Assembly: GCA_009695205.1 (NCBI GenBank)
Contig: SIBK01000010.1
Span: 9,670-73,669, forward strand
Length of the DNA stretch: 64,000 bases
Origin: Pedosphaera sp.
GTDB lineage: Bacteria > Verrucomicrobiota > Verrucomicrobiia > Limisphaerales > UBA9464
Direction of reading: 5' to 3'
Shown here: piece after piece, positions 1 through 64,000 of the stretch
How the letters are laid out: each line of letters starts with the position of its first letter
Position numbering within the stretch: the stretch's first letter is position 1
The notes under the pieces: model-generated
Database searches by the model: none
Seen by the model: only the letters and a program-made list of their open reading frames with translations
What the model was told of the DNA's origin: nothing
Made by a program: the position numbers and the translations under genes

Positions 1-98
1 ATAATACATCGTCGATTGTCATAAATATCTCGAATACGAACAGAACAAAACAAAGTGACAGAAATTGCCTCCGGCTGTCGGATCCGACGCGAGCCGCT

Positions 99-833
99 TC
101 AAGTTGATACGGTAGTGCCGACATTTTTTCCGAGGACGACTCGGAGCAGATTCTTGGGAACGAAAAAGTCGAATACCACGACGGGCATCTTGTTTTCGAG
201 ACATAACGCGAAGGCCGAGGCGTCCATGACCTTGAGTTGTTTCTCGAGCGCCTCGAGGTGACTGACGCGCGCGTAGCGTTGCGCATCCGCAAACTGTTTC
301 GGATCCTTGTCATACACTCCATCCACCTTTGTCGCTTTTAGGATCACATCGACCCCCATTTCATTGGCTCGTAACGCGGCGGCTGTGTCGGTTGAAAAGT
401 ACGGGTTGCCCGTTCCCGCCGCAAAGATCACCACCCTGCCCTTCTCGAGATGGCGTAGGGCCCGGCGGCGGATGAACGGCTCGGCGACCTGCGACATGGG
501 GATGGCACTTTGGACACGGGTCGGGACACCCTGTTTTTCCAGGGCGTCTTGCAATGCAAGGGCGTTGATCACCGTGGCCAACATGCCCATGTAGTCACCC
601 GTCGCCCGCTCGATTCCCCGCTTGCTGCCTTGCAGTCCGCGAAAAATATTGCCCCCTCCGACCACGATCACCACTTCCACCCCCAGCTCGCGCACTGCCG
701 CCACCTGGCGCGCCATGTCGTGCACCGCCTCGGGGCATATCCCGGATCCTTCGTTGCCGCCCAGCGCTTCCCCGCTCAACTTCAGCAAGATCCGACGGTA
801 CCGCGGCGTAGGTTTGAAGGGTTTTTTCTTCAT
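99..833 (-). CDS. pyrH: UMP kinase
   Basis: ORF 99..956 trimmed to the internal ATG at 833 ([26 protein letters not shown]). Amino-acid-kinase motifs [16 protein letters not shown] and [10 protein letters not shown] are typical of PyrH. Confidence 0.9.
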
Positions 834-964
834 CGGTGGACCCTTGATATCAGTCCCCTGAACGGCGGTCAACCCGGTGGGATCAATCCCGTCCCCGATT
901 CGTCGTCGAAATTCTCCTTCTTTCCCCGCTTGCCAGTTCGCAGTCCAGTCGCGCATTTTCGGTC

Positions 965-2530
965 ATGGCAGCCGCACAATCGCCCGCGGATCTCGACGAA
1001 CTGTTCTATCAGCCCGCAGATTCATTCTTTCAAAACCATCGCAACCAGGCGCTGACGTACGATGACGTCACGCTGGCCACGCTGTACACCGAGATCTTGC
1101 CTCGGGAGACCCAGCTCGACACCTCGCTGGCGGAAGGCCTCGAATTACACATTCCGGTCATCTCGGCGGACATGGATACGGTGACGGAATCCCGCATGGC
1201 GATTGCGATGGCGCTCAATGGCGGCCTCGGACTGATCCACTACAACATGGCGGAAAAGGAGCAACTGTCGGAGGTCAGCCGGGTTAAATATCACGTCCAC
1301 GGCCTGATCCAGGAGCCCATCAAGGTCTCGCCGGATCAGCTCATCGGAGACGTCCTTCGGATGATCGAAGAGAAGCAGTTTTCCTTCAGCACGTTTCCCG
1401 TCGTGGACTCGGGAAACAAACTGCTGGGGCTGCTCCCCGGACATGTCGCAAAGCCGCGCTACGCCAAACGAAAAGTCTCAGAGGCACTGACCCCTCGATC
1501 CCAGGTGCAGACGATTCATGAGCGGGAGCTCGGGGCCGATCCTATCGCCCGGGCAGACCGCTTCTTCACGGATCATCCTGGCATCCACAAACTGCTGGTC
1601 GTCGATGATCAGGATCATCTCCGCGGCCTATTCACCATGTCCGACATCGAACGGATTACGCAGGAGCGGGGCGCCCAGTTGAAGCCGGCCCGTGATTCGC
1701 GTTTTCGCCTGCTCTGCGGTGTGGCGGTTTCCACGCCCCGGCTGGCGGATGGACAAATCGACCGCGACCGGTTTACCGGCCACGTCGGTGCACTCGTCGA
1801 TCGCGGTGTCGACTGCGTCGCGATCTCGACGGCCCACGGCCACAGTGCCGGGGTGGGGGGGGCCGTGCGCCTCTTGCGGGAAATATTTCCGCGGCTCCCG
1901 ATCATCGCCGGCAATGTCACATCGGCGGCCGGAGTGGCCTACCTCGCTGATTCCGGAGCCAACGTGATCAAGGTTGGACAGGGACCCGGATCGATCTGCA
2001 CAACCCGCATTGTCGCGGGCGTGGGCATCCCGCAGCTCACAGCCCTGTACGTGGCCAGCCGTGCGGCTTCCACTCGGAGTGTCACGATTCTTGCGGACGG
2101 CGGGATCACCAAGTCCGGAGATATCGTCAAGGCATTGACCCTAGCCAACGCGGTCGTCTGCGGCGGTCTCCTTGCCGGCTGCCCGGAGGCTCCCGGCCAG
2201 ATCTTGGAAATCAACGGCAAAGTTTACAAACAATACCGGGGCATGGGCAGTAACGCTGCCATGAAGGCCGGATCGGCGGCGCGTTACGGCCATCCCAATG
2301 ATTTCACGCGCAAGGTGACTGCTGAAGGAATTGAGGCGTTGAAAGAAGCGTCTGGATCCGTGGATACGATACTCACCCAACTCATCGGTGGCATTCAGTC
2401 CGGCATGGGCTACGTCGGAACATCCACTCTTCCCGAACTTCGCAAGCGGGCCCGCTACATTGGCGTCACCGCCGCCGGTCATCGGGAAGCCGCGCCGCAC
2501 GACATTATCGAGGTTAAGACGGCCGGTTGA
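965..2530 (+). CDS. guaB: IMP dehydrogenase
   Basis: 521 aa. Catalytic loop [16 protein letters not shown], an inserted CBS-pair region and ADGGI..GD motifs; full-length IMPDH architecture. Confidence 0.9.
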
Positions 2531-2556
2531 AGCCACGGAAAGTAATCGTCTTGAGT

Positions 2557-4833
2557 CTATTCTCGCAGCACGAATTCTTTGGCATTGAGTAAACTCCACA
2601 AAATATCCTCCCAGCGTGATCGTGAAGTGTTGCCCGACACATAGTCCAGCAACTGCTCGGATTCCCTCGAACTCGGGGCCCGGCTCAATGCGGCCCAATA
2701 CAGGTCTTCGAGGCGTTGTGCAGCGGGCCGATCCGTAAGGCTCGCCGCACCCAGGCAGTTTCCGGCAGCGGAAACGAAATGATCCATGGTTGGCCCGCTG
2801 ATCAACTGAAAAACCTGATTCATCGCCGGCTCGCAGGAGCGTTCACATTCACTGGTCATTAAACGCGGCGGCTTTCCAAAACTTAGTAAGAATCGATCCG
2901 TATCTGAACTTCCAGCGGCCTTTCCGCGCCGGGATTCGGCGACAACACCCGGCAACTGGGCCGCACGAGTTCCCGGCGGCAATCCCGGGATCTCCAACGG
3001 AACACCCGCCGCCCGAGAAAGACTGTCGAGCAACTGCTCGGCCCCCAGGCGGCGGGGAGCGGAGTGCGAGAAATTTTGGGCATCCTCTTCTCCGAGGTCC
3101 GCCGGCTGTGCGGCCATCTGATAGGTATGGGACGCCATGATCATGCGGACGAGGTGACGCAAATCGAACTCAGACTTCACCAGTTCCGACTGGAGCAATT
3201 CCAGCAGTGCCGGGTGTGACGCAGGGTTGGTGGACCGAAAATCATCGACCGGATCCACCAGGCCACGCCCCATCAGGTGGTACCAGATGCGATTGGCCTG
3301 AGCTCGGGCGAAGAGCGGATTCTCCGGAGCGGTCAACCAGCGTGCGAGTTCCCGGAGCGGATCCGCCGTGGTCGGCTCGTCGTCACGGACGGCTAATCGA
3401 TCCGGCCGTCCGAGTAATCTGGGTTCGGCATTCGTTCCGGTTCGGGGGTGCTTGTGCGCTCCGTCCTGCCTCACGAATATCAACTGCTCGCCAACAAACT
3501 CGTGCTTGTCGTTTTCGTCTCGGCGCCGGTTTTCGACGACTTTATAATCCACGCGCGCAAATGCCGCAGTCCAGTCGTGGTAATCATTCTGTGTCCAACG
3601 TTCATACGGATGATTATGACATTGGGCGCACTGCAGCCGGGTTCCCAGAAACACCTGAGCCACCGCCTCCGAACGTTCAATCGGCGTCCGATGGGCTCGG
3701 AACCAGTTCGCCGCTGGAACGGTATAGGTGCTGCCGCGAGCGGTCAGCAACTCCCGCGCGAACACATCCAGGGGCGTATGATCTGCCACGCGGGCAGCAA
3801 GCCATTCACGGAAAAGTTGAGCTCCCTTCCGATCGAGCGCCCGTTCCTCGAGCCGGAAAAGATCGGCCCACTTGAGCGCCCAAAAATCCGCAAACTCCGG
3901 GCGCTCCATCAATTGGTCCACAAGCTGGGCCCGCTTCGCAGGATTTCGGTCCGTCACAAATGCCCGTGCCTCCGTCGCCGTCGGAATCACACCCAGCAAA
4001 TCCAAAAACGCGCGCCGAATGAAAACGGAATCACTGCATAGAATAGCCGGATTCAGGCGCAGCAATTCGAGCTTCTTAAAAACCGGCACGTCCACAGCGT
4101 TGAGTGGGGCGGGTCGGCTCCAGACGAATTTTTCGCGGGCCGGCAGGAATGCAAGAGTGGCCGGCGCCTGCTGATCAAGGTATCGCACAAGAACAGTCGT
4201 TTCTCCCGCTTGCTTCGCTTGTACGCGTCCGATCGGTGAGATGCTCACAATGGGATGGGCAGGTTCATATACCGCCATGTGCGTGACGTCTCGCCGGGTG
4301 CCATCTTTAAAATGCGCCGCCACAGTCAGTGCAACCGTGGCCTCGGGCGCCCGCACGAACTGTTCGCGCGGCTGGACTTCGAGACGCTCCAGCGGCGCTG
4401 CGGATGCTATATCGTTTGTCACATCCCCGGCGATCCACCGGTGCAATGCCCGGTACTCCCACGACGAGGTTTCGAACCGCACACCTCCCTCATGCGGCAC
4501 CTGGCCCGTCGGCTTCAATAGGAGAAGACTCTGGTCGGGGTCCTCCCGGTCAATCCGGCGGCCCGCGAGATCGCTCACCAAGGTCGTGTAATCCCCGTCC
4601 GGATCCTCACCCCGGAGCGAGAGTCGAAAGCCACCTTTGCCATTCCGATTCCCGTGACATGCCCCACTGCTGCAACCACCCTTCGCCAACGCCGCCATGA
4701 CGTCACGACGAAACGAAACCGGTCCTCGATCCGCTTCGATCGATGCCGCGCGGCCCACTGTGACTCCCGGAAAAAGAGCCATAACCGCCATAACCAGGAA
4801 GGCAATCAACCCTGGGAGATAAGGCGCAACCAT
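2557..4833 (-). CDS. PSCyt1/DUF1549/DUF1553 (PSD1) domain protein, secreted
   Basis: ORF 2557..5109 trimmed to ATG 4833, which gives a signal-like N-terminus ([23 protein letters not shown]). Motifs: [14 protein letters not shown] (PSCyt1-like), [13 protein letters not shown] and [12 protein letters not shown] (DUF1549), and a C-terminal DUF1553-like region. Family assignment is from memory of PVC families. Confidence 0.8.
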
Positions 4834-4927
4834 GGCGTCAGCATTCCGGTTTCCCCATTCATCGGCAATTAGTTTTCGAGGGAGACCACACTTGCTGAAG
4901 TCGCGGCCTGCGCCATACACTCCATTA

Positions 4928-5752
4928 ATGCGACATTCTGCGGCAACCTCGGCACGTCCGGTCTGCATCCGGCAAACAAGGGCGGGCTTTACCCTGATCG
5001 AATTACTCGTCGTAATTGCGATCATCGCCATATTGGCGGGGCTACTCCTGCCAGCGTTGAGTCGGGCCAAGGGCAAGGCTCTGGGAATTAATTGCGCCGC
5101 GAATTGCAAGCAACTGCAGACCGCCCTGCAGCTCTATACGGACGAACACTCGGACCGTTACGTCAATAATCATGGCGTCGGCCAGACGCGCGCTGAAACA
5201 AATACATGGGCCAACAACATCATTGATTGGAATGACAGTCCCGGGAATACCAACCTCACTCTGCTCACCGCCGCGAAATTTGCCGCGTTCCTCGGAAAAA
5301 CACCGGGCGTGTTCAAGTGTCCCGCGGATCGTTCTCGGGCGGACAATGGACCTAGGATCCGAAGCTATTCCCTGAATTCCTTGGTGGGTGATCCAGGCGA
5401 ATTAACCAACCGGTTCAATCCCTCCTTCACCCAGTTATTCAAAGGAGCCGATGTCCCCGACCCTTCTGGTATTTTTGCCTTTCTCGACGAACATCCTGAC
5501 ACCATCAATGACGGGTTCTTCATGAACCACCTCGACGAGGAGCCCAAATGGGGCAATCTGCCCGCCTCGTACCACAACGGCTCTGGCAACTTCAGCTTCC
5601 TCGACGGCCACGTGGAATCCAAACGATGGGTCGTCACCGGTCCCGATGGCACAGTCCGCCCGAATATCAAGGGCGGGGCCGGAGGTATTTTTCCTGCAAA
5701 ACCCACCACCGATTGGGATTGGGTGAAAGAGCGCACGAGCCGGCGACGTTGA
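4928..5752 (+). CDS. prepilin-type N-terminal cleavage/methylation domain protein (H-X9-DG / DUF1559-like)
   Basis: ORF 4832..5752 trimmed to ATG 4928. Has [25 protein letters not shown] pilin-like leader and helix, and the C-terminal [13 protein letters not shown]9-DG-type motif. Confidence 0.8.
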
Positions 5753-5851
5753 CCACGAGCGAGCGGGCCAATGTCTTCGGCAACAACGCTGCCGGAGTTT
5801 ACGGCGTGACCAATTTGGACCAGGCGACGAAGTCGAACGAGGATCCGCCGG

Positions 5852-6895
5852 CTACTTGCCGCCAAGCAGGTGCTCGATGACCAATTGGTCGAGATCCTGA
5901 TAGTTGCGATCCGCGATCAGTTGTTCGGCTTGCTTTTCGGGATAGCTGCGCGCTTTTTCGAGGAGCCGGAGGAACGTGTCGCGAGAATTGGATAAATGCG
6001 CGCTCCAATGCTCCTGCTGTGTGGTTCGGAACGGATGCACGTCGAAGCACACGTATTCGCCCTTCTGCCCATACCCATTTCGTTCCAACGCCCGAACCTG
6101 GTTAAATGCGACTCGTAGATTATTGCTCCCGAAGGGCTTGTCCTGATCAAACTTCAACCCGTTCTGGTCATTCAGATGCAACGACCAAAGCTTCCCAAAC
6201 GCCATCGCAAAGTCGATCTCATCCGCTGGATCTAATCCCGCCAGGATCGCATGCGCCGACTCGATCAGACACCCGACCCGTTTCGAATCCCGGGTAAGCT
6301 GCGCCACCGCCAAGGCATGGCCAATGGTCGGCAGATACGCGACGTCCATCGGCTCATTCGGTTTGGGTTCAATTGCAAGTCGGATTTTCTTGTCGTGCGC
6401 CAGCATCGCATCCAACGCCGCCACCAAAAGATCCACACAACGCCGGCCATTCTTCGACTCGCGGATATAGGTCCCTTCCCGCGCGAGCCAAAGCACCATG
6501 AGATCGGTCCCCAGCGCATTCGCGATGTCGATCGTCCGGCGGGATCGGTCAATCGCATATTGACGGCTTTTGGGGTCATTTGAGGTAAAGGCTCCATCGA
6601 CCGTATTCGGGTGAAACCAAAGCCGCGGGGCAACCATCTCGGCCGTGATGCCCTCGCCATCGAGGCGTTTCTTCAATTCCTTCGCCTCTTTCAACACCTG
6701 TGCTCCGCTCTTGGCATCGATCTCCGGCACCGCATCATCGTCATGAAACATCATCGCCTCAAAGCCAATCTTTTTGAGCTCAGTAAGCTTACGGTCGAAG
6801 GAAATCTCGGTCCGAGTCGGCGGTCCATAGGGATCCTGTCCAGCACTCCAATTCCAGGGACCGGTACAAAAGCGGTAGATATTTGATTTGGCCAT
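5852..6895 (-). CDS. xylose isomerase-like TIM-barrel sugar isomerase
   Basis: ORF trimmed to ATG 6895 (MAKSNIYRFCTGPWNW..DPYGPPTR). The N-terminus and the LNDQNGLKFDQDKPFG segment resemble class I xylose isomerase (FTFGLWTVGW..DPFG; DLNGQ.G.KYDQDLRFG). Confidence 0.65.
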   Translation of the reverse strand: MAKSNIYRFCTGPWNWSAGQDPYGPPTRTEISFDRKLTELKKIGFEAMMFHDDDAVPEIDAKSGAQVLKEAKELKKRLDGEGITAEMVAPRLWFHPNTVDGAFTSNDPKSRQYAIDRSRRTIDIANALGTDLMVLWLAREGTYIRESKNGRRCVDLLVAALDAMLAHDKKIRLAIEPKPNEPMDVAYLPTIGHALAVAQLTRDSKRVGCLIESAHAILAGLDPADEIDFAMAFGKLWSLHLNDQNGLKFDQDKPFGSNNLRVAFNQVRALERNGYGQKGEYVCFDVHPFRTTQQEHWSAHLSNSRDTFLRLLEKARSYPEKQAEQLIADRNYQDLDQLVIEHLLGGK

Positions 6896-7164
6896 GATGA
6901 TGTCGGCCGTAAAGGTAGAAATCTCAGAGCGAGTCGCGAGAAAAATCGGCTGTCGATCACCGATTGGTGGCATTTCGTACAAAGAGCGATCTCATTCGAA
7001 CAAGCGCCCAGATGGAATCCTGGAACCATTCCGACCGTTCCGTACCACGCACCGAACTCTCTCGCCTCCAGCCTCCAACCGAAATTCAGTGAGCAGTCTG
7101 CGAACTACGGCATCCGTCTTCCCCTCGCTCGACAAGCGGGCACCGAGCGATCACCCTCCTGTGA

Positions 7165-7776
7165 ATGGCTGAAGCTGCCGATTCACCGATAGACCGGCTC
7201 TGGCGTGAGTACGGCCAGAGCTTTCGGGATTTTGACGACCTAACCCTGGCTCGCTGGTGCTCACAAACTCTGGGTCAGCTCCACGGAAGATCCTGGCGGC
7301 TGTCGCACCCGCTTGTCGGTGCGTACCGGCTCGCAGCGCAACTTGCCCACGATCGGCAACTCTGGCTGAAGCGGCTGGTAAACATGCCGGTCGGATACCT
7401 CGAAGCCGACTGTTGCCGAGCTCCTCTGCTCCCTCTGTTCACCCGGGATATCGCCGAATCCGGCCTGCTTTGTCAGCACTGTGGAGAATCCGCGGTCAGC
7501 TTCGACGATATCCCGGATGAGGGACTCCGAAAATCCATCCTCGAATGGACACGGTTGTACGAACCCGTTCACCAGGTGGCCCATTGGGATGACAAACAGC
7601 GCAAGAAATCACGCGATTACGATCAGGCCTTCGAAGATGCTGCTCAACGAGCCGAGGAATTGATCGCCGAAGCAGCAACCACATTGGTCGCCCCGTTGCT
7701 CGAACACTTTCCCGCGCTCATCTGGGAGGACCAGGACGAGTGCCTTGAAGTCCGACCTGAGAATGTTTCCCTCTGA
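7165..7776 (+). CDS. hypothetical protein (Cys-rich, possible Zn ribbon CC..CQHCG)
   Basis: 203-aa ORF with protein-like composition and no overlap with other calls. No recognised family. Confidence 0.5.
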   Translation: MAEAADSPIDRLWREYGQSFRDFDDLTLARWCSQTLGQLHGRSWRLSHPLVGAYRLAAQLAHDRQLWLKRLVNMPVGYLEADCCRAPLLPLFTRDIAESGLLCQHCGESAVSFDDIPDEGLRKSILEWTRLYEPVHQVAHWDDKQRKKSRDYDQAFEDAAQRAEELIAEAATTLVAPLLEHFPALIWEDQDECLEVRPENVSL

Positions 7777-7785
7777 GTTCCTCGC

Positions 7786-8460
7786 ATGCTTAAGAAGCTC
7801 ATCAAGCTCCTGACGGGCGCCATTCTTTTCCTGACGTTCCTGATCCTTGCGACGCTGGTTTTTCTCGACTCGATAGCAAAGGCAGCGCTTACGTCGGTGC
7901 TCCGATCGAAAACCGGCCAGGACGTCCGCATTGAAAAGGTCGAGATCGGCCTGATCCGACCGACCTTTAGAATTGAAAACCTCCAATTATACCATCCCCC
8001 CCTCGCCGGCGGAGGTCCGTTCGTCCGAATCCAGGAGCTGTACGTGGAATACGATCGCAGCGCCGCAAATCGTCGCGACCTCCACCTGCCCCTTGTCCGC
8101 ATCAACATCGCTGAAGTAAATATCGCGGAAGATACCCTCGGTCCCGTCAATCCAGCGGCGCTTCCGGGTGTTCTCGATCAACTCAAGGTTTTTACCAACC
8201 GCTCACCTGAATTCCGATTTACGGGTATCGACATTCTGAATCTCAGCATCGGAACTCTTCGAAAAATCAGCCCGAAAAACTCCGCACCACCCTATGAATT
8301 GAAGCTTGACGTTCGAAACGAAGTCATCGGTCCGGTACGGACATTGAACGACCTTCTGGCACCGTTGACGCGGATCGTCCTGAAAGCAAGTGGAACCAGT
8401 GTGGGGAAACCTCCCAACCCCGCTGCTCCACCCCGGCCAGCCCCCCTCCCTCGGCGGTAA
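7786..8460 (+). CDS. hypothetical membrane-anchored protein
   Basis: 224-aa ORF starting 10 nt after the previous gene, with an N-terminal TM helix (LLTGAILFLTFLILATLVFL). Confidence 0.5.
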   Translation: MLKKLIKLLTGAILFLTFLILATLVFLDSIAKAALTSVLRSKTGQDVRIEKVEIGLIRPTFRIENLQLYHPPLAGGGPFVRIQELYVEYDRSAANRRDLHLPLVRINIAEVNIAEDTLGPVNPAALPGVLDQLKVFTNRSPEFRFTGIDILNLSIGTLRKISPKNSAPPYELKLDVRNEVIGPVRTLNDLLAPLTRIVLKASGTSVGKPPNPAAPPRPAPLPRR

Positions 8461-8525
8461 CCTTGCTGGGCGCCCTTGAATGAGGAACTCAGCGTACGAA
8501 GGGGCGAAAAAGCACGGATTACGGA

Positions 8526-9197
8526 TTGCCGGCTCCGAGCTCTCTCCTAGACTCCGCTCTTGTGGAAACTCCCGCTATTCAAGCTCGACGGGCGACGCTC
8601 GATGATCTGCCGGCCCTTCTCGAATTGTGGCAGGCAACGGGCCTCCCCGGAGAACAACTTGAACAGTTTCTCACCGAGTTTCAACTCGTCAGCGATGAAC
8701 AAGGTTCCCTTTGCGCCGCCGTCGGCCTGCTGATTCACCAGCAGGACGGCCTGATCCATAGCGAAGCCATTGCCGCCGGGGCAGACGCCGACACATGCCG
8801 GGCGGCTTTGTGGAGGCGGACGCAAATCGTCGCGCGAAACGCAGGCATTACCCGCCTGTGGACTCCCGAGGAGGACCCATTCTGGATCGCCAACGGATTT
8901 CATCCCGCGACGCCCGCAGAAGTCGCAGACATGCCCACGGCGATTGCAAATCCGGATACAAAATGGTTTCTCCACCTGTCGATGGACCCCAACCGCGCCA
9001 AGCAGATTGTCAACGAACAACTCGCGATTTGGGAAACCAGTCGGATGCAGGATAAGGAAGACTTCACGCGGAAGATCGGCAGCATCCGCAGTATCGCGCT
9101 CCTGTTCGCCGCGCTGATCATCGGAGGCGCGTTTGTTCTCGCCATGTACATCTTCTGGCGCCAACCAAATATTTTGGGGAAAATTTTCGGACGATAA
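8526..9197 (+). CDS. GNAT-like acetyltransferase domain protein with C-terminal TM helix
   Basis: TTG start in the ORF track. N-terminal ATLDDLPALLELWQ and a GNAT-like core; C-terminal hydrophobic helix IALLFAALIIGGAFVLAMYIF. Confidence 0.5.
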   Translation: MPAPSSLLDSALVETPAIQARRATLDDLPALLELWQATGLPGEQLEQFLTEFQLVSDEQGSLCAAVGLLIHQQDGLIHSEAIAAGADADTCRAALWRRTQIVARNAGITRLWTPEEDPFWIANGFHPATPAEVADMPTAIANPDTKWFLHLSMDPNRAKQIVNEQLAIWETSRMQDKEDFTRKIGSIRSIALLFAALIIGGAFVLAMYIFWRQPNILGKIFGR

Positions 9198-9219
9198 GTC
9201 GACGTCCGTTCCCGCCCGC

Positions 9220-10239
9220 TCATCCGGCGTTCTCTACCGCGTCACGGGAAGAGATCTCCAGCATCCGTTCAATTGGCAGTCGCGCTTTGTGAATTACGTC
9301 CGCACTCAGCTCCACCTGTGGTGAAAGATTAGCCATGCAGTCGTGCAGCTTCTCCAGCGTGTTCATCTTCATGAACCGGCACTCGTTGCAGGCACATTTG
9401 TCTGTCGGCGCCGGAATGAAATTCTTGTCGGGGCATTCCTTTTTCAACCGGTGCAGCATGCCTGCTTCCGTCGCGATGATGATATCTCTTTGGGTTGCCC
9501 GACGGCACCAGGCGACCATCTTCTCCGTCGAACAAACTTCATCCGCCAGCATTCGCACCGCCTTGGGGCATTCGGGGTGTGCGACGACGGGGGCACCAGG
9601 GTGCCGTTGCCGGATGCGGGTAATTGCGGCGTGAGTCCACTCCACGTGAACATAACAGTTGCCCTTCCATAGGGTCATTGGCCTCCCCGTTTGCTCCATC
9701 ACCCAACCGCCGAGGTTCTCATCTGGAACGAAAAGAATATCCCGATCTTTGGGAGTGGCATTTACAATTTTCACCGCATTGCCGCTCGTGCAAATTACGT
9801 CGCAGAGCGCCTTCACTTCTGCGCTACAATTGATATAGGCAATCGTCCAGAACCGTGGATTGGTATCCTGGAGCTGCCTTAATTTCGGCGCCGGGCAGCT
9901 TTCCTCGAGCGAACACCCGGCGTCCTTGTCCGGCAGGATAACGATCTTGTTGGGATTCAATATCTTCGCCGTCTCCGCCATGAAATGAACCCCGCAAAAC
10001 ACGATGACTTCGGCGTTCGTCTTCGCCGCCTGCTGGGCAAGTCCTAGGGAATCGCCCACGAAATCCGCCACATCCTGAATCTCAGGCACCTGATAGTTAT
10101 GAGCGAGGATCACCGCGTTGAGCTTGTTTCGCAGCGCCCGAATTTCCCTCGACAAAGCATCCACTTGCACGGGCGCCATGGGTTGGCGCAAGCCGCCTAA
10201 ACGGACGCCTGGGAGCTGTACTTCAGGCAGATGAATCAT
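9220..10239 (-). CDS. nadA: quinolinate synthase
   Basis: LNAVILAHNYQVPEIQDVADFVGDSLGLA and conserved Cys residues of the NadA 4Fe-4S site. Start is uncertain: ATG candidates at 10332, 10239 and 10179. Confidence 0.85.
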   Translation of the reverse strand: MIHLPEVQLPGVRLGGLRQPMAPVQVDALSREIRALRNKLNAVILAHNYQVPEIQDVADFVGDSLGLAQQAAKTNAEVIVFCGVHFMAETAKILNPNKIVILPDKDAGCSLEESCPAPKLRQLQDTNPRFWTIAYINCSAEVKALCDVICTSGNAVKIVNATPKDRDILFVPDENLGGWVMEQTGRPMTLWKGNCYVHVEWTHAAITRIRQRHPGAPVVAHPECPKAVRMLADEVCSTEKMVAWCRRATQRDIIIATEAGMLHRLKKECPDKNFIPAPTDKCACNECRFMKMNTLEKLHDCMANLSPQVELSADVIHKARLPIERMLEISSRDAVENAG

Positions 10240-10385
10240 CGCCACAACGGTACGGCGGCTAGCGTCGGACGCAAATGTTTGGCCATCCAGAGGCCAACCG
10301 TCACGGATCCGGATTTCCATCCCAATCCCCATCTGCTAGCGGCGAACGTGTTGACGTTCGCGCCAATGCAGTATACCCCCGGACC

Positions 10386-11387
10386 ATGAATTCAAAGGTC
10401 CTCTCCTTCGTCGCCGGAGTAGTGGTCGGTGTCCTTATCGCTGCAGCGGGATTTCTCGCGGGCTCCAAAACCGGCCGGGGACCCACCACAGCCGAAATTC
10501 TGGAGACTGCCTCGTCCGAGACATCCCACGTCGCCGAACTGGAATCATCACTCCAGCTTGCCCGGAAGACTACGGCTACCCTGGAATCCCAGAATACCAA
10601 ACTGGCAGCCCAAGTGCAGAGCCTCCTTCGAAAATCCTCCACCCCCGTCATCCCCAGGCCCGCCATCGCTGCTCCAGAGCTCGATGCGGCCGACAACGAG
10701 TCGTTCAACGCCATCGCAACGGCTTTTACGGGTGGGACGAACGGGCCGATGAGCAAGGCCATGAAAGAAATGAAGCAGCAGGCGATGCGAATTCACATGG
10801 AGGGGAAAATGAACCAGATGAAGCAACGTCTCAATCTCACGCCCTCTCAGGAAACCAGCGTCCGCGGGCTTCTGGAAAAACAGATGGGTATGGGAAAGGA
10901 AGCCGCCGAGAAGGCGCTCGCTGGCAATGTGTCGACCGACGATCTCGAAAAAATGTCCAAGGCGGGGGGAAATCCGGAAGAGGAAATCAAGGCGCTCCTC
11001 TCTCCAGAACAACAGCAGGGGTACTCGGCCATGAAGGAGGAGGAAAAGGGTAGTATGGCCAGGTTGATGGCTAATAGTGAATTGATCCAAATGCAGACAC
11101 TGTTGGGTCTTACTCAGGACCAGCAGGACAAGGTCTTCGGAGTCCTCATCCAGAGTCAGCAGCAAATTCTAAACCCGGAGTCTCCCAACAAAACGCCCGA
11201 TTTTCGCGGTCAGCTCGAAGAGTCCGTCAAGTCGCTCCAGGGCGTCTTGACGGAGGATCAGATTGCCGGGTATCGCAAGTTTAAGGAGAGTCAAATCAAG
11301 CTGATGGAATCGTTCCTTCCCAAGACTGGTTCGGGGGCCGGTGGGATACCCACCGTGATACCCATTCCGGCAGCGCCGGCGCCTTGA
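10386..11387 (+). CDS. periplasmic LTXXQ-repeat (Spy/CpxP-like) protein
   Basis: ORF trimmed to ATG 10386, giving an N-terminal TM/signal helix (MNSKVLSFVAGVVVGVLIAAAGF). Four LTXXQ-type motifs: LTPSQ, LSPEQQ, LTQDQ, LTEDQ. Confidence 0.6.
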   Translation: MNSKVLSFVAGVVVGVLIAAAGFLAGSKTGRGPTTAEILETASSETSHVAELESSLQLARKTTATLESQNTKLAAQVQSLLRKSSTPVIPRPAIAAPELDAADNESFNAIATAFTGGTNGPMSKAMKEMKQQAMRIHMEGKMNQMKQRLNLTPSQETSVRGLLEKQMGMGKEAAEKALAGNVSTDDLEKMSKAGGNPEEEIKALLSPEQQQGYSAMKEEEKGSMARLMANSELIQMQTLLGLTQDQQDKVFGVLIQSQQQILNPESPNKTPDFRGQLEESVKSLQGVLTEDQIAGYRKFKESQIKLMESFLPKTGSGAGGIPTVIPIPAAPAP

Positions 11388-11421
11388 TCCAAGGCGTCGC
11401 AACTCCTGTGGAAAGAGGGAT

Positions 11422-12102
11422 CTACGAACGCCGGAACTGATCCAGCTCAATACGATCTGCCGTAAGGCGACGGACCAACCCCTGTTGCTCTTCGATACGC
11501 TGGTTTGCATCCATAACCACAAAACCAAACTCGGTGCTCATCGACAGGTATTGCTCGAAAATTCGACCCTGGAAAAGCCGAAAGCTTTCGTACGGATCCG
11601 CTGACAACCCCAGGTCCATCCCCGCTTCGTGATGTTTCAACGCAGGTCGGTTATCCAGAATCCGAGCCAGCGACACTTCGAGCGGGGCTTTGAAGAAGAA
11701 CGTCAAATCCGGGAGCGCCGCGAAGTCGTACATGCCGCGAACCCATTCGGCTGGACATCCACGCACGACATCACGGGCAAACGCCGTGAAAATGTACCGG
11801 TCGCAGAGCACGAGGTACCCGGCCTTCAACAGGGGCAGCAGCTGCCGTTCATAGCGGTCCGCGAAATCCGTGGCATGAATCAAACTAAACGTGGTCGGCG
11901 TCAGCAGATTCTGCTTCTTTCCCTTGCTCGTGGCGCTCTTGACGATCTCCGAGGAGTTCCACTCGGAAAAAAACACTTTTAAATTGCGCGCCTCCAACCA
12001 TCGCTTCAACAAATGAACCTGCGTGGATTTTCCCGACCCATCGAGGCCCTCAACCGCCAGGAGCCGACCCGGCAGCCCCAGTTCCGCAAATGTCTTTCGC
12101 AC
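11422..12102 (-). CDS. tmk: dTMP (thymidylate) kinase
   Basis: P-loop AVEGLDGSGKSTQ near the N-terminus. Start is uncertain. GTG at 12102 gives a normal short N-terminus. ATG at 12207 would overlap the divergent mfd start by 21 nt. Confidence 0.8.
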   Translation of the reverse strand: MRKTFAELGLPGRLLAVEGLDGSGKSTQVHLLKRWLEARNLKVFFSEWNSSEIVKSATSKGKKQNLLTPTTFSLIHATDFADRYERQLLPLLKAGYLVLCDRYIFTAFARDVVRGCPAEWVRGMYDFAALPDLTFFFKAPLEVSLARILDNRPALKHHEAGMDLGLSADPYESFRLFQGRIFEQYLSMSTEFGFVVMDANQRIEEQQGLVRRLTADRIELDQFRRS

Positions 12103-12186
12103 GCACCGAACGTAGGAACCCCAGTCACTAAAACAAGAAGGAAGCCAAAGCCTGTTCCGAACACGACACCGCACTCCTCTTAAAAT

Positions 12187-15100
12187 TTGAAACCGATCTC
12201 CGAGCATCGCAACGGCACGGATGTGCTCTTTGATTCCATCTTGACGTCCGCCGCCGCGAACGCCTTCGCTCAGCGGCTACGGCCGGGGAAATCATTCTCG
12301 TTGGGGAATCTCAACAGCGCCGCCCATCCATTCATCGCCGCGCTGCTGCGACGCCAGTTTCCGATCCGGCCAATTCTACTCATCACTCCGGATCTCAAGT
12401 CCCAGGAATCGTTCCACGCCGACCTCGCTACTTGGCTCCAGGCAGCCGATCTCAAGACTGCGCCGCTCTTTTTTCCACCCTGGGATATTCTTCCCGGAGA
12501 AGACAAGTTGCCTCACTCGGATGTCATCAGTGAACGGCTGGAAACTCTCGCGGGCCTCTGGCTTGCCACCACGCCCGGCGAGTCTAGCGCGCTGGCTCCC
12601 GTCGTCGTCACCTCCGTAACCGCTTTGATGCAGCGCACGTTCGCGCCGGAAGAACTTCAGCGGCGCACTCGCAAATTGCTGCTGGGCGATTCTCTGAATC
12701 CACTCGACCTCATCGAGTGGTTGGAGGAACAGGGCTATGAACCCGAGGCCCAAGTCGGTAGCAAGGGTGAAATCGCTTGGCGAGGGGGCATTGTCGACGT
12801 CTGGCCGCTCTCCTCCCCATGGCCGCTCCGCCTGGAGTTTTTCGGCGATACGCTGGATTCAATCCGTGAGTTCGATCCTCACGCCCAGACATCGCGAGAA
12901 ACCGTGGATCAAGCGATCCTCCCCCCCGCCGGCGAACTGGCCCTCCTCCGACGACCCCATCCGGACGCCGAATCCAGCTCGAATCTGCCTCCTTCCGCTC
13001 CGGGCACATTGCTGGATCATTTGCCGCCAGGGTCGATCCTCCTTTTGTCCGAACCGGACACTGTCATCCAGGCCGCGCTTCACCTCCAACAGCAGGTCGC
13101 CCCAGGCACTCCCTTTTTTACTTCCTGGAACGACCTCCTGAGCGCCGCTGTCTCTCGGGGATTGATCACGTGCTCCCTAACGGAACTGCCGGAGGAACCC
13201 GACCCCAACCCCAACTCGAGCACCGAGCCGTTCCCGCTCCCGCCGATGCTGTCGCTGGACTCCTACCGCCCCATAGGCTCCACACTCCCCGCCCCCGCCC
13301 TTGCCGAGGTCCAGCGGCGTGATTTCTTCGGTCAACTCAACCGCTGGCTCCGCCAGGGTCAGGACATCCGGGTCTTCTGCAACAATGAGGGCGAACAACA
13401 ACGACTCCAGGAAATCTGGCTCGAATACGGCCTCGACCAGACCGTGGGCAACGAAAATCGCACGTCGCCCCCCGCTCTCCACTCGGTCTTGGGCTCGCTT
13501 TCACGCGGATTTCTCTGCCCATCCGCCCGCCAAGTGGTCGTCACCGATGCGGAGATTTTTGGCCGCTATAAGATCAACAGGCCACGTCGCCTAAAATCAC
13601 GTCATGCCGCCTCAGTCCGATCCGTGTTTGACATCGATTTCTCGGACTTCGAAGAGGGCGATTTCGTCGTCCATTTGGAGCACGGCGTTGGGCGCTACGC
13701 CGGCCTAAAGGTGCTGCCTCCGTCCAAATCCCGCAACGCTGCCGCCCAGGGCGACGGTCAGGAATGCCTCGTCCTTGAATTCGCCCCACGGGAGCCCGGA
13801 GGAGAGGCTCCCCGCCTCTTCGTGCCCGTCTCCGAGGCACACCTGATTAGCAAATACGTCGGAGCCGGCAAGGCGCGCCCACAGCTCAATACGCTGGGCG
13901 GCACTCGCTGGGCCAAAGCGCGTGAACATGCCGAAGTCGCGGTCCGCGATCTCGCGAGTCAACTGCTCCAAGTTCAAGCCGCACGTACCTCGCATGCCGG
14001 TTACGCGTTTCCTTCCGATGCCCCCTGGCAGAGAGAATTTGAAGGCTCGTTTCTTTTTGAAGAGACCCCCGATCAATTCAAAGCCATTGAGGCCACCAAG
14101 CGGGACATGGAAAACGTAAGACCCATGGATCGCCTCATCTGCGGAGATGTTGGTTTCGGAAAGACAGAGGTGGCGCTGCGGGCCGTATTCAAGGCCGTGC
14201 TCGCCGGAAAACAGGTCGCCATCCTCGTGCCAACCACCGTCCTCGCCCAACAACACTACCAGAATTTTCGGGAACGCATGGCCGAGTATCCCGTTCGTAT
14301 CGAAGTGCTCTCGCGGCTCAGGAAACCCGCCCAAATCCGCGAAACAATCGACGGCATCGCTGCCGGCCACGTCGACGTCGTCATCGGCACCCACCGCCTT
14401 ATTCAGGCCGACGTCGTCTTCAAGGACCTGGGCTTGGTCGTCGTCGACGAAGAACAAAAGTTTGGTGTCCGCCATAAGGAACAATTCAAGTGGATGCGCC
14501 AGACCGTCGATGTCATCACCCTGAGCGCCACGCCCATCCCCCGGACGCTCTATCTCGCACTGACCGGAGCTCGCGATATGAGCACTCTCGAGACGCCCCC
14601 TCAAGACCGCCTGCCCATCGAAACGATCGTGGGCAACTACGACGAACGCGTGATTCGGGACGCCATCATTCGGGAGATGAATCGCGGCGGGCAAATTTAC
14701 TTCCTCCACAATCGCGTCGCCACCATTGAAAATATGGGTGTGCGCCTCAAGGCGCTCGTTCCCGACGCGCGCATCCTGATCGGACACGGCCAGATGGCAG
14801 CCACAGAACTGGAACAGGTGATGACGCAATTCGTCAGCGGCGACGCCGACGTTTTATTGTGCACCACCATTATTGAAAGCGGCCTCGATATTCCCAATGC
14901 CAATACGATCATAATTGACCGGGCGGATCGGTTTGGATTGAGCGAACTGTATCAACTCCGCGGCCGTGTTGGGCGTTACAAGCACCAGGCTTTCGCCTAC
15001 CTCATGCTTCCCCGACACGCCCGATTGTTGACCGAAGCTCGTAAGAGGATGAGTGCCATCAAGCAATACTCCAGCCTCGGAAGTGGGTTCCGGATCGCCC

Positions 15101-15807
15101 TGCGCGATCTCGAACTGCGCGGTGCGGGAAATCTGCTGGGACCTCAGCAAAGTGGGCACATTACCGCCGTCGGTTTCGATCTCTACTGCCAGCTTCTCGC
15201 CCGAAGCGTTTCCGCTCTGAAGGGCGAACTCACCCAACCCAAGAATACGACACGGCTCCGCCTCGATTTCCTCGCCATGAATCCGGGTGAGGAAAGTCAA
15301 TCAAACGCCTCCAAAGCCTCCTCGCGACTCGGCGCAATCGCCAAACCTCGGATCGAAATCGAAATCCCCCGCGAGATTCCTGTATATTTCTCGGAGGAAT
15401 CGGAGAGCCGATCCAAGCCACCTGCCGACACCGATCGAGAGTCGATGCAATGCCTCGCACCCACATACCTTCCGCTCGATTATATACGCGAAGCGGGCCA
15501 ACGTGTGGCCATCTATCGGAAGTTCGCCCAGATTGCCGATGCCCCCATGCTGAAGGATCTGGAGAAGGAACTCCGGGATCGTTTTGGCCCGCTGCCCCCT
15601 GCCGTGGATCGCCTCCTCGTCTGCGCCGACCTCCGTCTCCTCGCTGCCGCTCGAGGTATCTCGTCTCTCGAAGTGGTTGATGGCAAAGTGAAGATCACAC
15701 GCAATGGTGAACTCATCACTCTCAACGGACAATTTCCTCGCCTAACCAGGAAGGAATCTAAGGCGCGTCTTAACGAGTTGAAGAAACTACTGCTGTCAAT
15801 CGTTTGA
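12187..15807 (+). CDS. mfd: transcription-repair coupling factor
   Basis: 1206 aa. CarD-like region (FEEGDFVVHLEHGVGRY), SF2 helicase motifs GDVGFGKTEVA and DEEQKFGV, and a C-terminal TRCF domain. TTG start at 12187 is uncertain (GTG at 12223 is an alternative). Confidence 0.9.
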   Translation: MKPISEHRNGTDVLFDSILTSAAANAFAQRLRPGKSFSLGNLNSAAHPFIAALLRRQFPIRPILLITPDLKSQESFHADLATWLQAADLKTAPLFFPPWDILPGEDKLPHSDVISERLETLAGLWLATTPGESSALAPVVVTSVTALMQRTFAPEELQRRTRKLLLGDSLNPLDLIEWLEEQGYEPEAQVGSKGEIAWRGGIVDVWPLSSPWPLRLEFFGDTLDSIREFDPHAQTSRETVDQAILPPAGELALLRRPHPDAESSSNLPPSAPGTLLDHLPPGSILLLSEPDTVIQAALHLQQQVAPGTPFFTSWNDLLSAAVSRGLITCSLTELPEEPDPNPNSSTEPFPLPPMLSLDSYRPIGSTLPAPALAEVQRRDFFGQLNRWLRQGQDIRVFCNNEGEQQRLQEIWLEYGLDQTVGNENRTSPPALHSVLGSLSRGFLCPSARQVVVTDAEIFGRYKINRPRRLKSRHAASVRSVFDIDFSDFEEGDFVVHLEHGVGRYAGLKVLPPSKSRNAAAQGDGQECLVLEFAPREPGGEAPRLFVPVSEAHLISKYVGAGKARPQLNTLGGTRWAKAREHAEVAVRDLASQLLQVQAARTSHAGYAFPSDAPWQREFEGSFLFEETPDQFKAIEATKRDMENVRPMDRLICGDVGFGKTEVALRAVFKAVLAGKQVAILVPTTVLAQQHYQNFRERMAEYPVRIEVLSRLRKPAQIRETIDGIAAGHVDVVIGTHRLIQADVVFKDLGLVVVDEEQKFGVRHKEQFKWMRQTVDVITLSATPIPRTLYLALTGARDMSTLETPPQDRLPIETIVGNYDERVIRDAIIREMNRGGQIYFLHNRVATIENMGVRLKALVPDARILIGHGQMAATELEQVMTQFVSGDADVLLCTTIIESGLDIPNANTIIIDRADRFGLSELYQLRGRVGRYKHQAFAYLMLPRHARLLTEARKRMSAIKQYSSLGSGFRIALRDLELRGAGNLLGPQQSGHITAVGFDLYCQLLARSVSALKGELTQPKNTTRLRLDFLAMNPGEESQSNASKASSRLGAIAKPRIEIEIPREIPVYFSEESESRSKPPADTDRESMQCLAPTYLPLDYIREAGQRVAIYRKFAQIADAPMLKDLEKELRDRFGPLPPAVDRLLVCADLRLLAAARGISSLEVVDGKVKITRNGELITLNGQFPRLTRKESKARLNELKKLLLSIV

Positions 15808-15888
15808 TCCCGATGCGTTACGGAATCCGAATCTCGCAAATGAAGGTTTGCTCCGGAAGTTCTGCGGAGCACACTCTGCCGGATTGTC

Positions 15889-16722
15889 ATGAACAACGCG
15901 TCCCCCCCTGTTGAGCCAAGAACGGCGGGAACCCATCGGCCGACGGCGGCGGTCGATTTTTCCAAGCCGGTGGTGCGTCCCAAGAAGTCCGCATGGAATC
16001 TATTCCGTGACGTGCTCGAACATGGTGGACCGGGCTATCTGCAGTTCGCCATTACAAACGTTTGCAACGCGGACTGCGGTTTCTGCGGGTTCGCGCGCTC
16101 GACATTTGATCCCAAGGCGCGACGCAGCGTGACTCTAAAAGAAGCGCAAGACGTCGTGGACATTGCGGTCAAGAATCACATTGGCTACCTGCTCTTTGTC
16201 GGCGGCGAACCCATGGTACATCGCGACCTCCGCGCCATGACACGCTACGCGGCTGAGCGCGGCGTGCGTCCGATGATTTGCACCAATGGCGGTTTGTGGA
16301 CCGAGCAGAACATGCGCGGCCTGGCGGACGACGGTTTAAGCAGCGTCATCATGTCCATTGACGCGCACGACATCGCCAAGCACGAGAGCAACCGCGGTTT
16401 ACCAGACGTGTGTCGAAAGATCAAAAAGGCGAACGCATTTTTTCGCGACGCGGGCATCCAGACGACCGCAAGTATCACCGCCAGCCGGTTGATCGAGGAT
16501 TTTGACAAGCTGCCCGCGTTTCTCGAAACGCTCGGCTTCACGAGTTGCACGTTCAGTTACCCCCTAACATCGCTGGCCAGCAGCTATCTTAGCTTCAGCG
16601 ACAGTGGGTTGGTGAATTTCTCCAATGCGGAACTCATTGAGCTCTTTGAGAAGATCAAACGCATGAAGCAGCGGAGCAGCTTCCCCGTGGTGAACCCGAC
16701 TGAATCGCTCGATGAGATGTAG
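15889..16722 (+). CDS. radical SAM protein, core domain (ends at an in-frame TAG)
   Basis: CX3CX2C cluster motif ITNVCNADCGFCGF followed by a TIM-barrel-like core. Terminates at TAG 16720-16722, but the frame stays open and protein-like immediately afterwards. Confidence 0.75.
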   Translation: MNNASPPVEPRTAGTHRPTAAVDFSKPVVRPKKSAWNLFRDVLEHGGPGYLQFAITNVCNADCGFCGFARSTFDPKARRSVTLKEAQDVVDIAVKNHIGYLLFVGGEPMVHRDLRAMTRYAAERGVRPMICTNGGLWTEQNMRGLADDGLSSVIMSIDAHDIAKHESNRGLPDVCRKIKKANAFFRDAGIQTTASITASRLIEDFDKLPAFLETLGFTSCTFSYPLTSLASSYLSFSDSGLVNFSNAELIELFEKIKRMKQRSSFPVVNPTESLDEM

Positions 16723-16830
16723 CGTCACCTCCGCAAGGAGCCCGAAAAGTTCCCCTGCCTCGGCGGGCATAAATATTTTTACCTTGATTGGAACCTGAAC
16801 CTATACCGTTGCCACTTCTGGGAAACGCCC

Positions 16831-17070
16831 ATGTGCAATGTGTATGAATGGGATGACTCCAAGCTCATCCGCGACGGCTGCACGCGCTGCATGATCGACT
16901 GCTACCGTGATCCGAGCGTGCTTCAGCGAGTGGCCATCAACGCCAGTGACGCCTGGCAGGCCACGAAGAAGGGCCAGTTACTCACCGCCGCCAGGCACGT
17001 CTTCGATTCTCGCAACCTGACTTCGCTCAAGGCGGTTTGGGAAGACCGTAAGTGGATTGGTTGCGTATAG
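16831..17070 (+). CDS. Cys-rich C-terminal (SPASM/twitch-like) part of the same radical SAM protein
   Basis: Same reading frame as 15889..16722. The 36 codons between them (16723-16830) contain no stop and read RHLRKEPEKFPCLGGHKYFYLDWNLNLYRCHFWETP. Motif GCTRCMIDCY follows. Confidence 0.6.
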   Translation: MCNVYEWDDSKLIRDGCTRCMIDCYRDPSVLQRVAINASDAWQATKKGQLLTAARHVFDSRNLTSLKAVWEDRKWIGCV

Positions 17071-17091
17071 AATCGCTCGCAATGCCAATTC

Positions 17092-18105
17092 ATTGTAAAC
17101 TCGAACATACCCACCCAGTTCAAAGACTATCACGCCTCGCTTGGCGTCTCGCGCAATGCCAGTGCGGACGAGATTAAGAAGGCCTTCCGGAATCTGGCCC
17201 GCAAGCACCATCCCGACATCGCCAAGGACAAGAAGCTTGCGGAGGAGAAGTTTAAGGAGATCAACGAGCCCAACGAGGTGCTCCGGGATCCCGAGAAACG
17301 CAAGAAATACGACCAATTAGGCGCGCGCTGGCGCGAGGCGGGCGACTTTCAGTCAACTCAAGAAAGACACGGCCGAGCGCAAGGAGCGGAGGAAAGCGGC
17401 CAGGGATTTCATTTCGGTGGCACGGGTTTTAGTGACTTTTTCGAGCAATATTTCAGCGCCGGCAGTCGCTACGGTTTCCCGCAGGACATGGACGAGGAGG
17501 TTTCTGCCAGTACGGCCAAAAAGGGGAACCCACGCCGTGGTCATGACATCGAGGGTGATGTTCTCGTCACGTTGGCGGAAGTGATGCATAGCACGATTCG
17601 TTCCATCTCGCTCCAAACGGTGAATCGCCAAACCGGTGAGGTGCAGACGCATTCCTTTCAGGTCCGCATCCCGCCCGGAGCCACGGATGGACGCCGGATT
17701 CGCGTGCCTGGCCAGGGTGAACCCGGACGCAACGGCGGCGAAGCGGGCGATCTTTACCTGCGCGTACGCCACGCAGCGCATCCAGACTTCACGACGCGCG
17801 AGGCGGATCTCTATCACGAACTCGACGCCGCGCCGTGGGAGGCCGTGCTCGGCGCGGAGATTGTCGTTCCCACGCTCGAAGGCACGCTTAAGCTGCGGGT
17901 CCCTGCCGGCACCGAGAACGGGCAGACGCTTCGAGTGCGCGGGCGCGGCCTGCTGAAAGGCAAGACCGGTGAGCGGGGCGATTTCTTTGTGACTCTCCGC
18001 GTTGTCCTCCCCACCAAGATCAGCGAGTCCGAACGCGCGCTCTGGGAGCAATTGCGCAGCGCCTCCACCTTCCATCCCCGCAACGCCAACTCCTCCGCAT
18101 CATGA
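17092..18105 (+). CDS. cbpA: curved-DNA-binding J-domain co-chaperone (DnaJ class without zinc finger)
   Basis: J domain KDYHASLGVSRNASADEIKKAFRNLARKHHPDIAKD is encoded at 17119-17277, upstream of the first canonical start (GTG 17278). G/F-rich linker and two C-terminal beta domains follow. No CxxCxGxG zinc finger. The 5' end is unresolved: ATT 17092 or ATA 17107 are the only near-cognate starts after TAG 17068. Confidence 0.75.
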   Translation: MVNSNIPTQFKDYHASLGVSRNASADEIKKAFRNLARKHHPDIAKDKKLAEEKFKEINEPNEVLRDPEKRKKYDQLGARWREAGDFQSTQERHGRAQGAEESGQGFHFGGTGFSDFFEQYFSAGSRYGFPQDMDEEVSASTAKKGNPRRGHDIEGDVLVTLAEVMHSTIRSISLQTVNRQTGEVQTHSFQVRIPPGATDGRRIRVPGQGEPGRNGGEAGDLYLRVRHAAHPDFTTREADLYHELDAAPWEAVLGAEIVVPTLEGTLKLRVPAGTENGQTLRVRGRGLLKGKTGERGDFFVTLRVVLPTKISESERALWEQLRSASTFHPRNANSSAS

Positions 18106-18425
18106 TTCCCGCCTCACGACCTGACGATACCAGTCCGCCGGTAATCGAATCGATGGCCGACGTCACGTTCACGCTGGAAATCCTCACGGAACTCTCCGGC
18201 ATCTCCTCGCAAACCATCCTGTTTTACCGGGAGCATGGGCTCATTGCCACGGTCCCTGAGGGAGATTCAAGCGCGCCGAAATTCAACGAGGAATCGCTGC
18301 GCGCCCTCCGTCGGATTGAACATCTGCGCGACACCTTCGAAATGAACATCGCCGGCCTAAAACGCCTGACGAGTCTAATGGAAGAGGTCGAAAGCCTTCG
18401 CGCCGAACTCCGCGCGAGGCGATAA
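18102..18425 (+). CDS. cbpM: MerR-like chaperone modulator
   Basis: 107 aa. ATG overlaps the cbpA stop (ATGA). Size, MerR-type HTH (LTELSGISSQTILFYREHGLI) and position directly after cbpA match CbpM. Alternative start is ATG 18153. Confidence 0.7.
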   Translation: MIPASRPDDTSPPVIESMADVTFTLEILTELSGISSQTILFYREHGLIATVPEGDSSAPKFNEESLRALRRIEHLRDTFEMNIAGLKRLTSLMEEVESLRAELRARR

Positions 18426-18459
18426 GACAACGCGAAGCGCCTTGGACTCAAGCAGCCGG

Positions 18460-19376
18460 TTATTTATGTACGACCCTGAAATACTCACCGGGCTGGATCG
18501 TTGGAATCGAGACGGGCGAAACCGTGGCGAAATCGGCCCAGTTCAACGGAGAAAGGGTCGTTGCGCGTTGGAGCTTGTAACTCGGGGACCAGAAGAGCTT
18601 GAGGGGTTGCGCTGATACAAAGGGCTCGAACTTGACAAGAGGTTGTTCCGGGGCCGTGCCTTCCTTGGCAACCAGCTTGCCTTTGAAAAAGAGTTTGAAT
18701 TCGACATCCAGACCACTGGTCTTAGTCACAAACCTGAAGGAGGCATCCACCGGAATGTTGAGGACGCCTCCCGAAAGTGTGCCCGCCACACTGACCCCAT
18801 TCGTGAGTAATCCGCCGAGCACCTTGCTTCCCTTGGCCTTGGCAGGGCCCGAGATCGCGAAATCAACGACCCCATTCTGGGTCTCCAAAAACTGGTAGTT
18901 GATCGCTCCCGCCGGAAACGTCTCGCCGACGATCGCAAGCGGCTGGCTGGTCACATCGAACGAAATCCTTCGTCTCGCGACGTCGGCAGCGGCGGCGAAG
19001 GGTAAGCTGAAGAGGACAATGACTCCTGACGCTGTCCCTCGATAACTGGCTGGTGCCGTTCCATCGACACCTGCAAGGCCCGGCTTATATGAATGATTCT
19101 CAAGCGCCGCCAGTTGATTGCCGCCGAGGAACTGGATCTTTCCGCCGTCCACGTTCGCAATCAGCGTCCGCCGTAGAAATCCGTCAAACTGCCTGGCGAC
19201 TGTTCCTTCAAATCAAAGGTTTGACCACTGACAGACACCGAACCGGACAGTGTGACACTGGTCAGATTCGTATCAACGAGGTACGTGACAGGCGCTGCTT
19301 TCAGGAGCGAAGACGAGCTCAGCGCGGCCGACAAAGTGCAGGCGGCTAGCAGTTGGTGAATCAATGTCGTTTTCAT
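18460..19376 (-). pseudogene. secreted hypothetical protein split by a 1-nt frameshift
   Basis: ORF 19161..19427 carries the signal peptide (MKTTLIHQLLAACTLSAALS) and ends ..DFYGGR*. The -1 frame continues TLIANVDGGKIQF.. into ORF 18460..19152. The junction is near 19165-19168. Confidence 0.5.
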
Positions 19377-19601
19377 AGTTGGGTTGCGCAATCGGATGGA
19401 TGAAACACGTCCAACCATCTCGATCACTCCGGCAACCTACCAAATCCTCGGAGGTTGGGACAGCAAAACCACCCTATCCGCTTCACCGCGAATTGTCCAA
19501 TCCCACCCGCATCTTGGTGACCGAACTGGAAGAAGCTGGCAGGTGGATGAAAGCGATTTCAATGGCTGAATCCCTCCGGCGAATGGTTTGATTTGATCTA
19601 C

Positions 19602-22600
19602 ATGACGTTGCGTGCGGTCAATATTGCGAGGCTGCTTTGCGGGTTGGCCGTCCCATTGTTCCTTTTGGACGCCGCAGCCCGGGCGGTGGTCATCAGTGAG
19701 ATTTTTTATGACCCACCGGATCCCACGCGGGCGGAGGAGTTTATCGAATTGCAAAACACCGATTCAAAATCCATCGACATTTCGGAGTGGGCATTGGACG
19801 GCGGAGTTCAATTCCTGTTCCCTGCCGGATCCACGGTCGACGCAGGGGGCTTTGCGGTCGTTGCACGGGACCCAATCGCATTTGCCAAACGGTTCGGTTT
19901 TCGCCCGTTTGGCCCCTGGATTGGACACCTACGCAAGAATGGCGAGGAGATCCAAATTCGAAACGAGACGGGTACGGTGGTCAACACGATGCAATTTGGG
20001 GCCGGATTCCCGTGGCCCACGGCGGCCCGGGGCGCGGGTGCTTCGATCGAGTTGATCAACCCAATCCTTGATAACACCGCGCCCGGCGCCTGGCGAAGTT
20101 CACAACCCGGCGCTGTGGCGCAGCCCAAGGTTTTTGTTCCGGAGTCGAGTTCAGATTGGCACTACCGCAAGGGGACGACGGAAGCCTCAAATCCTCTCTC
20201 CTCATGGAGGACCGCGTCCTTTGTCGAGGACGCAAGCTGGCTTGCGGGAAAGACCTCGATTGGATATGGGGACGACGACGACAACACCCCCTTGGCGGAC
20301 ATGCAGTCGAACTATTCGAGCCTGTTCCTGAGACATCGCATCGAGATCTCACCCGGAGCGATACCTGACCTGTTACTCCTGCGGGTGCGTGTGGATGACG
20401 GGTGTGTCGTTTGGCTGAATGGCGTTGAAGTCGCGCGATTGCACGTCCCGGCCGGAAACCTTCCGTTCAATGCCTTTGGACAGGATCACGAGGCGGCGGC
20501 GACTTTCGAAGAGATCTTACTCACGAACGGAAAAACTCTCCTCCACACCGGCGCCAACCTTCTCGCCATCCACGCCTTCAATGTCACTTTGTCATCCAGC
20601 GATCTAACCATTGACGCCGAATTGCGAACACCCGGGATCACGACGGCTTTTTCCAATCCAACCCCCGGGGCTACAAACTCCGCGTTCACGGCCAATCCGC
20701 CTCCGTTGATCTCGGAGGTGCACCACGCCCCACAACAGCCCAGTGCCGGCTCAACCGTTGTCGTTACTGCTCACGTTGCAGATCGTGCGGAGGTCGCGGA
20801 GGTGATGCTCCGGGTGCAAGCAGTCGATCCCGGCGCCTACGTTCGGTTGAAGGACGAACTCTATCAAACGCGCTGGGAAGATATACCCATGCATGATGAC
20901 GGACTGAATGGCGATCCCGTGTCTCGGGATGGCGTGTATACGGCGGTCCTCCCTGCGTCGTTCCAGGTGCACCGCCGTTTGATTCGCTACCGGGTGGTTG
21001 CGCGCAATGCCGCAGGCACGAGCCTGACGGTGCCGTACGCCGATGATGGGTGCCCGAATTTTGCGTGGTTCACCTACAACGGTCCGCCGGAATGGAGAGG
21101 GGCAAACCGTCCTGGCGCGGCAGGAACCAATGGGGCTGTGATTTCCTTTCCCACGACCGTTCTGAATTCGCTGCCCATCTATCAACTCATCGCCAATGCA
21201 TCCGACGTGACCCGGAGTCAGTATGATTCGAGCGCGAACAACGTGAGAATGCGCGGGACGCTCGTCTATGATGGAGTGGTGTACGATCACATACAGTTCA
21301 ACAATCGCGGCGAAGCGTCGACGTACGTGAGCGGGAAAAACAAGTGGCGCTTTCATTTCAATCGTGCCCGAGCCTTTGCCGCCCGCGATGCATGGGATCG
21401 GCCCTATCGTGAGGGTTGGGACACCCTCAATCTGAACGGCTGCTCCAGTCCTTGGGCAGCGGTGAACCGCGGAATGGCAGGACTCGATGAGGCAATATCC
21501 TTCCGTGTCTATCAGCTTCTGGGAAATCCGGCGTCTCACACACATCACGTTCATTTCCGGATTGTCGAGAATACCGCCGAGTCTTCCTCCACCAGTCAAT
21601 ATGTCGGAGACTTATGGGGTCTATACCTTGCGGTTGAGCAGCCGGACGGCGCGTTTCTGGATGAACACGGGCTACCCGATGGCAACATCTATAAATTGGA
21701 AGGCGGCCCCGACAAGAAGCATCAATCTGCCACGCAGGCGACCAATAGCACTGATTGGAATACATTTGCGGCGCGCTCCGGAAGCACTCAACCGGAGGCC
21801 TGGTGGCGTACAAACTTCGATCTGACCGCCTACTACAACTTCCATCTTGGAAACCGGATCGTCGGAAATATCGACCTGCGCGAAGACTTCAATCACTACT
21901 TCTACCATCGCCCCGACGGCCACTGGGTCCCAATACCCTGGGATCTGGACATGCAGTTTATTCCCAAGTCTCATTTGAGTGGAACCATCGTTCAGCGGGC
22001 CTGCCTTAGCACCCCAAGCCTGCGCACCGAATTTCGGAATCGCGCCCGGGAAATACTGGATCTTCTTCTCACCGATGTCTCGCCAAAGGGAGGCCAGATT
22101 GGGCAGTTGATCGATGAAACCGCCGGCTTCGTCCGAAATCCAGCCGGAGGCCGTGGCTGGCCGGAACTCGATCAATACCTTTGGAATTGGAATCCTCGGA
22201 CCGCGGGCGACGGTTCCTCAACGGGCCAGACCAGTCACAAGGGAAATTTCTTTCGCACGCCCTTCAATGATTTGCGAATTGGAGGCTCCTGGGTTCGCAC
22301 ACTCGCCTCCAGCGATTTCGCGGGCTTCCTCGGCTATCTCCTGGAGTATTGCACAGACCGTTTTCCGGGGGTCACGTGGTCGGTCAACAACGGGCAGCAA
22401 AAGGGGTACGGCTTCAACTACGTACAACTGGAATCGCGAGATGCCGATGTCCCCACCCGACCCGTAATCTCGTCGGTCGGATCTCCCCATTTCGCCCTCG
22501 GTGACCTGCGGTTCCGCTGCTCGGACTTCACGGATCCTCAGGGACCCGGCACCTTCGCTGCCATCCAGTGGCGGATCGCTGAGATCGCCGCACCCGGTTT

Positions 22601-23699
22601 GGCGGGTTATGTGCCAGGAACACCGCGAAAATATGAGATCGAATCGACCTGGGAATCCGACCTGCTCCCGAGATCCAGCATGGACGTTTCCATTCCCGTA
22701 GGCGACCTGCGCACCGGTCACACGTACCGCGTTCGGGCACGTTTTCAGGACAACACAGCGCGGTGGAGTTCGTGGTCCGAGTCCATTCAATTCATGGCAT
22801 CCGCGCCCGACGTTTCCGCGCTCCGTCATGATCTGCGGATTAGCGAGGTGATGTACCACCCGCCGGCCGCCACCGCCCAAGAACTTGCTGCCGGATTCAG
22901 CGCCGACGATTTTGAATACCTCGAACTTCGCAACATCGGGTCGAGTTCGATTGATTTGGCAGGCCTTCGATTCACCGCAGGCATCGAATTTTCATTTCCG
23001 GATCGCAAACGTCTGTCAGCCGGTTCGTGCATCGTGGTGGCAAAAAACAAGGCAGCCTTCGAGAAACGTTACGGAACCGGTTGGAACGTGGCCGGATTTT
23101 TCGGCTCGGAAAGTCTCAACAACCATGGGGAACTCCTCCGCCTTAGCTACGGACTGGACTCGCCCGTCATCGAGTTCACCTATTCGGACCGGGCTCCTTG
23201 GCCGACGGCAGCCGATGGGGAGGGTCCCAGCCTGGAATTGATCGACCCGAACTCTGGACCGGATCCCTCGGTCCCGGGCAACTGGCGGTCCAGCGATAAG
23301 TCCGCCGGCAGCCCCGGGCGATCACGCCGATTGAGTTATCTACAATGGACCTCGGAGCACCTTGGCACAGCGGATACCGACAAGGACGGCCGCTCAAATT
23401 GGATAGAATTCGCGGTCGGAAGCGATCCCACTCTTGTGGACCGAGAGGCTGTTCTCAAACTGGATCCAATAACGGCGGCCGATGGATCCGTCACCGTCCA
23501 CTTCCCGCGCAACCTCGCTGCGGACGGTGTCACAGCCGCCTTGGAATCTTCCAGGGACCTTGCGGCATGGTCAAGCGATGCGATTCGAGTGGACGTTTTG
23601 AGCGACGGCGGGGATCAGGTGACCGAAGTCTGGGTCATTCCGGCGGGGCAATCCACAGCAGGCGGCCAGCGGTTCATACGCCTGAAATGGTCCCCGTAG
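19602..23699 (+). CDS. large secreted CotH-kinase-family protein with two lamin-tail (LTD) domains
   Basis: ATG 19602 followed by a signal peptide. LTD-like VVISEIFYDPPD..EFIELQN near the N-terminus and LRISEVMYHPP..EYLELRNIG near the C-terminus. Central CotH-like region (VRMRGTLVYDGVVYDHIQFNNRGEASTYVSGKNKWRFHF). Confidence 0.8.
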   Translation: MTLRAVNIARLLCGLAVPLFLLDAAARAVVISEIFYDPPDPTRAEEFIELQNTDSKSIDISEWALDGGVQFLFPAGSTVDAGGFAVVARDPIAFAKRFGFRPFGPWIGHLRKNGEEIQIRNETGTVVNTMQFGAGFPWPTAARGAGASIELINPILDNTAPGAWRSSQPGAVAQPKVFVPESSSDWHYRKGTTEASNPLSSWRTASFVEDASWLAGKTSIGYGDDDDNTPLADMQSNYSSLFLRHRIEISPGAIPDLLLLRVRVDDGCVVWLNGVEVARLHVPAGNLPFNAFGQDHEAAATFEEILLTNGKTLLHTGANLLAIHAFNVTLSSSDLTIDAELRTPGITTAFSNPTPGATNSAFTANPPPLISEVHHAPQQPSAGSTVVVTAHVADRAEVAEVMLRVQAVDPGAYVRLKDELYQTRWEDIPMHDDGLNGDPVSRDGVYTAVLPASFQVHRRLIRYRVVARNAAGTSLTVPYADDGCPNFAWFTYNGPPEWRGANRPGAAGTNGAVISFPTTVLNSLPIYQLIANASDVTRSQYDSSANNVRMRGTLVYDGVVYDHIQFNNRGEASTYVSGKNKWRFHFNRARAFAARDAWDRPYREGWDTLNLNGCSSPWAAVNRGMAGLDEAISFRVYQLLGNPASHTHHVHFRIVENTAESSSTSQYVGDLWGLYLAVEQPDGAFLDEHGLPDGNIYKLEGGPDKKHQSATQATNSTDWNTFAARSGSTQPEAWWRTNFDLTAYYNFHLGNRIVGNIDLREDFNHYFYHRPDGHWVPIPWDLDMQFIPKSHLSGTIVQRACLSTPSLRTEFRNRAREILDLLLTDVSPKGGQIGQLIDETAGFVRNPAGGRGWPELDQYLWNWNPRTAGDGSSTGQTSHKGNFFRTPFNDLRIGGSWVRTLASSDFAGFLGYLLEYCTDRFPGVTWSVNNGQQKGYGFNYVQLESRDADVPTRPVISSVGSPHFALGDLRFRCSDFTDPQGPGTFAAIQWRIAEIAAPGLAGYVPGTPRKYEIESTWESDLLPRSSMDVSIPVGDLRTGHTYRVRARFQDNTARWSSWSESIQFMASAPDVSALRHDLRISEVMYHPPAATAQELAAGFSADDFEYLELRNIGSSSIDLAGLRFTAGIEFSFPDRKRLSAGSCIVVAKNKAAFEKRYGTGWNVAGFFGSESLNNHGELLRLSYGLDSPVIEFTYSDRAPWPTAADGEGPSLELIDPNSGPDPSVPGNWRSSDKSAGSPGRSRRLSYLQWTSEHLGTADTDKDGRSNWIEFAVGSDPTLVDREAVLKLDPITAADGSVTVHFPRNLAADGVTAALESSRDLAAWSSDAIRVDVLSDGGDQVTEVWVIPAGQSTAGGQRFIRLKWSP

Positions 23700-23857
23700 C
23701 TCGCTCGGGGACGGTTCCGCATGTTTCCCCGGAAGGTTTATTACACAGAACTCGGCCCTTTTTTGCCTCGATCGATTTTTTAATTTCGAATGAAGAGAAA
23801 GTCCGATCCGCGCCTTTCGGAGTGGTTAGACGGCGGCGATCCCGGCACGCTAAATCC

Positions 23858-24217
23858 ATGACTGCTGCGTCCGTCGACACCAATGGAAATCCTCAAGCCC
23901 TTTCCAAACGGGAAATCCGCGAGTTGAAGTCACGATCTCAGCGGCTTGATGCGCACCTGAAGATTGGAAAAGCCGGCGTGACGGACGGCTTTATAAGAAC
24001 GCTCGACGAAATGCTAACCCTTCACGAGTTGATCAAGGTGAAATTCGTTGAATTCAAGGACCGCAAAGATGAACTGGCGCCGGAGCTGGCTCTGAAGACG
24101 CGTAGTCACCTCATTTTCCGGGTCGGGCATGTGGCCGTGTACTACCGAAAAAAAACCGCGGACCCGTCGGAGAACGCTGAATCAAGGCGGAAACCCGACC
24201 CGGTTCGTCCCCGATAA
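23858..24217 (+). CDS. yhbY: YhbY-family (CRM domain) RNA-binding protein
   Basis: ORF 23345..24217 trimmed to ATG 23858. LSKREIRELKSRSQRLDAHLKIGKAGVTDGFIRTLDEMLTLHELIKVKF aligns with the YhbY pattern. Confidence 0.8.
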   Translation: MTAASVDTNGNPQALSKREIRELKSRSQRLDAHLKIGKAGVTDGFIRTLDEMLTLHELIKVKFVEFKDRKDELAPELALKTRSHLIFRVGHVAVYYRKKTADPSENAESRRKPDPVRPR

Positions 24218-24256
24218 CCGCAGTGATCTACTTGTACACTGTCATCAGACGGGCTC

Positions 24257-25318
24257 TTATTTCAACTCTTTGGCGGGCGCTTCGAGGACCCATGCGCGCT
24301 TTGGGGCTGCGGGAGTGAATTCAACGCCAAGTTCCTTGCGCACTTTCAAGGTCCACTCGGGCAGACGACGGTCCAGTTCCTGTTCCACGAGGATTTCCTG
24401 GATATCCTTGGAAACCTCGGCCAGCGGTATGGGGCCGGCTGGCTTCAGTTCAATGGATTTTATGATGTGGTATCCAAATTGAGTTGTGACCAGATCACTG
24501 ATCTGGCCAGGCTTCAACGCCAAGGATGCCGCCTCAAACTCCACGACGGCCTGGCCGCGCGACAAAGAAAGTTCGCCTCCACGCGCCCGGGTGACCGGAT
24601 CCTCCGAATACTGTTTCACCACGGTGGTAAAGTTTTCGCCATTCCTCGCCCGTTCGAGAAGGGAAGCGGCATGCCGACGACGTTCCTGCTGTTGCGCTTC
24701 GGTTAGATCGTGACCCGTGACCAGGTCCCGACTGGAGATTAGAAGATGCGCTACGCGGTAGGAATCCGGTCGCTGGTAGGAGACGGCATGGTCGTGATAG
24801 TATTTTCGGATTACGGCATCGGATACTTTCACCTTCGATCGAATTTCGCGGTTGATGACCTCCACGATAACCGCTTCCTGGCGTTTCATTTTTTGAAAAT
24901 AGGCTTCACTGATGCCTTGCCGGGCTATTTCGCGCTTAAACGCCGCCTCGGTTCCCATTTTAGTCCGCATTTCCTCGATAAACTTATCAAAAGCTTGGTC
25001 CGCTTTCCGTCGATCTTCATCGGTTCCTCGGGATAACACGGATTTTTGGAAAATTATCCGCTCCAGCAGCAAGGCGTGTCGAAACTCTTTCTCATCGGAA
25101 GATATCGGCCGTCCCTCGTTGATCTGTTCCGTCTCCGCTCGGTTGTAATGATCTTCGATCTCTCCGCGGCTGATCTCAAAACCTCGGCCGCGAGCAAGAA
25201 CTTCCGAAGGATCGGGGGCGGCGGCCGCCGGCGCTGGTTGGGTCTGCCCCCACTCACCGGAGAGCAGGGTCAGGATTGCCACGTAAACTAGAACCCAAAA
25301 AGGGAATGTCACCTTCAT
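24257..25318 (-). CDS. peptidyl-prolyl cis-trans isomerase (SurA/PrsA-like parvulin)
   Basis: Trimmed to ATG 25318, giving a signal/TM helix (MKVTFPFWVLVYVAILTLLSG). Parvulin domain HLLISSRD...GGELS...TQFGYHIIK. Confidence 0.8.
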   Translation of the reverse strand: MKVTFPFWVLVYVAILTLLSGEWGQTQPAPAAAAPDPSEVLARGRGFEISRGEIEDHYNRAETEQINEGRPISSDEKEFRHALLLERIIFQKSVLSRGTDEDRRKADQAFDKFIEEMRTKMGTEAAFKREIARQGISEAYFQKMKRQEAVIVEVINREIRSKVKVSDAVIRKYYHDHAVSYQRPDSYRVAHLLISSRDLVTGHDLTEAQQQERRRHAASLLERARNGENFTTVVKQYSEDPVTRARGGELSLSRGQAVVEFEAASLALKPGQISDLVTTQFGYHIIKSIELKPAGPIPLAEVSKDIQEILVEQELDRRLPEWTLKVRKELGVEFTPAAPKRAWVLEAPAKELK

Positions 25319-25445
25319 CCCCGCAGCATAGCGACGGTACCGCAGCCGCGGAACCAGAATTTTTAAGCCGATCACAGGCCCTTCGACCCGTTCGGGTATT
25401 CACCGTTCGACATTTGACTGGAAAGGCGGCAACCTCGGCGGGCCG

Positions 25446-26618
25446 ATGCGAGAGCAGATTCGTGAATTCACAGAGGAAGCTGAAACATACCTCCTCGAGG
25501 TTATTTTCCAACAGCGACCCGGACGGAAGGCGGCCGCCCTCCGAGCTCTGCTGTTTGCTCTTTCCCAGGTTTTCGCCGTCGCTATCAAGATTCGGAGGTT
25601 TCTGTACAACGTTCGCATCCTCCGCGATACCACCTTGGGCGTCCAAGTGATCGCCGTCGGAAACCTTACCGTAGGTGGCACCGGCAAGACTCCTGTCGTC
25701 GAAAAATTTGCCCGAGCACTACAGGATCAGGGACGCAAGGTCGCAATTCTCTCTCGCGGCTACCGATCACGTCCCAAACCGTTTTCGGAGCGCCTCATGG
25801 ACAAGGTTCTCCTGCGCGAGGACTCCACGCCGCCCCGGGTTGTTTCCGATGGATCCTCTCTCCTTCTTAATTCCGAGATGGCAGGCGACGAACCGTACAT
25901 GCTGGCTTCCAATCTTCGCGACGTCGTGGTTCTCGTGGACAAGGATCGAGTTAAGTCCGGTCGCTTCGCGGTGGAGAGATTCGGGTGCGACACGCTGCTC
26001 TTGGATGATGGTTTTCAGTACTGGAAGCTCCGCGGACGACGGACGGATGTCGTGCTCATCGACTGCCAGCAACCCTTCGGCAATGAATTCATGCTGCCGC
26101 GCGGCACGCTCCGTGAACCCCCATCCCATCTGGCGCGCGCAAACGTCATCTTCCTGACCAAGAGCGACGGGCGGACGGCAGAACTGCGGAAACGCATAAG
26201 CCAGTTAAACAACCGGGCCCGTGTCATTGAATGCGTCCATCATCCGTTGTACTTCGAGGACGCCTTTACCGGGGATCGACTCGGGCTTGATCTCGTTAAG
26301 GGACGCCGAATCGCCAGCCTAAGTGGTATTGCGCAACCCGAGAGTTTTGAGCAAAAGCTGGTCGACCTGGGCGGGGAACTTGTGCTGGCCCGACGGTTTG
26401 CCGATCACCACCGGTTCAACCAGCAGGAAGTTCTCGATGCAATCAACCGCGGCAAGAAGCGGGGGGCCGCCATGTTGGTTACCACGCAAAAGGACGCCGT
26501 CCGCTTCCCGAAGCTGGACCGTCGAGATCTGCCAATCTATTTCATGCGAGTCGAAATCAAGATCACAGATGGCGCGGAGAATTTCCACGACTGCGTCCGG
26601 CAGATCTGCTTCCGATAA
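25446..26618 (+). CDS. lpxK: tetraacyldisaccharide 4'-kinase
   Basis: P-loop [19 protein letters not shown] and full-length LpxK-like sequence. Confidence 0.9.
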
Positions 26619-27535
26619 TGGACCTCCTCGCTTACTGGCTGGCTCGCGGATTGGTGATTCTGGTCTCGATGATTCCGCTTCGCGGTGTGGCCCGGATAGG
26701 CCGGTTCGGTGGCACTGTCGCGTGGTGGATTGACCGACGACATCGTCACGTCGCTTTGGCGAACCTGCGAATTGCGTTCCCGGATGGAAAATCCGATCAG
26801 GATCTGGTCGACATTGCCCGCGAAAATTTCCGCCGACTCGGCGAGAACTCTTTGTGCGCGATCCGCTGTACCACGATGACTGCCGAGCAATTGGCCCGTC
26901 ATTTGACTTGGTCGAATCTGGATACCCTGCCCGAACAGGGGAGCAGCCTGGTGGCCGCCATCGGTCATTTCGGCAACTTTGAACTCTACGCACGTGTCAA
27001 CGATGTGGCTTCCGATTGGGCGAGTGCGACCACCTATCGGGCGCTCCGACAACCCGCTCTGAACGGACTGATGCTCGCGCTCCGGGAACGTTCGAAGGTT
27101 CAATTCTTCGAACGCCGCTCCGGTGCACGCGCCCTCCGTCAAGTGCTGGCCCGTGGCAAGGTCATTGTCGGCTTGCTGGCGGACCAAAACGCCGGCAAAA
27201 GGGGCATCCGCCTCCCGTTTTTCGGGCGGGAATGTTCCTGTAGTGCCGCCCCTGCCCTGCTGGCTCTCCGGTATCGACTGCCTCTCCAGGTGTGGATCTG
27301 CTTCCGCACAGGGCTCGCTGCCTGGAATATCCGAGGCGGAATCCCCATCGCCACGCAGCGGCCCGGCGGTTCCCCTCGAACACTCGAAGAAATCACGGCC
27401 GACATTCAGGGCGCCTACGAATCTGCCATCCGGGAGGATCCCGCAAATTGGTTCTGGTTCCATCGCCGTTGGAAACTCTCAAGCAATCCGCAGGCCAGTG
27501 AAACCCCAGAGCCCGGCAACTTCGCTTCAACGTAA
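26618..27535 (+). CDS. lipid A biosynthesis (Kdo2-lipid IVA) acyltransferase, LpxL/HtrB family
   Basis: Start overlaps the lpxK stop (TAATG). HX4(D/E) motif GHFGNFE and the C-terminal PANWFWFHRRWK box typical of the family. Confidence 0.8.
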   Translation: MDLLAYWLARGLVILVSMIPLRGVARIGRFGGTVAWWIDRRHRHVALANLRIAFPDGKSDQDLVDIARENFRRLGENSLCAIRCTTMTAEQLARHLTWSNLDTLPEQGSSLVAAIGHFGNFELYARVNDVASDWASATTYRALRQPALNGLMLALRERSKVQFFERRSGARALRQVLARGKVIVGLLADQNAGKRGIRLPFFGRECSCSAAPALLALRYRLPLQVWICFRTGLAAWNIRGGIPIATQRPGGSPRTLEEITADIQGAYESAIREDPANWFWFHRRWKLSSNPQASETPEPGNFAST

Positions 27536-27789
27536 GCACGGATCCTCTCCCTCAGCGACGAGGTGCCGGTCACCTCAGCCCGGGTCGCGGAATAAAAAAG
27601 CGACGCAGTCAGGACAGAGCCAATTCCATAGAGCAACCAGACGTTGTCGATAAAGTACGGGAAGATCATCAAGGCCATCCCCACGAGCATCGGGTGCCAT
27701 TCCTGGGCGCCTTTTCCGTAACGCCACGCCGCAAAGCCGAACGTACCGAAGATAAATCCGCCCATTAGGTTGGGTAGGCTGAAGTTCAT
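27415..27789 (-). CDS. small integral membrane protein
   Basis: 124-aa ORF with 2-3 hydrophobic helices. Its 3' end overlaps the convergent acyltransferase gene by 121 nt. Confidence 0.45.
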   Translation of the reverse strand: MNFSLPNLMGGFIFGTFGFAAWRYGKGAQEWHPMLVGMALMIFPYFIDNVWLLYGIGSVLTASLFYSATRAEVTGTSSLRERIRAYVEAKLPGSGVSLACGLLESFQRRWNQNQFAGSSRMADS

Positions 27790-28043
27790 GGGGTGATCTT
27801 AACGCCTAGCGTTGAAAAGGCGACGCTTGTCCGGCAGGGATGCCTGATGCGGGTGTATCCCGAAGTTGTTTGTACACGGGCACTCTTAAGGCGCGGAGCG
27901 CCCACAACATCGGGATGCGCCCGCCGAAGGCCACTTGGCAGAAAAACGAGAAATGCCACGCAATTTTTCCCAAAATTCCTTTGCATCCGAATCGACTTCC
28001 GCTCGACCCGCACCAATTGCGTCGGCAAGGTACCTCGGCTTTT

Positions 28044-29411
28044 ATGAAAGCCGTTCTCGACTATCTTCAAACTCATCAGGCCCGTTTCATCGAGGAACTT
28101 TGCGCCTACGCCCGCATTCCCAGTGTGAGCGCCCAACCGAAGCACGCTCCGGACATGTTACGGGCCGCAGACTGGATCGCCGACCATTGCCGTTCGCTCG
28201 GCCTAACCACCACGATTCATCCGACCGCCGGCAACCCGATCGTCGTGGCGCGGACAACCCCGGTGAATCGTCGCCATCCGACCTATCTGGTGTACGGCCA
28301 CTACGATGTTCAACCGCCTGAGCCGTTTGAATTGTGGAAATCCCCCCCGTTCGAGCCACGAATTGAAGGCCGAAGCATTTTCGCCCGGGGAATCAGCGAC
28401 AACAAAGGCCAACACCTCGCCCATCTTAATGTCGTGGAGGCGCACGTTCGAACGAAGACGCCCTTGCCGTGCAACCTTGTTTTCCTGATCGAAGGCGAAG
28501 AGGAAGTGGGCAGCGATCATCTGGGTCTATTCCTCCAGAAACACCGTCGAAATTTGGCCTGCGATGGCGTTGTGATTTCCGATAACGGTATCCCCAGCCT
28601 AAAACACCCGGCCTTAACCTATGCGCTACGTGGCATCGCCGCGATCGAAGTGCGGATTGACGGGCCGTCGCGCGATCTGCACTCGGGTCTCTTCGGTGGT
28701 TCGCTGGAGAATCCTGCCATGGCCCTCTGCCAGTTGCTCGGGAAGATGCGAGATTCGCGCGGAAGGATTACCGTGCCGGGCTTTTACGACGATGTGGCGC
28801 CACTTTCAATCTACGAACGGCGGCAGATGGCCAAACTACCCTTTCGGAGTGAAACCTATCGGAAATTTCTGGGTGTCCCGAAGTTGTTCGGAGAATCCGG
28901 ATTTACACCCGAAGAGCAAAAGACTTCCCGTCCCACGTTTGAAATCAATGGACTGACAAGCGGCTATCAAGGCGCGGGCAGCAAGACCATCGTGCCGTCG
29001 TGGGCTTCCGCCAAAATCACCATTCGACTGGTGCCAAACCAAAAGCCGCGACAGATCGTCATCGCTGTAACGAAATATTTGCGGAAGCACTGTCCTCCCA
29101 CGGTTCGGCTCACGGTAACACACGGCCATGGAGGCGAACCGTATCTTGTCTCGCCGACGACGCCCCGCGCTCAAGCGGCCCTGCGCGCTCTTCGTGCAGG
29201 TTTTGGATACGAAGCACTGCTCACGCGGGAGGGAGGATCCATTCCCATCGTGAATCAATTCAAGAAGGTGCTTGGCGTGGACACGTTGCTGCTCGGAATG
29301 GCGCTGCCTGATGACAATGCCCATTCGCCCAACGAAAAATTCAGTCTGGACGCCTTTACGGCTGGCATGCGGATGGGTGCCCACCTTTGGAAGGAACTGG
29401 CCGCAATTTGA
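28044..29411 (+). CDS. M20-family dipeptidase/deacylase
   Basis: Trimmed to ATG 28044 (MKAVLDYLQTHQARFIEEL). Has YGHYDVQPPEP, ARGISDNKGQ, and an EGEEEVGS metal-binding segment. Confidence 0.85.
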   Translation: MKAVLDYLQTHQARFIEELCAYARIPSVSAQPKHAPDMLRAADWIADHCRSLGLTTTIHPTAGNPIVVARTTPVNRRHPTYLVYGHYDVQPPEPFELWKSPPFEPRIEGRSIFARGISDNKGQHLAHLNVVEAHVRTKTPLPCNLVFLIEGEEEVGSDHLGLFLQKHRRNLACDGVVISDNGIPSLKHPALTYALRGIAAIEVRIDGPSRDLHSGLFGGSLENPAMALCQLLGKMRDSRGRITVPGFYDDVAPLSIYERRQMAKLPFRSETYRKFLGVPKLFGESGFTPEEQKTSRPTFEINGLTSGYQGAGSKTIVPSWASAKITIRLVPNQKPRQIVIAVTKYLRKHCPPTVRLTVTHGHGGEPYLVSPTTPRAQAALRALRAGFGYEALLTREGGSIPIVNQFKKVLGVDTLLLGMALPDDNAHSPNEKFSLDAFTAGMRMGAHLWKELAAI

Positions 29412-29488
29412 AGTCGTGACCCCGGTACATCCAACCCTTATTGTTCAAAGACTCGTCTCGCTTGGCAACCCGCCGCACCGCCACCCCC

Positions 29489-30709
29489 ATGCCTTGTATC
29501 GCTGTACTCGGAACGTTCGACACCAAGGGGCTTGAACATGCCTTTGTCGCCGACCTCATTCGTGCGCGCGGTCATTCGGTCCTTCTGATCGATGTCGGTA
29601 CACTCGATGCCCCTACTGTCCCGCACGATATCACGAGGGAGGCTGTTGCCCGGGCGGCAGGTTTTGACCTGACGAGCATCGCCTCGCGCCGGGACCGCGG
29701 AGAGGCGGTCGCTGCCATGGCGAAGGGCGCGGCCGCTATCCTCACCGAACTGCGGAGTGCTGGCCGGATTTCGGGAGTGATTTCACTGGGTGGCGGTGGT
29801 GGCACCGCGATCGGGACGGCTGGCATGCAGAGTTTGCCGATTGGATTTCCCAAAGTGATGGTGTCGACGCTCGCAAGCGGCAACGTTGCGCCGTACATCG
29901 GGGTGAAGGACATCGTCATGATTCCGAGCATCGTGGATGTGTCGGGCATCAACCGTATTTCTCGAACGATCTTCAGCCAGGCCGCGGGGGCAATTTGCGG
30001 CATGGTCGAACAACCCGTGCCATGCGGCGCCGATAAGCCGGTGATTGTCGCAAGCATGTTCGGCAATACCACAAAATGTGTTCAGCACGCCCAGAGCCTC
30101 TTGGAGAAGGAGGGCTACGAAGTCCTTGTGTTCCATGCCACCGGCGCCGGCGGTCGAACCATGGAGTCGCTGGTTGAAACTGGATTGGTCTCGGGGGTTC
30201 TCGACATCACCACGACGGAGTGGGCAGACGAATGGGTGGGCGGGATATTAGGTGCCGGACCCAACCGATGCGAAGCGGCTGCCCGCCACGGAATCCCCGC
30301 AATCGTGACCCCCGGTTGTCTTGACATGGTGAATTTTCAGGAACCCGCCAGCGTGCCCGACACGTTCCGAGGTCGGCGATTTTATCAGCATAATCCGAAG
30401 GTCACCTTGATGCGAACGACGCCGGAGGAATGCTCCGAACTAGGGCGAATTCTCGCCGAAAAGATTAATTTGTCGACGGGACCGGTCACCGTGCTGTTTC
30501 CCACCAGGGCCATCAGTGTTATCAGTGCTCCCGGCCAGCCTTTTCACGACCCTATAGCGGATCTGGCACTGTTGTCGTCCTGGAAGGCGCATTTGCGCCC
30601 CGACATTCCCTTTCGAGTACTGGACTGTGAAATCAATGATCCGTCGTTTGCTGAGGCGTGCGCCTGTGCGCTCCTCGATAACATTGCAGCCAAGAAAAAA
30701 AGCTTATGA
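29489..30709 (+). CDS. UPF0261 / Tm-1-like ATP-binding domain protein
   Basis: Trimmed to ATG 29489 (MPCIAVLGTFDTKG). The N-terminal motif and length match the UPF0261 family as I recall it. Confidence 0.75.
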   Translation: MPCIAVLGTFDTKGLEHAFVADLIRARGHSVLLIDVGTLDAPTVPHDITREAVARAAGFDLTSIASRRDRGEAVAAMAKGAAAILTELRSAGRISGVISLGGGGGTAIGTAGMQSLPIGFPKVMVSTLASGNVAPYIGVKDIVMIPSIVDVSGINRISRTIFSQAAGAICGMVEQPVPCGADKPVIVASMFGNTTKCVQHAQSLLEKEGYEVLVFHATGAGGRTMESLVETGLVSGVLDITTTEWADEWVGGILGAGPNRCEAAARHGIPAIVTPGCLDMVNFQEPASVPDTFRGRRFYQHNPKVTLMRTTPEECSELGRILAEKINLSTGPVTVLFPTRAISVISAPGQPFHDPIADLALLSSWKAHLRPDIPFRVLDCEINDPSFAEACACALLDNIAAKKKSL

Positions 30710-32484
30710 TAATTCGCCATCTTGCGTTGCACCTGCTGAACTGCATCACAATCACCGCGTTGGGCGCAGGACTGGGAGCAAACTCTCGTTCCAGAGAAAC
30801 ACCCCCGCCGTGGCCGGGGGATGAATGGCGCCGTGAGCATCGGATCATCGATCTACACCAGCACATTGATGGCACGGAAGAACGGATGACCCGCTGGCTT
30901 GGAATCATGGATCGCGTGGGTGTTGGAATCGGCGTGAATCTGAGCGGCGGAACCGTCACCTCGAAGCTGGGAGAGCCGTCCGCCTTTGTGCGCTTGAAGG
31001 AACTGAGTGAGCGGTTGGCCCCCGGCCGATTCGCCCTCTATTTCAATCTCGATTTTACCGGCTGGGATGATCCGGATTTCCCTGAGCGAGTGGTAAAGCA
31101 GGTCGACGAGGCGCATCGACTCGGGGCTTCCGGTCTCAAGGAATATAAGCGACTTGGACTCTATCTGCGTGACGGCAAAGGCGAACTCATCAAGATCGAT
31201 GATGCAAAGCTCAACGCGGTTTGGCGTCGTTGCGGTGAACTTGGGATGCCCGTAAGTATCCATGTGGCCGATCCGCGCGCCTTCTGGCTGCCGTACGCGC
31301 AACAGAACGAGCGTTGGAAAGAATTGAAAGACCATCGCAGTTGGTGGTTTGGGGATCCGAAACAATTTCCAGCACGCACCGAATTGCTTGCGGCGCTGGA
31401 TCGGGTGATCACCCGCAACCCAAAAACCACGTTCGTCTGCGTGCATTTTGCCAATAATGCCGAAGATATTGATTGGGTGGATCGTATGTTGGATTTGCAC
31501 CCGAACATGAACGCCGATCTCGCGGCTCGGCTGCCCGAGATCGGCCGCCAGGATCCGGCCAAGGTTCGTCAGCTTTTCATCAAACACCAGGACCGGATCT
31601 TTTTTGCAACCGATTTCCAGGTCTACCAGAAGTTGACTCTCGGATCCTCGAGCGATGCCGAGAAACCCACCGATGACGATGCAGCGATATTTTACCATAA
31701 GGAATGGCGTTGGCTTGAAACGAACGATCGGGACTGGCCTCACATGACACCGATTCAGGGAGACTGGAACATCAGTGCCATCGGTTTGCCGCCCGAGGTC
31801 CTTCGAAAAATCTATTTCGACAATGCCCGCCGATTGCTGGTCCGGACGCTGCCGTTCACAACGATTCAAGCGAAGCGCATTCACCGTGACTTCAAACCCA
31901 ACGGCCGCCTGACCGAGCGAGAGTGGCGTCAGGCGACACCGATTCATCTCGAGCAACAGTGTCTGGATGGCAAAGCAAGGCCGGAGCTCAGCACGACCTG
32001 CCGCGCTTTGTGGTCGGACCAGTTCTTATATCTTAGCTATGATTGTCCATTCACAGCTTTGACGGATTTCGGAAAGCCTCAAAAGACTGAGCGGATTAAG
32101 TCGCCGGCCGCGCTTTGGGATAAGGATGTCGTCGAGGCATTCATTGCGCCCAACACCAATCAACTCAATCACTACACGGAGTACGAGTGGGCGCCCAACA
32201 ATGAAGCGTTGGATCTGCGGCTGCGTCGCCCCGAGTCGGATTTCGCGTGGAGCAGCGGAATGGAGTGGAAGGTGAGCGTAGACAAGCGACACAAGATCTG
32301 GTGTGCGGAGATTCGGATCCCGCTGGCGTCGATCAGTGACACTCATCCACAGGCCGGTACGCGGTGGCGTCTCAATCTCTACCGCATTGACCGTGCGGGG
32401 AAGGCATTCCTGGCAATGAACCCCGTGCTTTCGGGCAGTTTTCACACACCGGAGCGATTCGGCTGGATGGAGTTCGTGCCGTAA
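30706..32484 (+). CDS. amidohydrolase-fold (metal-dependent TIM barrel) protein with C-terminal CBM9-like domain
   Basis: ATGA overlap with the previous gene. IIDLHQHI metal-binding start of an amidohydrolase barrel. C-terminal ~190 aa resemble a family-9 carbohydrate-binding or DOMON-like module. Family assignment has moderate confidence. Confidence 0.7.
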   Translation: MIIRHLALHLLNCITITALGAGLGANSRSRETPPPWPGDEWRREHRIIDLHQHIDGTEERMTRWLGIMDRVGVGIGVNLSGGTVTSKLGEPSAFVRLKELSERLAPGRFALYFNLDFTGWDDPDFPERVVKQVDEAHRLGASGLKEYKRLGLYLRDGKGELIKIDDAKLNAVWRRCGELGMPVSIHVADPRAFWLPYAQQNERWKELKDHRSWWFGDPKQFPARTELLAALDRVITRNPKTTFVCVHFANNAEDIDWVDRMLDLHPNMNADLAARLPEIGRQDPAKVRQLFIKHQDRIFFATDFQVYQKLTLGSSSDAEKPTDDDAAIFYHKEWRWLETNDRDWPHMTPIQGDWNISAIGLPPEVLRKIYFDNARRLLVRTLPFTTIQAKRIHRDFKPNGRLTEREWRQATPIHLEQQCLDGKARPELSTTCRALWSDQFLYLSYDCPFTALTDFGKPQKTERIKSPAALWDKDVVEAFIAPNTNQLNHYTEYEWAPNNEALDLRLRRPESDFAWSSGMEWKVSVDKRHKIWCAEIRIPLASISDTHPQAGTRWRLNLYRIDRAGKAFLAMNPVLSGSFHTPERFGWMEFVP

Positions 32485-32769
32485 AGACGGAGTCGCTTTG
32501 TGATTACCGCCCAGTCGTTCGGCACTCTCTGGCTCAACGATGCGAGCAGGACGAACGATGGTTATCCGGCGGAAGGCGGTTCTGAGAGCCCCCGCCATGG
32601 GTGGGCCAAGTGCCGACACAAAGTACTACGACTGACGTTGTCCGATGGCATCTCGAGGCTGCCGAGCATTGCTCCTCGCACTCACGTTCGGGAAAGATTT
32701 TGAAACTCTTCCTGGCGCTCGTGGGTCAACGCAGCTTAATTGGCCGGGTTAATTCTTGGCCGTCCTAAT

Positions 32770-33216
32770 ATGCGCACTCTGAAGTACCGAATTTTTGCGA
32801 TTATCGTGCTCTCCTTTTTCCGTTTGGCACCGGCCATGGTTGCTGCGCCGTCGGCGCTGGATCTCGTCGGCAAATGGGATGCCCTGATCGAGTTCGGCAA
32901 ATTCAGGATGAAGCTGGTGTTGCGAATCGTCCCTTCCAAGGACGGCAAGAAGGCCCAAGTTACGATGGATGTTCCTGAGCAAGGAGCCAAGGACGTGCCG
33001 GTTAGCGCCTTGCTTTTCAATCCACCAGAGGTTCGCCTGGAAATTGATCAATTCGGAACAACCTTCAATGGAAACTTGAGTGACGATGGCAGCGCGATTA
33101 CTGGCGAATTTGAGCAGGGGCCTGGCGGCCGCCCAGCCGGCGCGACCTTCAAACGAAACACTTCCCCGGAAAAGTCCGAGCTGCCAAAAAAGCTACCAGC
33201 ACCCACTGCTCAATAA
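32770..33216 (+). CDS. hypothetical secreted protein
   Basis: Trimmed to ATG 32770, giving a signal peptide (MRTLKYRIFAIIVLSFFRLAPAMVAA). Confidence 0.5.
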   Translation: MRTLKYRIFAIIVLSFFRLAPAMVAAPSALDLVGKWDALIEFGKFRMKLVLRIVPSKDGKKAQVTMDVPEQGAKDVPVSALLFNPPEVRLEIDQFGTTFNGNLSDDGSAITGEFEQGPGGRPAGATFKRNTSPEKSELPKKLPAPTAQ

Positions 33217-33232
33217 GTAGGAGAGATCGGAT

Positions 33233-34888
33233 ATGATGCATCTTCAAATGAAATCCTGGACTGGGTTCACTCTCAAGATTGTGAGTGCCCTATTAATCGT
33301 TTTATCGGAGTTCTCCTTGCTGGCCAGGGAAACACGGGACAAGGGAAAAGAGAGAGCTCATGGAACGGATTCGCTATTCAGCTCTGGCGAGATTCTACTG
33401 CTCCGCCTCAAAATTTCCGACAAGGAGATGGAGACCCTGCGGAAGTATCAGTGGAAGTTTGGCCGCCAGACAGAGCGTGAAAAGGTGCAGATCACAGTGC
33501 GGGAGGGGGCGAATCTCTATACCAATGTGTCCGTGCAGCTGAAAGGGGCGGCGGGAAGCTTTCGATCCATTGATGACCGGCCCGCCTTCACGTTGAATTT
33601 TGATCGGAATGCCAAACGTCAAACATTTCACGGTCTCAAGAAATTGAGCCTGAACAACTCCGTGCAGGATCCCACCTATCTCAGTGAGCAGTTTTGCCGG
33701 GAAATGTTTCTCAAAACGGATGTGCCGACGCCGCGGGCGGCGCATGCCCGAGTTGAGCTGAATGGGCGCGACCTCGGTCTCTATGTTTTGATGGAGGGGT
33801 GGGACAAGGAATTCCTTAAGCGCCATTTCAAGGATGCTTCGGGCAATCTTTACGACGGTGGATTCATTAAGGACGTTACGGATGAATTAAGCACAAACAG
33901 CGGTGACCCCACCGATCAATCGGATCGGTTAGCGTTGGCAGCGGCGGCACGGGAGCCAAATCCAACCAACCGACTGGCCCGGCTGGAGGCCGTGCTGGAC
34001 GTCGACCGATTTCTAACCTTCATGGCATTGGACGTGATGCTTTGGGATTGGGACGGATACCCCATGAATCGCAATAACTGGCGCCTTTTTCACGATCGAA
34101 GCACCGGAAAAATGGTTTTCATGCCGCACGGAATGGATCAAATGTTTTGGAAACCCGAGGGAAGCGTTCTTCCAACCGTTCAGGGCCTGATCGCCCAGTC
34201 TTTCATCGAGATCCCAGAGTTAAGGAAGCGGTATCTTGAGCGGATGAGAAAACTTCGATCGACGGTATTCAATGTCGATACCATGACTAATCGTGTGCGC
34301 GAGATAGCAAGCCGCGTCATTCCTGTTCTGACTCAGACAGATCCAGACAGCGCAAAGCAATACCCAACCGCCGTTGCAGATTTTACCAAAGCCATTGTGC
34401 GGCGGGGGCAAAGTTTGGACGAACAGTTGGCGCAATCCTTTGAGCCTGCGGCATTTGATGTCACGGGAGTCACGCGATTGAAGGGATGGCAGTCGAAACG
34501 TGAATTTGGGAGGCCGGAGTTTTCGCCCAGCGTGAGTTCAGGCGGGGAGCCAGTTCAGATTGGCAGCCGGCAGGGTAGCAGCATTGGAACATGGCGCAGC
34601 GGGATATTGCTGGAACGGGGCCGCTATCGGGTCGAAGGTCGGGTCAAGACGCAGGGTTTGGTGATGGATCCGGGCGATTCGCGCGGAGGCGCAAGGCTTC
34701 GGGTGAAAAGTGCCCGATCGGAGAGCCCGTTCCTGGGCGATTCAGAATGGAAGACCCTGGATTTGGAGTTTCAAGTCTCGGAACCCCTCTCAGAAGTGCA
34801 GGTGGTTTGTGAATATCGCGGAGCCGAGGGCAACGCGTGGTTCGATCTGGATTCAATCCGTGTCAAACGACTTCCGGCAACGAAGTAG
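33233..34888 (+). CDS. CotH kinase family protein
   Basis: Signal/TM N-terminus. CotH-like core: VSVQLKGAAGSFRSIDDRPAFTLNFD..KKLSLNNSVQDPTYLSE..ARVELNGRDLGLYVLMEGWDKEFL. Confidence 0.8.
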   Translation: MMHLQMKSWTGFTLKIVSALLIVLSEFSLLARETRDKGKERAHGTDSLFSSGEILLLRLKISDKEMETLRKYQWKFGRQTEREKVQITVREGANLYTNVSVQLKGAAGSFRSIDDRPAFTLNFDRNAKRQTFHGLKKLSLNNSVQDPTYLSEQFCREMFLKTDVPTPRAAHARVELNGRDLGLYVLMEGWDKEFLKRHFKDASGNLYDGGFIKDVTDELSTNSGDPTDQSDRLALAAAAREPNPTNRLARLEAVLDVDRFLTFMALDVMLWDWDGYPMNRNNWRLFHDRSTGKMVFMPHGMDQMFWKPEGSVLPTVQGLIAQSFIEIPELRKRYLERMRKLRSTVFNVDTMTNRVREIASRVIPVLTQTDPDSAKQYPTAVADFTKAIVRRGQSLDEQLAQSFEPAAFDVTGVTRLKGWQSKREFGRPEFSPSVSSGGEPVQIGSRQGSSIGTWRSGILLERGRYRVEGRVKTQGLVMDPGDSRGGARLRVKSARSESPFLGDSEWKTLDLEFQVSEPLSEVQVVCEYRGAEGNAWFDLDSIRVKRLPATK

Positions 34889-34914
34889 CCGTGGGTAGCG
34901 ATATACTTCGCCTC

Positions 34915-36324
34915 ATGCCACAGATTCTTCAGCACAGAGTGGTGGACGCCGCAGTCTATTTGCTGCCTGTGCGCACGCGGATGCCGTTGAAGTTTGGTCA
35001 CGAATCACTGACAGAAGTGACCTGTGTGCGGGTGCGTCTGCGGCTGACGGATCCTCGGGGCGAGATTGCCGATGGGTGGGGTGAAACGCCGCTCAGTGTA
35101 CAATGGTCATGGCCGGGGAGCCGGCCATTTGCCCCTCGGCTCGGGGCGATGATCGAATGCTGTCGACGTTTGGCTCGGGCTTGGGTGGATTTTCCCGCGG
35201 AAGGTCACGCTTTTGATCTGGGTCATGATTTTCTGGAGCAGGTGCTCCCGGGGCTATGGAGGGATCTAAATCGGAGCTTGGCGCCAACGGACGCCGGAAC
35301 GATGCCGTGGCTCGCTGCCTTGATTTGCAACTCCGCCTTCGATCTGGCGTTGCACGACGCGTGTGGACATCTCCTAAATCGGCCGATTTACCAGACGTAT
35401 ACCGGAGACTTTCTGAAGCGTGAACTATCCGAAGTCCTGATCCCGAACTCGGAGAACGCGACTGCCTTTCGGGAAAAGTTTCCGGCGGATTTCCTTCTGC
35501 CGAAACCCTTACAGACTCTGGCGGCTTGGCATCTAGTCGGCGGACTGGACCCACTGGATGAGGGTGAATTGTCTGGAAGCGAACCGGTAGACGAGCATCC
35601 CGTGTTGCTGGCGGACTGGATCCAACGCGATGGATTGAAGTGTTTGAAGGTAAAGTTGCGGGGGAATGATTCGGATTGGGACTACAGGCGGATGGTTCAG
35701 GTGGGGAGGATTGGGCGGGCGGGCGGCGTGAATGACTATTCTGCCGACTTCAATTGCACCGTGCGGGATCCAGCATATGTCTGCGAGATCCTGGATCATT
35801 TGGAACGAGACGAGCCGGAATTGTTTTCCAGCCTCCTCTATGTTGAACAACCATTTCCCTACGAACTCGAGGAACATTCCATTGACGTGAGAGCGGTCAG
35901 CCGGCGAAAGCCATTATTCTTGGATGAAAGCGCTCACGACTGGCGTTTGGTTCGGCTGGGTCTGGAGCTGGGATGGACTGGAGTTGCTCTCAAAACCTGC
36001 AAAACGCAGACCGGAGCCCTGTTGTCGGCCTGCTGGGCCCGCGCTCACGGCATGCAGATCATGGTGCAGGATCTCACCAACCCCATGCTGGCCCAGATCC
36101 CTCACTGTCTATTGGCAGCAAATGTCGGGACGATCCGAGGCGTGGAGACGAATGCCATGCAGTTCTATCCCGCCGCCAGCGAGCCCGAGGCGGTGGTGCA
36201 CCCAGGGCTCTATCGACGTCAGGGCGGCTGCGTGGAATTGGACTCTATTTCCGGGCCTGGGTTTGGGTATCGGCTCAACGATATCAGCCGGAAGCTTCCG
36301 CAACCGATCGTGGAGTATGGATAA
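34915..36324 (+). CDS. enolase-superfamily (mandelate racemase/muconate lactonizing enzyme-like) protein
   Basis: KVKLRG (KxK), FLDESAHD and VQDLTNP segments are consistent with an MR/MLE-type barrel. Start is uncertain (GTG 34891 or ATG 34915). Confidence 0.65.
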   Translation: MPQILQHRVVDAAVYLLPVRTRMPLKFGHESLTEVTCVRVRLRLTDPRGEIADGWGETPLSVQWSWPGSRPFAPRLGAMIECCRRLARAWVDFPAEGHAFDLGHDFLEQVLPGLWRDLNRSLAPTDAGTMPWLAALICNSAFDLALHDACGHLLNRPIYQTYTGDFLKRELSEVLIPNSENATAFREKFPADFLLPKPLQTLAAWHLVGGLDPLDEGELSGSEPVDEHPVLLADWIQRDGLKCLKVKLRGNDSDWDYRRMVQVGRIGRAGGVNDYSADFNCTVRDPAYVCEILDHLERDEPELFSSLLYVEQPFPYELEEHSIDVRAVSRRKPLFLDESAHDWRLVRLGLELGWTGVALKTCKTQTGALLSACWARAHGMQIMVQDLTNPMLAQIPHCLLAANVGTIRGVETNAMQFYPAASEPEAVVHPGLYRRQGGCVELDSISGPGFGYRLNDISRKLPQPIVEYG

Positions 36325-36369
36325 GTCACCCGTTTGCTTCCGGGCCGGCGGCTGCTAGCCTTGCGGCCG

Positions 36370-36669
36370 ATGAAGCTTGGTCTCCGCCTGATTGCGGGCA
36401 TGCTCCTTGTGGTGGGAGTTGCCCTCTGGTTTTTTGGCGGCCTGAACTGTGGTTGGACCAAAACCTACGAGGAAGACCCGACGACAGATGCGGTCACGAA
36501 TCTCACGTACTCCGAGAGACGGTATGTATTTCGTCCCGGGCTGGAATTTCTCGGAGCTACAGCTTTGGCGGCCGGGCTACTTGCGGCGCTTTCGTGTATG
36601 TTTCCGACTGCGGGCAACTCCGGAGTTGGACTGAACGTAAGAAGAGGCATTCAAACCCACCCTCAATGA
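36370..36669 (+). CDS. small membrane protein
   Basis: Trimmed to ATG 36370. Two hydrophobic helices (LIAGMLLVVGVALWFFGG; LGATALAAGLLAALSCMF). Confidence 0.45.
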   Translation: MKLGLRLIAGMLLVVGVALWFFGGLNCGWTKTYEEDPTTDAVTNLTYSERRYVFRPGLEFLGATALAAGLLAALSCMFPTAGNSGVGLNVRRGIQTHPQ

Positions 36670-36690
36670 CAGAACGATTCACCATCGCCT

Positions 36691-37452
36691 TTGGCTCTTT
36701 ATACAATGGAACCTGCTCCAAACTTCGCCCGTCGAAAACCCAAGATCGCCGCGGTTCAGCTCGAGGAAATTGATCTGGCCTCCGGCATATGGTGTCTGGA
36801 CAGTCCCCTGACCGTGCTGGGCATGCCTCTGGGGCATCGGATGACAGTGATTCGCCTTTCATCGGGAGATTTGTGGGTGCATTCGCCGGTGGAATGGACT
36901 CCGGCGCTTGGCGAAGTGTTGTCTTCCCTCGGGGATGTGCGGCACGTGGTGGCGCCGAGCTGTCAGCACGATCTCTATCTGGAGGGATGGTCGGCTCGAT
37001 ATCGCACCGCTCTGTTTTGGGCGGCACCTGGGTTGCGATCGAAGCAGGAGAAAGTGCCCTTCAGTGGTGATCTGGTCGATCAACTGAATTCAGAATGGGC
37101 TGGTCAGATTGATCAATGCCTGGTTGGTGGGATGCCCGGAGTCAATGAATTCGCATTTTTTCATCCAGCAAGCCGTTCACTCATCGTGGCGGACCTGGCG
37201 TTTAATCTGGCGTCCTCCGATGGTTTTCTATCCCGAACGTTGTTGAAAATGAACGGGTGCGCGCGCGGGTTTGGCCCAAACCGCTCGTTTCGATGGATGA
37301 TCAAGGATCGTACCGCGTTCGCCGCCTCACTCGAGCACGTGATGGTCTGGGATTTTGACAGGATCATTGTCGGCCATGGCGAGGTGGTTGAACGAAATGG
37401 GAAGCACACCATGGCGGCGGCGTTTGGCAAATTTCTCGGACTGGGTTCGTGA
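36691..37452 (+). CDS. DUF4336-like (metallo-beta-lactamase-fold) protein
   Basis: 253 aa. Segment GDLWVHSPVEWTPALGEVLSSLGDVRHVVAPSCQHDLYLEGW resembles DUF4336 as recalled. Family call is tentative. Confidence 0.6.
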   Translation: MALYTMEPAPNFARRKPKIAAVQLEEIDLASGIWCLDSPLTVLGMPLGHRMTVIRLSSGDLWVHSPVEWTPALGEVLSSLGDVRHVVAPSCQHDLYLEGWSARYRTALFWAAPGLRSKQEKVPFSGDLVDQLNSEWAGQIDQCLVGGMPGVNEFAFFHPASRSLIVADLAFNLASSDGFLSRTLLKMNGCARGFGPNRSFRWMIKDRTAFAASLEHVMVWDFDRIIVGHGEVVERNGKHTMAAAFGKFLGLGS

Positions 37453-37497
37453 CCAGGCCTGCACCGGATTAAGCAAGATCCTGGAACCGTTCCCCTG

Positions 37498-39351
37498 ATG
37501 CGCCGCTCTCATCCAATCACGCAATCGAACACCGACTCAACTGCCACGAGCCGTTCCACCCGGGAAATTGTCGTGCGCGTGTTCCGATATTTGCGGCCGT
37601 ACCCATGGATGGCGGTGGGAACAATTTCCTGCGCGCTTGTTTCATTACTGGCCTCGCTCGTTTATCCGCGGCTGACGGGGATCGTCGTCGATGAAATCAT
37701 CCGGGGCGGCCGTTCGGAGTGGCTCATCCGTGCGACGGCGGGTGTCGCTCTCGCGTTCTTCGTGCGGGATCTTTTCAACGGCATCCGCATTTGGCTTAAC
37801 AATTCGTTCGAGCAACGCGTCATCATCGACATCCGCCGGGAGGTTTACGGCAAGATGCAACGACTGCCGTCCAATTGGTTTGATCAGCGGTCCTCGGGAG
37901 ATTTGATGACCCGCGTGCTGGAGGACGTGAATGCGATGGAACGGTTTCTGATCGATGGAACCGAGCAGGGCGTGGTGGCGGTAATCAGTATTCTGGGAGT
38001 GCTGTTTCTCATGTTTTCAAAGCAGCCCGTCCTCGCGTGGGTGGCCATCATCCCACTGCCAATCCTGTCGGGTGGGGCCCTTTGGTATACTCTGACCGCC
38101 CACGCCCGATATCGAGCGCAACGACAAGCCAGCAGCGCCATGGGTGCGCTTCTGATGGATAACTTACAGGGGGTCCGACAGATCAAATCGTTTGTCCGTG
38201 AAGCCCACGAAGATCGCCGTTTCGCAGAGAAAGCCGAGGAATTGCGACGAGGCACACTCGGGGTAATGAAGGTATGGGCGGTATATCAGCCCTCGATGGC
38301 CTTTGCGGCGGCGCTTGGCACGGCGCTGGTTTTGTGGATCGGTGGGCAGCGGGTGATCGACGGTCGCATGCCCGTGGGGCAATTGATTGAATTCCTGTTA
38401 TATCTGGCGCTGTTTTACGGACCCGTCGGGCAGTTGCATTCATTGAATCAGATGTTGCAGGCAGCGCGGGCTTCCGGGGAACGCGTCTTCGACATCCTAG
38501 ACGCCCCCGGCGAGGCGCCCGCTAAGCTGACACCGTCTCCGGAGGGACTCGCAGGCTCGGGAGTCATCACCTATCGGGAAGTCAGTTTTGAATACGAGGT
38601 GGGCAGAGTGGCCCTGAGCGGGATTTCATTCTCCGCGCGGCCGGGTGAGGTGGTCGCCCTGGTTGGGCCGACGGGCGCGGGAAAAACGACTCTGGTGAGT
38701 TTACTGCCGCGTTTTTACACGGCGATGCAGGGCGTGATTCTGCTTGAGGGCCGCGATGTCCGGGACATCAGCCTGGATACTCTTCGCTCACGCATCGCCG
38801 TGGTCAGCCAGGAACCGTTCCTATTTAATGGAACCGTCCGGGAAAACATTGCGTACGGCAGGCTCGAGGCGACCTCCGACGAGTTAGTTGCCGCGGCCCG
38901 AGCGGCGAACTGTCACGAATTCATCGTCCGGCTTCCCGATTCCTATGAGACGCGCGTCGGTGAGCGCGGGGTTAAATTGAGTGTTGGCGAGAAGCAACGG
39001 ATCAGCATCGCGCGTGCCTTGCTGAAGAATGCACCGGTGCTGATCCTGGATGAGGCAACCGCCAGTGTGGACACCGGAACCGAGCGGCAAATTCAGGAGG
39101 CACTCGCCCGACTGATGAAAGGCCGGACCAGTCTGGTCATCGCCCATCGCCTAAGCACGATCCGAGATGCGGACCAAATCCTGGTATTGCAGGGCGGCCG
39201 CATAGTCCAGAGAGGCACTCATCTGGCATTGATGACCCAGGGCGGGCTCTATCGGAAGCTCTGGAACTTTCAGACAGCGGCGGACGAAATGATTGCAGTG
39301 AAAAACGGAAATGAGGGGAGTTCCGGGAATAAGGTCCTGGTGGCAAGTTAG
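37498..39351 (+). CDS. ABC exporter, fused permease/ATPase (MsbA-like)
   Basis: Six-helix TMD followed by Walker A GPTGAGKTT, signature LSVGEKQR and Walker B ILILDEATS. Confidence 0.9.
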   Translation: MRRSHPITQSNTDSTATSRSTREIVVRVFRYLRPYPWMAVGTISCALVSLLASLVYPRLTGIVVDEIIRGGRSEWLIRATAGVALAFFVRDLFNGIRIWLNNSFEQRVIIDIRREVYGKMQRLPSNWFDQRSSGDLMTRVLEDVNAMERFLIDGTEQGVVAVISILGVLFLMFSKQPVLAWVAIIPLPILSGGALWYTLTAHARYRAQRQASSAMGALLMDNLQGVRQIKSFVREAHEDRRFAEKAEELRRGTLGVMKVWAVYQPSMAFAAALGTALVLWIGGQRVIDGRMPVGQLIEFLLYLALFYGPVGQLHSLNQMLQAARASGERVFDILDAPGEAPAKLTPSPEGLAGSGVITYREVSFEYEVGRVALSGISFSARPGEVVALVGPTGAGKTTLVSLLPRFYTAMQGVILLEGRDVRDISLDTLRSRIAVVSQEPFLFNGTVRENIAYGRLEATSDELVAAARAANCHEFIVRLPDSYETRVGERGVKLSVGEKQRISIARALLKNAPVLILDEATASVDTGTERQIQEALARLMKGRTSLVIAHRLSTIRDADQILVLQGGRIVQRGTHLALMTQGGLYRKLWNFQTAADEMIAVKNGNEGSSGNKVLVAS

Positions 39352-39471
39352 AGAGCACGCACGTATCGGGCGCGATCCGGTGCGCGGCTCCCGATGAATT
39401 AGGGTGCCTGGCATCTCTCGCGAGGCAAACAAGTATAGCCCTCCTGGCAAGAAACTCAGCAGTCCTGAGAC

Positions 39472-40250
39472 TTAAATGCCCGGTTGTCCCAAGATCGCAC
39501 GGGCTTCGTCCTGGGGCGCGAGTTGGGTTCGTCGGTAGAGTGTATACGTGTTTCGGGCTGAAATGCGGTCGCCGATCTTCATGCGTTTCAAAGGGCCCAG
39601 GGTCTCTAATTCCACGTACTGAAGCGGATCGCCGTTGGTATAAATCTCCACGCTCGACTCATTGTCTGGGTAATGCGAGTTGAGAATTCGTGGGGCGTCG
39701 ATCCGGAGGCAGAAGCGCTCCCCCACCCACAACAAGGTTCCGGAATCGGAACCGATCTTGTGGCTCTTGGCCGGGTCGCGCCTCATGGAAAGCAAACGGT
39801 CGCTGATTCCGAGGAATGCTGAATCCGGTTGCCACTGTCCATTATAACCTTCGGCGTAACGGGAGTTCTTGGGCACGGGGATGAACATGGCCTGGGGATG
39901 AGATCAAAGCTTTCCTGGGGTGCGGGCCACGTCTTGTCACCGCCGAAGTTACCCCAGTTGGTGGATGTGGGATCTGGGGCGTGCCCGTACAAGGTGGAAT
40001 TGTCCCAAAACGGACCGTCGGTGCCTTTGAACTGAAACGCCATCACTCGGCCGATGGCGGGAACGACGACGACTTCGACGTTCGAGTTGGCGAGGACAAG
40101 GCTTTGGTTCCAACCGTGTCATGCGTTGGTGGTTACGGAAACGAACGAGCGAGGGGCGGAGGGTGATGATGGCGATAGGGCGCAGCCGCCGGCGAGCATG
40201 GCAGCGGTGATAAGGAAACCGCGGAGGCGTGAGATTGGCAGAGGCTTCAT
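39472..40250 (-). pseudogene. lipoprotein (DUF4380/mutarotase-like) disrupted by an in-frame TGA and a frameshift
   Basis: Lipobox N-terminus MKPLPISRLRGFLITAAMLAGGC (ATG 40250). In-frame TGA at 40119-40121; the same frame continues HGWNQSLVLANSNVEVVVVPAIGRVMAFQFKG. A frame change at the C4 run 39894-39897 leads into ORF 39472..39888. Family name is tentative. Confidence 0.6.
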
Positions 40251-40331
40251 GGAGACAAAGAAAAAGCACGGGCGAGTTGCCCGTGCTTGAGGAAAGGAAA
40301 GGAAACGAAACGAACTGCGCAAGCGACGTAT

Positions 40332-40664
40332 TTAGGCGATGACTTTATCCAACACCGTCTTCAAGTCTTTCTTGCTTCGCAGGCCGCGAAGTTGCTCGAC
40401 AACGTGCCCGCCCTTGAAGAGCAGGAGCGTGGGAATGGCACTGACGCCATATTGGACCGCAAGGTTTTGGTTTGAATCGACGTCCACCTTCCCGATGGCG
40501 ACTCGCCCGGAGTATTCCTCAGCGAGTTCATCCAAGATTGGGGCAATCATCTTACAGGGGCCGCACCATTCCGCCCAGAAATCCACCAGAATTGGGTGAG
40601 CCGAATTGAGAACTTGATCGGAAAACGTGGTTTCGGTGAGATTGAGAACGTTCAGTGAGGCCAT
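40332..40664 (-). CDS. trxA: thioredoxin
   Basis: 110 aa with the WAEWCGPCK active site. Confidence 0.95.
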   Translation of the reverse strand: MASLNVLNLTETTFSDQVLNSAHPILVDFWAEWCGPCKMIAPILDELAEEYSGRVAIGKVDVDSNQNLAVQYGVSAIPTLLLFKGGHVVEQLRGLRSKKDLKTVLDKVIA

Positions 40665-40727
40665 GGATATTAAAGGCTTTGACGAGCGGACGGACGTGAT
40701 GAGAAGTGAGAAGAGCCGGGGCGTTGC

Positions 40728-41102
40728 TTACAAAAATGCAAGACGCAGAGCCGCCAGAGTACCGGCGATGACCGTACCGATGGCTAGGCCAACATCAACG
40801 CCGCTGACCGCATGGTGGGCCGGGCGTGGCGGAGCGGCGGCCGCAGCCCGAGGCGGAGGCGGTGCAGAGCTGACTGCGGGTCTTGCGGCACCGGGAGGGG
40901 GTGGCGCGGAGATGACTTGAGTGACCTTTGCTGCTCCGGACGCGGGCGCTGCGGGAGCCACGGAGGTGGGAATCTTGATGGACGGGCCGCCTGAGGGCTT
41001 GGAAGGCAAGCTGATACGAACCGTCTGTTTCTTGGCGGCGGCATCGGCGGGTGCGGGTCCAGGAGCACCGGCAGGGGGAATTGGAGGATTGGTATCAGAC
41101 AT
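40728..41102 (-). CDS. Pro/Ala-rich tail-anchored hypothetical protein
   Basis: 124-aa ORF. Low-complexity P/A-rich body and a single C-terminal hydrophobic helix (VGLAIGTVIAGTLAALRLAFL). Confidence 0.45.
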   Translation of the reverse strand: MSDTNPPIPPAGAPGPAPADAAAKKQTVRISLPSKPSGGPSIKIPTSVAPAAPASGAAKVTQVISAPPPPGAARPAVSSAPPPPRAAAAAPPRPAHHAVSGVDVGLAIGTVIAGTLAALRLAFL

Positions 41103-41262
41103 AAAATCAGTTGCGGAAAGCTAAGTGTCGCGCGCGGGAGGTGTCAATGGTCGTTTGGAGAAGTAGCTCGGAAAGCATCGGGATTCCGGTTGGCTGCCGT
41201 CTTTTCGACCGGGTCGAATAAAAAATCTCCTGTTCTGTCGCGCTCTTCCGCAGACTCTCCCC

Positions 41263-41772
41263 ATGGGCAAGCGCCGCGAGGCTCGGGAACGGGCCATTCA
41301 GTTTCTTTTTCAGCATGACATGAATCCGCCGGAGAATCTTCAGGCGGCCATCGATCATTTTTGGGAGTCGCATCGCTTGAGTTTGTATCTCGAAGGCAAG
41401 GGAGCAACGTGGGGGCAAAGCGTCGAGTTACCGGCTCCGACGGCCGATGAATCGGCGGTGCGTCTGTTTGCCGACCCACTCATCCGAGGTGTGGTGGAGC
41501 ATTGGACGGAGATCAACGCGGCGATCTCCCGGCATGCGCGGAACTGGGATCTCCACCGGATCGCTGTGATGGACCGAACCATTATGCGGTTGGCGATATT
41601 TGAAATGATGCATCGAGACGACATTCCGCCCGTAGTGAGCATTAATGAGGCCGTCGATCTGGCGAAAAAATTTTCCACAGGCGACAGCGGCAAGTTCGTG
41701 AACGGCATTCTCGACAAGGTGCGGGCTGAGATTCTTCGACCGGCGCGAACGGCGTCCGAAGGCCTAGTTTGA
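41263..41772 (+). CDS. nusB: transcription antitermination factor NusB
   Basis: RREARERAIQFLFQ N-terminus and the INEAVDLAKKF..FVNGILD C-terminal motif. Confidence 0.9.
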   Translation: MGKRREARERAIQFLFQHDMNPPENLQAAIDHFWESHRLSLYLEGKGATWGQSVELPAPTADESAVRLFADPLIRGVVEHWTEINAAISRHARNWDLHRIAVMDRTIMRLAIFEMMHRDDIPPVVSINEAVDLAKKFSTGDSGKFVNGILDKVRAEILRPARTASEGLV

Positions 41773-41835
41773 ACCGTTACCCACCCGAGACGTTGGGCGT
41801 GGGTCTTCTCGTTATATCCTCATTTCCTAATTTTT

Positions 41836-42660
41836 GTGTTTGCTGACCTGCACCTGCATACCCGCTATTCCGACGGCACATTTACGCCTGAGGAACTGGC
41901 TAGCCGAGCACAGCAGCAGGGCCTGTCAGCGGTGGCTCTAACCGATCACGACACGTTTGAAGGATGTGACGAGATGGCGGAGGCGTGCCGGAGGCGGAGC
42001 ATGGAGTTCATTCCAGGAGCCGAGCTGACCTCGGAGTTGGAGGGGCATGAACTGCACATTTTGGGCTACTGGATGAGTGCCGGCTACAAACCACTGACAG
42101 AGGCGTTGGCCCGGGCGCAGCGGGTACGCGTCGATCGGATTTCGGAGATGGTTGCGAGATTGAACAGGCGCGGGGTGGCACTGCGCGTCGAATCCGTTTT
42201 TGAAGTCGCCAACTGTCGATCGCCTGGACGGCCGCATGTAGCCCGAGCCTTGGTTCTGAATGGATTTTGCCGCGATTTCGATGAGGCGTTTGAAAAGTAT
42301 CTCAAGAAGGGCCGGCCTGCATGGGTGCCGAAGGCGAAGATGGATGCCCGCACGGGAATTCAACTCATTCACGGTGCCGGAGGAGTTGCCGTGCTGGCGC
42401 ATCCGGGGCTTTACCGGGTGGATGCACTGATCCCGCGGATCGCCGCCGAAGGCCTGGATGGCCTCGAATGCTGGCATTCCAAACATTCCGCAGAGGCATC
42501 CGAATATTTTCTCCAGATGGCGGACCACCTCAATCTAGCTCCCACCGGGGGAAGCGACTGCCATGGCTTTGCGAAGAACGAGCCGTTGATCGGCCGGGTA
42601 AAACTTCCGTATGCGCGGGTCGAAACTCTTCGTGCGCGGCGGCCGATCCTCATGAGTTAG
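41836..42660 (+). CDS. PHP-domain phosphoesterase (TrpH/YciV-like)
   Basis: FADLHLHTRYSDGT, ALTDHDT and AHPG motifs of PHP metal sites. GTG start. Confidence 0.8.
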   Translation: MFADLHLHTRYSDGTFTPEELASRAQQQGLSAVALTDHDTFEGCDEMAEACRRRSMEFIPGAELTSELEGHELHILGYWMSAGYKPLTEALARAQRVRVDRISEMVARLNRRGVALRVESVFEVANCRSPGRPHVARALVLNGFCRDFDEAFEKYLKKGRPAWVPKAKMDARTGIQLIHGAGGVAVLAHPGLYRVDALIPRIAAEGLDGLECWHSKHSAEASEYFLQMADHLNLAPTGGSDCHGFAKNEPLIGRVKLPYARVETLRARRPILMS

Positions 42661-42719
42661 AGGAGATCGATCCAACAGTCATTTCCCTTTGCGCAGCAAT
42701 TTTTCACACGCAATTCATC

Positions 42720-43640
42720 ATGGGCTTTTTTGACAAACTAAAAACCGCCATCCAGCGGACGACTCAGAATCTGACGCACGAAATCAAGCGGATCGTCAGC
42801 CGTTCTCCCAAGTTGTCTGCCGAAAGCCTGGAGGAACTTGAGGCGGCATTGCTCGGTGCCGATCTAGGAATGCCAATGACACAGCAGATTCTGGCTGCCG
42901 CCCGGAAGGTGTTTGAAATGCAGGGGCACACCGGACTGGATTTCATCGAGATCGCCACCCGCGAGGTCGAAGCCAGCCTCTCGTCCGCGGCCGCCCCGCT
43001 CCGACGCCAGTCCACCGGCGTCACCGTCGTCTCGGTCGTCGGCGTAAACGGAACCGGGAAGACGACGACCTGCGCGAAACTGGCGCGTCGGGCTCAGGAT
43101 CAAGGTGAACCCGCGATGCTGGCGGCTTGCGACACTTTCCGCGCGGCGGCCATCGAGCAGCTGAGGCACTGGGGAACTCGTCTGGATGTGCCCGTGATAT
43201 CGGGTACTTATCAGGCGGATCCAGCTGCAGTAGCCTACGATGCGATAACGGCGGCTCAATCGCGGGGAGCTGCTTGGCTTTTCGTGGACACGGCGGGACG
43301 CCTTCACACGAAGAAGAACTTGATGGCGGAATTGAAGAAGGTCCATCGGGTGATGGAAAAGAAACTCCCGGGCGCACCGCATGAGGTGTTGTTGGTCCTC
43401 GATGGATCCACCGGCATGAATTCTCTGAACCAAGCCAGGGAGTTCCACAAGGCGGTGACCCTCACGGGGCTTGTGATTACGAAGCTGGACGGAACCAGCA
43501 AGGGCGGAGCGGTCGTGGCGATTCAGCGGGAATTGGGCATCCCGGTGAAATTCATTGGGATCGGTGAACAGCCGGAGGATTTGCAGCCGTTCAATGCCAG
43601 GGAATTCGCCGAAGCCCTGTTCGAGATGAAATCAAGCTGA
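42720..43640 (+). CDS. ftsY: signal recognition particle receptor
   Basis: ORF 42321..43640 trimmed to ATG 42720 (MGFFDKLK). SRP GTPase motifs GVNGTGKTTT, DTAGR and TKLDGT. Confidence 0.9.
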   Translation: MGFFDKLKTAIQRTTQNLTHEIKRIVSRSPKLSAESLEELEAALLGADLGMPMTQQILAAARKVFEMQGHTGLDFIEIATREVEASLSSAAAPLRRQSTGVTVVSVVGVNGTGKTTTCAKLARRAQDQGEPAMLAACDTFRAAAIEQLRHWGTRLDVPVISGTYQADPAAVAYDAITAAQSRGAAWLFVDTAGRLHTKKNLMAELKKVHRVMEKKLPGAPHEVLLVLDGSTGMNSLNQAREFHKAVTLTGLVITKLDGTSKGGAVVAIQRELGIPVKFIGIGEQPEDLQPFNAREFAEALFEMKSS

Positions 43641-43666
43641 TCCGCACGTCACACAGGCTGTCGCTC

Positions 43667-45403
43667 TTACGCCAGCGCCGCCATTCCAGACCGCACAAAC
43701 CCGATGATCTGCGCCGCTGCATCGTCGATTTTCACCGGTTGCGTCGGACCGGTTCTGGGCTTCAACTCAACTTCCCCCTTCGCAAGCGATTTCTCGCCCA
43801 CGTTGACCCGGAGCGGAAAGCCCACGAGTTCGCTGTCCTTGAATTTCACTCCGGGACGTTCGTCGCGATCGTCCAGGATGACATCGATTCCGGCGGCCGT
43901 AAGTTCCATGAGCAGTTTTTCTGCGACCTGCCGGGGTTGGCTTTCCGGGGCGACATTAAGCGGTGTGAGGCACACTTGGTGGGGTGCCACACTGAGCGGC
44001 CAGCAAATGCCGTCCTTGTCCTTGCATTGTTCGATCACCGCCTGCAGCGTCCGCGTAAGGCCTATCCCATAGCAACCCATCACGGTGGTCTGCCGGGAGC
44101 CATCTTCCGCCAGAAATGTCGAATTCAGTTTTTCACTATATTTGGTTCCCAGTTTGAAAACGTGGCCGACTTCGATGGCGCGCCGGATTTTGAGCGCCTC
44201 CCCGGTCTCCACGCACTGTTCACCGGCGCGCACCATACGGAAATCGGCCCAGTGGCTCACCCGGATGTCGCGATCCATCTCCACATTGTGAAGATGAAAG
44301 CCGTCCACATTGGCCCCGGTGGTCATCCCTCGCGCGCCACGAAGAACTTCATCGGCATAGACCGAAACGTCATGAGGAACATTATGTGCGCCTCCCAACG
44401 AGCCAGGATGGGCGCCAAGGGTCGCGACGATCTCGTCAACGGTGGCGGGTCGCGCCTGGATTGCACCCGTTTTGGCCAATAATTTAGCCGAGTTCAGTTG
44501 ATCGTCGCCGCGCATGAGAATGAGCGCCGGCTTCGAATCGAGGATGTAGACAAGCGTTTTGATTTGGGCGTGGGCCGGCACCGAGTGAGGCGCTGCCGCG
44601 AGAGCTTCGATAGAAACTACCCCAGGGGTCGGAAACTTTTCCGGTGAATCTCCGGTTCCGTCGGTCGGTGTTGAGGGTGAGGGTCCGCGGCTGGTGGCCT
44701 TCTCGATATTCGCCGCATATCCACCCGATTCGCAGTATACGACCTCATTTTCACCGGTTTCGGCGGGGACCATAAATTCATGAGAATGGTTGCCGCCGAT
44801 CACCCCGGTGTCCGCCTCTACGGGGAACGCTTTGAGGCCGCACCTGAAAAAAATCCGGGTATACGCGTCATACATGCGGCGGTAGCTTGCCATGGCACCC
44901 TCATCGCTCGTGTCGAACGAATAGGCATCCTTCATGATGAACTCCTTCGCACGCATGAGCCCGAAACGAGGCCGGATTTCATCTCGAAACTTCGTCTGGA
45001 TTTGATAAAAATTCCGCGGAAACTGCCGGTAAGAATTCAACTCGTTGGCCGCCAGAGTCGTGATTACCTCCTCATGGGTGGGTCCGAGAACCCATTCCTT
45101 TCGAGCACGATCACGAATCTTGTAGAGGACGTCGGCAGCAGTTTCGTATCGGCCGGACTGCTTCCAGATCTCGGAAGGCTGGAGGGCGGGCATCAGCACC
45201 TCGATGCCACCGGCCCGGTTCATTTCCTGGCGGATGATTTGCTCGATTTTTCGCAGAGCCCGCAGGCCCATGGGCAGGAACGTGTAGAGACCTCCCGTCA
45301 GCTTGCGGACGAGACCTGCGCGGAGCAGAAGTTGGTGGGAGACGATTTCGGCGTCGGACGGAGTCTCCTTAAGCGTGGGAATGAATGTCTGGGTCCAGTA
45401 CAT
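43667..45403 (-). CDS. proS: prolyl-tRNA synthetase
   Basis: Trimmed to ATG 45403 (MYWTQTFIPTLKE). Class II motifs, an editing-domain insertion and a C-terminal anticodon-binding domain. 578 aa bacterial type. Confidence 0.9.
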   Translation of the reverse strand: MYWTQTFIPTLKETPSDAEIVSHQLLLRAGLVRKLTGGLYTFLPMGLRALRKIEQIIRQEMNRAGGIEVLMPALQPSEIWKQSGRYETAADVLYKIRDRARKEWVLGPTHEEVITTLAANELNSYRQFPRNFYQIQTKFRDEIRPRFGLMRAKEFIMKDAYSFDTSDEGAMASYRRMYDAYTRIFFRCGLKAFPVEADTGVIGGNHSHEFMVPAETGENEVVYCESGGYAANIEKATSRGPSPSTPTDGTGDSPEKFPTPGVVSIEALAAAPHSVPAHAQIKTLVYILDSKPALILMRGDDQLNSAKLLAKTGAIQARPATVDEIVATLGAHPGSLGGAHNVPHDVSVYADEVLRGARGMTTGANVDGFHLHNVEMDRDIRVSHWADFRMVRAGEQCVETGEALKIRRAIEVGHVFKLGTKYSEKLNSTFLAEDGSRQTTVMGCYGIGLTRTLQAVIEQCKDKDGICWPLSVAPHQVCLTPLNVAPESQPRQVAEKLLMELTAAGIDVILDDRDERPGVKFKDSELVGFPLRVNVGEKSLAKGEVELKPRTGPTQPVKIDDAAAQIIGFVRSGMAALA

Positions 45404-45474
45404 AAAAAAGAGGTCCCCACCGTTTCCTCGGAGCGCGCCCGGGAAATCGAGGAGAACCGAATCGAGGGTTTGGA

Positions 45475-46230
45475 CTATTTGACCGTGTTCACCAGCGGAG
45501 CCATTCCCTCGATGCGAACCTCGAGACGGTCGCCAGATTCGATCTTCCCGATGCCGCTCGGCGTGCCGGTAAGGATGATGTCCCCCGGCAGCAGTGTCAT
45601 GTTGATAGAGATGAAGCTGACGAGATCGAAGCAATTGAAAATTAGCTGGTTGGTGTTGCCGTTCTGGCGTAGTTGACCGTTTTGAAACAGCTGAACACTC
45701 AGGTCATGCGGATCTATCTTGGTTTCGACGTAGGGCCCAAGCGGGGTGAAGGTGTCGAAGGATTTTGCACGGGTCCATTGACTCTCACCTGCTTGGATTG
45801 TCCGATCGCTGATATCCTGGGCGGCTGTGTAGCCGAAAATGTAGCGCGCCGCTGCTGCAGAGGTCACATTGCGCATGCGCCGGCCAATAACAATTGCCAG
45901 TTCTGCTTCAAAATCCGTTCGGTGATTCGGGAACGGGATCTCAATTTTTGCACCGTCCGGAATGAGCGATGTCGGCGCCTTAAGCCAAAATAGCGGTTCC
46001 TTCGGCAGTGGCTTGCCCGTTTCCCGTGCGTGGTCCGCATAGTTGAGTCCGACCGCAATAATCTTCGACGGTTGGACGGGCGTGAGTGTTTTCACGCCTT
46101 TCAGAGGTGTCGGCTTCTTATCAAACGACGGAGAACCGAAAACATCCCCGTGCAATTTGAAGATCTCTCCGTCCACAACCTTCGCGTAATAAATCTCGTC
46201 TGCTTTTTGGAAGCGGCCGATGGCAGCCAT
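45475..46230 (-). CDS. fumarylacetoacetate hydrolase (FAH) family protein
   Basis: IIAVGLNYADHARE, FEAELAIVIG and GDIILTGTPSGIG motifs. Confidence 0.85.
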   Translation of the reverse strand: MAAIGRFQKADEIYYAKVVDGEIFKLHGDVFGSPSFDKKPTPLKGVKTLTPVQPSKIIAVGLNYADHARETGKPLPKEPLFWLKAPTSLIPDGAKIEIPFPNHRTDFEAELAIVIGRRMRNVTSAAAARYIFGYTAAQDISDRTIQAGESQWTRAKSFDTFTPLGPYVETKIDPHDLSVQLFQNGQLRQNGNTNQLIFNCFDLVSFISINMTLLPGDIILTGTPSGIGKIESGDRLEVRIEGMAPLVNTVK

Positions 46231-46248
46231 AATTAGAGGCCGACCGTA

Positions 46249-46743
46249 TCAGATCTGTTGCCTGCACCGCAAGCTAAAGGCAAGAATATGTTTGAATTTT
46301 CCCTTCCTATTCATCTTCAATTCGTCAAGTACTGGTGGGACGGTTGGAGTCTTCGTGCCAATCGTCCTCAACACCAGGCCCGCCCGGTTTCGCTGATAGA
46401 AGAGATTGACGCGGAACCTGCCCAGGTTGGGAATGGTGACGGGCTTTGCCCTGCCGTCACCGGGAAATTCCCCGGTACAGAGGATTTCCACCGGCACTTT
46501 GGTCTGTGCATCAAGGTACGCGCGGCGCTCGCTGGGACATTTCGCCACGTAGCCGCGCCCCACGCACCGCTCCTCAAATGCTCTCAGTCCATCCGTCGTG
46601 AGCAAAATATCCACATCCCGCGTCATCCGCTCATAGCCATGAAGTCCGAGCGCCATTCCGCCGACGAGCACGTAGGGCATTCGTTCTTTATCCAGACGGG
46701 CGGCAAGACGTTCCAGAGTCGAGTGGGTGGCATCTTGTTTCAT
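46249..46743 (-). pseudogene. chimeric decayed ORF: nucleotidyltransferase-like domain joined to a PilT fragment
   Basis: N-terminal part YVLVGGMALGLHGYERMTRDVDILL is MNT/AbiEii-like. From about 46430 downward it reads LGRFRVNLFYQRNRAGLVLRTIGTKTPTV..LDELKM, which matches the PilT segment ARFRVNAFNQNRGAGAVFRTIPSKV..EELGM. No Walker A follows. Confidence 0.4.
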
Positions 46744-46946
46744 AAAAAACGCCTCGACGTCACGCAGACCCTGCCGCGGGGAGCCGAATGCAAGCGCTGC
46801 GACAGTGGGAATAGGCATGGCTGCAGACTGGCACGTGAGTCGCTCTCCGGCATCAGACGAATCGCAACGATATAGACCACAAGAGAGAGCTTTCCCTTCC
46901 AATCCCTGCCTAGCGCCTTCGCCAACACCGATTGAGGTCCATGCCG

Positions 46947-47000
46947 TGCGATGATGGCGAGGACGCCGTCGCTGAATGCTTCGAGCCGGTTCTTGGTCAT
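46947..47000 (-). pseudogene. DUF1211/TMEM175-like N-terminal fragment
   Basis: MTKNRLEAFSDGVLAIIA matches the conserved RLEAFSDGV.AI start of DUF1211 channels. Similarity ends after about 18 codons. Confidence 0.35.
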
Positions 47001-47063
47001 GTGTGCGACATCGTGCCTCAATCTCGGAGCAACTTGAAGGCAAAGTTGCCACGCCCGTGGTCG

Positions 47064-47297
47064 TTACAGCCGCCCTTCCTCGGCGTCATACATTTCGAAG
47101 AAGAAGCGGACCTTGTTCGGCCGTGGGCAGAAGCGCGGGATGCAGCTCTCCAAGTACTCATGGTAGCTGTCGGGCAGTTCGCTGATGTGGTTGTCCTTGA
47201 GCGAATTGTTCCAGCAACCGCACGCTGGCAAGCTGGCAAGCGTGTCCCTCGTGAGGAACATATTCAGTCCGAAGACGACGAACAAGACGGCGAGCAA
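47064..47297 (-). CDS. hypothetical small membrane protein (possibly the 3' part of an IS-interrupted gene)
   Basis: TTG-start ORF with an N-terminal helix. The frame stays open upstream as far as the IS boundary at 47360. Confidence 0.3.
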   Translation of the reverse strand: MLAVLFVVFGLNMFLTRDTLASLPACGCWNNSLKDNHISELPDSYHEYLESCIPRFCPRPNKVRFFFEMYDAEEGRL

Positions 47298-47360
47298 GGC
47301 TCCGGCGATGGTCGGGATATATTTTATCGGTGTTATTGTCCGGCTGCAGTGGCGTGGTGA

Positions 47361-47377
47361 TCATAACCATCCGGTCA
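47361..47377 (+). repeat. IS left terminal inverted repeat
   Basis: TCATAACCATCCGGTCA, read directly from the sequence. Confidence 0.8.
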
Positions 47378-47498
47378 CGGAGTCGAAATGTGGTCGGAAG
47401 TTATTCATGTCAGCATAGTTGCGACGAGATTTGGGTGTGAGCGATTCCGGGTTGAAATGCTGAATTCCCGTAAGCAGCGGGCATGCCAACCTCTCGGC

Positions 47499-48665
47499 AT
47501 GCCGCTAAATAAATCCGTCTTTTCGCAAGGCATGGATCGCGTCCATCCAGAGTTATTTCGTCGTTGCGTCGATCGTTATGCCGAAAACTATAAGACGTCT
47601 TCCTTCTCCTGCTGGGATCAATTCCTCACCATGGCGTTCGTGCAACTCACCTATAGGCAGAGCCTCGTGGACCTAAAGACTTGTCTCCGTGCCAGACCCG
47701 ATCAACTCTACCACTTAGGCTTCCGATCGTCGGTCTCCCATAGCACTCTGGCCGACGCCAATCTCAACCGAGACCGGAGAATCTATGCCGAACTTGCACA
47801 GTCGCTGATCCGGAGAGCCCGACGGCTTTATTCCGGTGACCCACTTGACGCGGAGATTGCCAAGACCGTCTATGCGTTCGACTCCACAACTGTTCAACTC
47901 TGTCTGAGCCTCTTTCCCTGCGCGAAGTTCCGCACCGGCAAGGGTGCCATCAAGCTCCACACCCTCATTGATGTTCGCGGGGCGGTGCCGACGATGATCA
48001 CGATTTCCGAAGGGAAAATGGCCGATGTGAGGGCGTTGGATGAGTTGGTGATCGAACCCGGTGCGTGCTATGTCATGGATCGTGGCTATCTCGACTTTGC
48101 TCGCCTCCGTGTGCTGGCGGAGGCCGGCGCATTATTCGTGACCCGGACCAAGGCTGGGGTTCTTTTCAGCCGGCAGGAATCGATGCCCGTAGACAAGTCT
48201 ACCGGTGTCCGCAGCGACCATGTCGTATTGCTGGTTACAGCGGCGAGCATCAAGAACTACCCGGAGCGAATGCGTTAGGTGGCCTACCGGGATCCAGAGG
48301 ACGGGAAAGTGCTGGTGTTCTTGACGAACAACTTTGTGCTGGCGGCCTTTAAGATTGCCGCCATCTATAAGTTGCGATGGCGTTTGGAACTATTCTTCAA
48401 ATGGATTAAGCAGAATTTCCGCATCGAACACTTCTATGGCACGAGTGAAAACGCGGTGAAAACACAAATCTGGATCGCGGTTTGCGTTTATCTGCTCGTG
48501 GCGATCCTGAGGAAGGAACTGGGTGTGGAGATGAGCTCCTCCCAAATTCTCCAGATTTTGAGCGTGACACCGTTTGAACAAGTACCTCTGAATGAGTTAC
48601 TTGCGAGGTTTCGATCCCAAGATATTCCTATATCTCCTCCTAACCAGTCGATGCTGTGGCAGTAA
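47499..48665 (+). pseudogene. IS4-family DDE transposase with in-frame TAG
   Basis: ORFs 47388..48278 and 48279..48665 are contiguous in one frame, separated only by TAG 48276-48278 (..YPERMR*VAYRDPEDGK..). Conserved FSCWDQFLTMAFVQLTYRQSL, DRGYLDF and RWRLELFFKWIKQN motifs. Likely start is ATG 47499 (MPLNKSVFSQ). Confidence 0.8.
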
Positions 48666-48682
48666 TGACCGGATGGTTATGA
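48666..48682 (-). repeat. IS right terminal inverted repeat
   Basis: TGACCGGATGGTTATGA is the exact reverse complement of the left IR. It starts directly after the transposase TAA. Confidence 0.8.
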
Positions 48683-48819
48683 GTGCAGACCTACCCCCTT
48701 CCGGTTAGCCTCGGAGTTGGCGCATCCTCCGCGGTACATGTTTTTGCGCGCCTCAAATCTCATCGCACCGATGCCGAGAATTCGACGCCTGCTAGCTGGC
48801 CAGTTTTCTTTATTACGAT

Positions 48820-49060
48820 TTGCACCTCGATTGGTTCTGGGCGGAACGCTTACCCGCCAGTCGCAAAGGCACGCGGTGGGATTTGGTTTTGCAAACCCTC
48901 GTGGTCTACCGGCTCCTGGCTCCAGGCAGTGAGTGGTTCTTACATCGGCACTGGTTCGATTCCACTGCCATGGCCGATCTGTTAGCGGAGGATTTTGGGT
49001 TGGTGGAGATCCACAAAATTTATGAATGCCTCGACCAACGTTGCGCCTACAAAACCTCGC
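48820..49060 (+). pseudogene. fragment of an IS1634-like (IS4-superfamily) transposase
   Basis: LDWFWAERL..TRWDLVLQTLVVYRLLAPGSEW..HWFDSTAMADLLAEDF..IHKIYECLDQ follows the N-terminal pattern of IS1634-type transposases (EFWQERL..NRLCAPGSEL..RWY..TALDDLLG..LYRCLD). Similarity is lost after about 80 codons and no DDE domain is present. Confidence 0.5.
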
Positions 49061-49087
49061 TCGCACGCCACGGGTCGATGAGCTCAC

Positions 49088-49200
49088 TCAGAAGTACGAG
49101 GGCATCGATCCCGACAGAAGCCTTGCCCCTTCGGCAATGTTTAGAACGACGCTCTTTGCAGCCCTCCGAAAATGATCACACTCCAGGGCGCTCCGCGCCT
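49088..49200 (-). pseudogene. four-helix-bundle protein (23S rRNA IVS-type) fragment
   Basis: Only the signature RRAAKSVVLNIAEGARL is recognisable (family motif S..NIAEG). Confidence 0.3.
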
Positions 49201-49425
49201 TCAGAGCGCAGGTTTGCCAACAACTTCGGGATGCGCCCCCGTCTCGACAGGCCGCGAATTGTGTGCTTGCGATTGTCCAAAACTTTGGTGTACGTGTACC
49301 GCCGCAAGCCTGAACTTGCCCCGGTTTTGTTGCTTGCCGTTGCAATGCGTTTCACAAGGCAACACTGTCGAAAATCTTGTAGCAACTGCCTGGCTGGTTC
49401 TCATAAGTGCTTCACAATCAGTATT

Positions 49426-49468
49426 GCGTGCGTGGCGAAATGGCAGACGCGCCAGACTTAGGATTTGG
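49426..49468 (+). tRNA. tRNA-Leu(UAG)-like 5' half (fragment, not a functional tRNA)
   Basis: GCGTGCG-TG-GCG-AAATGGCAGA-CGC-G-CCAGA-CTTAGGA-TTTGG folds as acceptor 5' strand, class II D-arm and anticodon arm with anticodon TAG. No T-arm (GTTCRA) and no matching acceptor 3' strand follow. Confidence 0.45.
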
Positions 49469-49755
49469 CTTTCGGGGGTTTCAGGGGGTGCCTTTGCGTT
49501 TCAACAAAATCGACCAACCCATTGATTCCATTGGATGAATCCCACGTTAGCTGTATCAATCGCTGGTTTGATAACAATTGCCAATACTGTCGCAATTAGT
49601 GTCGCAATTTTGAAACGGTCAATTCCGAGCGGATATCCCATCACCGCATTGCTTGGCGTCATGGCCGTTGCTTTCCGACGGTCCCCCGGGTATCCGGTAG
49701 CGATGGTCAAAGGACTTGTCCCCTCCGCCCTGTCGAAAGCCCTTGCGCGCCGGCG

Positions 49756-50241
49756 TCAAGGGGCGGCTTTGGCGACGCGCTCCATTCGGAGAAGAGCCCG
49801 GCGAAGGGCCGTGCGCTTTGCTTCGCTTTCTTGGAAGACCATGCCCGCTTGACGGTCAAACCCTGAGGCATCGGCCCCGTCGGCCTTCTGTTTTTCTACC
49901 GATTCGCACAAACCGAGAAATACCGCGTCTAGCCGGGCAATGTCTGCCACCAGCATTCGCGCCAGGAAAACGAGATTCAATATCGGGGTATCGGTCCCGT
50001 CGTTGGCGCGCTGCCTGAACTCGTCACGGATCCGAGAGCAGCGCCGTTTTACTTTTTCTTGCGTGGAAGGGTTCCAGCCGAGCCAGTTAAGTAAATCCTG
50101 GACGTTCTTTGTTGGGCATCCTGAAGAAACCCAGGTCGATGCGGCCTTAGCCCTAACTTCGAACAGGGTAGAAATTTCGTTTGAGCGGAGAAACCCATCG
50201 GCAGACGTGGTGTCTGGTTTTGTCATTTTAGGGGTTTTCAT
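49756..50241 (-). CDS. phage-like HTH DNA-binding protein (Nu1/terminase-small-like)
   Basis: 161-aa ORF. The segment FLRSNEISTLFEVRAKAASTWVSSGCP resembles the N-terminal wHTH of small terminase/Nu1-type proteins. Preceded by an AT-rich block. Functional call is tentative. Confidence 0.45.
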   Translation of the reverse strand: MKTPKMTKPDTTSADGFLRSNEISTLFEVRAKAASTWVSSGCPTKNVQDLLNWLGWNPSTQEKVKRRCSRIRDEFRQRANDGTDTPILNLVFLARMLVADIARLDAVFLGLCESVEKQKADGADASGFDRQAGMVFQESEAKRTALRRALLRMERVAKAAP

Positions 50242-50578
50242 TGGTGTTTTGTACTGGTTTGCAAAAAACTTAGTCTGTGATGCTTATTTTGAGATATTGT
50301 GACAAATATTATGAAGTCACCGTTACTCGTTTACTTTTCAGCTAGTAATATATTCCTTATGTTGAAATGAAAACCCCGAAAACTTTTCGGAATGACCCAC
50401 AGGGGGCGGGCGGGGCGGTCCTCACCAGCGCGGGGTGGCGAGGTTTCTGCGGCCGTTTGGTGCATGGACGCCGGGCGGTTTCGCGAGCGCGTGACGGGCA
50501 GCCTGGGGCAGGATCGGCGGCCGAGGCCAAGGTTTGGATTTGGGGAATTGCCGCGTGAGGGTGGGGTCGGTTTCTCTC

Positions 50579-50823
50579 AACGCCCCACGCTCCCTCCCCT
50601 TATAAAGGGTCGGGGCGTTCGGGGCGTAGACACATGAGGACGCAACGCCCCAAGGCCGAAAAGGGCGTAGTCGGGGCGTAGGGGCGTTGATGCAGTATCC
50701 CCCTTGTTTGCAAGGGTTTTGTAACGCCCCACCTTCTTTTGGGAGCGGGGGCGTTGATGTCGGGAAAGTGACCCCAAAAACAACGCCCCGATGCCATCTC
50801 TGAATCCGAGGTGACTGGGGCGT
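50579..50823. repeat. cluster of 11 short iteron-like repeats GGGGCGT(T/A)
   Basis: Forward copies at 50612, 50621, 50663 (GGGCGT), 50673, 50681, 50748 and 50817. Reverse copies (AACGCCCC) at 50579, 50644, 50723 and 50782. GGGGCGTTGATG occurs twice (50681, 50748). Confidence 0.7.
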
Positions 50824-51458
50824 CATTTCTCGAGCCTCCGCTCTCCGGAAAGATCCTTTACGATCACAACCGCGGCCTCCATTTTCTCCATACGTTTTCG
50901 TGAACCGCTTTTACTCTTCATGCGCAGTTGGTCTTTCAGCCGGTCGATGAATTCACCCCACGGTAGGGACTCTCGTTTCGAATAAAGGAACACGGATTGC
51001 GCCTCGCTCAAAAGTTGTGCACGTTGAGCGTCAAATTTCGAGCGTCCGCCCGCGGTGGTGGATACGTGCATCCGGTGTTCATCTGACCACTCGAAGCGGG
51101 TTCCCTTGTCCTTGGGAATTGGTGCGTGGCGGTTTTTGTCGCTCCACACAACGGCAACGTCTTCGTCCTTGTCGAGTCTGAGGTTTGTTTCCGATTTCCG
51201 TTCGAGTTGGCTCCCAAGGTGACCTCTGGTTTTGGGAGTGCCTCCTTTTGCCTGTCCACCGGGATTCAGATGAATGACCAAAACGATGGCGCATTCAAAT
51301 TGGATGGCCAGTGCGTGCAACTCCGCAACGAAAGCGTTTGATTCCGCGGCGTCGTTGACGTCCAGAACCAGGTCAGCGATGCCGTCGATAAAAACGGAGT
51401 GGACACCACCGAGGTCAGCTTTGGCGGTTTCCAGCAAGAGCGTCAGAAGTAGCCTCAC
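50823..51458 (-). pseudogene. RepA/AAA_25 (P4-type primase-helicase-like) ATPase, N-terminally truncated
   Basis: VFIDGIADLV..ELHALAIQFECAIVLVIHLNP matches the Walker B/sensor region of RecA-fold AAA_25 proteins. No Walker A is present. The upstream part is replaced by the 3' end of the SMP-30-like gene region. Confidence 0.55.
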
Positions 51459-51510
51459 CTCGCTTACAGTAAATCCAGTCAGGCAGTGAGACCGGAACCA
51501 AGGCGGCGGC

Positions 51511-52455
51511 TCAATTCCCGCAGCCTTTGCTGTAGCGCCACCCCCTCAAACCCACCGGCAACTTGAAGACGGCCTCCTTGGCCGCGACCGTCACGTATAG
51601 ATCTCCATTAAAAAAATGCACGTTCGTCGCCAGTTTGCCTCCCGCGTCGTAGGTCGCCAGGATCCTGCCGCTGGGGACCTCAATGACGTGAATGACGCCC
51701 CCGGTCCAGGTGCCGAGATAGAGTCGCCCCGCGTCGTCGAAGACGAATCCGTCGGGGACTTCGTCCTTACCTGGGAGTGTTAGCAGGCCGCGTGGATTCG
51801 ATCCCTTGCCGTCGACCATATCCAGGATCATGAGCTGCTTCGTGTCCGAGTCGGCCGTGATCAGGTGCTTGCCGTCCGGAGTCAGGCCGATGCCATTGGA
51901 GCCAATCGGCTCGGGGTTCAGCTTGTCGACCGTGCCGCCGTCTCTATTCCATCGGTAGACGTTTTTCTGCCCCGGATTCGAGAAGTAGATATTGCCGTGA
52001 GGGTCGAGCGCGACGTCGTTCAGGCCTTTGAGCCGCACGCCGTTCACCTCTCGAACGAGGACCTCCACCTTTTTGCCATCCTTCGAAATTCGGATGACCT
52101 GCGACGTGCCGGTCTCCGCCGCGATGAGGTTCCCATCGTCGTCGATCTTGATGCCGTTGCAGCCCGGCTGGCGGTCGCCTTCGGCGGGCAAGTGCTTTCG
52201 CAAATCGATGAAGATGCTCGCCGAGCCGTCAGGCGTGATCTTGCCGATGGTGCCCCCTTCTCGATAGTTCACCACGTAGAGGTTGCCCTCGCGGTCGATC
52301 GCCGGTCCTTCGGCGAAGGTGAACCCGGTGCAGTAGAGCGAAGGCCGGATCGTGGAAGATTTGGGCAACGCAGCAACCTGTTTTTGAGATTGAGCCGTTC
52401 CTGGCAAAAGCCCGAGAACGAGCAGCGCCGCAAGGGCAAGTGTTGGGGTCCGCAT
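51511..52455 (-). CDS. SMP-30/gluconolactonase/LRE-family beta-propeller protein, secreted
   Basis: Signal peptide. Repeated blades with FAEGPAIDREGNLYVVN, NGIKIDDDGNL, LNDVALDPHGNIYFS, PNGIGLTPDGKHL and PDGFVFDDAGRLYLG. Confidence 0.85.
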   Translation of the reverse strand: MRTPTLALAALLVLGLLPGTAQSQKQVAALPKSSTIRPSLYCTGFTFAEGPAIDREGNLYVVNYREGGTIGKITPDGSASIFIDLRKHLPAEGDRQPGCNGIKIDDDGNLIAAETGTSQVIRISKDGKKVEVLVREVNGVRLKGLNDVALDPHGNIYFSNPGQKNVYRWNRDGGTVDKLNPEPIGSNGIGLTPDGKHLITADSDTKQLMILDMVDGKGSNPRGLLTLPGKDEVPDGFVFDDAGRLYLGTWTGGVIHVIEVPSGRILATYDAGGKLATNVHFFNGDLYVTVAAKEAVFKLPVGLRGWRYSKGCGN

Positions 52456-52466
52456 AATAGTGAATA

Positions 52467-52501
52467 ATTGATAGGAATTTCCTTTGACGCTCCGCGATTA
52501 G
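52467..52501 (-). repeat. 35-bp repeat, copy 1 (11 nt upstream of the SMP-30-like ATG)
   Basis: Plus strand reads ATTGATAGGAATTTCCTTTGACGCTCCGCGATTAG, identical to copy 2. Confidence 0.9.
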
Positions 52502-54244
52502 GCGCGATTTGGTGATCTCCAAGGCCTCCCAGGTCATTGACTCCGCTTCTGACAGCCGGTTTTGTTCCGCCAAAGCGGCGGCAAGGTTTGTGAGCTTCGC
52601 CACGACTTCAAGATTTACCCCGCCAAAGATTCGTTTGCTCATCGCCAATGCCTGGGTAAACAAAGCTTCCGCCTCGATGAATTTGCCCTGAGCCATCCGC
52701 AGCGCGCCCAGGTGGTTGAGCGCGGTCGCTACATTCGGATGTTCCTCCGAAAAGGACTTCTTTACGGCGTCGAGTTCCTCACACAACAGGGTTTCAGCCT
52801 CGGCCAGCTTTCCCCGCTTCAGCAGAATACTGGACAGGCTGTTGGGAGACCCGGTGTGGTTCGGCTGCTGTCCTCCCTTCCATTCTTTTTCCATGGCGGT
52901 TGCCTGTCGTGCCAGCGATTCTGCTTCAGCGAGATTGCCTTGTTCCATCAGGACGAGGGCCAGATTGTCGAGACAGTGGGCGATCTCCTCGTGTGGTGGT
53001 TGGAGGAGTTTTTTTTTGCAAGGCCAGGGCCTGGCGAAGCAAGGCTTCGGCCTCCTTCAGCTTGCCTTGCTCAGTGAGCAGTTCCGCGACGAGATTTTGC
53101 GCGCGGGCAACGTGCGGGTGCTCAGGACCATGAAGCCTGGTCTCAATCGCCAGCGCCTCGCGAAACATGCGCTCTGCCTGGCTGTGCTCACCCAGATCGC
53201 GATAGACGACACCAATCGTGCTGAGCAGATGTGCTTCGGCTCGGGGTTGGTGTTTCAACTCCTTCTCGACCCGCGTTGCGGCCTTGTCCACCAACTCGCG
53301 CAACAAAGCCGTGTCGCGTCCAAGCGCAATCGAAGGTCGCACCCCCTCCAGCAGTTCCTGCCAAAACAGGGCAACCTCACGGTTTGCCGTTCCTTCCAAC
53401 ACAGCCGCCCGCTCTGCCCAAGTGGCCCGCACGGCCTGCCATGTCGTCGCCATCAATCCCAGCAACAACAAGCCGATCATGCCGGTGGCCACGGTGAGTG
53501 CGGTGCGGTGGCGGCGAACGAATTTTCCCGTTCGATAGACTGCGCTGGGCGCGGCGGCCAGGACCGGCTCGCTGTTCAGGTGCCGCCGAATGTCCGTGGC
53601 GAGATCGTTGGCCGTCTCGTAACGGCGGCTGCGGTCCTTTTCGAAACACTTCATCACGATCCAGTCGAGGTCCTTGTCGATTTCGGATTTTAGATTTCCG
53701 ATTTCCGATTTGCCCGAACCGGTTGCACGGGTCGCCAACCGCTCCCGCGTGAGGCGCGTGCTGGGCTTGAGCGGCTCGACCTCGCAGATCACCCGGCGCA
53801 GTTCGTCGAGGCCGGCCGCGAGGAGTTCCTGCGCGTCGAAGGGGTCTTGCCGGTCAGCAACTCGTAGAGCAGCACACCCAGGCTGTAGATGTCGCTGCGG
53901 GTGTCGATGTCCAGGTTCGTGAATTCCGCCTGTTCAGGACTCATGTAGGCGGGCGTGCCGAGGAATTGGGCGAAGCGGGTGAAAATCGTATTGTCCGTCA
54001 GTTGCTGGTCGGTGGCTTTGGCGATGCCGAAGTCAATGACCTTGGGCACCGGCACGCCGTCATTGACGGTGACGAGCACATTGGAAGGTTTGAGGTCGCG
54101 ATGGGCCAACAGGGACTCGACTTCGCGCCGCAAGGCTTCGTCGCCGGCGCACCTGTCGTCCAGGTAAGCAGCGCGCCGGGCGGCGTCAGGGAGGCCGGCG
54201 GCTTCGGCAAACGGGGCTTCCACCCGTTGCGGATCGGCACTCAT
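52502..54244 (-). pseudogene. Ser/Thr protein kinase with TPR C-terminal region, decayed
   Basis: The N-terminal ..[12 protein letters not shown] runs directly into [11 protein letters not shown], so the kinase N-lobe is missing (junction about 54103). DFG and GTPAYMSPE are present. Frameshift at the C4 run 53841-53844 (GKTP|FDAQELL) and at the A9 run 53009-53017 (LQKK|LLQPPHEE). TPR repeats are cut off at the 35-bp repeat. Confidence 0.75.
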
Positions 54245-54452
54245 GGCTGGGTTCTTCGTTTGTCGCCTTGTTCGTTCAGTTCATTGGCCGGCGCGGTCTC
54301 CCAGGCCGCTGCCGCCGCCGGCGCCGTGGATGGGTTGGCTTCGTGCGTCATTGCCGTGCCTCGTTGAGGATTCATTCGCCGGCCACGATATTTGTCAACA
54401 TTCAGGTTCAATCACCGTCCGCCATTGTTCGGCAGGCCTTTCAGACCTACGC

Positions 54453-57400
54453 TTACCAATCCTTCGGTGGGCATTTGATGGGGTTCGACACGGTGCCCCC
54501 CGGATTCACCAATTGCTGGCAGATGCCGACCCGAAGAACCTGCCAATCATTGTAGTTGAGGAGGTTGAAGTCCTGGATGCCGTCGGCCTTGGGACGCATC
54601 CAGACAGCCCCCAAGCCGGTGTCCGTTGGCATGCCGGTCGTCACGGCGCGCAGGTTCGTGTCCACACCCTCCTCGTAGAGAAGGTCAACGCCGGCAGCGA
54701 CCGCCCACACATTGTCAAAGGGTCCTTCCAAGCCGACCTTCTCAGCTTTCGTCACCGAACCATCCGCGTTCCTGATGACTTTCACGTAAGACATCATCCA
54801 CTGCATCATCCAGGAGCCGTCGGCGACGTAAAGCAGGTAGAAGCGCCCCGGAAACTCAGAGGAGTGATGCGTCGGGACCCAAGCCATTGCCGGCCGCGCT
54901 CGAATGGGTCCCGGGCGCCTTTCCAGTACGGCCGTCTTCTCCCAGCGACCCGTCCCGTTGTTCCACCACCAGATGTCCAGCCTGCCATCGACCGCGGAGG
55001 CGAAGGCCCCATAGAGTGCTGGGATCCCCGGCTTGTAGGGCAAGTAGGCCCGGGCAATCGTCGGCGAAGCGTTTGCAGCGAGCGTGACTTCAACACCCGT
55101 CGAACTGACCTGCACAGCATCGCCTTCCCATCCCCATGAATTCCAGATTCCGGTCCGATTCATTCGTAGTTTGCCATCCGTCCCTTTGAAGGCAAGATGG
55201 GCCGAGCTGGCGTCAAGGCGGACGAGCGAGGGTTCTCCTGAAGCTGCCGCGCCGGAGGCAATGACGGCAGGGATGGTCCAGCTCTCCAGCGTGATGAACC
55301 CGGCGTTAAGCAGAGATAGCCGTACATCGCGGAGGACGCCGGTTGCGGAGGTGCCCACGAGCAGGATCCGGCTCTGACTTCCGCTGCCGATCGGGATCGC
55401 GTCGAGCCCCTGCGTGGCATCGAGCGCGAGCCTGCCCCTCCCGCTAACGGTGCCGCATGGCGTGATGTCGGGTACTGGGCAATTGAAGGAGGAGGTCGAC
55501 CACGTATACCAAACAGAATCGTTGCTCGCCCAGAAGACGTATGTCCGGTTACCAAGTCGGGCGATGGCGGGGCTCTTGCCGCTGGTCCCGCCTATCTCGA
55601 CGGCATTGTACCGTGTCCATTCGCAGCCGCCGCCGCCTGGTCTATAGTTCGCATACGCACGCACGGTCGTTCCGGCCGGGGCGAAAACACCATCGCGGTT
55701 CCAGTCGACATGGCCTGAGGTCTCGTCCACGTAGTAGAGGAACTCTTTCTGCAAGAGTTCGAGGTAGCTCGTGTTGCTCGGCGGCACCGCCTCCCACTCT
55801 GTCAGCGCGGTGTTGTTCAACACACCTGTGTCGAGCCCGTCGCTGAACCCGATCTGATCCGGCGCCGACTGGTACGCGTAGTTCATTAACGATTGATAAT
55901 TCGGTTTGCAGTTGGGATCGGCGACGCCCGTTATGCCACTCGGGCCCGAATGGCCCAGGCCGTTGGCGTGACCCGACTCGTGGGCGAGCACCCACGGCTC
56001 GTTGAGGCCGGCGGAGAAGGAGAAGTAATTCTCCGTGTTGCTGCCACCGCCAGATGCGGGCGCCGGCGAGTGGCGGAAGATGCCGCGACGTGCCGGCGAG
56101 AGGTGCGTCCTCCACACGTCGTGATAATCCACCCCGCCCCAGTCACCTTCGGCGTTCGTTACTGGCGGGATAACGTTGTGGCCGCCCCAGTCGCCGAAGA
56201 TCGTCGCGTCCGCGGGGTCCGTCGGGACGACGCCGATATCGAGGTGCGCCCGGATACCGGGCTTGCCGTCCGGGTTTCTCAGGACCGCCGCACGGTAAGC
56301 CTGCCGAAACGGGCTCGCCGTGCCGATTTGGTCGCCGTAGTAGGCCGCGAACTTGCGGGCGTTGGCAGCGGTCATCTTGACCTCGGCCTCGCCCGGTGAG
56401 CGCTGCATGAAATCGAACTCAACAAACAGATCTTTGTGGCGCGGGTTAGCGCCCCAGAGCGGCAGCGCTTGGTGCGGCCACATGTCGCGGCGGCCAAGTA
56501 CTTCCCAACCGTCGGAGATGCCATCCCCGTCGGTGTCGCGAGGGTCGGTGGCCAGCCTACAGTTGAAGGGGACGCCGTCTGGACCCGTGGCAAACCCTGT
56601 AAGGCTGTCGCAAGTACCGAGTTGGATCTCCAGTTCGTGGCCAAGTCCATCGTGGTCGGGGTCGTGTCCTGCCAGCCCGACATCGTTCCTGATGAAGCGA
56701 GCGGCACCCGGCACGGCCCAGCGGTTCACTCCGACGACGGCCGTGCGGTTGCCGAGCGTTCCCGCCAGCGCAAGCGCCGCCGCGCCAGTGGTGCCATTGC
56801 CGTAACCACGCAGCTCGATTCCAACGCCGTCCGACTTGAGCACGAAGAGGAGATGAGTGCCCTGCGCGCCGTTAGGCACTTTGACCGTCTCAAGCGTCTC
56901 GTTCGCGCGAAGTTGCGGCAATGATACTTGCGAGCCGGCGAACGCTACACCGGTCTGCCAGACCGTGCCGTCCTTGGTGAGATTGCAGCTGCCCGCCGTC
57001 GTATTCGAGCGAGCGCGTACAACCACGCGGTAGTTGCCACTCGTTGAGGGAGTATACGTGAGCCACGCGGCAGAGCCCGGCCCACTGTTGTCGTCGACAG
57101 CAACTTCATAGCCGTTCACGTCGAGAAGATGCATCACTGGATCGGATCCGGGTGAGAGGTCGGTGGTGCGGAACGTAACCAGGCGATTCGCGGGGAGATC
57201 AAGGGTGTAATCACTGATGACGCCCATGTTCACCTCGAAGACCATCGGCACGGCGAGGGCGTACACTGTCGGCCCGCCGGTATAGTTGGCGTGGAGCCGG
57301 AAGAACTGGTGCGGCAGGTCCAACCGCGGCGCGTCGTAGCACAGGCGGCGCGGGTCCGCGCAAGGCATGGGCACCACCGGCAGCGGCATCCAATCGATCA

Positions 57401-58190
57401 AGTTGGTGGAGACTTCCACTGTGAGAGTTACCAGGCCCGACCGCCAAAAGGGCAGATTGGCCAACGGATCGACCGCCAGGCGCACGGTTTGATCTTCCAG
57501 CCGAATCTGAGCGATCTGCACATGCCCGGGGATCTGGTTGGTCGGCTCCTGCAGGATCGCCATCGCGCTGATGGTCGCGTTCTCCGGCGGGTTGCCTGGG
57601 CCGCGATCCTGGATGGTGATGTTCAGGATGCTATCGGCCACTAGCACGTTTGTAAAGATGACTTGCGTGGCCTTGAAGGCGGTTCCCAAGCCGTCGTTCG
57701 GCAGGCCGCGTGCGGCATCGGCCGGGTTGTAGTCGTTCCGGAGACGGCCTTCGACTTCGACGTTGAAGACCCGCGCGCTGCCGACGGGGCCGTTGCCGCC
57801 GAGATTTGAGTTCACGCACGCCGCGCAGTTCTCGGAGAAATAGAGGATGACAGTGTGCGGGCCGTTGAGCACTGGAATCTCATAGCGGAGGTCGCCGTCC
57901 TTCCAGCGCTGGTGGAGCAACACCTCATTGGGAATGCTCCGATCGCTCAACAGCGAGGCGTCCACGACATTCGTCGGCTGGAACGTAGCGATGCTGGTGT
58001 TAGACGAGACGAGGAAGCTTTTGTCCGGTTCCCACGACCGGCCCACGCTGTCCGTCACGCCGTTGGTGCCGCCGCAGTTGAGGTAGAGAGCGCCGCTCAC
58101 CGTGGTGGCGGTCAGCGTGAGTAGTAGTAAAGGGACCGCGCTGGCCACGGTCTTCGCTCGGTCCCAGGTTCGAGTTTCTCTTGGCTTCAT
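54453..58190 (-). CDS. secreted multidomain metzincin-type zinc metalloprotease with N-terminal malectin-like domain
   Basis: Signal peptide. Malectin-like LNCGGTNGVTDSVGRSWEPDKSF. TSP3-like Ca-binding DPRDTDGDGISDGWE. Extended zinc motif HESGHANGLGH (HExxHxxGxxH). Long C-terminal beta-rich region. Confidence 0.8.
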   Translation of the reverse strand: MKPRETRTWDRAKTVASAVPLLLLTLTATTVSGALYLNCGGTNGVTDSVGRSWEPDKSFLVSSNTSIATFQPTNVVDASLLSDRSIPNEVLLHQRWKDGDLRYEIPVLNGPHTVILYFSENCAACVNSNLGGNGPVGSARVFNVEVEGRLRNDYNPADAARGLPNDGLGTAFKATQVIFTNVLVADSILNITIQDRGPGNPPENATISAMAILQEPTNQIPGHVQIAQIRLEDQTVRLAVDPLANLPFWRSGLVTLTVEVSTNLIDWMPLPVVPMPCADPRRLCYDAPRLDLPHQFFRLHANYTGGPTVYALAVPMVFEVNMGVISDYTLDLPANRLVTFRTTDLSPGSDPVMHLLDVNGYEVAVDDNSGPGSAAWLTYTPSTSGNYRVVVRARSNTTAGSCNLTKDGTVWQTGVAFAGSQVSLPQLRANETLETVKVPNGAQGTHLLFVLKSDGVGIELRGYGNGTTGAAALALAGTLGNRTAVVGVNRWAVPGAARFIRNDVGLAGHDPDHDGLGHELEIQLGTCDSLTGFATGPDGVPFNCRLATDPRDTDGDGISDGWEVLGRRDMWPHQALPLWGANPRHKDLFVEFDFMQRSPGEAEVKMTAANARKFAAYYGDQIGTASPFRQAYRAAVLRNPDGKPGIRAHLDIGVVPTDPADATIFGDWGGHNVIPPVTNAEGDWGGVDYHDVWRTHLSPARRGIFRHSPAPASGGGSNTENYFSFSAGLNEPWVLAHESGHANGLGHSGPSGITGVADPNCKPNYQSLMNYAYQSAPDQIGFSDGLDTGVLNNTALTEWEAVPPSNTSYLELLQKEFLYYVDETSGHVDWNRDGVFAPAGTTVRAYANYRPGGGGCEWTRYNAVEIGGTSGKSPAIARLGNRTYVFWASNDSVWYTWSTSSFNCPVPDITPCGTVSGRGRLALDATQGLDAIPIGSGSQSRILLVGTSATGVLRDVRLSLLNAGFITLESWTIPAVIASGAAASGEPSLVRLDASSAHLAFKGTDGKLRMNRTGIWNSWGWEGDAVQVSSTGVEVTLAANASPTIARAYLPYKPGIPALYGAFASAVDGRLDIWWWNNGTGRWEKTAVLERRPGPIRARPAMAWVPTHHSSEFPGRFYLLYVADGSWMMQWMMSYVKVIRNADGSVTKAEKVGLEGPFDNVWAVAAGVDLLYEEGVDTNLRAVTTGMPTDTGLGAVWMRPKADGIQDFNLLNYNDWQVLRVGICQQLVNPGGTVSNPIKCPPKDW

Positions 58191-58244
58191 AACAATGCTC
58201 CATTCTATTCGATCTGTGTTGAGATTTCGGCTTGCGCAACCTTT

Positions 58245-60065
58245 CTAATTATCTTCATTGATAGGAATTTCCTTTGACGCTCCGCGATTAGCGCGGTCGT
58301 AGGCGCACACGCGTGTCAGCCTGGAGCGTGGTTCGCTCACCTTTTCCCACGACGCTGATGTCTTGTTGGCGCCCGCTTCAAGCACGACGACAGGTACACC
58401 CGCACCTTTGCACTCGATGTAGAGCGGCAGCTGAACCGTCGCTTCGTTCATCGGTGCAAGCGCCGTGACGGCTGCAACGATCAGTGCGCCGCGTACCATG
58501 CCCGAATCGTAACGCGTGCCCCTCGCTTGCGGGAGGCGTTGCGGGAGGATAGGTAATTCAAGGCACGATTTCCTTGTCCGAGAACGTCCATTCTGTCCAC
58601 TACGCGGCGCTACCCCTATACTCTCTGGCTCCCCGTCGGCACAGGCGAGTAACGAAGTGCCATGCTGCTCCCGGCGGGGCGTCAGCGCGTTGGATCTACT
58701 ATCCGTCTGGTTCGCGTCCCCGTCACCCCGCGCAGAAAACAGCTTCCACTCTCCCGGGATGCCCTTCAGCTCGTGCATCCCCCGGTCCTGAAAATCGATC
58801 CCGGACCCGGCCGCGAGGTCCTTCACTGTGCCGGAAACCAGCACCTCGCCTGGGTCCGCTTTGGCCATGATCCGCGCGCCCGTGTGCACAGCGATGCCGC
58901 CCACGTTGTCGCCCATCAACACGCATTCCCCCGTGTGCACCCCCGCGCGCACTTCGATGCCAAGCTGCCGGACCGCCCCCGCGATCGCCAGTGCGCAACG
59001 CACCGCGCGCGCCGGGCCATCAAACGTTGCGAGAAATCCATCGCCCGCCGTGTTGGTCTCCTTCCCGCGGAAGCGCGCCAGTTCCTTGCGCACGATCGCG
59101 TAATACGAGTTCAGGAGATTGCTCCACGCGGAGTCGCCAAGCTGCACGGCGCGCTTGGTGGACGACGCGATGTCGAGAAAGAGCACGGTGGCCAGGATGC
59201 GATCGGAGGAATCGATCGGCCGCTCGCCGGTGATGAATTCCTGGATGTCGGAGAGAATCGTGTCCATGTCGTCGAGCATCGGCGAGTGGCTATTGCCGGG
59301 ATACTCGTTGAACTTCGCACCCGGAATGCGCGAAGCCATGTCGCGCGCGGCTCCGCAGATGACGCAGGGGTCGCCGGTGCGGTTCATCACCAGAGTGGGC
59401 GTCTGGATCGACGGGAGAATGGACCGGGTGTCGATCTGCCCGTTCATCGTCTCGTAGGCCCGGACGGCCGACGGGCTCGCGGCCGCCCGCATGTAGCGGG
59501 TGACCGATTCAATGAACGCGGGATCGGCGTCCCGGCCCACGCCGGCGCCAAATCCGGTGACGTAATCAAAGGAAGGCCAGTCGTCCTGAATCGAGGCTAG
59601 CATCTGATCGTGTTCTTCGCGGGTCTGACCCCACGGATGGTCGGGAGAATTGATCCAGCGGGCTTGGGCGCCCCAAATTATCAGCGAGATCACACGCTCC
59701 GGATGGGTGGCGGCAAAGAGGCATGCCATCGAGCCGCCCTCAGAGAAACCGATCAAGTGGGCGCGCTCGAGACCGAGATCGTCCATCACCGCACGAATGT
59801 CGTCGGTGCGCTCCTCGAGCGTGGCCATTTTCACCGGCCGATCAGACAGGCCCGTGCCGCGTTTGTCGAAACGAATGAGCCGGCAGAATTTTCCGAATCG
59901 CTCAAAGAACAGCGCGCGCCGAGGCATCTCCCAGTCCATGTCCAGGTGCGACATCGTGCCCGGCGCCCAGACCACGTCGACGGAACCTTCCCCCGTGACC
60001 TGGTAGGCGATGAGCACGTCGCCGCTGCGGGCGTATTTTGTTTTCGGCAGGGCCATGAGAGACAT
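58245..60065 (-). CDS. alpha/beta-hydrolase - class III adenylate/guanylate cyclase fusion protein (with an anomalous C-terminal tail)
   Basis: N-terminal hydrolase fold (FDKRGTGLSDR, GFSEGG nucleophile elbow). Cyclase domain (ATVLFLDIASST..TAGDGFLATF..VHTGE..GIAVHTGARI). The last ~155 codons lie beyond the cyclase domain and run through repeat copies and a hydrolase remnant. Confidence 0.8.
   Translation of the reverse strand: MSLMALPKTKYARSGDVLIAYQVTGEGSVDVVWAPGTMSHLDMDWEMPRRALFFERFGKFCRLIRFDKRGTGLSDRPVKMATLEERTDDIRAVMDDLGLERAHLIGFSEGGSMACLFAATHPERVISLIIWGAQARWINSPDHPWGQTREEHDQMLASIQDDWPSFDYVTGFGAGVGRDADPAFIESVTRYMRAAASPSAVRAYETMNGQIDTRSILPSIQTPTLVMNRTGDPCVICGAARDMASRIPGAKFNEYPGNSHSPMLDDMDTILSDIQEFITGERPIDSSDRILATVLFLDIASSTKRAVQLGDSAWSNLLNSYYAIVRKELARFRGKETNTAGDGFLATFDGPARAVRCALAIAGAVRQLGIEVRAGVHTGECVLMGDNVGGIAVHTGARIMAKADPGEVLVSGTVKDLAAGSGIDFQDRGMHELKGIPGEWKLFSARGDGDANQTDSRSNALTPRREQHGTSLLACADGEPESIGVAPRSGQNGRSRTRKSCLELPILPQRLPQARGTRYDSGMVRGALIVAAVTALAPMNEATVQLPLYIECKGAGVPVVVLEAGANKTSASWEKVSEPRSRLTRVCAYDRANRGASKEIPINEDN
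58257..58291 (-). repeat. 35-bp repeat, copy 2 (66 nt upstream of the metzincin ATG)
   Basis: Identical to copy 1. Coordinates cross-checked against the ORF 58245..60065 translation (..ANRGASKEIPIN..). Confidence 0.9.
58541..58606 (-). repeat. 66-bp repeat, copy A (41 nt upstream of the remnant hydrolase ATG at 58499)
   Basis: 58 of 66 positions identical to copy B by manual alignment. A tandem TTGCGGGAGG x2 lies at 58526-58548. Confidence 0.85.
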
Positions 60066-60089
60066 TACGCGCTACTCCAGGAATCGCAC

Positions 60090-60155
60090 GCGGGAGGATA
60101 GGTAATTCAAGGCTGCGTTTCGTTGTCCGAGAACGCCCATTCTAACCACTACGCG
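60090..60155 (-). repeat. 66-bp repeat, copy B (24 nt upstream of the hydrolase-cyclase ATG at 60065)
   Basis: GCGGGAGGATAGGTAATTCAAGGC..TTGTCCGAGAACG.CCATTCT..CCACTACGCG. Directly adjoins 35-bp copy 3. Confidence 0.85.
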
Positions 60156-60190
60156 ATTGATAGGATTTTCCTTTGACGCTCCGCGATTAG
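60156..60190 (-). repeat. 35-bp repeat, copy 3 (90 nt upstream of the hydrolase-cyclase ATG)
   Basis: ATTGATAGGATTTTCCTTTGACGCTCCGCGATTAG; one mismatch to copies 1 and 2. Confidence 0.9.
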
Positions 60191-60270
60191 TATCATCCTC
60201 CACAGCCTCACCACAAGGATTTTGTGGAGTTGTTCGCCAGATTCCGCAGGTGGCAAGAGAACAGGCTGTT

Positions 60271-60290
60271 GGCACTTGATTCCAAGTGCC
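60271..60290 (-). terminator. hairpin directly after the stop codon of the 1014-aa gene
   Basis: GGCACTTG-ATTC-CAAGTGCC is a perfect 8-bp stem with a 4-nt loop, abutting TGA at 60291-60293. No U-tract follows, so an intrinsic-terminator role is uncertain. Confidence 0.4.
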
Positions 60291-63200
60291 TCACTTAACC
60301 GGCACCAATCGCAGCCCGCGCACGTCGGCGAGCTCTTGTTTGAGTTTGCCGTCGGGACGCAGGAGGACGCGATTTAGACCCGCGCGCAGAGTGAGGTGAC
60401 CGCTGGGTTGTTCCTTGAAGTGGTCGTAGCCACCGGTGTCAGGCACTTCGCCGCGGGTGCGACTGCCTTCGGTTTCGATCGAGTAGAAATCGCCGGCAGA
60501 ACGGGCATCGGCTGCGAGGTTGACAGTGACTTCATATGTGCCGGCGCGCGCGACTTCCACCTGCCATTCGGCCATGTCTTCATGGACGATCCAGGGGGCG
60601 AGCACATCCAGGGTGGGGCGGTAAGCCAGCCGGTGGGCAAAGACTGTGGCCCGGCTGGCGGGCAGATGAAGTTCGCCACTTGCGGAGGGCTTGATGGCGG
60701 CAACCTCGTTGGTATTAGCGGCGACTTGCGCGAGTTCCTCCGCGCGCCACGGGAGCGAGCGCCCGCTGGTTTCCTTGCGCACCGCAGCGACCACCGCGGG
60801 TTCGATGGGCACGGCGGCATTGCCCCACGCGCGCCGGATGTAGCTGAGCACATCGGCGAATTGTTCGTCGTCAAAGATTCCAGTCGCGCCCAACGCGGGC
60901 ATGTTGAGATTCCACGTTTGTCCGTTCACCTGCACGGGGCCGTAAAGCCCGTGCTGGACGATGCGCACGAGGCGCTCGGGCGGACCATTCACCCAGTCGC
61001 TGCCCGCGAGCGGCGGGGCGGCACCTGTATTCCCACCTCCATGCGGCTGATGGCAGGAGGCGCAGACCATGGTGTAAAGTTGTTGCCCGGCCTGCACGCG
61101 TTGTTCCTGCGCGGGTGTGAGCGGCGGGGCGTTTTGCGTGAGCGTGTCCGGCGGCTTCGCGCCTGGCCAGGTGAACTGATTTAACGCGCGGAGAACCTTC
61201 TCGCGCGTGGCGACATCGGGAACGCGCAGAAGTGCCGTCAAAGCGGCCGGTTCTTCCGCGAGTGAGAAAGGTTTAGAATAGCGGATGTTGGAAAAGGCAT
61301 CGAGCAGAGCGTTGCGGCGCCACGACCGATCGCTGGGCGTGTTCGCAAACAGGGCGAAGAGTTCCGCGACGCGCGGCGGATTCGCCTCCTCCAACACGCA
61401 CTGTGCGAGCAGCGAGATGAGGGTGCGATCTTTCTGCTCGCGGTCCGGCCAGCTCTTGAGGAATTCCAATTCACGGCCAGCCAATCCGGTCAGCACGGCG
61501 GTGCGAAAAAGCGGATGATCTTCCCGGGCGAGCAATTCGGCGAGCAGCACCGGCGTTTGCGTCCCGGGAAAGGCGCCGAGTGTGAGCGCAAGCTGGAGTC
61601 GCACCGATTGGTTCGAATCCCCGGTGCGCCGAGCGAGCGCGGGGAGAGCGCCCGGGTCGTGCTCGCTGAGGCGGATTGCGGCGGCGCGCACCCGCTCATC
61701 GGTGGTGTCCATGGCGGCGAGACGTGTGTCGGGGTCCAGCGCGCCGAGGCCATCAAGCGTCCAGAGGGCGTGCAACTGCGCCAGCGGGGCGGCTTTTTTC
61801 GCCATTTCGCGAAGAGGGGTGACCGCGTTGGTGTCGCCGCGCTCAACGAGCAGGCGCTGCGCGGTGAGGCGGTGCCAGCCGTTCGGGTGCGCGAGCGTTT
61901 TCACCAATTCGGCGGTGCTGGTCGAGGCGAGTTTGGGCGCACGACGGTCAATCTCGCGGTCGTCCGCGACAATGCGCCAGATGCGGCCAAGGTCGTTGCC
62001 CGCGTCGAGGTGACGCTCCTGGATTTGTTTCGTGAGCCATGGCACCATAAAAATGATATGTTCGATGATGCCGTGATACAGGTCGGCTACATAAAGCGCG
62101 CCGTCGGGACCGACACGGGCGTTGACGGGGCGGAAGCGCTCGTCGGTTGAGGCGAGTAATTCCTGCTCAGCCGGATAAAAGCGGGTGGCTTCAGGAGCAA
62201 TGCCGTCGTTCAGTTGGAGTCGCCCGATCAGGTGGCCGCCGGACTCGGGGACGAAGACATTCCGATGCGCGTCGGCAGGGAATTGATGGCCATCGTAGGC
62301 GCAGACACCCGCCGCGATGGTGTAGGTGCGCAGGCGGCCGTCGTCGCGCAGCTCCAGCGCGCCAAGCGTGACCGCGGGAGTGACGCGGATCGGGAAAATT
62401 TCCTGCGCCTTTGGCGAGATGTCCACATTCACACCGAAGCCGTTGCGATCGCCACCGCCGCGCTGGAAAATGCGCAGCAGATGCGGATTGCGTGTGAGAT
62501 ACACGGCGGGGATGTAGTCGCCGTAGAGCGCGCGGTTTTCATAGCAGGTGAGGAAGCGGCCTGTTTCATCGAACGTGACCCCGAACTGCCCGCGTTGGAT
62601 CGTGTCTGCTTCGATGAGTTTTCCATCCTGCCAGCGGTAGCGCTTTGACCAATCGGCGCAGTGCAGCCAGTTGTCGAGTCCGTAGCGCAGGCCGTTGGCG
62701 GTGTGCTGCGGATTGCCTGCCTGCCCCATCTGGCCAACCTCGGTGCGTTTGTCGCAATGGAGATCACCGTTGGTATCCTGACAGAACCAAAGCGTCGGTG
62801 GCTCTTGCAGCAAGATGCCGCCTTTCACGAAAGCGAATGAGCGCGGCATCACCAGCTTGTCGAGGAAGACGGTGCTCTTGTCCGCGCGGCCATCGCCGTC
62901 CGTGTCCTCGAGCACGACAACGCGGCAGATGGGATCATCCTCCCCGCTGCCGGCGAGGTCGCGCATGTAGCCCTGGTATTCGACTACCCAGATGCGACCG
63001 TCGGGATCGAACTCGAAGAAGATGGGGTTGTGAACAAGCGGTTCGGCGGCGACGAGCTCGACGTGATAGCCCGGCGCGAGTTTGAAGGTTTTCATTTCCT
63101 CCTCCGCGGTGCGAACCGGCGCGGGCGGCACATAGATGCGCTTCAGCAGGGCCTCACCGTTCTCCCAATCGGCCCAACCGGTGAGCGCCGAGGGAGGTCG

Positions 63201-63335
63201 CGCGCGGGGGCGGTCCTTTGGGACGGATGGTTGGGCGAGCGCAGGTGCTGCACAGAGGCAGTCGGCGGCGAGGAGGAGGCCGAGGCCGCCAATCGCCAAA
63301 GCGCGGGAACGAATTCGTTTTGGTTTCACATTCAT
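60291..63335 (-). CDS. PVC-type heme-binding protein: membrane-bound-dehydrogenase-like beta-propeller + HEAT repeats + cytochrome c + C-terminal CBM-like domain
   Basis: Signal peptide. Motifs VAAEPLVHNPIFFEFDPDGRIWVVE and GALYVADLYHGIIEH (dehydrogenase domain), HEAT-like repeats, and CASCHQPHG (CxxCH). Confidence 0.85.
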   Translation of the reverse strand: MNVKPKRIRSRALAIGGLGLLLAADCLCAAPALAQPSVPKDRPRARPPSALTGWADWENGEALLKRIYVPPAPVRTAEEEMKTFKLAPGYHVELVAAEPLVHNPIFFEFDPDGRIWVVEYQGYMRDLAGSGEDDPICRVVVLEDTDGDGRADKSTVFLDKLVMPRSFAFVKGGILLQEPPTLWFCQDTNGDLHCDKRTEVGQMGQAGNPQHTANGLRYGLDNWLHCADWSKRYRWQDGKLIEADTIQRGQFGVTFDETGRFLTCYENRALYGDYIPAVYLTRNPHLLRIFQRGGGDRNGFGVNVDISPKAQEIFPIRVTPAVTLGALELRDDGRLRTYTIAAGVCAYDGHQFPADAHRNVFVPESGGHLIGRLQLNDGIAPEATRFYPAEQELLASTDERFRPVNARVGPDGALYVADLYHGIIEHIIFMVPWLTKQIQERHLDAGNDLGRIWRIVADDREIDRRAPKLASTSTAELVKTLAHPNGWHRLTAQRLLVERGDTNAVTPLREMAKKAAPLAQLHALWTLDGLGALDPDTRLAAMDTTDERVRAAAIRLSEHDPGALPALARRTGDSNQSVRLQLALTLGAFPGTQTPVLLAELLAREDHPLFRTAVLTGLAGRELEFLKSWPDREQKDRTLISLLAQCVLEEANPPRVAELFALFANTPSDRSWRRNALLDAFSNIRYSKPFSLAEEPAALTALLRVPDVATREKVLRALNQFTWPGAKPPDTLTQNAPPLTPAQEQRVQAGQQLYTMVCASCHQPHGGGNTGAAPPLAGSDWVNGPPERLVRIVQHGLYGPVQVNGQTWNLNMPALGATGIFDDEQFADVLSYIRRAWGNAAVPIEPAVVAAVRKETSGRSLPWRAEELAQVAANTNEVAAIKPSASGELHLPASRATVFAHRLAYRPTLDVLAPWIVHEDMAEWQVEVARAGTYEVTVNLAADARSAGDFYSIETEGSRTRGEVPDTGGYDHFKEQPSGHLTLRAGLNRVLLRPDGKLKQELADVRGLRLVPVK

Positions 63336-64000
63336 TTCAGCAATGGCAGTCCGCTGGGAACTCTGTCGGGCGTGGTCTGATCGAAGTGGTCGTCGTTGAG
63401 TGCGTCGAGAAAGGCTTCGAGTGCCGGAAAATCATCGGCGTTGAGATTGAGCCGCTTGAGCAGAGGGTCAAGTGCCGGTGTGCCGCCAGCGCGGCCATCG
63501 AGTGTTTCGCTCACGGCATCCATCAGTGCCTCGTAGAAAACAAGGACGCTGCGGAGCGTGCGAAGACTGCCGTCGTGCATGTAAGGCGCGGTGGGTTTGA
63601 GGTTACGGAGCGTGGGGGTGCGGAACTCGCGCCGGCCAATGGCCGAGTCGTCCGACACGGCGAGGAAATGCAGCTTGTAGTCGGAAAGCATCGGGCCGCC
63701 GTGGCACTGGATGCAGCCCGCGTCCTGGAATACTTGTAGCCCGCGCTGCTGCACCTCATTCATCGCCTGTTTGTCGCCACGCAGGAAGCGGTCGAACGGC
63801 GCGTCCGGTGTGACCAACGAGCGCTCGAAGGCGGCGAGTGCCTGGGCGAGATGAGCAGCGGTGACAGCTTCGGCTGGCAGCTGACCAAACGCTTTGTTGA
63901 ACAGATTGCGATACTCGGCAACGCCATCCACCCGACGGACCGCTTGCTCGACCGCGACTGCTTCAGAACAAACATTCCCGCGCATCTCTTCCCGCGATCG
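63332..64000 (-). CDS. di-heme cytochrome c peroxidase (CCP/MauG family), 5' end outside the window
   Basis: AAFERSLV..FDRFLRGD, second heme site CIQCHGGP, and FRTPTLRNL..APYMHDGS. The frame is open to the window edge. The stop overlaps the next gene's start (ATGA). Confidence 0.85.
   Translation of the reverse strand, partial: RSREEMRGNVCSEAVAVEQAVRRVDGVAEYRNLFNKAFGQLPAEAVTAAHLAQALAAFERSLVTPDAPFDRFLRGDKQAMNEVQQRGLQVFQDAGCIQCHGGPMLSDYKLHFLAVSDDSAIGRREFRTPTLRNLKPTAPYMHDGSLRTLRSVLVFYEALMDAVSETLDGRAGGTPALDPLLKRLNLNADDFPALEAFLDALNDDHFDQTTPDRVPSGLPLLK

Follow-up and report, generated by a model that had tools for sequence, protein, structure and literature searches.

Introduction

A dense cluster of short GC-rich repeats lies directly behind the stop codon of a broken ATPase gene in this verrucomicrobial genome, and the question is what the cluster was made for. 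A preliminary description read it as the iterons of a phage- or plasmid-type replication origin tied to a RepA-like gene, with recombinase arm sites or regulator sites as the alternative. The window, which is the whole 64,000-nucleotide stretch that was analysed, corresponds to contig C3:9670–73669 of a 4.95-Mb assembly (142 contigs, 58% G+C, 93% complete), and it was compared with 40 related genomes. The comparison points, with a probability of roughly 0.8, to a replication origin that belonged to a small integrative element of phage descent and was orphaned after the element decayed. The repeats would most likely be bound by the DNA-binding tail of the helicase that the island itself encodes.

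Results

The repeat array is unique in its genome

The iteron array occupies 50579–50825 on the minus strand (247 bp, by pattern search) and has the consensus (G)GGGCGT(T/A). GGGGCGT(T/A) occurs 12 times in the window, and nine of these copies fall within 50579–50789. Of the 11 copies first reported, nine are exact and lie on the strands given; the other two are near copies, AGGGCGTA at 50662/50663 and GGGGCGTC at 50817. Read in the sense of the ATPase gene (minus strand, hereafter rep), the array consists of seven ACGCCC(C) and four GGGGCGT, plus a degenerate twelfth copy (ACGCTCC at 50587). The longer unit GGGGCGTTGATG is indeed present twice, at 50681 and 50748.

Throughout the genome GGGGCGTW has 312 copies (0.063 per kb), and no second group of at least three copies within 100 bp was found anywhere in it. 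Per 250 bp, GGGCGT is found 11 times at the array versus four times at the runner-up site of the whole genome, and GGGGCGT 10 times versus twice. The array is therefore not an effect of base composition, a possibility for which the preliminary description had proposed a genome-wide motif scan. It had also regarded the open reading frames across the array as artefacts, and this was borne out: searches of Pfam, NCBIfam and PHROGs with these frames were all empty, and alignment of the region with its counterpart in a genome of the same genus (G002) contains gaps of 1, 2, 3, 6 and 12 nt. Rfam and tRNA scans of the window gave no match, so there is no sign of an RNA gene. No DnaA box was found within 49500–51600.

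The putative origin block and its downstream side

The conserved block (50512–50825, minus strand) begins with the rep stop codon and ends where relatives cease to be homologous. It is 84.4% identical to the corresponding region of an intact element (L032), whereas the rep coding DNA is only 75.8% identical. Homology with G002 fades near 50512, about where that with L032 stops.

A core palindrome at 50579–50628 is formed by two inverted iteron pairs around an AT-rich centre, an arrangement also seen with other iterons in about 30 loci. On the minus strand it reads ACGCCCC-ga-ACGCCCC-ga-CCCTTTATAAGGGG-ag-GGAGCGT-GGGGCGT (50628–50579, ACGCCCCgaACGCCCCgaCCCTTTATAAGGGGagGGAGCGTGGGGCGT), and as single-stranded DNA it has a folding energy of −19.6 kcal/mol (z = −5.96). 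By analogy with known origins, the core is proposed to be the site of melting and loading. Its AT-rich centre measures 7–10 bp, and classical unwinding elements are much longer. A second small inverted repeat with an AT-rich loop (CCCCCTTGTTTGCAAGGGT, 50699–50717) lies within the array and is conserved in both G002 and L032.

Past the block, a terminator-like hairpin with a T run, recognised by consensus match only, lies at 50373–50393 (minus strand) between a GC-rich spacer and an AT-rich block, and is possibly the end of the rep transcript. The AT-rich block (50242–50366) had been counted as part of the origin. It shows no conservation and has no counterpart in relatives, and it is placed outside the conserved origin because homology to relatives already ends near 50512. 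The AT-rich element of the family is instead the small TATA-type palindrome inside the array. From its position, the AT-rich block is most likely the promoter region of the next gene, ORF161 (49756–50241, minus strand), rather than an unwinding element; a sigma-70 scan of 50150–50900 detected no promoter. ORF161 has no match in Pfam, NCBIfam or PHROGs, and in relatives its position is taken by a small HTH gene or a small terminase gene. It is assigned to the element by position only, since tblastn of ORF161 and ORF134 against all fetched loci gave no match.

The adjacent gene is the C-terminal part of a predicted helicase-initiator

On the minus strand, a gluconolactonase-like gene (51511–52455) is followed by the truncated gene, rep' (51512–50826), the array (50825–50579), a GC-rich stretch, the hairpin (50393–50373), the AT-rich block (50366–50242) and ORF161 (50241–49756). 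Beyond ORF161 there are IS fragments (49730–48682) and an IS4 copy (48680–47362).

The neighbour had been described as a truncated RepA-type ATPase, and it corresponds to the C-terminal part of a probable AAA_25-type ATPase, 65–80% identical to intact full-length relatives. The fragment comprises 229 codons (50826–51512, minus strand), equivalent to residues 169–390 of the 390-aa protein of G002. The annotated frame starts at the GTG at 51458 (50823–51458, minus strand), and its stop codon is 50823–50825. Walker B and the downstream motifs are kept, and the first ~168 codons, including Walker A, are gone. Homology begins at residue 169 exactly at 51512, abutting the stop of the gluconolactonase-like gene (junction at 51511–51513), so the Walker A part was deleted and not frameshifted. 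The gluconolactonase-like gene has no similarity to a lactonase gene near the rep of another locus (L030), and therefore the two do not share an insertion site. An in-frame insertion of six codons (AKGGTP, 51234–51251, minus strand) interrupts the otherwise invariant NPG..KTRGHLGS loop and is present in no relative; these 18 nt are read from the alignment as a sign of relaxed constraint after truncation. The gene ends in a predicted C-terminal winged-helix domain (LPWGEF...SGSRKRMEKM...SGERRLEK, 50826–50966, minus strand).

The Pfam AAA_25 score of rep' (18.6 bits) is under the gathering cut-off of 27, as is that of the G002 protein (24.5), and the proteins of three other loci score above it (L005, 40.0; L012, 40.7; L007, 33.5).

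BLAST and profile searches of the 93%-complete assembly detected neither another member of the Rep family nor a second copy of its C-terminal domain. The island has also lost its integrase and primase genes. Since rep lost its Walker A part and the assembly holds no intact copy, the array is an orphan relic. It cannot fire in this genome, although, with 93% of the genome assembled, a small chance of an intact Rep elsewhere is left. The good preservation of the array fits a recent deletion.

Other debris surrounds the fragment. Positions 49240–49468 are 81% identical to another contig of the same genome (C128:1332–1570), which carries the start of a tyrosine integrase gene (C128:1435–179, minus strand) and a tRNA-Leu(tag) at C128:1527–1611. 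The window thus retains a short integrase stub beside the 5' half of a tRNA-Leu, in the divergent arrangement found in the G002 element (L004:5827–7212). If both belonged to a single element, the stub would lie on the wrong side of the rep-origin fragment, which suggests two decayed elements or a rearrangement. Next to it lies a 52-nt sequence (49187–49239) with further copies, 83–92% identical, on over 25 contigs, many of them close to a contig end (C9:286–337 and C129:286–337, for instance); it is probably an IS end or a miniature element that breaks the assembly.

Relatives carry intact elements with the array in the same place

Among the 40 related genomes, a full-length 390-aa homologue, 67% identical to the fragment, was found in G002, and a 469-aa homologue, 41% identical, in another genus of the same family (G013). 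In G002, a tyrosine integrase gene adjoining tRNA-Leu and two ORFs of 380 aa and 240 aa lie ahead of rep; behind it come a region homologous to the array and then a small HTH gene. G013 has an equivalent layout, in which the repeat is TGGGGT/ACCCCA around CCCCCTATATATAGGGGG. The closest intact element, L032, encodes a 361-aa Rep that is 80% identical to the fragment, and all array copies keep their position and orientation there. A slightly more distant element (L031) has AACGTCC in place of AACGCCC. The array of the window is as regular as that of L032 and more regular than that of G002.

The family is large. Scanning species-representative genomes recovered 22 loci, almost all of them from Verrucomicrobiota, and a scan of viral contigs gave 395 relatives. 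At E < 1e-10, over 1,250 homologues came up in a protein search, and their names do not go beyond "hypothetical protein" or "AAA family ATPase". Members are common in freshwater Verrucomicrobiota, among prophages and on small satellite-like islands. The public record of the relative from the same genus (CAMDJH010000047.1, L006/L004) is titled as an Akkermansia muciniphila MAG; this label looks wrong because the genome is ~6.4 Mb and its relatives are freshwater Verrucomicrobiota. In four Prosthecobacter species (L017, L020, L021, L022; ~5200–7000 of the loci) the same tryptophan-halogenase-like chromosomal gene follows the origin with 88–95% DNA identity. All four species thus carry the element at one shared locus, and its inheritance may be vertical.

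The array is not a property of every relative. Relatives on Bacteroidales plasmid records are ~33% identical, are annotated as "bifunctional DNA primase/helicase" and lie among conjugative-transposon-type genes; they have no array, and an HTH gene comes directly next. Arrays were likewise not found in several Bacteroidales-type IMG/VR viral contigs. The origin-after-stop design is thus a trait of a subfamily and not of all AAA_25 primase-helicases.

A seemingly intact island of a different type lies elsewhere in the same genome, outside the window (C109:31080–35700). It has an integrase 46% identical to that of G002, a 258-aa homologue of the G002 380-aa ORF, and a 300-aa ORF that is directly followed by three direct CCATTACCGCC copies and other short repeats. 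This ORF and its repeats may be another initiator-plus-iteron pair.

The layout is constant and the motif changes

In about 30 loci, the homologous gene has the same layout immediately behind its stop codon; these loci come from Verrucomicrobiota genomes, metagenome contigs and a true tailed prophage. Of the 20 genome loci that cover the stop codon, 18 have 5–13 copies of one 6-mer in the next 260 nt, whereas the best 6-mer reaches at most 3–6 copies in other windows of the same loci and at most 4–5 in shuffled sequences. The 6-mer filter excluded one locus (L013), whose two-letter motif ACCCCA has 11 copies. About a dozen viral contigs show the same enrichment after the stop. These results bear out the proposed tie between the repeats and the RepA-like gene, and comparison with P4-like and satellite elements, as suggested at the outset, was apt.

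The order of the parts is constant. Behind the stop codon come two to four direct copies and then a single inverted one, followed by two or three more in direct orientation. Next is a short palindrome that has a TATA-type centre (typically CCTATATATAGG), and two inverted copies complete the layout. The repeats are 6–8-mers in both orientations. About 20 lineage-specific motifs were found, and the TATA-type centre is unchanged among them: ACGCCC, ACGTCC, TGGGGT, GGTTCA, GGCTACA, TTGGCGGT, GGATAC, TTGGCACT, TCAGGGTT, GGGTCA, GGGCCA, GGCTCA, GGATCA, GGTATCA, CGGAGT, AACCCGCA, ACCCCGA, AACAGACA, ACGGTAA and others. Relative to the integrase gene, the array lies upstream in L007 and downstream in L008, and its position after the rep stop never varies. 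No other origin candidate is conserved beside the module in the compared loci.

Two variations of the layout were observed. In one locus (L014, ~4960–5480) the entire origin, iterons and ACCTATATATAGGT core, is present twice, ~330 nt apart, with 19 GGGTCA copies. In Prosthecobacter-type elements, 4–7 tandem copies of a 17-nt unit (GCTGTGAACCTGCTGCR) lie ~200 nt past the origin (L018, ~5290–5400; also L019, L021, L022 and L024).

The repeat follows the C-terminal winged helix

In the Prosthecobacter-type group, the repeat tracks the last ~60 residues of Rep and not the motor. Two proteins with motors 98% identical and C-terminal domains 59% identical (L015 and L018) are followed by GGGTCA and GGTATCA, respectively. 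Likewise, L017 and L021 have motors 97% identical and C-terminal domains 61% identical, with GGGCCA versus GGTATCA. Conversely, L018 and L021, whose motors are 84% identical and whose C-terminal domains are 97% identical, have the same iteron. Variants of the putative recognition helix pair with different repeats; for example, SESTAKRR goes with GGGTCA, AERSAKRR with GGGCCA, SAATAKRR with GGCTCA and SVATAKRR with GGTATCA.

The L017/L021 pair delimits what is exchanged. Their DNA is 89% identical as far as ~130 nt short of the stop, and alignment resumes at 94.5% with the chromosomal gene that lies past the origin; the neighbouring genes and both flanks are 89–95% identical. The only piece that cannot be aligned consists of the last ~43 codons and the origin. 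Judged from these alignments, a cassette of winged helix and repeats has been exchanged alone in natural swaps. Since only the tail and the origin were swapped, the primase, the integrase, the downstream genes and the flanking proteins are excluded as partners of the repeats. The C-terminal winged helix of rep' is thus proposed, from sequence comparison, as the iteron reader.

Rep is predicted to be a DnaB-like helicase of a replication module

A search of PDB sequences with the Rep-family profile gave only insignificant matches, so the fold had to be predicted. AlphaFold2 folds the G002 protein into a core of RecA type, a long helix and a small domain at the C-terminus (mean pLDDT 84). Foldseek matched the motor in the PDB to RadA/Sms, DnaB, Twinkle, T7 gp4, KaiC and Rad51, and on this model the motor is of the RecA-fold, SF4-type ring-helicase class and not AAA+. 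The C-terminal 90 residues encoded in the window, modelled with 20 homologues (pLDDT 81), form a helix-strand-helix-helix-hairpin. Their Foldseek matches were only winged helices (cullin WHB, IclR, DtxR/IdeR, Fur, MarR, Cdt1 and the MCM4 WH), at probabilities of ~0.9 but with weak E-values of 0.05 or higher.

The genetic context is that of replication. One locus (L012) encodes a Prim-Pol fusion, Prosthecobacter loci have a Toprim gene directly upstream, and the N-termini of database homologues are DnaB_N (PF00772), Prim-Pol, PriCT, VirE_N or Toprim/zinc-finger domains. Integrases adjoin the module. In the true tailed prophage (L034), genes for a helicase, RusA, a methylase and a prim-pol::AAA_25::winged-helix protein are followed by 11 copies of AACCCGCA, and past this array come the small and large terminase, portal and protease genes, so that the module sits between the replication genes and the terminase, portal and protease genes. 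Taken with the model, Rep is best described as a predicted RecA-fold, DnaB-like (AAA_25) hexameric helicase that is often fused or adjacent to a primase.

Discussion

Proposed mechanism

The examples of SaPI Rep and P4 alpha suggest a mechanism of initiation for the intact elements. Rep would read the 6–8-bp iterons through its winged helices, and the two inverted iteron pairs would place Rep rings on both sides of the short AT-rich palindrome centre. The centre would then melt, and the helicase would load itself without a separate loader. Finally, a primase would be recruited and would prime, and the host polymerase would copy the excised circle. Self-loading is the weakest step of this scheme, because DnaB-type helicases normally require a loader and we know of no described DnaB-type helicase that binds an origin.

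Alternative roles of the repeats

The repeats may be Rep sites whose main role is not initiation but autoregulation or termination of the rep transcript, control of copy number by handcuffing, partition or incompatibility. The rep transcript would carry the array in its 3' untranslated region, ahead of the terminator-like hairpin, one relative has two full arrays (L014), and P4 has a second, non-origin iteron region, crr. However, an operator would be expected at a promoter and not behind the gene. In addition, an invariant AT-rich palindrome between inverted iteron pairs is the signature of a SaPI-type origin (PMC9371898), and beside the module there is no other conserved candidate to which the origin could be assigned. 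We consider this role unlikely.

It is quite improbable that the repeats serve another protein of the element, as integrase arm sites or attP, as a pac site for the small terminase or as HTH operators. Integrases do lie near the module, and behind the array there is often a small gene for an HTH protein or a terminase. But the natural swap between L017 and L021 changed nothing except the Rep C-terminal codons and the array, the rest being 89–95% identical, and in this pair a chromosomal halogenase gene, not an HTH gene, follows the array. The position of the integrase also varies, in contrast to the constant place of the array after the stop. These cassette swaps disfavour the recombinase-arm or regulator sites that had been offered as the alternative. 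An integrase arm-type array or attP was rejected on two further observations: the repeats co-vary with the Rep C-terminal domain, and in the G002 element the tRNA-Leu side and the far side are not connected by a direct repeat, the two sharing no word of at least 12 nt.

The relic could also still have a function, if the array, perhaps together with a hypothetical, ATPase-dead rep' product that keeps its winged helix, titrated or blocked an incoming Rep and so caused exclusion or incompatibility. All 11 copies and an open frame of 229 codons have survived, and the array is as regular as that of the intact L032 and more so than that of G002. A recent deletion, however, explains this preservation equally well, and the six-codon insertion in an invariant loop and the nearby IS fragments and gene debris point to decay. 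The chance of such a decoy is likewise slight. An accident of GC-rich composition or a stretch of real coding sequence, for which only the listed open frames speak, is practically dismissed by the unique clustering, the frame-breaking gaps, the lack of homologues and a layout that is conserved while its motif changes.

Comparison with known systems

The preferred reading, an orphaned replication origin read by the tail of its own helicase, has its closest parallel in the staphylococcal SaPI islands. The SaPI origin lies immediately 3' of rep, spans ~250–300 bp and contains 6–12 short (5–8 bp) iterons, with an AT-rich centre flanked on each side by at least two oppositely oriented iterons; the C-terminal winged helix of SaPI Rep sets specificity, and no loader is needed (PMC9371898; bioRxiv 10.64898/2026.10.17.759575). 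Similarly, the array of the window starts at the rep stop (50823–50825) and has 11–12 copies in 247 bp, as in about 30 relatives. Its core (50579–50628) has at least two opposed iterons per side, with a centre of 7–10 bp that is shorter than that of SaPIs. By computation only, the iteron here goes with the winged helix at the C-terminus of a predicted ring helicase, the cassette swap is limited to the tail and the origin, a primase is encoded next to or within Rep, and an integrase gene lies close by. The two systems differ in the motor, which in SaPI Rep is AAA+ (SF3 or MCM-like) and here is predicted to be a RecA-fold, DnaB/RadA-like motor. They also differ in their hosts, which here are Verrucomicrobiota and others, and have no sequence relationship. 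Known RecA-fold DnaB/RadA-like motors move with a polarity opposite to that of SaPI-type AAA+ motors. In the SaPI type, Rep binds and melts its own origin, and a helper phage induces replication.

P4 is an integrase-bearing satellite whose alpha protein combines a Toprim primase, an SF3 helicase and a C-terminal DNA-binding domain, and recognises octamer repeats in both orientations. The combination of primase, helicase and C-terminal DNA reader, the short repeats in both orientations and the integrase-bearing element are shared with the present family. P4 needs a second repeat region, crr, ~4.5 kb away; unlike P4, this genome has no second repeat cluster, and the motor is predicted to be RecA-fold and not SF3. 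By analogy, the module would work like SaPI pri-rep-ori or P4 alpha/ori but with a different motor class.

RepA of RSF1010/IncQ is the archetype of AAA_25, the Pfam family for which several relatives score above the cut-off, and it shares the RecA-like hexameric helicase fold predicted for Rep. In IncQ plasmids, RepA has no DNA-reading tail, and a separate protein, RepC, reads three and a half direct iterons of 20 bp. In contrast, the helicase here itself bears a predicted winged helix, and the repeats are 6–8 bp in both orientations.

Classical iteron plasmids have 17–22-bp direct repeats, motor-less initiators with two winged helices and DnaA boxes, and they use host DnaB/DnaC. The present array, unlike theirs, has 7–8-bp repeats in both orientations, a helicase as the putative reader and no DnaA box. 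As in pPS10, RK2, R6K and F (initiators RepA, TrfA and pi), where initiator-specific repeats lie beside an AT-rich element (PMC4980987), the repeated putative initiator sites adjoin an AT-rich element.

The archaeal plasmid pRN1 encodes ORF904, which has an SF3 helicase, and we know of no iteron array of this kind described for it. ORF904 combines a prim-pol, a helicase and a winged helix, and an essential origin sequence lies downstream of the gene (PMC4234260). The prim-pol fusion of L012, with its putative origin downstream of the gene, resembles this arrangement.

Two other candidates were set aside as relatives. Cyanobacterial CyRepA differs in its domains (DUF3854 and DEXDc; PMC10079941). 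In pMEA300, a hairpin that contains 8-bp repeats marks the 3' end of repAM, but this is a parallel of position only, since its protein RepAM is unrelated and its replication is suspected to be of the rolling-circle mode (PMC2440964).

Meaning for the host and the family

In its own genome the locus has modest significance, being a dead remnant amid IS fragments and broken genes. The family is of wider interest. To our knowledge, every self-loading initiator-helicase so far described at an iteron origin has an AAA+ motor, as in SaPI Rep, P4 alpha, SV40 T antigen and pRN1. The full-text literature, of incomplete coverage, returned only SaPI, SCCmec, pRN1 and classical iteron plasmids, and no origin-reading RecA-type helicase was described there. 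The widespread module of helicase, winged helix and origin therefore appears to be undescribed. We propose tentatively, at slightly worse than even odds, that it represents a large undescribed family in which an SF4-type helicase is the initiator, its winged helix reads lineage-specific iterons, the helicase loads itself and the cassette is exchanged as a unit.

If this is true, a third motor class would have converged on the same origin design. A DnaB/RecA-type motor on such an origin raises the question of how two rings of opposite polarity are placed on a palindrome without a loader. The family findings would permit origins to be annotated in many uncultured elements, and the family could yield small replicons for phyla without genetic tools. 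Recognition helices and iterons that vary in pairs would form a data set for a winged-helix recognition code.

Follow-up and report, generated by a model that had tools for sequence, protein, structure and literature searches.

The 35-bp sequence ATTGATAGGAATTTCCTTTGACGCTCCGCGATTAG, which occurs three times in the 64 kb stretch of Pedosphaera DNA analysed here (hereafter, the window), is a stretch of coding DNA from a secreted alpha/beta-hydrolase, 12 codons long (the segment that reads ...DRA-N-R-G-A-S-K-E-I-P...). We tentatively read the repeat as the identity block of a hydrolase-derived attachment or recombination site that bounds integrase-less segments and is probably fossil. Among the explanations weighed below, an old recombination-site core, not a gene switch, is the most likely one, and the repeat is best regarded as a modest curiosity.

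Two of the three copies, at positions 52467–52501 (copy 1) and 58257–58291 (copy 2), are identical, while the third (copy 3, 60156–60190) carries a single A-to-T change, as the preliminary description had reported. Every match to the 35-mer in the window with up to three mismatches falls on the plus strand, i.e., the repeat keeps one orientation throughout, and in gene sense the copies read on the minus strand. No match arose in 100 dinucleotide-preserving shuffles (0 expected by chance), and the repeat constitutes the top direct-repeat family of the window. The flanks of the copies proved to be mutually unrelated, again as described before, and the edges are sharp on both sides: the 3' edge is common to all copies, including one found in a second metagenome-assembled genome (MAG, see below), and the 5' edge is common to three. 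The earlier distances to the start codons also hold, with minus-strand ATGs located 11, 66 and 90 nt beyond copies 1, 2 and 3, respectively. The spacing between copies (1899 and 5790 bp, with genes in both intervals) is not that of a CRISPR array, which would have regular repeats and spacers of ~30–40 bp. Within the 35-mer there is an imperfect palindrome of 21 bp, and the 3' half is AT-rich; the AGGAA-A-TTCCT inverted repeat pointed out previously is intact in copies 1 and 2 and is disrupted by the mismatch in copy 3. The fold energy of the repeat equals that of shuffled sequences (z ~0), and the Rfam models gave 0 matches to the window at gathering scores.

The origin of the 35-mer is revealed by its reading frame at copy 2. 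Immediately upstream in gene sense lies the 5' part of a secreted alpha/beta-hydrolase gene (58292–58498, minus strand), which comprises the first 69 codons, from the signal peptide to ...CAYDRA, and runs in frame through the repeat (...CAYDRA-NRGASKEIP...), so that copy 2 encodes codons 70–81, (A)NRGASKEIPIN; a stop follows at 58245–58247, three codons past the copy. The encoded stretch corresponds to the conserved G/N-x-G-x-S...P motif of the hydrolase family, and the protein P0177 reads YDRANRGAS. In line with this, addition of the 11 residues encoded by copy 2 raised the score against the family HMM from 81.8 to 94.5 bits (+12.7), a value reached by none of 200 shuffle controls (best, 88.0 bits), and the per-residue gain extends through S75 and probably up to P79. 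The preliminary description had copy 2 truncating the hydrolase at ...CAYDRA, that is, at the 5' edge of the repeat; this is incorrect, and since the homology is continuous through the copy, a breakpoint there is possible solely at the 3' edge. More broadly, the origin of a repeat can come to light once it is translated in the frame that its neighbours use.

All three copies are found inside a mosaic zone of ~13 kb (47.3–60.2 kb) that is placed between housekeeping genes and DUF7133 and contains an insertion sequence, a helicase fragment, a decayed kinase and exchanged upstream regions. The end of the zone away from copy 3 is formed by an IS4-like insertion sequence (47361–48682, plus strand) whose transposase is broken by an in-frame stop and whose perfect 17-bp inverted repeats, TCATAACCATCCGGTCA, bear no relation to the 35-mer. 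It is followed on the minus strand by a C-terminal fragment of a DnaB-like protein or primase-helicase of mobile-element type (50823–51458) and by an intact SMP-30/gluconolactonase-like (SGL) gene with a signal peptide (51511–52455). Copy 1 is located between this SGL gene and the cut TPR tail of a decayed Ser/Thr kinase-TPR gene (52502–54244, minus strand), which bears an internal deletion (..LLAH|RDLKPSN..) and two frameshifts. The Pfam TPR match in this pseudogene ends ~7 nt short of the repeat, which bears out the previous proposal that copy 1 cuts the tail. Further along lies a metzincin-like gene (54453–58190, minus strand) encoding 1245 amino acids, with an extra N-terminal (malectin-like) part of 309 residues compared to its 966-aa relatives.

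At the opposite end of the zone, copy 3 separates the DUF7133/cytochrome c gene, whose 3' UTR is rich in hairpins, from a 66-nt block (block A, 60090–60155, minus strand), which it directly abuts and which is 88% identical to the leader of the hydrolase remnant (block B, 58541–58606, minus strand); the sequence upstream of block B is not a diverged 35-mer. The two blocks differ at 8 of 66 nt, compared to 0–1 of 35 for the 35-mer copies, which implies that the 35-mers are younger or have been kept uniform. Together with ~24 further nt, block A constitutes the replaced upstream region of an alpha/beta-hydrolase plus class III cyclase gene (58725–60065, minus strand): three relatives (L002, L003 and L010) share a different conserved region upstream of this gene, and block A is absent there. 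The 606-aa "hydrolase-cyclase fusion" of the preliminary description turned out to be a normal gene of ~443 aa (the length of its relatives) whose stop was lost by a 1-nt deletion in a G run, so that the ORF runs on through the hydrolase remnant to 58245. Such read-through and fragment ORFs in MAG annotation (the 606-aa "fusion" and the three kinase pieces) are best treated as pseudogenes. Copy 3 is located upstream of the hydrolase 5' part, a position that a simple accretion array at that gene does not predict, and its direct abutment with a 66-nt leader of hydrolase type is left unexplained by the attachment-site reading.

The sole further copy found in public data, 34/35 identical, belongs to a second Lake Baikal Pedosphaera MAG (L001; locus tag EXS30, as opposed to EXS36 for the window) and brings the known copies to four. 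There, an RCC1-like gene cut at its 3' end and a lactonase gene cut at its 5' end meet at the repeat, which, accordingly, is not always ahead of intact genes. Within the MAG collection the 35-mer turned up in Pedosphaera contigs and in none of the other MAGs, and searches of plasmid, phage, viral and metagenome collections yielded no copies. When the flanks of all four known copies were compared by eye, no duplicated target-site bases were seen, and the window yielded no inverted partner.

Collectively, these joints are consistent with a 35-mer that serves, or formerly served, as a well-delimited shared core where unrelated DNA segments were joined, most likely by site-specific recombination. 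The attachment site that was the primary target (attB) would lie within the hydrolase gene, and copy 2 would represent an attL-type joint, with native hydrolase on the left, where the frame is indeed continuous with the core, and foreign DNA on the right. The three co-oriented copies, identical direct repeats of the kind expected around an att core, would then delimit two segments (1.9 and 5.8 kb) with cargo genes and no integrase, which resemble decayed "cis-mobilizable" members of a tandem (accretion) array, and the 47.3–60.2 kb interval as a whole may be a degraded mobile-element zone. Three genes would incidentally have received new upstream DNA at the joints. We infer that a recombinase made the joints and that the array is inactive today. 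The 64 kb window, the segments between direct copies included, yielded neither an integrase nor any other site-specific recombinase (a tyrosine recombinase domain was sought in the sizeable ORFs). The 3' part of the hydrolase, searched for by tblastn with 11 family members, was recovered neither in the window nor at any other locus, i.e., the last repeat is not followed by a target-gene remainder (attR), and no intact target gene carrying the 35-mer was found among 185,579 species genomes or JGI metagenome contigs. Furthermore, paired inverted recombinase-binding arms around a 6–8 bp spacer are absent from the 35-mer, which has the imperfect 21-bp palindrome only. The missing recombinase, attR, arm pair and intact target gene, together with the small number of known copies (four), speak against an attachment site.

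Accretion and decay are known to leave arrays of att repeats around remnants that lack an integrase (PMC5704250). As in the ICESt1/CIME arrays (PMC5704250), short identical direct repeats surround cargo segments that lack integration genes, one 35-mer is continuous with a host gene, and mobile-element debris is found nearby. Unlike in those arrays, no integrase is known for the 35-mer, the target would be the middle of a gene (codons 70–81) and not a tRNA or the 3' end of a gene, the target gene lacks its 3' part, and one 35-mer lies on the "wrong" side of the target 5' part. If the repeat is indeed an att core, the zone offers a small documented case, from a freshwater verrucomicrobium that is uncultured, of integrative elements aimed at the middle of a coding sequence, of their decay into integrase-less segments and of genes that acquire foreign upstream regions as a by-product.

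Alternatively, the 35-mer could be a passive, functionless patch, a hydrolase piece copied into breakpoints by illegitimate recombination or replicative template-switching in an unstable zone, which we regard as possible, if somewhat unlikely. The donor remnant and the copies share one 8-kb interval and one orientation, no recombinase was found in the window, the 5' joints show short microhomology (AATCGCG recurs 3 nt upstream of copy 1, and copy 2 is preceded by CGCG), and other joints in the zone formed without the 35-mer, namely the internal deletion of the kinase, the helicase fragment beside the SGL gene and the domain fusion of the metzincin. However, random switching is not expected to yield identical 35-nt boundaries three times and once more in another MAG, and the near-identity of the 35-mers, set against the 12% divergence of the 66-nt blocks, argues for a defined unit that was recently used or homogenised.

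It is unlikely that the repeat is the end of a small non-autonomous mobile unit (for example, the 350 bp between 58606 and 58257, with the 66-nt block at one end and the 35-mer at the other) or, in a related version, a solo end of an unknown IS. Copy 3 plus block A would then mark the head-to-tail junction of a circle or tandem, with solo ends at copy 1 and in L001. The blocks that bracket the hydrolase 5' part do abut in reverse order at 60090–60190, the edges are sharp on both sides, and IS material is present in the zone; a short, dispersed, sharp-edged repeat in such surroundings also recalls solo IS ends, MITEs and REP/BIME elements. Unlike these, the 35-mer shows no inverted partner, target-site duplication or palindromic REP structure, and the local IS4-like ends are unrelated to it; the possibility raised earlier that it is the tip of a longer IS or MITE with inverted repeats of its own thus finds no support. 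The unit would in addition have no transposase of its own and be made up of 81 hydrolase codons and the leader of an ordinary gene, its blocks have diverged by 12% while the 35-mers are almost identical, and the plasmid, phage, viral and metagenome collections hold no copies.

The preliminary description proposed co-regulation of the three genes by a shared promoter or operator. Such a "mobile promoter", acting via a factor bound to the AGGAAATTCCT palindrome or via the TATCAAT box, appears quite improbable. The repeat precedes the ATGs of unrelated genes by 11–90 nt in gene sense at all three copies, its palindrome and AT-rich 3' half would suit a regulatory site, and the hydrolase-cyclase gene has lost its native promoter region to the 35-mer and the 66-nt block. 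Near-identical upstream sequences are documented to recur before unrelated genes (PMC3575422), and the putative mobile promoters described there likewise replace the native upstream region. Unlike them, the 35-mer has no promoter consensus (a scan for sigma-70 -35/-10 hexamers with 16–18 nt spacing found none at any copy), is coding in origin and also precedes a 5'-truncated fragment, in L001. Moreover, the distance to the start codon is not fixed, the sole mismatch disrupts the palindrome, and the exact identity and sharp edges indicate a copied sequence and not a binding motif under selection; with all local genes on one strand, the orientation bias is trivial. The other proposal of the preliminary description, the 5' boundary of recombined segments, fits better, given the joints of unrelated pieces, the lack of target-site duplication, the fragment- and IS-rich zone and the replaced upstream region, except for the supposed truncation at the 5' edge of copy 2. 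An exact short repeat before several genes is, on its own, not evidence of regulation.

Very improbable is an undescribed cassette-exchange system of Pedosphaera, in which a recombinase encoded elsewhere would reshuffle segments with secreted and signalling genes at a 35-bp site borrowed from the hydrolase, excising and inserting segments and supplying new upstream regions; it would be integron-like in function and use a sequence-identical site that is not an attC. As in attC/CALIN arrays, same-orientation sites occur shortly upstream of successive co-oriented genes. However, attC sites span 55–140 bp, fold as hairpins through an R''-L''/L'-R' imperfect palindrome and are conserved only in structure, whereas the 35-mer is shorter, lacks this architecture and any fold signal, has no GTTRRRY core at its edge and is identical in sequence between copies; the sizeable ORFs of the window include no intI (not required for a CALIN), and the "cassettes" hold several genes and pseudogenes. 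Mycoplasma surface-protein vrs/vis sites measure ~34–35 bp and lie 5' of several secreted or surface-protein genes, whose flanks are exchanged there by inversion between inverted copies beside a dedicated recombinase gene. The 35-mer is of similar length and occupies the 5' end of secreted or surface-type genes, but its copies are direct and no recombinase is seen.

Finally, chimeric joins made during assembly or library preparation via short shared sequence or adapter are most improbable. In their favour, the two MAGs with the repeat are short-read assemblies from a single Lake Baikal study, genes are truncated at the joints and, of the window's copies, independent assemblies cover copy 2 alone. 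However, 35 bp is far below the read length and final k-mers of modern assemblers, the repeat is limited to Pedosphaera contigs within the MAG collection, and it encodes a bona fide hydrolase motif in frame. The joint that connects copy 2 with the metzincin leader recurs in a separate ENA assembly; its right side is also present in a Logan assembly of the raw run, where the k=31 contig breaks inside the 35-mer, the behaviour expected of a true repeat.

The 35-mer ATTGATAGGAATTTCCTTTGACGCTCCGCGATTAG occurs three times in the window, always on the plus strand: the copies at 52467-52501 (copy 1) and 58257-58291 (copy 2) are identical, and the one at 60156-60190 (copy 3) carries a single A-to-T change. 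It ranks as the strongest direct repeat of the window, and no match to it was obtained in 100 dinucleotide-preserving shuffles, confirming the repeat and the coordinates reported in the preliminary description. Read in gene sense, its end lies 11, 66 and 90 nt from the minus-strand ATGs of an SMP-30-like gene (SGL, 52455), a gene for a 1245-aa metzincin-like protein (58190) and a hydrolase-cyclase gene (60065), respectively. The flanks had been described as unrelated, and most of them indeed fail to align; there is, however, one exception that was missed, as the 66 nt immediately following copy 3 (60155 to 60090) are 88% identical to 58606 to 58541, a block that forms the leader of a 69-codon hydrolase remnant (58292-58498). 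Copies of the 35-mer differ by 0-1 of 35 nt, and these neighbouring 66-nt blocks by 12%. A BLAST search of the window with the 35-mer and the leaders as queries (word size 7, E-value <=10) recovered no additional, diverged copies of either block; a diverged 35-mer 5' of the block at 58541-58606 and leader homology extending beyond the 66 nt were both rejected as not significant. The unit is discrete, with equal edges in four places in two genomes, and its copies stand in direct orientation without target-site duplications.

Comparison with protein families reveals where this unit comes from. When the hydrolase remnant and its read-through served as the query, exhaustive HMMER searching returned 1999 alpha/beta-hydrolases, and most of those alignments reach query residues 75-84, beyond residue 70, where copy 2 had been thought to cut the gene. 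Members of the family carry the motif C-A-Y-D-R-A-[G/N]-x-G-x-S-[D/E]-x-x-P, which in the window takes the form CAYDRA before the supposed cut and NRGASKEIP after it; one family member, P0177, has YDRANRGAS. Scored against a profile built from 93 family members, residues 1-70 gave 81.8 bits; adding the 11 residues from the 35-mer raised this to 94.5 bits, against a mean of 83.5 and a maximum of 88.0 bits when these 11 residues were shuffled 200 times. Residue by residue, the score clearly rises as far as Ser75 (35-mer nt 17), still gains at Pro79 (nt 29) and levels off after that. Alignments of family members obtained with tblastn also cross 58291-58257. This continuity in the HMMER, motif, profile and tblastn comparisons identifies the 35-mer as codons 70-81 of a secreted alpha/beta-hydrolase; its 5' edge at copy 2 is accordingly not a breakpoint, and the proposed truncation at residue 70 does not hold. 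The G+C content is 59% in the 5' 17 nt, which is genome-like, and 28% in the 3' 18 nt. The remaining part of that hydrolase is absent from the window by tblastn; a word-indexed search yielded no close orthologue of the remnant, and Pfam gives the fragment no score.

Among 185,579 species genomes (one genome per species), a single further copy was found, at a locus (L001) in another MAG, Pedosphaera sp. Baikal-deep-G225 (contig SIBE01000052.1; locus tag EXS30). This copy is 34/35 identical, and the rest of its locus is unlike the window. Alternatively, positions 799-835 can be parsed as the complete 35-mer with 3 nt inserted (CTAAT-AAT-CGCGG), which would add one Asn codon to the hydrolase frame and hints at evolution of this copy as coding sequence before its placement at the joint. 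Here the repeat links two same-strand gene fragments, an RCC1-like gene that ends mid-repeat (...DYHTVA, then TAA TAA) and a 7-bladed lactonase of whose 344 profile positions the final 104 remain, which means that an intact gene does not always lie downstream of the 35-mer. Among loci compared for ancestral states, relatives of this region (L006-L009, ~84% identical) diverge before the joint; relatives of the metzincin (L005) and the hydrolase-cyclase (L002, L003 and L010) have different neighbours and lack both the 35-mer and the 66-nt block. Two scans of JGI metagenome contigs, using the two halves of the 35-mer in turn, gave no match, nor did three scans of viral collections (one of them for the 66-nt block) or a phage BLAST of the 35-mer; the sole plasmid BLAST match is partial, at chance level, and lies in a Salmonella ptrB gene.

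The three copies lie in or at the edge of a disordered region. The first 47 kb of the window (1-47 kb) carry housekeeping genes (argB-like, guaB, nadA, tmk, mfd, lpxK, nusB, trxA, ftsY and proS) and no recombinase, and 47.3-60.2 kb is mosaic DNA that includes the hydrolase stump and a stretch of ~2 kb in which no genes are recognisable. An IS4-like insertion sequence (DUF4372 and DDE_Tnp_1; 47361-48682) has perfect 17-bp terminal inverted repeats, TCATAACCATCCGGTCA, and a transposase interrupted in frame by a stop codon at 48276-48278. Possible remains of another transposase, seen on visual inspection of the translation and lacking Pfam support, lie at ~48.8-49.1 kb. Directly after the SGL stop, a DnaB-like or primase-helicase gene (AAA_25 type, PHROG 243; 50823-51458) is represented by its C-terminal part alone, and this truncated mobile-element gene stands at a joint that has no 35-mer. 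A Ser/Thr kinase-TPR pseudogene (52502-54244) shows a cut tail, frameshifts near 53842 and 52930, and an in-frame internal deletion that takes out the kinase N-lobe (between ..EVESLLAH and RDLKPSN..). The metzincin-like protein has an added N-terminal part of 309 aa (57262-58190, weak malectin match) that is missing from its 966-aa relatives, each with a 30-aa signal peptide of its own; the addition appears to be a domain fusion inside the unstable zone. Deletion of 1 nt from a run of G (GCGCGGG-GTGAC versus GCGAGAGCGTGAG in relatives) has cost the hydrolase-cyclase gene its stop codon (58725-58745), so that the annotated product is a 606-aa read-through rather than a protein of ~443 aa; either a genuine mutation or an error in the consensus may explain the deletion. 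Copy 3 lies exactly where the mosaic zone meets the 3' UTR, intact and with hairpins, of a DUF7133/cytochrome c gene. The hairpins just before copy 3 (60191-60290), GGCACTTG-GAAT-CAAGTGCC and CCACAA-AATCC-TTGTGG, are both terminator-like and lack a T run.

The closest known systems are the att repeats left by integrative elements that have decayed (CIME arrays), integron attC arrays, solo IS ends and reused 'mobile' promoters (PMC3575422). With a CIME or att core the 35-mer shares direct repeats that bound segments and continuity with the target gene, although the array has no attR side of that gene. Features of integron attC sites, REP sequences and CRISPR were looked for in the 35-mer and not found. 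The string TGACGCTC is also present in the Tn3 inverted repeat, and likeness to that repeat or to an FRT arm was rejected for want of a matching architecture.

We favour, tentatively and at less than even odds, the reading of the 35-mer as the identity block of an attachment site in decayed integrative elements. An element whose attP copies a stretch of the hydrolase gene (attB) would integrate at that stretch, more elements would then enter the resulting att sites, and loss of integrase and transfer genes would leave att-bounded remnants; such accretion followed by decay is a known course (PMC5704250). The facts to account for are the discrete unit, its coding origin and continuity with the source gene at one copy, the direct and near-identical copies with unrelated flanks and no target-site duplications, and the mobile-element debris; this reading covers most of them. 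Our confidence is limited because several of its expectations fail: the window has no integrase, the last repeat is not followed by the 3' part of the hydrolase, and copy 3 sits upstream of the hydrolase 5' part, where its contact with a hydrolase-type 66-nt leader is not accounted for. Copy 3 and this leader look like a head-to-tail junction of a segment that begins with the 66-nt block and ends with the 35-mer. The earlier suggestion of a junction between recombined segments is closer to the evidence than its regulatory counterpart, except that the 35-mer is itself a piece of the hydrolase it was supposed to truncate. If the attachment-site reading is true, the array adds one case to the known decayed integrative elements.

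It is rather unlikely that the 35-mer is a passive patch left by illegitimate or template-switch rearrangement. That the repeat forms one end of an unknown IS or of a small non-autonomous unit is doubtful; features of an IS or MITE end were sought in it and not found.

A mobile promoter or operator is improbable as well, even though the hydrolase-cyclase gene did receive new upstream DNA. Three relatives of this gene (86-91% protein identity) have in common a conserved upstream region of ~60-110 nt with a TTGACC box, despite differing neighbours; in the window the 35-mer, the 66-nt block and 24 nt have taken its place, beginning at about the start codon. On this comparison of sequences a promoter replacement did happen, with the 35-mer only a candidate for its active part. 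Against a shared regulatory element, as first proposed, no copy carries a sigma-70-like site, neither strand folds better than shuffles, the sole mismatch, in copy 3, destroys the AGGAA-A-TTCCT palindrome, and the spacing to the start codon varies. Scanning the window for tRNAs and, at gathering scores, for Rfam families gave no hits, and features of an Rfam RNA or sigma-70 promoter were not found in the 35-mer; FNR/CRP-type and ECF-type motifs were rejected by eye on misfitting spacing or half-sites.

An assembly or library artefact is highly improbable, as the copy-2 joint is seen beyond a single assembly. The 1245-aa protein is identical to MSU34361 (Pedosphaera sp. MAG, locus tag EXS36, 77.5 kb contig), and its gene recurs in two other assemblies. 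A 5385-nt ENA contig has the gene layout of 59190-53806 and so spans copy 2 and both flanks. A Logan contig (k=31, run SRR8561390) starts within the 35-mer (27 nt of it) and runs on into the metzincin leader, the break expected of a true repeat with several left flanks; it also contains the kinase frameshift near 53842. The copy-2 joint, at least, is therefore not one assembly's artefact. Both contigs stop at 53806. Exact-protein look-ups for copies 1 and 3 (SGL gene, 606-aa ORF and TPR read-through ORF) found none on record.

The window holds a second dispersed repeat of 58 nt (27846-27903, plus strand, and 49186-49243, minus strand), inverted and 81% identical (..ATCCCGAAGTTGTT..AAGGCGCGGAGCGCC..). 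Kinship with the 35-mer was rejected, only CGCGGAGCG being common to the two. This repeat contains a GGCGC-GGA-GCGCC hairpin, and one of its sites lies just 5' of an M20 peptidase gene, the other in the gene-poor junk zone.
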